Origin: a virus
Taxonomy: Duplodnaviria; Heunggongvirae; Uroviricota; Caudoviricetes
Reading direction: 5' to 3' (one strand)
Virus record (IMG/VR): IMGVR_UViG_3300029305_007758
Length of the DNA stretch: 19,361 nucleotides
Part shown: in pieces, positions 1 through 19,361 of the stretch
Layout of the letters: each line of letters starts with the position of its first letter
Numbering within the stretch: position 1 is the stretch's first letter
Translations under genes and position numbers: made by a program
Notes under the pieces: model-generated
Databases searched by the model: none
What the model was told of the DNA's origin: nothing
Seen by the model: only the letters and a program-made list of their open reading frames with translations

Positions 1-187
1 TATCTACAGATGAATTATTTGTTTCAATTTTTGCAATTACTTTTAAAATACCACTATATTTTGTTTCGCCCATAGAAGATATCAAAATTCGAGCATCATG
101 CATGGTGTCATTTTCTAATCTAAAATAGATATAATCTCTAATCGCATTTTGTGAAGCTGCAAATGTTTCAAAATCTACTTTTCCCAT
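1..187 (-). CDS. Hypothetical protein, 5' part only (MGKVDFETFAASQNAIRDYIYF...), runs off the window edge
   Basis: ATG at 187 on minus strand, AAGGAG RBS upstream, open for 62 codons to the edge, downstream of a consensus sigmaA promoter. Confidence 0.75.
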   Translation of the reverse strand, partial: MGKVDFETFAASQNAIRDYIYFRLENDTMHDARILISSMGETKYSGILKVIAKIETNNSSVD

Positions 188-222
188 AACAATTCTCCTT
201 TATAGTTTGTTGTATACATAAC

Positions 223-250
223 ATTATACTACAGCAAAATTGATTGTCAA
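223..250 (-). promoter_or_regulatory. Host sigmaA/sigma70-type promoter TTGACA-N16-TATAAT
   Basis: Perfect -35 (250-245) and -10 (228-223) on minus strand pointing at the ORF starting at 187. Confidence 0.85.
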
Positions 251-262
251 TCATGTGACAAT
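243..262. promoter_or_regulatory. Inverted repeat ATTGTCA-N6-TGACAAT overlapping the -35 box, operator-like
   Basis: 7-bp perfect IR seen directly; operator function inferred. Confidence 0.4.
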
Positions 263-284
263 TTTTTGTTTTGTTCTTTTTTGA

Positions 285-294
285 ACCATATTTA
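285..294 (+). promoter_or_regulatory. Class B motif ACCATATTTA (putative phage promoter)
   Basis: Exact 10-mer about 36 nt upstream of the RecU-like start; recurs 7 times, always intergenic and sense-oriented. Confidence 0.7.
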
Positions 295-329
295 ATAAGG
301 AAGAAATTCGTTCAAAATGAGAGGTTGAC

Positions 330-845
330 ATGGCAAAAAATACAGGAAAGTTATTTGAAGATAATTTTAAGGCATCCGTGCCAGAAGATACATATTACGT
401 CAGATTGCATGATGCAGCAATTGGATTTGATACAAAAAATAGTAAACAACGTTTTGCACCAAAATCACCTTATGATGCAATATTATGCCGCGCCGGACAA
501 ATGTATGCGATAGAACTCAAGAGTCATAAAGAGAAACGTTTTTCATTTGGCGAAAAGAATGCTGACATCAAAAAGAGACAGGTGAAAAATTTAACTGATG
601 CAGAGACAGCAGGTGCTGTGGCCGGTGTAGTTCTTAATTTCAGTGATTATGAAGAAACATATTTTATCTGGGCTACAGAATTTTGGAACTTCATGGAAAC
701 ATGCGGCAAAAAAAGCATCAATTTAGATGATGCAAGGAAACTTGGAACGTTGATTCCATGTAAAAAGAAGAAAGTTCGATACAAATATGATTTAGAAGTA
801 TTACTTGCATTGAGTGAAAAGAAATCAGATAAGAAGAAGGAGTAA
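330..845 (+). CDS. recU: RecU-like Holliday junction resolvase (PD-(D/E)xK fold)
   Basis: G-K-x-F-E N-terminus, KSPYD, AIELKS, 'IKKRQVKNL', 'GVVLNF...ETYFI' pattern typical of RecU; GAGG RBS. Confidence 0.75.
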   Translation: MAKNTGKLFEDNFKASVPEDTYYVRLHDAAIGFDTKNSKQRFAPKSPYDAILCRAGQMYAIELKSHKEKRFSFGEKNADIKKRQVKNLTDAETAGAVAGVVLNFSDYEETYFIWATEFWNFMETCGKKSINLDDARKLGTLIPCKKKKVRYKYDLEVLLALSEKKSDKKKE

Positions 846-848
846 ATT

Positions 849-1136
849 ATGACACCAGAGATTATCGCATCCATATTTAAATATACACAAACCATTGTAT
901 CAACATTATTTGGAATAAGTTTATTTTGGCAATTAATAGAATTTGTTAACGTTGTTGCATCAGCACATAAAGATACAGCTGGAGTACGACTCTTAAATAT
1001 ACTTATATCAACAGCTTTGTTTTTTAATATTGAAAACATTATCAAAGGTTGGCTGTTATTGTTGGTTCAAATTATTATTTTGATTATAAATTATTGTATC
1101 AATGAATATTTGAAACGTAATAAATATTATTCATAA
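849..1136 (+). CDS. Small membrane protein, about 3 hydrophobic segments
   Basis: AAGGAG RBS, hydrophobic stretches. Confidence 0.65.
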   Translation: MTPEIIASIFKYTQTIVSTLFGISLFWQLIEFVNVVASAHKDTAGVRLLNILISTALFFNIENIIKGWLLLLVQIIILIINYCINEYLKRNKYYS

Positions 1137-1142
1137 CAATAA

Positions 1143-1178
1143 CTTCGTTTCAATTTCAGTTGATCCTTATTATATGTA
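1143..1178 (+). promoter_or_regulatory. Class A bipartite motif CTTCGTT-N12-GATCCTTAT
   Basis: One of 5 copies with identical 12-nt spacing, upstream of gene at 1217. Confidence 0.75.
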
Positions 1179-1216
1179 TAACAAACAAAAGTTTGTAACA
1201 TAAGGAGAGAATAAAT

Positions 1217-1594
1217 ATGATATACACATCTTATTTTGCAAAACTTAAATCGTTACCGGATAATATTGTTCCAATTGCCATTTGTGCCAAAGTGCCTTCT
1301 TGGTACAAGGGTTTGCAATATAAAGCATTAGCACCAAAATATGAGTTCTTCATGAAATGGAAAGAAACGCATAATAATGATTACTATATCGAATGTTTCA
1401 ATGAACAGGTATTATGGGAATTGGATCAGGATGAAGTTCTAGTTGAATTAAGCAGGATGGCTGGTGAATCAAATCCAAGTTTCGAACATATTTGTTTAGT
1501 TTGTTATGAGAAACCAAGTGATTTTTGTCACAGACATCTTGTAGCAGATTGGTTTCGTAATGCTGGATTTAGTTGCGAGGAATGGAATTCATGA
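1217..1594 (+). CDS. DUF488-like protein
   Basis: MIYTSYFA start, LAP motif, 'LVCYEKPSDFCHRHLVADW' C-terminal signature. Confidence 0.75.
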   Translation: MIYTSYFAKLKSLPDNIVPIAICAKVPSWYKGLQYKALAPKYEFFMKWKETHNNDYYIECFNEQVLWELDQDEVLVELSRMAGESNPSFEHICLVCYEKPSDFCHRHLVADWFRNAGFSCEEWNS

Positions 1595-2034
1595 GAGTTG
1601 CAGTATTAAATCAATATGATGCAGAAAAATTATGTAATCTTAAAAACAATGTAACAATTGCAATGATTTCAATATCATCACCATTTTCTGCAACAATGCC
1701 TAAAGTATTTAAGTCAGAACAAAATGGTATTATTGATATCTTATCGTTAAAGTTTAATGATACGGAAAATACTGATGCGTTATACAAAGGTATCAATAAA
1801 GAACAGGCTACAAAAATAGTTGATTTTGTGAATAGATACAAAGGCGAAATTGATTTAATGGTTATTCATTGTTATCAGGGTAAAAGTAGAAGTGCAGGTG
1901 TCGCTGCTGCAATATTAGAAATGTTACAAAATGATGGTGACAGTATCTTATCTGATAAAAGATATGACGTAAACAAGCTTGTATATATTACTGTATTAAA
2001 TGCATTTAAACAAAAGGAGACTGAATCAAAATGA
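1591..2034 (+). CDS. Cys-dependent protein tyrosine/dual-specificity phosphatase-like protein
   Basis: HCYQGKSRS = HCxxGxSRS P-loop, 'LKFND' acid loop; ATGA overlap with upstream stop supports start at 1591. Confidence 0.85.
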   Translation: MRVAVLNQYDAEKLCNLKNNVTIAMISISSPFSATMPKVFKSEQNGIIDILSLKFNDTENTDALYKGINKEQATKIVDFVNRYKGEIDLMVIHCYQGKSRSAGVAAAILEMLQNDGDSILSDKRYDVNKLVYITVLNAFKQKETESK

Positions 2035-2417
2035 TGGACGATAGAGCAATTACAGAATACAAAATGATCAAAAAAGTATGTGACAGAGCAGAATGTGCAG
2101 CAATTGATCCGTTAGGCCAATGTACCGTAGATGATTGTATGCAGTGTCAAAATGCAAGAGTAAAAATTACGAGACAAGATGGTGTTGTAATGCGTGATGA
2201 TTTTACGCAGGAAGCAAACATCAGACATGAAAACAACCTTTCTTTGTGTAAATGGTTGTTGCAACGAGAAGGTGTGTCACTTGTAGAAGATGCATATAAA
2301 GCTACAGGCATTGAATTGATTGAAAAGATGTATGATGTAAAATTTAGTAAGTTCCAGAGATGGATTTTGGAACGAGTATTGAAGAAACAAAGAAAGGAAT
2401 TAGAAAATAATATTTGA
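2031..2417 (+). CDS. Hypothetical protein (Cys-rich N-terminal half)
   Basis: AAGGAG RBS, ATGA coupling. Confidence 0.7.
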   Translation: MMDDRAITEYKMIKKVCDRAECAAIDPLGQCTVDDCMQCQNARVKITRQDGVVMRDDFTQEANIRHENNLSLCKWLLQREGVSLVEDAYKATGIELIEKMYDVKFSKFQRWILERVLKKQRKELENNI

Positions 2418-2418
2418 T

Positions 2419-3099
2419 ATGAAAATTTTAAAACAACAAAACAAACAAAGCCCTAAAACAGTAATGTTTTATAACAGAGACCTTATTAATGTAATTACAG
2501 ATGAGGAAGCATTTATTGAAAACACAATGCCTTCTGTAATCATTGAAAATTGTATTTTAACACAATTATTACCAATGGATGAATTGTTGCAGAAAAAATT
2601 GTCAGATGTATATACAAACAACATTAGCATTAAACAAATGTTAATTGATGTTTTTAGCGATTTAGGGAAAGACAATAAAGAAAAAAAACGAAAAGAAGAA
2701 AATCAAAAATTAGTAAACCTTTTGTATGAAGAAGTATTTGTAAATTTGAACGAAGAATTGTTGCAGTTTAATAAAACATATGAATTTTCTCTTAATGAAA
2801 ACATGAGGTCACTCATTACTTGTCTTCGCAGTAAATATGCAGATAATAAAGAAGCGATTCTTATATTTGATGCTTGGGACGTGCAGAGTAAAAATATTGA
2901 AATCAACACCGTTCGTTGGTGTAACATGTTATTTAATTTCTTGCTTTTTAATTGGGATAAACTTTATTCATTAACGTACACATATAAGGTGTTATCAGAT
3001 GTTTTCAGAATGGCCGACGAATCAATATTTGACGACTTTTCTTTGTATGAACTACGCAAAACCTTGCAAAATATAGAAAAGAATTGGAACATTGACTAA
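2419..3099 (+). CDS. Hypothetical protein
   Basis: 226-aa ORF abutting neighbours. Confidence 0.7.
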   Translation: MKILKQQNKQSPKTVMFYNRDLINVITDEEAFIENTMPSVIIENCILTQLLPMDELLQKKLSDVYTNNISIKQMLIDVFSDLGKDNKEKKRKEENQKLVNLLYEEVFVNLNEELLQFNKTYEFSLNENMRSLITCLRSKYADNKEAILIFDAWDVQSKNIEINTVRWCNMLFNFLLFNWDKLYSLTYTYKVLSDVFRMADESIFDDFSLYELRKTLQNIEKNWNID

Positions 3100-3118
3100 T
3101 TGAAATGAGGTGACAATT

Positions 3119-3292
3119 ATGTTTGAAACAAAATCACCTTTTGCACCGGAATTATTTGAGCCGGACCGTATTGCGTACATAAATGACATGGGGCAATATT
3201 TACAACGTTTAAAAGAGATGGATAAGATGGACGCAAAAGAATTGGCTCGGAAAAATTTGGTGCAGATTGGACTTATTAAAGAAGAAAGTTAG
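3119..3292 (+). CDS. Small hypothetical protein (MFETKSPF...)
   Basis: GAGGTG RBS before ATG 3119. Confidence 0.6.
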   Translation: MFETKSPFAPELFEPDRIAYINDMGQYLQRLKEMDKMDAKELARKNLVQIGLIKEES

Positions 3293-3302
3293 GAACAAAA
3301 AT

Positions 3303-3755
3303 ATGTGGAAACAAATAATCATATGTAGAAAAGATTTATCCATGTCACCGGGGAAACTTGCGGCACAAGTATCACATGCAAGTATGGCATTTTTAACAAC
3401 AATGATTCGCAACAGTATATCGCAAGATACACCAGAATATTCACTTGCATATGAGCCAACATTTTATGAAGTTAAGTTAATATTAAATAAAGATTTATAC
3501 GAACAATGGATAAATGGTGCGTATACAAAATGTGTATTAGAAGCTCGTAACAAAAATCATCTTCTTAAAGCAAAACATATAGCAGAAGAACTTGGTATGA
3601 AAGAAGGCGAAGATTTCTTTTTGATATATGATAATTGTTACACCGAACTTGCACCGGAAGAAGAAAATGGAACAACATTAACTGCAATCGGATTTAGACC
3701 AATGCCAGCAGAAATAATTGATAAAATTGGTAAAAAACATCATTTGTATATGTAA
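3303..3755 (+). CDS. pth2: Peptidyl-tRNA hydrolase, Pth2 (archaeal/eukaryotic-type) family
   Basis: KQIIICRKDLSMSPGKLAAQVSHAS, YTKCVL, 'IYDNCYTEL...GTTLTAIGFRP' are Pth2 hallmarks. Confidence 0.9.
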   Translation: MWKQIIICRKDLSMSPGKLAAQVSHASMAFLTTMIRNSISQDTPEYSLAYEPTFYEVKLILNKDLYEQWINGAYTKCVLEARNKNHLLKAKHIAEELGMKEGEDFFLIYDNCYTELAPEEENGTTLTAIGFRPMPAEIIDKIGKKHHLYM

Positions 3756-3862
3756 ATGTAAAAGTAGTTAACATAGTGGATAAGTCATTAAAGTGGCCTA
3801 GTGGTGTCGGTGTATAGTAGGTCGGGACTATGCATTATTATTGAAAAGAGGAGATTAAATTC

Positions 3863-4597
3863 ATGATATATGTTTGTTCAGATATCCATGGTCGCTATGA
3901 TCGTTGGATGAAATTATTGGAAACAATTAATTTTGGACCGGAAGATACTATGTATGTATTAGGAGATGTAATTGACCGTGGTCCGGATGGCATTAAGATA
4001 TTACTTGATATTGCTGCAAGAAAAAATGTGCATTTACTTATGGGTAACCATGAATATATGATGCTGGTGTCACTTGCAGATGTTTTTTCAGGCAAAGAAT
4101 ATTCAAGAACCCTTAATGTTTGGACGAAACCAAAAAATGGCGGTGCTATTACACTTGCTGCATTTTTAGACGCATCAGAAGAAGAACAGAATACAGTTAT
4201 TGAATTATTACAGGATGCATTAGTAATTAAAATTATTGAAATCAATGGGCAAAAGTTTCATCTTAGTCACAGTAATACGATTGATGTAATTGAAAAAGAT
4301 GAATATAAAGTTTCGGAACTTAGTATTTTTGATTTAAATGATGTCCTTTGGACATCACCATTTCGTGGCGATGAACTTTATGTACCATTAGATTATTATA
4401 ACGGTTCATATTGCTATATTGTAGGACATGTTCCAACTCAACGTATCAATGGCGTTGATACTACAGAATTTGTAAAAACAGACACAAAGAATGGGTGTAT
4501 CATTGATATCGATTTGGGATGTGCATTGGACGATACAACAAGAAACTGTCTCGGATGTTTGCGTCTCGATGATATGGAAGAATTCAAAATTGAGTAG
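3863..4597 (+). CDS. PPP-family metallophosphoesterase (lambda NinI-like Ser/Thr phosphatase)
   Basis: DIHG, GDVIDRG, GNHE, GHVP and IDLGC motifs. Confidence 0.92.
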   Translation: MIYVCSDIHGRYDRWMKLLETINFGPEDTMYVLGDVIDRGPDGIKILLDIAARKNVHLLMGNHEYMMLVSLADVFSGKEYSRTLNVWTKPKNGGAITLAAFLDASEEEQNTVIELLQDALVIKIIEINGQKFHLSHSNTIDVIEKDEYKVSELSIFDLNDVLWTSPFRGDELYVPLDYYNGSYCYIVGHVPTQRINGVDTTEFVKTDTKNGCIIDIDLGCALDDTTRNCLGCLRLDDMEEFKIE

Positions 4598-4601
4598 AAA
4601 T

Positions 4602-4638
4602 AAAAAAGGTGTTACAAAGAATTTTGTGACATCTTTTT
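4602..4638 (+). terminator. Intrinsic terminator
   Basis: AAAAAAGGTGTTACAAA / TTTGTGACATCTTTTT stem with U-tract after gene end. Confidence 0.8.
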
Positions 4639-4670
4639 CTACGTTTTAATAAAAATTGAACCTAATATAT
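4639..4670 (+). promoter_or_regulatory. Class A motif CTACGTT-N12-GAACCTAATATAT
   Basis: Same spacing as the other copies; directly abuts terminator U-tract. Confidence 0.75.
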
Positions 4671-4685
4671 CTGTAGTAATGATAA

Positions 4686-4723
4686 ACCGTTCACACACCG
4701 AGCCTTCAGGCTCGTGTGTTCTT
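4686..4723. repeat. GC-rich hairpin element ACCGTTCA-CACAC-CGAGCC-TTCA-GGCTCG-TGTGTTCTT, related to the 14979-15116 element
   Basis: Stem-loop seen directly; shares ACCGTTCA, CACAC and GTGTTCTT in the same order with 15078-15115. Confidence 0.55.
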
Positions 4724-4748
4724 GATTATGTTAGAAAGGAATACACTG

Positions 4749-5039
4749 ATGAAAAAGTTAGCTGATGCAAAAAATAATCCAGACGTTTTTAAAATAGAGC
4801 ACACTTGTACCGGTAAAGGTTGGAAACAAGGCGGTCGTAAACCATGTTATGCATTATGGGAAGTTGCCGCATATGATATTTTGAAACGAAAATCTATGGA
4901 CTATGGTGGTGGCACAGAAATTTCATATGGATTTATTTGTCCGGAATGTGGTTGTTTCACAGAAATTGATGCGGCAAAGTTGCCTTATGAAGTAAAAAGT
5001 AATGCAATTGAGTATACAGTAGAAATGCAGCAGGTATAG
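4749..5039 (+). CDS. Hypothetical protein, probable Zn-binding (HTC...C, CPECGC)
   Basis: GAAAGGA RBS before ATG 4749. Confidence 0.7.
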   Translation: MKKLADAKNNPDVFKIEHTCTGKGWKQGGRKPCYALWEVAAYDILKRKSMDYGGGTEISYGFICPECGCFTEIDAAKLPYEVKSNAIEYTVEMQQV

Positions 5040-5049
5040 GAGACTGGTT

Positions 5050-5460
5050 ATGATTAAGAACCCAAAACATGGTTGGTGCACATTTTCACTTGGAACATTT
5101 GTTGGAACTCCAAGTTATTTAACAGATGTACCAATGGATTTATTAGATGTATTTATTAATTATTTTGAAAATGGATACAGCGCCGTTGTATTCGATGAAG
5201 AAGGTACAGACTTTACATTGGTTATGACTGCATACAATGATAGTATTTTTATCATTGCAGAACGATACGAAAAACCTACGTTACATAATTTTAGTAACTT
5301 TAATGTTCGTGACTTAGCGAATGAGTTAATTAACGATTTAGAATCAGATTTACATGGATGGTCATTGTTTTTAGCAAATGATGATCCGGAAGAAATTAAA
5401 CTGCATCGAGATGAAATCAGACAGAAGATTGCGAAGTTAAAGAAAATGATGGAGAAATAA
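5050..5460 (+). CDS. Hypothetical protein
   Basis: AGGAG RBS, 136 aa. Confidence 0.75.
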   Translation: MIKNPKHGWCTFSLGTFVGTPSYLTDVPMDLLDVFINYFENGYSAVVFDEEGTDFTLVMTAYNDSIFIIAERYEKPTLHNFSNFNVRDLANELINDLESDLHGWSLFLANDDPEEIKLHRDEIRQKIAKLKKMMEK

Positions 5461-5461
5461 T

Positions 5462-6031
5462 ATGCAAAACTACTTAACCTGTTGGGAAGAAAATGGAACA
5501 AAAAGATGGGAAGTTACAAATAATAAAGATAATAGGGAACTCTGTCTCGAATTGTTACAGAATGAAAATGTCGACAATCACAGTATCTTTATCACCCCCG
5601 TAACAGGTGGATTTGTTCAAGGGATTTGGTTGATTCCTGATGGACATAAAAGTGATCGGGTTGATTTTTGGAACTTTCATGAAGATTACGGTAAAGCATA
5701 TGTGAAACCAAAATTGAGTGAAATGACAAAACAAATCGTATCTGATATCGAGGAACAGCGTGGTGATGATACAAAATACGGCTGGCTTTCACCGGATGGA
5801 CGTTATTTCCATTGTAATTATCAGGGTCATACTACATTGGCATATGATATCTGTTTCGGTTTGGTTGAGACCAGTAATCCGGAACGCTATCTGGAAGAAC
5901 GCGGTTGGTGTAAAATCTTCAAACCACTTGGTAATAAGAAATATTGTGTATATGTTGGTGGGAAACATGTAATTACTGATGCTCAGATGAAGAAGCTGAT
6001 TGAATTGGGACTAGAATTTCTGCCGCATTAG
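5462..6031 (+). CDS. Hypothetical protein with C-terminal WLSPDG...H...LExxGW domain
   Basis: GGAG RBS; domain shared with 18794-19276. Confidence 0.75.
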   Translation: MQNYLTCWEENGTKRWEVTNNKDNRELCLELLQNENVDNHSIFITPVTGGFVQGIWLIPDGHKSDRVDFWNFHEDYGKAYVKPKLSEMTKQIVSDIEEQRGDDTKYGWLSPDGRYFHCNYQGHTTLAYDICFGLVETSNPERYLEERGWCKIFKPLGNKKYCVYVGGKHVITDAQMKKLIELGLEFLPH

Positions 6032-6061
6032 TGAAAAAGTAAACAACAAGGAGATAGATCA

Positions 6062-6700
6062 ATGAAAGTTACAATTGAAGGTGGATATGAAGCTGCTAAG
6101 GAACAAATTTATAATGAAGCATTAATAAATAAGCAGAATGAACTAAAAAATATTTATTTCAAAATCTTTGATAAAGAATTTGTAATGGGATTAATTGTAA
6201 TTGCATTTTTGTTTGCAGTTTCTTTTGATCCATCATTTAATCCAAAAATAGCAACGATTATATTAAGATATGGAATGTTAGTAGTTATTGTTTTTGAGTT
6301 AATTTTGCGGATCCGAGAATGCAAATCAAGCAAAAAACTTTATGCAGATTTAATTGAGAAACAAAAAAGCATGACATTTGATGAATATGTTAAATACGTT
6401 GAATGTATTGAAAAAGATGACATTTATATAGACAGTGACATAATTTACGAACTTGATAGATTGAAGAGATTAGAATTGTTATCAAATCCAGACATAATAT
6501 CTATGGAATATACAGTTAATGATCTTTTTTGGGATATTTGTTTGTCTTTTTTGATAGAAACAAAGAACAATCAAAAAGAAACTATTGATATCGTGTGTGG
6601 ATGTATCGAATATACAGATTCAGAAGAAGAATTGGTATGGGAAGTGGGACTTCCTATACTTTTCCGAACAAATAATAAAGAACTTGTTAATAAATGTTAG
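6062..6700 (+). CDS. Membrane protein (2 TM), paralogue 1 of tandem pair
   Basis: AAGGAG RBS; MKVTIEGGYEAAK N-terminus shared with next gene. Confidence 0.8.
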   Translation: MKVTIEGGYEAAKEQIYNEALINKQNELKNIYFKIFDKEFVMGLIVIAFLFAVSFDPSFNPKIATIILRYGMLVVIVFELILRIRECKSSKKLYADLIEKQKSMTFDEYVKYVECIEKDDIYIDSDIIYELDRLKRLELLSNPDIISMEYTVNDLFWDICLSFLIETKNNQKETIDIVCGCIEYTDSEEELVWEVGLPILFRTNNKELVNKC

Positions 6701-6718
6701 GAAAGGATGTATAAATCA

Positions 6719-7381
6719 ATGAAAGTTACAATTAAAGGCGGTTATGAAGCTGCCAAGGGACGAATTTATAACGAATCGTTAGAAGGTAAACAGAAAGAAT
6801 TGGATAAAATTAAGCTTTTTCGTTTTGATACGTTAAATGAAAAAGCGGCAGTCATGATACAAATTATAACAGTATTTTGTTTTGCACTTTCTTTTTTGCC
6901 ATTATTTGATGAAAATAGTGCACTTTTGGTTAGATGTTCAATGTTATTTACTTTCTTTTTTACAATTGCTGCGGATATTTCATCATGTAAATCAGAAAGA
7001 AAGCGCTACATGAATCTAATTGAAAAACACAAAAGCATGTCCATGATTGAATACATAAAATATGTAAATAACGATTCACATTTTCTTATATTTGATGATG
7101 AATACATGATTGATTCGTACAATGATTTACAAAAGTTTGCATCATTATTGGATCCAGATATTGTTTCTATTGAATATACACGTGTTAACGGTGAATTATC
7201 ATCAAATGTGTTGTTCTTTGTGAAAAAGAAAAATAACCAAAAAGATGCAGTTGATTTTGGACTTATCAATATTCTGTACAGAGATTCCGAAGAAGACGAA
7301 CTTGTTTGGGACGAAGATAGCGTAATCACTCTTTATACAAACGATAAAGGATTTGTTAAGAAAAAGGATGGAGAAAATTAA
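6719..7381 (+). CDS. Membrane protein (2 TM), paralogue 2 of tandem pair
   Basis: MKVTIKGGYEAAK; start chosen by homology to paralogue 1. Confidence 0.8.
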   Translation: MKVTIKGGYEAAKGRIYNESLEGKQKELDKIKLFRFDTLNEKAAVMIQIITVFCFALSFLPLFDENSALLVRCSMLFTFFFTIAADISSCKSERKRYMNLIEKHKSMSMIEYIKYVNNDSHFLIFDDEYMIDSYNDLQKFASLLDPDIVSIEYTRVNGELSSNVLFFVKKKNNQKDAVDFGLINILYRDSEEDELVWDEDSVITLYTNDKGFVKKKDGEN

Positions 7382-7382
7382 A

Positions 7383-7628
7383 ATGAGTTTAAAGGAACGT
7401 GTAGATAATATTATTGCATACTACAATAATTATGGAGCAAACGATATCAATGATTGCATAAATCGTTTGGATACATTGTTAAAGAATGAACCAAGTGTTA
7501 CCGGATACAGAATTGGCAAAGATACAGATGTTTTTGAATCGTCTGGTGTTGATATTTATTATGTTAGTGTTGCGTGGGTAGATGGGAATGGATTGAATCT
7601 GTGCGGTGGTCCGGTATACAGCTGTTAG
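7383..7628 (+). CDS. Hypothetical protein
   Basis: GGAG RBS before ATG 7383. Confidence 0.7.
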   Translation: MSLKERVDNIIAYYNNYGANDINDCINRLDTLLKNEPSVTGYRIGKDTDVFESSGVDIYYVSVAWVDGNGLNLCGGPVYSC

Positions 7629-7643
7629 GAAAGGATAAAAGAA

Positions 7644-8087
7644 ATGAAAGTAATTTTGAAACGTGATATTAAAAATAAAGGCAAACGCGGTGACATCATC
7701 ACTGTCGCAGATAGCTATGCCAAAAATGTTTTAATTAAAAATGGTGATGCAGTAGAAGCAACATCTGGTGCGATGAATGATTTGAAGTTGGCAAATAATA
7801 ATCGCGATAAAGTAGAAGCCATGGCAGTAGCAGAAGCGAATGAGGCAAAAAGACTTATTGAATCAAATGAAGTTGTGATGTCTATTAAAACCGGAGACAC
7901 CGGTAAATCACATGGCCATATTACGTCGCAAAAAATTGCTGATGCAATTAATATGCAGCTTGGAGTTGAAGTGGATAAACGTGACATTAAAACAGATACC
8001 ATTGACTTGCCAGGCAAATATGAGCTGCAGGTAAAATTGCATAAAAATGTAATTGCGACGGTGAATTTGCATGTAAAACAGGTGTAG
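7644..8087 (+). CDS. rplI: Ribosomal protein bL9 homologue, full length, diverged
   Basis: MKVILKRDIKNKGKRGDIITVADSYAKNVL (NTD), AVEAT, linker helix, G-x-IT-S-x-x-IADAI, 'GVEVDKRDI', 'GKYELQVKLH' (CTD); 147 aa as in canonical bL9. Confidence 0.92.
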   Translation: MKVILKRDIKNKGKRGDIITVADSYAKNVLIKNGDAVEATSGAMNDLKLANNNRDKVEAMAVAEANEAKRLIESNEVVMSIKTGDTGKSHGHITSQKIADAINMQLGVEVDKRDIKTDTIDLPGKYELQVKLHKNVIATVNLHVKQV

Positions 8088-8104
8088 AAAGTGAGAAATA
8101 AATA

Positions 8105-8548
8105 ATGTCTATATTTAATTTTGAATATGAAGATGATTGGAAACATTTATTTATTGTTGGTGGTTTTTGTTTGTTGGCTATCATGTTTTTTAGCTGCAAT
8201 ACACCTGCGCAAAAACCGGATCCAAAACCTGGTTCATATGATATTGTGGCAGATACAGAAATTGGTACATATGTGGATGGATACAAAGTTTATACAGTAG
8301 TTGATGTTAGAGAATCAACAGGTCGATATGGAACAAGACATGTATCTGTTGTGCTAGAAGATGCTTCAGAAAATAGATACAATTCAGAATATATTTGGCA
8401 GTGGGATACTGAGTTTGAAGCAACTTCTTATAATAATTTAGCAGCATTAATTGTTGGTGACAAAGTTGCAGTTATTAACATCAATAAAGAATGGGACATT
8501 AATAATTTGAGACGAATACGTGAGGATAGTGAAGCGAAAGGAGAATAA
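8105..8548 (+). CDS. Membrane-anchored/secreted hypothetical protein
   Basis: Hydrophobic segment LFIVGGFCLLAIMFFSC near N-terminus. Confidence 0.7.
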   Translation: MSIFNFEYEDDWKHLFIVGGFCLLAIMFFSCNTPAQKPDPKPGSYDIVADTEIGTYVDGYKVYTVVDVRESTGRYGTRHVSVVLEDASENRYNSEYIWQWDTEFEATSYNNLAALIVGDKVAVININKEWDINNLRRIREDSEAKGE

Positions 8549-8550
8549 TT

Positions 8551-8859
8551 ATGGGGTGTCCAGAAATATATTATAAACAAGCTATACGAAACTTTGCACA
8601 TGCATTAGCTTATAACATGAATGGTAAAGACTTTGCAACAAAATTGTATGAAGAAAAATCTGATGAAATTATTGAAAATTTTATCAAAGAAAAAAAAGAG
8701 ACGTGTGATGAAAAACAATTTTACTATGATGCCGGCAGAGCTTCTCAGTTAGTGCAGGATATGGCTGAAAATGAAGGGATTGATGCATTCAATGCCTGTA
8801 TCGGTGGATTAATTTCGTTTGATCAATTGATTGGACTTGAGGAAGAAGACGATGATTAA
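8551..8859 (+). CDS. Hypothetical protein
   Basis: AAGGAG RBS. Confidence 0.7.
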   Translation: MGCPEIYYKQAIRNFAHALAYNMNGKDFATKLYEEKSDEIIENFIKEKKETCDEKQFYYDAGRASQLVQDMAENEGIDAFNACIGGLISFDQLIGLEEEDDD

Positions 8860-9295
8860 TTTTGAAATCATACATAATGGAAAAAATAGCATAAGATCGT
8901 ACGAAAAAGATCGGAATGTGTATGAATGTTTTGCAAAAACAGATCATGAAGAAACTCCCATTTGCGTCTGTAAAATCAGTGCCACAGAAAATAAATGGAC
9001 CATTTCATCATGGTATACAAAATCTGAATACAAAAATCGTGGCATTGGTAAACAGACGCTGGGGTATTTGCTTCATTGTTTATATGAAACATATGGAATG
9101 CCGGAAACAATTGAATACATATGGGACGGCACAGCTGAATATGTTTATGATTGGATGACAAAACATTTTGATGCAAAATGTATGTGCCCATTAGCAGTTC
9201 TGAAAATGAATGAAGCGGCAGATGATTGGTTGGCACATGTGTATGAGTTAGATGTGGCAAAAGTTTTTGATTATTTTGAGATAAAAAAACAATAA
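8852..9295 (+). CDS. GNAT-like acetyltransferase
   Basis: 'ISSWYTKSEYKNRGIGKQTL' resembles the acetyl-CoA binding motif A (R/QxxGxG); overlaps upstream stop. Confidence 0.6.
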   Translation: MINFEIIHNGKNSIRSYEKDRNVYECFAKTDHEETPICVCKISATENKWTISSWYTKSEYKNRGIGKQTLGYLLHCLYETYGMPETIEYIWDGTAEYVYDWMTKHFDAKCMCPLAVLKMNEAADDWLAHVYELDVAKVFDYFEIKKQ

Positions 9296-9303
9296 ATATA
9301 CAT

Positions 9304-9342
9304 AAAGAGGAGCAATACAATAATGTATTGTTTCTTTTTTTT
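9304..9342 (+). terminator. Intrinsic terminator
   Basis: CAATACA-ATAA-TGTATTG stem plus long T tract. Confidence 0.7.
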
Positions 9343-9350
9343 ATGAATTA

Positions 9351-9408
9351 CTTCGTTTCAAATATACGTGATCCTTATATTTATATGTAATTTTCCAAAC
9401 CATATTTA
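9351..9408 (+). promoter_or_regulatory. Tandem class A (9351-9389) and class B (9399-9408) motifs
   Basis: CTTCGTT-N12-GATCCTTAT followed by ACCATATTTA upstream of gene at 9444. Confidence 0.75.
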
Positions 9409-9443
9409 TACGTATGAGTATAAATAAGGAGAAAAAAAATAAT

Positions 9444-9758
9444 ATGTTAGCAAAACAAAACACAAATCAACAATGTGAGCATGTTCAATTTGTATCATAT
9501 ACCGGTAAATGGCCAATCTTATGTGACGGTATTTTGGTATTGAAGATAAATGGAACCAAATATGATTTTGGGACATATAGTAACAAATACCCACGATTCT
9601 GGAGTTCTGGTGGTTCTTGTTTTCGAAACCAAACAGAAACGAATGAATGGATTATTTATTATGACAAACTTCCAGATGAGTTAAAACCGTATGCAGAAGA
9701 AATTGATACAGTATTTAATCAAAACGTAGAACATGGTTGTTGTGGTGGATGTAAATAA
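9444..9758 (+). CDS. Hypothetical protein with C-terminal GCCGGC
   Basis: AAGGAG RBS before ATG 9444. Confidence 0.75.
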   Translation: MLAKQNTNQQCEHVQFVSYTGKWPILCDGILVLKINGTKYDFGTYSNKYPRFWSSGGSCFRNQTETNEWIIYYDKLPDELKPYAEEIDTVFNQNVEHGCCGGCK

Positions 9759-9784
9759 ATAAGTTAAAAATAAAGGAGTAACAA

Positions 9785-9832
9785 ATGATAAATCGCAGCA
9801 AAATACATAATTTAACAATTGAAAAAGTATAG
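9785..9832 (+). CDS. 15-codon mini-ORF MINRSKIHNLTIEKV
   Basis: Strong AAAGGAG RBS at normal spacing; fills an otherwise empty gap. Confidence 0.35.
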   Translation: MINRSKIHNLTIEKV

Positions 9833-9855
9833 TGAGATTTGCAGGAGATATTTTT

Positions 9856-10452
9856 ATGGATATAGGATTTTCTTCAATCGGATTTGTTTTTGTAATCGTA
9901 TTATTTGTATTAACATTTTCTTGCAAAAACAAAGAGGATACAGATAAAACAATGATCAAAGGTTGCGTTGTTTACTGTTTTATTTTTGCAACACTGTTTC
10001 TTTTTAGTTATCCAATCGAAATATTACTGAAATCATTGAATTTGCAGTATACATATTACAAAGCAAGTATTGTTTTTGAATCGTTTGGTTTTATGATGTT
10101 TTTGCTTGGTTTTTACGTTGGTATTGTAAAAAGAAAAAGTTGTACCGAACGTAGAATGGGTAAATGTGTTGGATATCAAACATATCATGGATACAAAGGT
10201 AGTAAAAGTTACAGTCCAATTTTTACATACAGTCTTAATGGAGAACAAATAAAAGCACAATCAATAACTTCGTACATGTCATTGAAGAAGCTAAAGAAAA
10301 AGTTTAAAATCGATCAATCGTATGAAATATTTATTGATCCAAAACTACCGAAAGCTGTACGTGTGGATCAAAGTATCGGTGTAACAAACATTATTTTTAT
10401 GACAATTGGTATGTGTAGCATCATTATTGGTTTGGGAATATATTTCATTTAA
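9856..10452 (+). CDS. Membrane protein with DUF3592-like beta domain
   Basis: 3 N-terminal TM segments, 'GKCVG...YSPIFTYSLNGEQ...YEIFIDPKLP', C-terminal TM. Confidence 0.6.
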   Translation: MDIGFSSIGFVFVIVLFVLTFSCKNKEDTDKTMIKGCVVYCFIFATLFLFSYPIEILLKSLNLQYTYYKASIVFESFGFMMFLLGFYVGIVKRKSCTERRMGKCVGYQTYHGYKGSKSYSPIFTYSLNGEQIKAQSITSYMSLKKLKKKFKIDQSYEIFIDPKLPKAVRVDQSIGVTNIIFMTIGMCSIIIGLGIYFI

Positions 10453-10562
10453 AGAATACTATACAATGAGTCATTTAAGTATGTGACGGGCGTTATTTTA
10501 ATGTTTATATAATATTTTTTACTTCGTTTTAGTGCAAAATGCTTTTGAAAAAGCAAATTTTA

Positions 10563-10597
10563 CTTCGTTAGAAGAAAATTTAAACCTAATTAATATG
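10563..10597 (+). promoter_or_regulatory. Class A motif CTTCGTT-N12-AAACCTAAT
   Basis: Same 12-nt spacing, upstream of gene at 10625. Confidence 0.7.
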
Positions 10598-10624
10598 AAA
10601 ACATGAAAAAGGAGCCGGAACGGT

Positions 10625-10981
10625 ATGCTTAAAGATAGAGTATTGTCAATCAAATACACATTTGATCATAGAAAATCGTTTCTAAAAGTAGAAAAACAAC
10701 TCTTAGGCAAAAACACAATAAGAGGTTATATACATGATTTGGACAAAGTATTTTTAAAACTGTTTTTAGATAGTGAAGTGGTTTCAAAATTGCATCGTTC
10801 ATATTCAAAACATCACAATAGAGCTTGTACCAAAGAAGATTACATTCAAATGGTTATTGATTGGGAATGTGCTCGTTATACAAAACCGGACAAACCATTG
10901 AATGCAAGAGAAACTTTGTACAAATTCTATCCGGAGCTGGAATTAAAGATTTTGCCAATTTTAAATGAATTTGGCTTGTAA
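10625..10981 (+). CDS. HD-like putative metal-binding protein (DUF5662-like)
   Basis: IHDLDK, HRxxSKHH, MVIDWECA pattern. Confidence 0.55.
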   Translation: MLKDRVLSIKYTFDHRKSFLKVEKQLLGKNTIRGYIHDLDKVFLKLFLDSEVVSKLHRSYSKHHNRACTKEDYIQMVIDWECARYTKPDKPLNARETLYKFYPELELKILPILNEFGL

Positions 10982-10997
10982 AAATGGAGGATAAAAT

Positions 10998-11252
10998 ATG
11001 ATTACAACATTATTAGCAGCAGTAGGCGTTGTTACTTTAGCAAAGAAAACAAACGAAATTATTTCACCTGCAATTGAAAGTTACAACAAACGATATCTTA
11101 GATTCAAAGGTGATGTAAAAAACCTTTTTGGTAGCAGAAAGTATTATTGTCATAATTGTGGCAAAGAAATTGATTTTTTGAATCATGATGTTTGTCCAAG
11201 ATGTGGTACAGAATTATTTATTGCAGAAACGCCAGAAGAAAAACAGGAGTAG
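10998..11252 (+). CDS. Small Zn-ribbon protein with hydrophobic N-terminus
   Basis: CHNC...CPRC; GGAGG RBS. Confidence 0.75.
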   Translation: MITTLLAAVGVVTLAKKTNEIISPAIESYNKRYLRFKGDVKNLFGSRKYYCHNCGKEIDFLNHDVCPRCGTELFIAETPEEKQE

Positions 11253-11258
11253 ACAAAA

Positions 11259-11660
11259 ATGGATAACAGAGATCAGTTAATTAATGAACTTGGAGCGGAA
11301 TATGGTATCAAAAAAGAAAATGAAACAAACAGTCGGTTTCAGTACAATGCAGACACTAATACGTTGCTTCGAAAATCATTGACACAAAGAGCTGTAAGTG
11401 AATTTACGGCAACTCATCCAGAAATGACAACACATGATGTTTCATTAGGAAAGGATGAATATGTAAAAGTGTTAAATGAAACAACGCATATGTTATTGAT
11501 TTTAGACAATGGCGTCAAAGTTGGTCATACAATCAAAGTATTGGAACATGAGTCTTTGGTTGCTACAGGTCGTTTTGTGTTAAAAAAAGTTGTAGAAATC
11601 ATTAAGGGTAGTGAAACTGGTCCATTGAGTCAGAGATTTTGTGTTGTATTGTTAAAATAA
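11259..11660 (+). CDS. Hypothetical protein with C-terminal DUF3850/ASCH-like domain
   Basis: 'DNGVKVGHTIKVLE...TGRFV...FCVVLLK' matches the NDRGYKVGD..LxE..TGR pattern. Confidence 0.5.
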   Translation: MDNRDQLINELGAEYGIKKENETNSRFQYNADTNTLLRKSLTQRAVSEFTATHPEMTTHDVSLGKDEYVKVLNETTHMLLILDNGVKVGHTIKVLEHESLVATGRFVLKKVVEIIKGSETGPLSQRFCVVLLK

Positions 11661-11675
11661 TTCAAGGAGAATAAC

Positions 11676-12068
11676 ATGAATAAAATAACAGAACAGATAG
11701 CAATCGAAACAATTAGAAAGAATCATTGTACTAATAACGAACATTGTACTGATAGCTGTATGCATGGAACAGAGTTTTGTGCTTATGCTATGGCGATTAA
11801 AGCATTGGAAGATAAATTGAAAGATGAAGAAAAACGTATGATTAAAGAAAACACACATATTGTAATCAAAAAAGAAGATGCATTGAAATATTTGACAGAT
11901 GAAGAGTATCAAATATTGCAGACATTGCAACAGAAAATCATTTATGGTAGATCAGAAGATGGTAAGTCTTTGACTAACAGTTATTATGTATGTAATGTAG
12001 ACGAACCATATGCTGAAACAGTACTTAATGCGATTCTTAATGGCGAACGTGAAAAGGCAACTAAGTAA
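11676..12068 (+). CDS. Two-module hypothetical protein
   Basis: AAGGAG RBS; Cys-rich N-module ending AIKALE, then second module from internal MIKENTH. Confidence 0.75.
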   Translation: MNKITEQIAIETIRKNHCTNNEHCTDSCMHGTEFCAYAMAIKALEDKLKDEEKRMIKENTHIVIKKEDALKYLTDEEYQILQTLQQKIIYGRSEDGKSLTNSYYVCNVDEPYAETVLNAILNGEREKATK

Positions 12069-12081
12069 AGGATACTGAATC

Positions 12082-12546
12082 ATGGCATATGCAGAGAAAA
12101 CGTCTGTTTCTGTTGCAAAAACAAAAGCAGATATTGAAGATTTGATCCAAAAGGCTGGTGCCGGTCAATTTGTCTCCGGTTATAAAGAAGACATGGCAGT
12201 AATTGGATTTACATTAGCTAACAGACAAATTCGATTCATTTTACCGTTACCAGATAAAAGTGATAACGTATTTTGGCTTACACCGGAACGAAAGACAAGG
12301 CGTTCTGAACAGCAGGCATATGCAGCTTGGGAGCAGGCGTGTCGTAGTAAATGGAGAGCGTTATATCTTATTATCAAAGCGAAACTTGAAGCAGTAGAAA
12401 GTGGCATCAGTACTGTAGAACGAGAATTTTTCTACGATATTGTGTTGCCGGATGGTCAAACCATCGGTGAATTTATGGCACCGCAGATTGAAATGGCATA
12501 TGAAACAAGAAAAATGCCGCCAATGTTACCGATGCTGGGAGAATAG
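12082..12546 (+). CDS. Conserved phage-type hypothetical protein
   Basis: 'WRALYLIIKAKLEAVESGISTVEREF...LPDGQT' recognised as a phage/prophage family; function unknown. Confidence 0.75.
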   Translation: MAYAEKTSVSVAKTKADIEDLIQKAGAGQFVSGYKEDMAVIGFTLANRQIRFILPLPDKSDNVFWLTPERKTRRSEQQAYAAWEQACRSKWRALYLIIKAKLEAVESGISTVEREFFYDIVLPDGQTIGEFMAPQIEMAYETRKMPPMLPMLGE

Positions 12547-12565
12547 AAAGGAATAATAATAAATT

Positions 12566-13195
12566 ATGAATGATATTATTGTGCTAATAATCGCCTTTCT
12601 TCCATTCTTAATTATATATGTATGTGGTCCACATATTTTGTGTGCATTAAGACGACGTGACGATAAGCGTCTTTTATTTAGGGGTACTGTAACAAAAGAA
12701 GGGCATAAGAAACATTATTATTGTCACAAGTGTGGTAAGGAAGTCGATTATAAAAAGGCTACATATCCTTTGTTTGATAATGATTGCCACAGTGAGTATT
12801 ACGGTGATCATCGCGAATTAAACAAAGAGATATGTAATTCATGTGGTGCAATGCTTTTTGCTACAGATTTTATGGAGAAATATAATCCAATCAAGATTAA
12901 AGTAACAATAAAGACTACAGATTTTGAATTAATTCTTACACATGATTATACCGAATATGCTAAAACACTTATTGAATGCAATAATATATTTCCATCAACT
13001 GGCACAAAAATGACTGAATCGAACATTTGTGAATATTTTAGACCCGGAACTTTTAGTTCCAAAGATATTGATTCATTAAATGGTGAACATTTCTTGTTTG
13101 GATTTGTTGAAACAATTGCTCAGGAGCCTAAGTATGCAAATTTACTTAGCGACTTCGATGAAATTACATTTGTTGTGGAACGAATTTATGAATAA
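12566..13195 (+). CDS. TM-anchored Zn-ribbon protein
   Basis: N-terminal TM, CHKC...CNSC; related to 10998-11252. Confidence 0.75.
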   Translation: MNDIIVLIIAFLPFLIIYVCGPHILCALRRRDDKRLLFRGTVTKEGHKKHYYCHKCGKEVDYKKATYPLFDNDCHSEYYGDHRELNKEICNSCGAMLFATDFMEKYNPIKIKVTIKTTDFELILTHDYTEYAKTLIECNNIFPSTGTKMTESNICEYFRPGTFSSKDIDSLNGEHFLFGFVETIAQEPKYANLLSDFDEITFVVERIYE

Positions 13196-13201
13196 AAGAC
13201 A

Positions 13202-13234
13202 TATAGCGACATGGGAAACTGTGTCGCTATTTTC
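13202..13234 (+). terminator. Intrinsic terminator
   Basis: ATAGCGACA / TGTCGCTAT stem plus T tract. Confidence 0.8.
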
Positions 13235-13240
13235 TTATAA

Positions 13241-13250
13241 ACCATATTTA
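13241..13250 (+). promoter_or_regulatory. Class B motif ACCATATTTA
   Basis: Exact copy between terminator and gene at 13295. Confidence 0.7.
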
Positions 13251-13294
13251 ATAAGTAACAAAACAATTAAAACAAAGAAAAGGAGAACCAATCT

Positions 13295-13807
13295 ATGACA
13301 TTAGATCAGATCAAAGAAACGTTGCATACACCTGCATACGATTTTCTTCGTAACAATGAACATCTTGGACCAAATGTATGCTTGTTAACACTTGGTGGTT
13401 CACATGCATATGGAACCAGTAAAGAAACCAGTGATGTCGACGTAAGAGGAATTGCATTAAATCCAAAACGTGACATTTTACTTGGAACAGATTTTGGACA
13501 GGTAACAGATGAGCCAACTGATACAACAATTTATTCATTCAATAAGATGATGAAGTTACTTTCTGACTTAAATCCAAACACAATCGAAATGCTTGGATGC
13601 TTGCCGGAGCATTATTTACATGTATCGCCAATTGGTCAGGAAATTCTTGATAACAAAAAGATCTTTTTATCAAAGAAAGCAATTCATACATTTGGCGGTT
13701 ATGCAAATCAGATGTTGTATCGTGCCACTCAGCGTTTTACATTGGCTTTTCACGATACGGATTTACAATGTTGCATTCGTTTTATGCAAAGAATGAAATG
13801 GACGTAA
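13295..13807 (+). pseudogene. Pol-beta-superfamily nucleotidyltransferase (Nuc-transf/RlaP-like), apparently C-terminally truncated
   Basis: GGSHAYG...SDVDVRG, NPNTIEML, FGGYANQ motifs; resemblance stops near 13730 and the ORF ends at 170 aa, shorter than expected for the family. Confidence 0.6.
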
Positions 13808-13974
13808 GACATCGCGCGTTATCTATTTGGGGTAGATACGATAATATTTATACAAAAGCTGATATAGCAAAGATTCAGCTTCTCAATGGTGATGAATATT
13901 TTAGTCGTAATTATACAATCAAAGAACCTGTATATGTATTGCTAGACGAAGAAATCAAAGGAGAAATATTATGA
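13768..13974 (+). CDS. Hypothetical protein, probably 5'-truncated remnant
   Basis: Frame is open upstream of the ATG, no RBS, stop overlaps next start (ATGA). Confidence 0.4.
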   Translation: MLHSFYAKNEMDVRHRALSIWGRYDNIYTKADIAKIQLLNGDEYFSRNYTIKEPVYVLLDEEIKGEIL

Positions 13975-14927
13975 AAGAAATCAGTGCAAAGTTAAAACAG
14001 CGTTTCTGTAAGGATTACAAAATTCCGATTGATATTTTTGAAGCACCATACTTCAGTGACAGATTATATCTGTTAGATGAATTTTATGGAACAATCGGTA
14101 AATGGCGACAGTTTGTAAGAGAACTGGAATCTTACGAATCAGAACAGGATTATTTTGAAGAATATAATCGCATCAAAGATGAAGCGATTAACTTTATTAA
14201 GGGAACTGATGCATATAAGCGCTTCAACGAAATGGACATGAATCAGTATCCGGTGGAACATAAGAATTTGCCTCATACGGATATTTTCAAACCAACAAAC
14301 GATGGCCGGAGTTTGAGTAGCATCGATATGAAGAAAGCAAACTTTTCTTCGCTTCATCATTATGATGCCTCTATGTTTGGCGGCGCAGAAACTTGGGAAG
14401 AATTTATTGGCAAATTTACTGATAAGAAACATATCATTGAAAGCAAATATATTCGCCAGGTTATTTTAGGCAATTGTAATCCGAAGCGGCATATTGCTTA
14501 CGAAAAATATTTGATGGATATGGTGCTGTATGATATCTTATCAACTGTATCAATTAACCATATTGTATTCTTTTCAAATGATGAAATTGTGATTGATGTG
14601 ACATCATTAGGTTTTGAATCACAGATTAAGTTACGTAAGATGCTTGTAACAATCTTAAATGGTGAAAATATTCCATTACGCTGCGAATTATTTACGTTAC
14701 ATAAAATCCATGGTACAGATGGGTATGTAAAAAAGATTATTGCAGCAGAAGATTTAGAAGAACATGATATTCGTTTCGAATTTAAATGTTTAAACAGTAT
14801 TATGATCCCATTCGTAATGCGTTACATGAGAAATGAATCAGTTAGAGATAATGACAAAGTCTTCTATCATGAAGGAATGTTGGCACAATTTATTGAAACA
14901 CCGGATATCCGGATTGAAAATTGGTAA
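13971..14927 (+). CDS. Hypothetical protein with DNA polymerase A-like palm motifs
   Basis: AAAGGAG RBS; SIDMKKANF (D119) and SNDEIVIDV (D204/E205) resemble PolA motifs A and C. Confidence 0.7.
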   Translation: MKEISAKLKQRFCKDYKIPIDIFEAPYFSDRLYLLDEFYGTIGKWRQFVRELESYESEQDYFEEYNRIKDEAINFIKGTDAYKRFNEMDMNQYPVEHKNLPHTDIFKPTNDGRSLSSIDMKKANFSSLHHYDASMFGGAETWEEFIGKFTDKKHIIESKYIRQVILGNCNPKRHIAYEKYLMDMVLYDILSTVSINHIVFFSNDEIVIDVTSLGFESQIKLRKMLVTILNGENIPLRCELFTLHKIHGTDGYVKKIIAAEDLEEHDIRFEFKCLNSIMIPFVMRYMRNESVRDNDKVFYHEGMLAQFIETPDIRIENW

Positions 14928-14933
14928 AATAAG

Positions 14934-14967
14934 AATAACGTGGCAGAAATGCTGCGTTATTTTTTTT
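14934..14967 (+). terminator. Intrinsic terminator
   Basis: AATAACG..GGCA-GAAA-TGCT..CGTTATT plus T tract. Confidence 0.8.
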
Positions 14968-14978
14968 ATGTACCATAT

Positions 14979-15116
14979 CACGAACTATGTGAGTGATTTT
15001 AATCGCGAGTTTACACGAGCGTGTAAATCGATCACTAACACTCAGTTAAACTGAGCGATTTAATCGCTTTGCTCACTACCGTTCAGACAAGCTGAACGAT
15101 TGCACACGTGTTCTTC
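14979..15116. other. 138-bp multi-hairpin element flanked by 9-bp direct repeat GTACCATAT; candidate non-autonomous mobile element or structured ncRNA
   Basis: At least 3 perfect hairpins, an internal 15-16 nt repeat, a basal closing stem, and DRs at 14970-14978 and 15117-15125. Confidence 0.55.
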
Positions 15117-15118
15117 GT

Positions 15119-15128
15119 ACCATATTTA
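15119..15128 (+). promoter_or_regulatory. Class B motif ACCATATTTA
   Basis: Exact copy 35 nt upstream of ATG 15163. Confidence 0.7.
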
Positions 15129-15162
15129 TAGTATAAAACAAAGAATAAAGGAGAATACATAT

Positions 15163-15417
15163 ATGACTCGATCAATGAAATTGAAAGGTAAAATGCTTAT
15201 TATCAGTAACATAAGAGGAACATGTGCATGGACTATATTTCAAGTTGATTATGGACGGAATAGATTTTGGTTACTTCATGAAAACGAAAAGTTAACATTA
15301 CACAATGAGTATCCAAATATTCCGTTGCCGGATGTTTCGGAAGAAACAATTGAGGAAATAAAACAAATCATTATACAGAAATGGTTTAGTAAATCAGAAC
15401 AGAATAGCAAGGCGTAA
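15163..15417 (+). CDS. Hypothetical protein (MTRSMKLKG...)
   Basis: AAAGGAG RBS before ATG 15163. Confidence 0.7.
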   Translation: MTRSMKLKGKMLIISNIRGTCAWTIFQVDYGRNRFWLLHENEKLTLHNEYPNIPLPDVSEETIEEIKQIIIQKWFSKSEQNSKA

Positions 15418-15436
15418 TGGCTTTGCTATTTTTTTT
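15403..15436 (+). terminator. Intrinsic terminator overlapping stop codon
   Basis: AATAGCAA / TTGCTATT stem plus T tract. Confidence 0.7.
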
Positions 15437-15441
15437 GTCAT

Positions 15442-15451
15442 ACCATATTTA
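15442..15451 (+). promoter_or_regulatory. Class B motif ACCATATTTA
   Basis: Exact copy after terminator, upstream of 15491. Confidence 0.7.
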
Positions 15452-15490
15452 TTCTGAAATTTATTAATACAAACAAAAGGAGAATAAATT

Positions 15491-16345
15491 ATGACATTAG
15501 ACAAAGCAATTGAATGGGTAAAAGAACTGAAAGTAGTTGTAAATACGAACGAATCTGATGCAAAAATTATGGTAATACAGGCTTTAGAAGAATTGCAAAA
15601 ATTCAAAGCTATCGGGCTTACTCCGGAGCTGATTGAAGCGATGCAGGGACATAATGTTGCATTGATTAATCAGGTAGAAGAAATTCGAATCAAAACGATT
15701 GATGAATGTATTAATGACATTAGAAAATATGCTGATTCGGCTTACGATTGGAACATGGACGATAAAACCGACGATGGTAATGTTGGATACATTGAAGAGG
15801 GCTTATACGAAGCTGTCGAAAGATTGCAAATGTTAAAATCCGAAGAGTCGGAATGTTCTGAAGAGGAGAATAATGATGATATCATTAAGCGTCTTCGAAT
15901 CAAAATGATCGAAAAGTTTGCAAACGCCTTAAAAAGCAAATGTGACATCGCAATTGATTCAAAGATGAACAAAGACACCTATCCTTCTTTATCAGATGCT
16001 TATGAATATTTCAAAGATGACATTGATGAAGTTACAAATGAATTAAAGGCAATAGATTCAGAAGATTCAGAAGAAAAAGATACTGATTGCATCATTAAGC
16101 ATCTTACCAGAGAATGTTCTTACAATGAAACTGGATGTTCTGGCTGCAAAGGTAAAGAACGCATCAAAATTGCTTTAGAAAAAAGTGAAGCAAAGAAACC
16201 GGTTGACGTTACTCGTGTAAAAGATGGTGACAATTTTGTTGGTTACATTGGCAAATGCCCTCATTGTGGTGCAATTGTTGATGAAAATGATAATGTGTCA
16301 TATTGTGATTGTGGACAGAAATTAGCTTGGAGCGAGGTGTATTAA
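15491..16345 (+). CDS. Mosaic hypothetical protein with C-terminal Zn finger
   Basis: AAGGAG RBS; KKP...CPHC...YCDCGQKL; internal acidic repeats. Confidence 0.8.
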   Translation: MTLDKAIEWVKELKVVVNTNESDAKIMVIQALEELQKFKAIGLTPELIEAMQGHNVALINQVEEIRIKTIDECINDIRKYADSAYDWNMDDKTDDGNVGYIEEGLYEAVERLQMLKSEESECSEEENNDDIIKRLRIKMIEKFANALKSKCDIAIDSKMNKDTYPSLSDAYEYFKDDIDEVTNELKAIDSEDSEEKDTDCIIKHLTRECSYNETGCSGCKGKERIKIALEKSEAKKPVDVTRVKDGDNFVGYIGKCPHCGAIVDENDNVSYCDCGQKLAWSEVY

Positions 16346-16540
16346 ATGGGAAGAGCAGTATTAGTGATTGATACAATGCCTACAAGATGCGCTGATTGTC
16401 CTTTGCGTAATTCGGCAACAGGTGAACCAATATGTCATGTAATATTGAAAGAAATAAACGAAAATGAATATTACAAAGAAAAACCTAATTGGTGCCCGTT
16501 AAAATCTATACCCGAGAAAATCGACGAGATTATTAAGTAA
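16346..16540 (+). CDS. Small Cys-containing phage-type protein
   Basis: GAGGTG RBS; MPTRCADCPL...PNWCPL. Confidence 0.75.
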   Translation: MGRAVLVIDTMPTRCADCPLRNSATGEPICHVILKEINENEYYKEKPNWCPLKSIPEKIDEIIK

Positions 16541-16545
16541 AATGT

Positions 16546-16576
16546 AAAGATGCTGCAAGTTTGTGGCATCTTTTTT
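16546..16576 (+). terminator. Intrinsic terminator
   Basis: AAAGATGCTGC / GTGGCATCTTTTTT. Confidence 0.8.
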
Positions 16577-16592
16577 CTTTTATAATTCTTGT

Positions 16593-16602
16593 ACCATATT
16601 TA
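16593..16602 (+). promoter_or_regulatory. Class B motif ACCATATTTA
   Basis: Exact copy upstream of radical SAM gene. Confidence 0.7.
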
Positions 16603-16643
16603 TTACGTAAACATAACATCTTAGATAAAAGGAGAAAGAAATT

Positions 16644-17606
16644 ATGAGACAGATTACAACAACACGCACCGGCAAAATTGTTACAGATACAGACCTTGGT
16701 CTGGAATACTTGTATGTAGGTGACTATGGCAAAGAAAACAACATCAAAGCATCATTTCTTGGATATGACAAAAGAATTGATAAGGTGGAACATCGAGACG
16801 TAGATATTACGGACAAATTAGTCGTAACAGTATCATCTCAGAAAGGATGTCCGATGAAATGTAACTTCTGTGACTGTCCAAAATTAGGATTCAAAGGGAA
16901 TGCATCAGTACCGGAATTGATGACAGAAATTATGTCCGGAATCGCTTTGTCCGGCATCAAACATGGAAAACGTTTAAATGTACATTTTGCAAGAATGGGT
17001 GAACCGACATTTAATCGTAATGTAATTACAGCTGCAAATCTTGTTGCATTAAGTGTAAATGGGTACGGAGATGTCACATTTGATGAATATCATCCGGTTG
17101 TTTCAACAATGATGCCAAAGAGTAATAAGAATTTACGTATTTTCTTATCTGATTGGGTAAAATCTGGTTTCGTTCATGGTGGTGACGATGGATATGGATT
17201 ACAGTTTTCCATTAACACATTAGACGAGGAGCAGCGAAATACCATGTTCCGTGGTATGTCGTTATCATTGCAGGAAATTGGAGCAATCATTGATGAGCTT
17301 CCAATGCCTAAGAAACGTAAATACACATTGAATTTTGCTGTAACATCTGAAAGTAATTTGGATGTAGAATTGATGAATAAATACTTTGATAAAAACAAAT
17401 GTATTGTAAAAATCACACCAATTCATGAAACAGTAGAAGCTGTATCAGAAGGATATGAAATCGTAACAGATTTTGATGTGTATGAAAAGTTTGAACAGCC
17501 ACTTGTAGACGATGGCTGGGATGTAATCGTATTTATTCCGTCAAAAGAAGAAGACGAAGACAGAATCACCTGTGGCAATGCATTGATTGCATTAAATAAT
17601 ATGTAA
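16644..17606 (+). CDS. RlmN/Cfr-like radical SAM protein
   Basis: VSSQKGCPMKCNFC (CX3CX2C), ARMGEP, LQFSIN, C-terminal TCGNA equivalent to ACGQL. Confidence 0.85.
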   Translation: MRQITTTRTGKIVTDTDLGLEYLYVGDYGKENNIKASFLGYDKRIDKVEHRDVDITDKLVVTVSSQKGCPMKCNFCDCPKLGFKGNASVPELMTEIMSGIALSGIKHGKRLNVHFARMGEPTFNRNVITAANLVALSVNGYGDVTFDEYHPVVSTMMPKSNKNLRIFLSDWVKSGFVHGGDDGYGLQFSINTLDEEQRNTMFRGMSLSLQEIGAIIDELPMPKKRKYTLNFAVTSESNLDVELMNKYFDKNKCIVKITPIHETVEAVSEGYEIVTDFDVYEKFEQPLVDDGWDVIVFIPSKEEDEDRITCGNALIALNNM

Positions 17607-17613
17607 ATAATAG

Positions 17614-17648
17614 AAAAAAGCTACCGGAAATTTTCAGGTAGCTTTTTT
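17614..17648. terminator. Bidirectional intrinsic terminator between convergent genes
   Basis: AAAAAAGCTACC / GGTAGCTTTTTT. Confidence 0.85.
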
Positions 17649-17650
17649 AA

Positions 17651-18523
17651 TTATGCAATTTTTGCGGTATTGCGAACTTCCGCAATTATTTGGTTACAAA
17701 TATATCTTGCACCACCTTCAGTCATGGCTAACTCATTTCCGATTTCAGACCATTGTTTGTTGCCAAAGAAACGCTGCTGCAAAATCTTTCTTGATTTCTC
17801 ATCCAATGCATTTACTGCATCAATAACATCGTCAATTTCAGCTCTGGTACAAAACATATCTAATACATCAGAAGTTATCAATTTGTTTTCATCTAACGTT
17901 TCAGAAGTATAACCAAATCCATGACGAATCTTTGGTAACATAGTTTTTACTGTTGCACCAAATTGTTTTTTAAAAACTTCATGTTGTTCTTCTGACAACA
18001 TATTGATAATTTCTTCATCTGTATGATCCGCAATTTCGATACTAAAATCTGATGACAGATTTTTCCTGAGCCAAGAATATGCTTTGATAATTCTTTTTCC
18101 ACCAAGTTCTAAGTTCGGATAGTAGCAAAGTGCATGGCTTAAGAAAATATCTATGTACCAACTTTTTAATGCAGAATACAAATAGTTTCGTATCATTTTA
18201 CGGAACACTGCATCTTTACATTTGATATCTTCAAAGATGTTACAAACAAATGCGTCTATCAACCATTTACGAATTTCCATATACAATTCTGCAAAAGCAA
18301 CTTCACGTGTCAATGATTCGTAAACACGCTCAAAGGCACCCATTCCATAAGCATAATGAAATGAATCTAAGAAACGATCCAGTGTTTCAGTCATAAATGC
18401 TGAATCCATGATTTTGTTTAATGCTTCATTAAATTCACGTCCTTTATTTTCGTTATCACGTTCGCTTTCTACAACCATCCATGCTTCGTACAACGAAGGT
18501 TTTTTGTTAAATCTTTGTTTCAT
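17651..18523 (-). CDS. Sigma-factor-like protein (sigma70 region 4 HTH at C-terminus)
   Basis: 'AVNALDEKSRKILQQRFFGNKQWSEIGNELAMTEGGARYICNQII' is a region-4 pattern; AAAGGAG RBS supports start at 18523 (MKQRF); regions 2-3 not recognisable. Confidence 0.7.
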   Translation of the reverse strand: MKQRFNKKPSLYEAWMVVESERDNENKGREFNEALNKIMDSAFMTETLDRFLDSFHYAYGMGAFERVYESLTREVAFAELYMEIRKWLIDAFVCNIFEDIKCKDAVFRKMIRNYLYSALKSWYIDIFLSHALCYYPNLELGGKRIIKAYSWLRKNLSSDFSIEIADHTDEEIINMLSEEQHEVFKKQFGATVKTMLPKIRHGFGYTSETLDENKLITSDVLDMFCTRAEIDDVIDAVNALDEKSRKILQQRFFGNKQWSEIGNELAMTEGGARYICNQIIAEVRNTAKIA

Positions 18524-18570
18524 AAATAATCTCCTTTTCATATTCAATTGTTTTTTTATTTGATACGAAT

Positions 18571-18580
18571 TAAATATGGT
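18571..18580 (-). promoter_or_regulatory. Class B motif ACCATATTTA on minus strand
   Basis: TAAATATGGT on plus strand; oriented towards the sigma-like gene. Confidence 0.7.
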
Positions 18581-18708
18581 ATATGCATGATGTCCAAAAT
18601 GAGGATGGATTCTTTTGTTTTGTATTGAATAATTTCTTCACATGCTTTTGTAAAAATTACTACGTTTTCACACAAAATAAACTTTATAATTATAAATAAA
18701 TCAAAAGT

Positions 18709-18737
18709 AAAGATGCTACGGTTTATAGCATCTTTTT
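18709..18737 (+). terminator. Intrinsic terminator
   Basis: AAAGATGCTA / TAGCATCTTTTT. Confidence 0.75.
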
Positions 18738-18772
18738 CTTCGTTTAAGATGTTTTTGAACCTAATATATGTA
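18738..18772 (+). promoter_or_regulatory. Class A motif CTTCGTT-N12-GAACCTAATATAT
   Basis: Same spacing; upstream of gene at 18794. Confidence 0.75.
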
Positions 18773-18793
18773 TTAACCAAGTGAGGTGATTAC

Positions 18794-19276
18794 ATGTATT
18801 TTATTAATCATTTAAATAAGAACGAATGGTGGAAATTAGATAAGGAAAAAATGATGGTTTTTAACTTTAACGGCGGTCACCATAATATTACGGAACCAGA
18901 ATTGAATTCTTCTGAAATATTTGAATGTAACGGATGGCACGAATTATATGAAGCGAAAAGATACTGCCCGTTAGAAGTAGGTATCAGATGGAGTGATGTG
19001 TGGCTGTCACCGGATGGAATGTTTTGTACCGGAGATGCACATGAAAACAGGGCAGAAGAGATTCTTGAAATTATGTATGGAGAAGTTGATGTTGCTTGGC
19101 CTGGTGATAGATTAGAAGAATTAGGTTGGATTAGAGCAACAACAAGTTTGATGTGGGAAGTAAGACTTGATTCAGATTATTGGAACGATAGAAGACTTAC
19201 TCAAAAACAATATGATGCATTATGGGATTGGTGTAAATGCCACAATAAGAAGTCCCCTAATTGTAGTGTGAAATAA
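18794..19276 (+). CDS. Hypothetical protein with WLSPDG...H...LExxGW domain
   Basis: GAGGTG RBS; domain shared with 5462-6031. Confidence 0.8.
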   Translation: MYFINHLNKNEWWKLDKEKMMVFNFNGGHHNITEPELNSSEIFECNGWHELYEAKRYCPLEVGIRWSDVWLSPDGMFCTGDAHENRAEEILEIMYGEVDVAWPGDRLEELGWIRATTSLMWEVRLDSDYWNDRRLTQKQYDALWDWCKCHNKKSPNCSVK

Positions 19277-19302
19277 GAAGTTACGATTCAGGAGATAAGA
19301 AT

Positions 19303-19361
19303 ATGTCAGAAAAAATTGTAAGAATCAATAATATGGAAAACTACACATCAGTTAATAAGAA
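19303..19361 (+). CDS. Partial ORF (MSEKIVRINN...), runs off window
   Basis: AGGAG RBS, open to edge. Confidence 0.6.
   Translation, partial: MSEKIVRINNMENYTSVNK

What the first reader, a model, noticed from the sequence alone, without database searches (positions are those of the whole stretch)
7644..8087. Phage-borne full-length ribosomal protein bL9 with altered conserved motifs
Seen: complete two-domain bL9 (147 aa) among phage-type ORFs, not in the usual Firmicutes gdpP-rplI-helicase context. It deviates at normally conserved sites: DGYARNF/YL becomes DSYAKNVL, the FP/IP proline is lost, G(R/K)LFGS becomes GKSHGH, and the linker helix is charge-poor. Established: phages are known to carry bS21, bL12 and HPF and rarely bL9-like domains; bL9 suppresses frameshifting/bypassing and its CTD contacts the neighbouring 30S in collided ribosomes. 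Inference: a viral bL9 could displace the host copy and reprogramme frameshifting, bypassing or collision sensing in favour of phage mRNAs. This is the strongest candidate for new biology here.
Basis: partly seen in the sequence, partly recalled or inferred. Interest (0 to 1): 0.78.

Follow-up and report, generated by a model that had tools for sequence, protein, structure and literature searches.

The report
Mobile-element copy of ribosomal protein L9
A roughly 106-kb mobile DNA element (phage or plasmid-like, not settled) from an animal-gut Firmicute carries its own complete, selectively maintained copy of ribosomal protein bL9, which keeps ribosomes in frame and spaced apart, and this copy has a histidine where bL9 normally uses an aromatic residue to touch the next ribosome.

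Summary
The ORF at 7644-8087 is a real, full-length bL9. It has both Pfam domains, scores 115.7 bits on TIGR00158 (cut-off 58.6), and its AlphaFold model matches 1DIV at TM 0.89. It is not the chromosomal rplI: no gdpP, dnaB, rpsR or ssb lies nearby, and most neighbouring ORFs are orphans. It belongs to a small clade of five 90%-identity protein clusters (63-88% identical to the window's protein). The nearest cellular bL9 is 46-48% identical (gut/rumen Clostridia, Lachnospiraceae). The clade sits on a long stem and has dN/dS of about 0.29, with a nearly invariant 23S-binding N-domain. A lineage-specific 81-aa gene always precedes it.

Only one of the four claimed motif deviations is truly unusual: GKSHGH. 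H90 and H92 occur in 0 of 193 cellular sequences. H90 aligns with E. coli Phe91, the key contact with the trailing ribosome's 16S rRNA. Sister copies keep Tyr there.

"Phage-borne" is not shown. I saw no virion genes and found no relatives of this element's own genes in IMG/VR. Earlier notes on the rest of this contig call it plasmid-like.

This scan had already found a full-length L9 on another genome's jumbo phage. I found only an N-terminal phage fragment in print.

The function is inferred and untested.

The parts
7644..8087 (+). Full-length bL9 gene (147 aa, P0001)
   Evidence: both Pfam domains, TIGR00158 above cut-off, AF2 model at TM 0.89 to 1DIV.
7629..7635 (+). Shine-Dalgarno-like GAAAGGA, 8 nt before the ATG
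   Evidence: read directly from the sequence.
7644..7763 (+). N-terminal (23S rRNA-binding) domain, residues 1-40
   Evidence: 85-100% identical within the element clade and 55-72% identical to cellular bL9. dN/dS over residues 1-50 is 0.08-0.23. Residues 10-32 are invariant in all five clade members.
7764..7865 (+). Linker helix, residues 41-74
   Evidence: AF2 helix at 41-74. Charged fraction 0.31 against 0.41+-0.06 in cellular bL9. E60, found in 160/193 cellular sequences, is replaced by M or C in the clade.
7866..8084 (+). C-terminal domain, residues 75-147
   Evidence: Pfam L9_C. dN/dS 0.29-0.40. The invariant residues K82, G84, G87, G91, K112 and G124 are retained.
7887..7919 (+). C-domain tip K82...K88-S-H90-G-H92, equivalent to E. 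coli K83, K89 and F91
   Evidence: Alignment with enterobacterial bL9 and PMC10897467. H90 and H92 each occur in 0/193 cellular sequences. Sister copies have Y90.
7383..7628 (+). 81-aa gene of unknown function with invariant C-terminal LCGGPVYSC, always directly upstream of the bL9 gene
   Evidence: It lies 12-15 nt before the bL9 start in the window, L087, L084 and L234. The family has only 4 clusters among 5.8 billion proteins.
4642..4663 (+). Bipartite promoter-like motif CGTTT-N11-GAACCT after a terminator hairpin (4603-4638); likely head of the 4749-9295 unit that holds the bL9 gene
   Evidence: 4 copies in the window against 0.01 expected, all intergenic and on the + strand. Terminator scan. 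The next copy is at 9354.
3303..3755 (+). PTH2-type peptidyl-tRNA hydrolase, a second translation-related gene on the element (upstream unit)
   Evidence: Pfam PF01981 at 3.6e-21. Its NCBIfam Pth2 scores are below the cut-offs.

Best explanation
This gene encodes a working paralogue of ribosomal protein bL9. It is carried by a roughly 106-kb extrachromosomal element of a low-GC animal-gut or rumen Firmicute, probably Lachnospiraceae-like. Whether that element is a phage, a phage-plasmid or a plasmid-like element is unresolved.

The gene was captured long ago from a Clostridia-type host. It has drifted to the element's base composition and is kept by purifying selection as a two-gene cassette with a lineage-specific 81-aa gene.

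Inferred mechanism: the almost invariant N-domain anchors the protein on 23S rRNA at the normal bL9 site of host 50S subunits, since bL9 is one of the loosely bound, exchangeable ribosomal proteins. The linker and C-domain then reach the trailing ribosome in polysomes. The tip keeps both lysines and an aromatic or imidazole residue (Y90 in most copies, H90 here), so it probably still docks in the 16S h5/h15 groove, but with altered affinity in this sublineage.

Shown: family membership, fold, non-chromosomal context, clade structure and selection. Inferred: ribosome binding and any effect on ribosome spacing, frameshifting or collision handling.
For: - Family and fold.
- Not the chromosomal locus: the window has no GdpP, DnaB, S18 or SSB, whereas the closest cellular copies P0006, P0009 and P0122 sit in rpsF-ssb-rpsR-gdpP-rplI-dnaB.
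- Mobile-element context: a dense same-strand array of mostly orphan ORFs; PHROG hits for a Holliday-junction resolvase, a NinI-like phosphatase, a nucleotidyltransferase, phrog_17260 and phrog_24834; a sigma-like ORF; and two private promoter-like motifs. The next 10 kb look the same.
- Clade: P0001-P0005 are 63-88% identical, and identity then drops to 46%. A profile search of 1.84 billion representatives gives 272 bits for the clade and 143 bits for the next hit. In the tree the clade has 100/99 support, a stem of 0.75, and is sister to cellular P0006 (97/86) beside Lachnospiraceae.
- Synteny of relatives.
- Strain variants at about 96% identity keep the bL9 gene while losing flanking ORFs.
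- Selection: dN/dS 0.29 overall, 0.08-0.23 in the N-domain, 0.29-0.40 in the C-domain.
- Composition: GC3 is 0.32 against 0.25+-0.04 for the window's genes and 0.38-0.73 for cellular relatives.
- Tip residues.
- bL9 biology: PMC6815119, PMC10897467. Exchangeable ribosomal proteins are the ones enriched on viruses: PMC6375957.
Against: There is no expression or protein data. Ribosome binding has not been tested. H90 and H92 have no counterpart in the 193 cellular sequences and could weaken or abolish the inter-ribosome contact. Clade-specific changes such as L35 to D/E and E60 to M/C could alter folding or function. The carrier type is unknown, so 'takeover' logic borrowed from lytic phages may not apply. 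The comparison set of 193 sequences is mostly Clostridia, so a count of 0/193 is not a universal frequency.
Confidence: 0.6

Rival explanations
1. Specialised reprogramming. The element's bL9 displaces host bL9 and, through its altered C-domain tip and linker, changes ribosome spacing, frameshifting or bypassing, or collision sensing, to the element's advantage.
For: H90 sits at the position of E. coli Phe91, the key residue that stacks in the h5/h15 groove of the queueing ribosome, and is unique among 193 cellular sequences. Loss of bL9 changes ribosome compaction and frameshifting. A PTH2 hydrolase on the same element points to other translation-related cargo. The stem branch is long.
Against: Three of the five clade members keep Tyr at position 90, which 57/193 cellular bL9s also have, so the lineage as a whole does not need an altered tip. 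No frameshift or bypass site was seen, because only the accessory region is available. No functional data exist.
Confidence: 0.2
2. Decoy or neofunctionalised protein. It keeps the bL9 fold but no longer acts as bL9. Either it occupies the 50S site with a non-docking C-domain (a dominant negative), or it binds another RNA.
For: H90, H92 and S89 replace the conserved hydrophobic/aromatic and Ser positions. The C-domain is only 33-38% identical to cellular copies. The gene is always paired with an unknown small gene.
Against: All invariant fold and tip residues (K82, G84, G87, K88, G91, K112, G124) are kept. The C-domain is still under purifying selection, with dN/dS 0.29-0.40. The TIGR00158 equivalog score is twice the cut-off.
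Confidence: 0.12
3. Functionless passenger gene recently picked up from a host.
For: Mobile elements sample host DNA at random (PMC6375957).
Against: Identity to any cellular bL9 is at most 48%. The stem branch is long. The gene is intact in five diverged clade members, dN/dS is about 0.29 among the three whose DNA was available, and gene order is conserved in the four contexts seen. The base composition has drifted to that of the element. The gene is kept where flanking ORFs are lost.
Confidence: 0.05
4. The contig is host chromosome and this is the organism's ordinary rplI.
For: No virion or conjugation gene was seen by me in the window.
Against: The conserved rplI neighbours are absent. About three quarters of the ORFs have no Pfam family. 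The region carries private promoter-like motifs. ORF content varies at strain level. Two assemblies give contigs of 106,228 and 106,235 bp.
Confidence: 0.03

Closest known systems
Chromosomal bL9 (rplI) of Clostridia/Lachnospiraceae and Bacilli (e.g. G. stearothermophilus L9, PDB 1DIV; B. subtilis bL9 in the collided disome, 7QV1)
   Same: Same length and the same two domains joined by a long helix. The model matches 1DIV at TM 0.89 (7QV1: TM 0.76). The invariant N-domain and C-domain residues are kept, and the protein passes the TIGR00158 equivalog cut-off.
   Different: It is not in the rpsF-ssb-rpsR-gdpP-rplI-dnaB locus. Identity is at most 48%. It has clade-specific substitutions: K/Q6, R15, D/E35, M/C60 and L122-P123. 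In this copy S89, H90 and H92 replace the [LVTA]-[FY]-G-S pattern.
Virus-encoded ribosomal proteins (Mizuno et al. 2019, PMC6375957), including the bL9 N-domain fragment of Mycobacterium phage 32HC
   Same: A 'dynamic', exchangeable ribosomal protein carried on a mobile genome, present as a single copy and under purifying selection.
   Different: The published phage bL9 is an 86-aa protein with only the N-domain and part of the helix. Here both domains are intact. By that paper's text, bL9 was not among the ribosomal proteins found in uncultivated viral contigs. The carrier here is not shown to be a virus.
Full-length L9 on a ~220-kb gut Clostridia jumbo phage, noted earlier in this scan (e1-1872868; unpublished AI note)
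   Same: A complete, selectively maintained bL9 on a large element of gut Clostridia.
   Different: It is on different DNA and shares no short words with this protein, so it is probably an independent capture. I did not check it here.
Large plasmid-like elements with their own sigma factor and private promoters (B. subtilis pBS32 SigN/ZpdN, as named in earlier notes)
   Same: A sigma-like ORF (17651-18547) and two strictly oriented intergenic motifs occur in the window.
   Different: I know of no ribosomal protein reported on pBS32 (from my own knowledge, not checked here). Membership was not tested.

Membership tests
bL9 (TIGR00158; PF01281 + PF03948) | N-terminal L9 domain | tested here: met
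   PF01281 at 63.8 bits against 20.7, covering residues 1-47.
bL9 (TIGR00158; PF01281 + PF03948) | C-terminal L9 domain | tested here: met
   PF03948 at 72 bits against 23.2, covering residues 63-145.
bL9 (TIGR00158; PF01281 + PF03948) | Full-length equivalog score above the curated cut-off | tested here: met
   TIGR00158 at 115.7 bits against 58.6.
bL9 (TIGR00158; PF01281 + PF03948) | Dumbbell fold with a long connecting helix | tested here: met
   AF2 pLDDT 83 with a helix at 41-74. Foldseek match to 1DIV at TM 0.89 and E 2e-14.
bL9 (TIGR00158; PF01281 + PF03948) | C-domain tip residues that dock on 16S h5/h15 of the neighbouring ribosome (E. coli K83, K89, F91) | tested here: inconclusive
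   K82 and K88 are kept. F91 is replaced by H90 here and by Y90 in sister copies.
bL9 (TIGR00158; PF01281 + PF03948) | Binds 23S rRNA and is a stoichiometric 50S component | not testable with these tools
   Only inferred from the near-invariant N-domain.
Chromosomal rplI locus of Firmicutes | Flanked by gdpP upstream and dnaB downstream | tested here: not met
   tblastn with GdpP, DnaB, S18 and SSB gives no hit in the window, but hits in cellular controls.
Virus-encoded ribosomal proteins | Encoded on a genome with virion or packaging genes | tested here: inconclusive
   None appear in the window or in the Pfam table for the next 10 kb. The remaining ~77 kb could not be fetched. Earlier notes report none (unverified).
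Virus-encoded ribosomal proteins | Purifying selection after transfer | tested here: met
   dN/dS 0.29 among three diverged copies.
Virus-encoded ribosomal proteins | Incorporation into host ribosomes | not testable with these tools
   Needs sucrose gradients and mass spectrometry.

The most novel reading that the evidence does not exclude
The 81-aa LCGGPVYSC protein and the bL9 paralogue form a dedicated ribosome-modifying cassette. The element's bL9 replaces host bL9, and through its changed tip (F/Y90 to H) and linker it alters how closely ribosomes queue and how collisions are sensed. This would favour the element's mRNAs or blunt collision-triggered rescue or defence.
Probability: 0.12. 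Interest if true: 0.8.

Novelty: new member of a known kind. Interest (0 to 1): 0.5.

Why it matters
bL9 is the ribosome's spacer and frame-keeper in polysomes. Mobile elements were known to carry bS21, bL12, HPF and a few other ribosomal proteins, but I found only a bL9 N-terminal fragment in print. A complete, long-maintained bL9 on a mobile element adds the inter-ribosome contact to the translation steps such elements may tune. The natural F/Y-to-H change at the key docking residue, next to sister copies that keep Tyr, offers a ready-made allelic series for testing what that contact does. The finding also warns that 'phage' bL9 hits in public phage and plasmid collections are host contigs.

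Tried and rejected
- Fetching the rest of the 106-kb contig failed. The sample's file is too large, and the one metagenome scan returned only cellular L9s. Virion or conjugation genes therefore could not be checked.
- IMG/VR scans found no relatives with P0001, with an L9 alignment, or with the 189-aa, sigma-like and 284-aa proteins.
- The 49 IMG/VR contigs that share the nucleotidyltransferase/318-aa pair carry no L9 within 10 kb and lack the ACCATATTTA motif, so they say nothing about this element.
- Megablast of the window against phages found no match.
- The INPHARED L9 hits I checked (six, plus the annotated Salmonella record) are host contigs with cellular neighbours: GdpP-L9-DnaB in the six, rpsF-priB-rpsR-rplI in Salmonella. 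The PLSDB L9 hits are chromosome pieces.
- BFVD gave no structural match.
- No RNA holder was listed in public runs, so expression is unknown.
- Complex prediction of bL9 with the 81-aa protein gave no answer.
- Atlas look-ups of the two flanking ORFs gave only weak leads.
- No tRNA genes are in the window.
- P0123 (45% identical, on a 721-bp contig with no DnaB downstream) might be another element-borne L9, but its context is too short to tell.

Full report
**What is there**

The ORF at 7644-8087 (+) gives a 147-aa protein, P0001. A GAAAGGA ribosome-binding site lies 8 nt before the ATG. The protein matches both Pfam bL9 domains well above their cut-offs. It scores 115.7 bits on the NCBIfam equivalog TIGR00158, whose cut-off is 58.6. 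By sequence, its best solved relatives are G. stearothermophilus and B. subtilis L9. An AlphaFold2 model (pLDDT 83) shows a beta N-domain, one long helix at 41-74 and an alpha/beta C-domain. That model superposes on 1DIV at TM 0.89. The gene is a real, complete bL9.

**Context**

The window is the first 19.4 kb of a 106,228-bp JGI metagenome contig. A second assembly gives 106,235 bp. No whole genome is held for it.

Nearly all ORFs are on one strand, closely packed, and mostly without a Pfam family. Those with hits are:
- a RecU/Holliday-junction resolvase;
- a DUF488 protein;
- phosphatases;
- a PTH2 peptidyl-tRNA hydrolase;
- an RlaP-type nucleotidyltransferase;
- a radical-SAM protein;
- a sigma-like protein.

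Several also hit PHROG families strongly. The gene table for the next 10 kb looks the same.

tblastn with GdpP, DnaB, S18 and SSB finds nothing in the window. The same queries hit cellular controls beside every bL9. So this is not the chromosomal rplI locus.

Public runs that hold the sequence are animal faeces and gut metagenomes. Related strains at about 96% identity keep the bL9 gene while lacking 6015-6711 and 8528-8852.

**Phage or not**

I saw no terminase, portal, capsid or tail gene. The remaining ~77 kb could not be fetched. Neither the bL9 nor three other proteins of this element have relatives in IMG/VR.

Earlier notes of this scan on the other windows of the same contig report DnaE, primase, RecD2, a ParM-like operon, a VirD4-like ATPase, NAD-salvage genes and c-di-GMP genes. 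Their follow-up agents call the element plasmid-like or conjugative, with no detectable virion genes. I could not verify those notes, but they moved me from 'phage' to 'large mobile element, type unresolved'.

I could confirm two private promoter-like motifs:
- ACCATATTTA occurs 7 times against 0.13 expected.
- CGTTT-N11-GA(A/T)CCT occurs 4 times against 0.01 expected.

The bL9 gene lies in the 4749-9295 unit. That unit follows a terminator hairpin (4603-4638) and the second motif at 4642-4663.

**Relatives and history**

Among 5.8 billion proteins, P0001 has four close relatives, P0002-P0005, at 63-88% identity. Identity then drops to 46%. A profile of the clade searched against 1.84 billion representatives scores 272 bits for the clade and 143 bits for the next protein.

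The next-best proteins P0006, P0009 and P0122 are chromosomal, sitting in rpsF-ssb-rpsR-gdpP-rplI-dnaB. The best genome matches are Lachnospiraceae from rumen and gut, at up to 48% identity.

In a maximum-likelihood tree the five copies form a clade with 100/99 support on a stem of 0.75 substitutions per site. The clade is sister to P0006 (97/86) and lies next to the Lachnospiraceae set.

Relatives share gene order:
- L087 has the window's 189-aa gene (85% identical) and the small upstream gene.
- L084 and L234 have the small gene directly before bL9.
- L084 has an HNH/RRXRR-type endonuclease after bL9.

Pairwise dN/dS among three copies is 0.29: 0.08-0.23 in the N-domain and 0.29-0.40 in the C-domain. 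The N-domain is 85-100% identical within the clade, against 50-84% for the C-domain. GC3 of the gene is 0.32. That is close to the window's genes (0.25+-0.04) and far from its closest cellular relatives by protein identity, which lie at about 0.7. All of this points to an old capture followed by selective maintenance.

**The claimed motif changes**

I compared the protein with 193 cellular bL9s, mostly Clostridia.
- DSYAKNVL is not unusual. The same or a nearly identical string is found in the chromosomal copies P0006, P0009 and P0012.
- The 'lost' proline is Lys in 66/193.
- The linker is slightly less charged (0.31 against 0.41+-0.06), and sister copies are normal.
- GKSHGH is different: His at 90 and His at 92 each occur in 0/193.

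Aligning with enterobacterial bL9 places K82, K88 and H90 at E. coli K83, K89 and F91. Flügel et al. 2024 (PMC10897467) show that exactly these three residues dock the stretched bL9 of a leading ribosome into the 16S h5/h15 groove of the queueing ribosome. Phe91 is the key stacking residue, and this contact blocks the factor-binding site and stabilises disomes.

P0003-P0005 have Tyr at position 90, as do 57/193 cellular proteins. The His is therefore a derived state of the P0001/P0002 branch.

**Likely mechanism**

Smith et al. 2019 (PMC6815119) show that ribosomes lacking bL9 pack one codon closer on collision, and that bL9 suppresses frameshifting in cis. Mizuno et al. 2019 (PMC6375957) argue that viruses preferentially carry loosely bound, exchangeable ribosomal proteins, bL9 among them.

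The most economical reading has three parts:
- The element's protein loads onto host 50S subunits through its conserved N-domain.
- It then serves as bL9.
- In this sublineage it has a modified tip.

Whether that modification changes spacing, frameshifting or collision sensing is open. No step of this mechanism has been tested.

**Conserved partner**

The 81-aa gene at 7383-7628 ends in an invariant LCGGPVYSC. It sits 12-15 nt before bL9 in all four contexts seen, and its family has only four clusters in the whole protein collection. A structure-based test of binding gave no answer (listed under tried and rejected).

**Novelty**

In the paper library I found only the 86-aa N-domain fragment of Mycobacterium phage 32HC as a virus-borne bL9. 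The 'phage' and 'plasmid' bL9 hits I checked in INPHARED and PLSDB are host DNA. BFVD has no structural match.

This scan had already noted a full-length L9 on a ~220-kb gut jumbo phage in another genome (e1-1872868). That case shares no sequence words with this one, so it is probably an independent capture.

I therefore rate this as a new member of a known kind: ribosomal proteins carried on mobile elements. Interest is moderate. It is raised by the natural change at the Phe91 position and by the conserved cassette, and lowered by the unresolved carrier and the lack of any functional data.

Noticed in passing
window 285, 9399, 13241, 15119, 15442, 16593 (+), 18571-18580 (-): There are seven exact ACCATATTTA copies against 0.13 expected, all intergenic and oriented with the genes. 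This is a private promoter-like motif, already noted by others on this contig.
   Followed up: partly
window 1146-1167, 4642-4663, 9354-9375, 18741-18762: The bipartite motif CGTTT-N11-GA(A/T)CCT occurs four times against 0.01 expected, all intergenic and on the + strand. Some copies sit just after terminator hairpins. It looks like a second promoter class, and one copy heads the unit that holds bL9.
   Followed up: partly
window 6062-6700 and 6707-7381: These are tandem paralogues (43% identical, E 2e-45), probably membrane proteins. Related strains and L087 lack one or both copies.
   Followed up: partly
window 13295-14927: The RlaP-type nucleotidyltransferase and the 318-aa gene form a pair that is shared, at 36-60% identity for the 318-aa protein, with 49 IMG/VR contigs of 6-290 kb (most 87-206 kb). 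Those contigs share almost nothing else with the window, so the pair looks like a mobile two-gene module.
   Followed up: partly
L225 (JGI 3300024270 contig, 2318 bp): The contig is 100% identical to window 6639-7796. It then switches, inside the bL9 gene, to a sequence encoding an FtsI/PBP2-like cell-division protein at 37% GC. It is either a chimeric assembly or a real junction. It yields a 105-aa 'L9_N only' protein (P0032).
   Followed up: partly
L084:881-2365: In the P0004 relative, a 495-aa protein with an RRXRR motif and an HNH motif (read by eye from the translation) lies directly after the bL9 gene. It looks like a homing-endonuclease-type gene.
   Followed up: no
window 3303-3755: A PTH2-type peptidyl-tRNA hydrolase (Pfam 3.6e-21, below the NCBIfam equivalog cut-offs) is a second translation-related gene on the element.
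   Followed up: no
P0125 (225 aa): This is a bL9 with an internal tandem duplication of the linker and part of the C-domain. It could be real or an assembly artefact.
   Followed up: no
INPHARED records MT837110, MT837010, MT835600, MT835802, MT838176, OR846603: These 'Bacteriophage sp.' and 'Enterococcus phage' records that hit bL9 carry GdpP-L9-DnaB, and some also carry SSB and S18. They are host chromosome fragments filed as phage.
   Followed up: yes
L233 (721-bp contig, 28% GC), protein P0123: This bL9 is 45% identical to P0001 and is followed by a non-DnaB ORF. It may be another element-borne copy, but the contig is too short to tell.
   Followed up: partly
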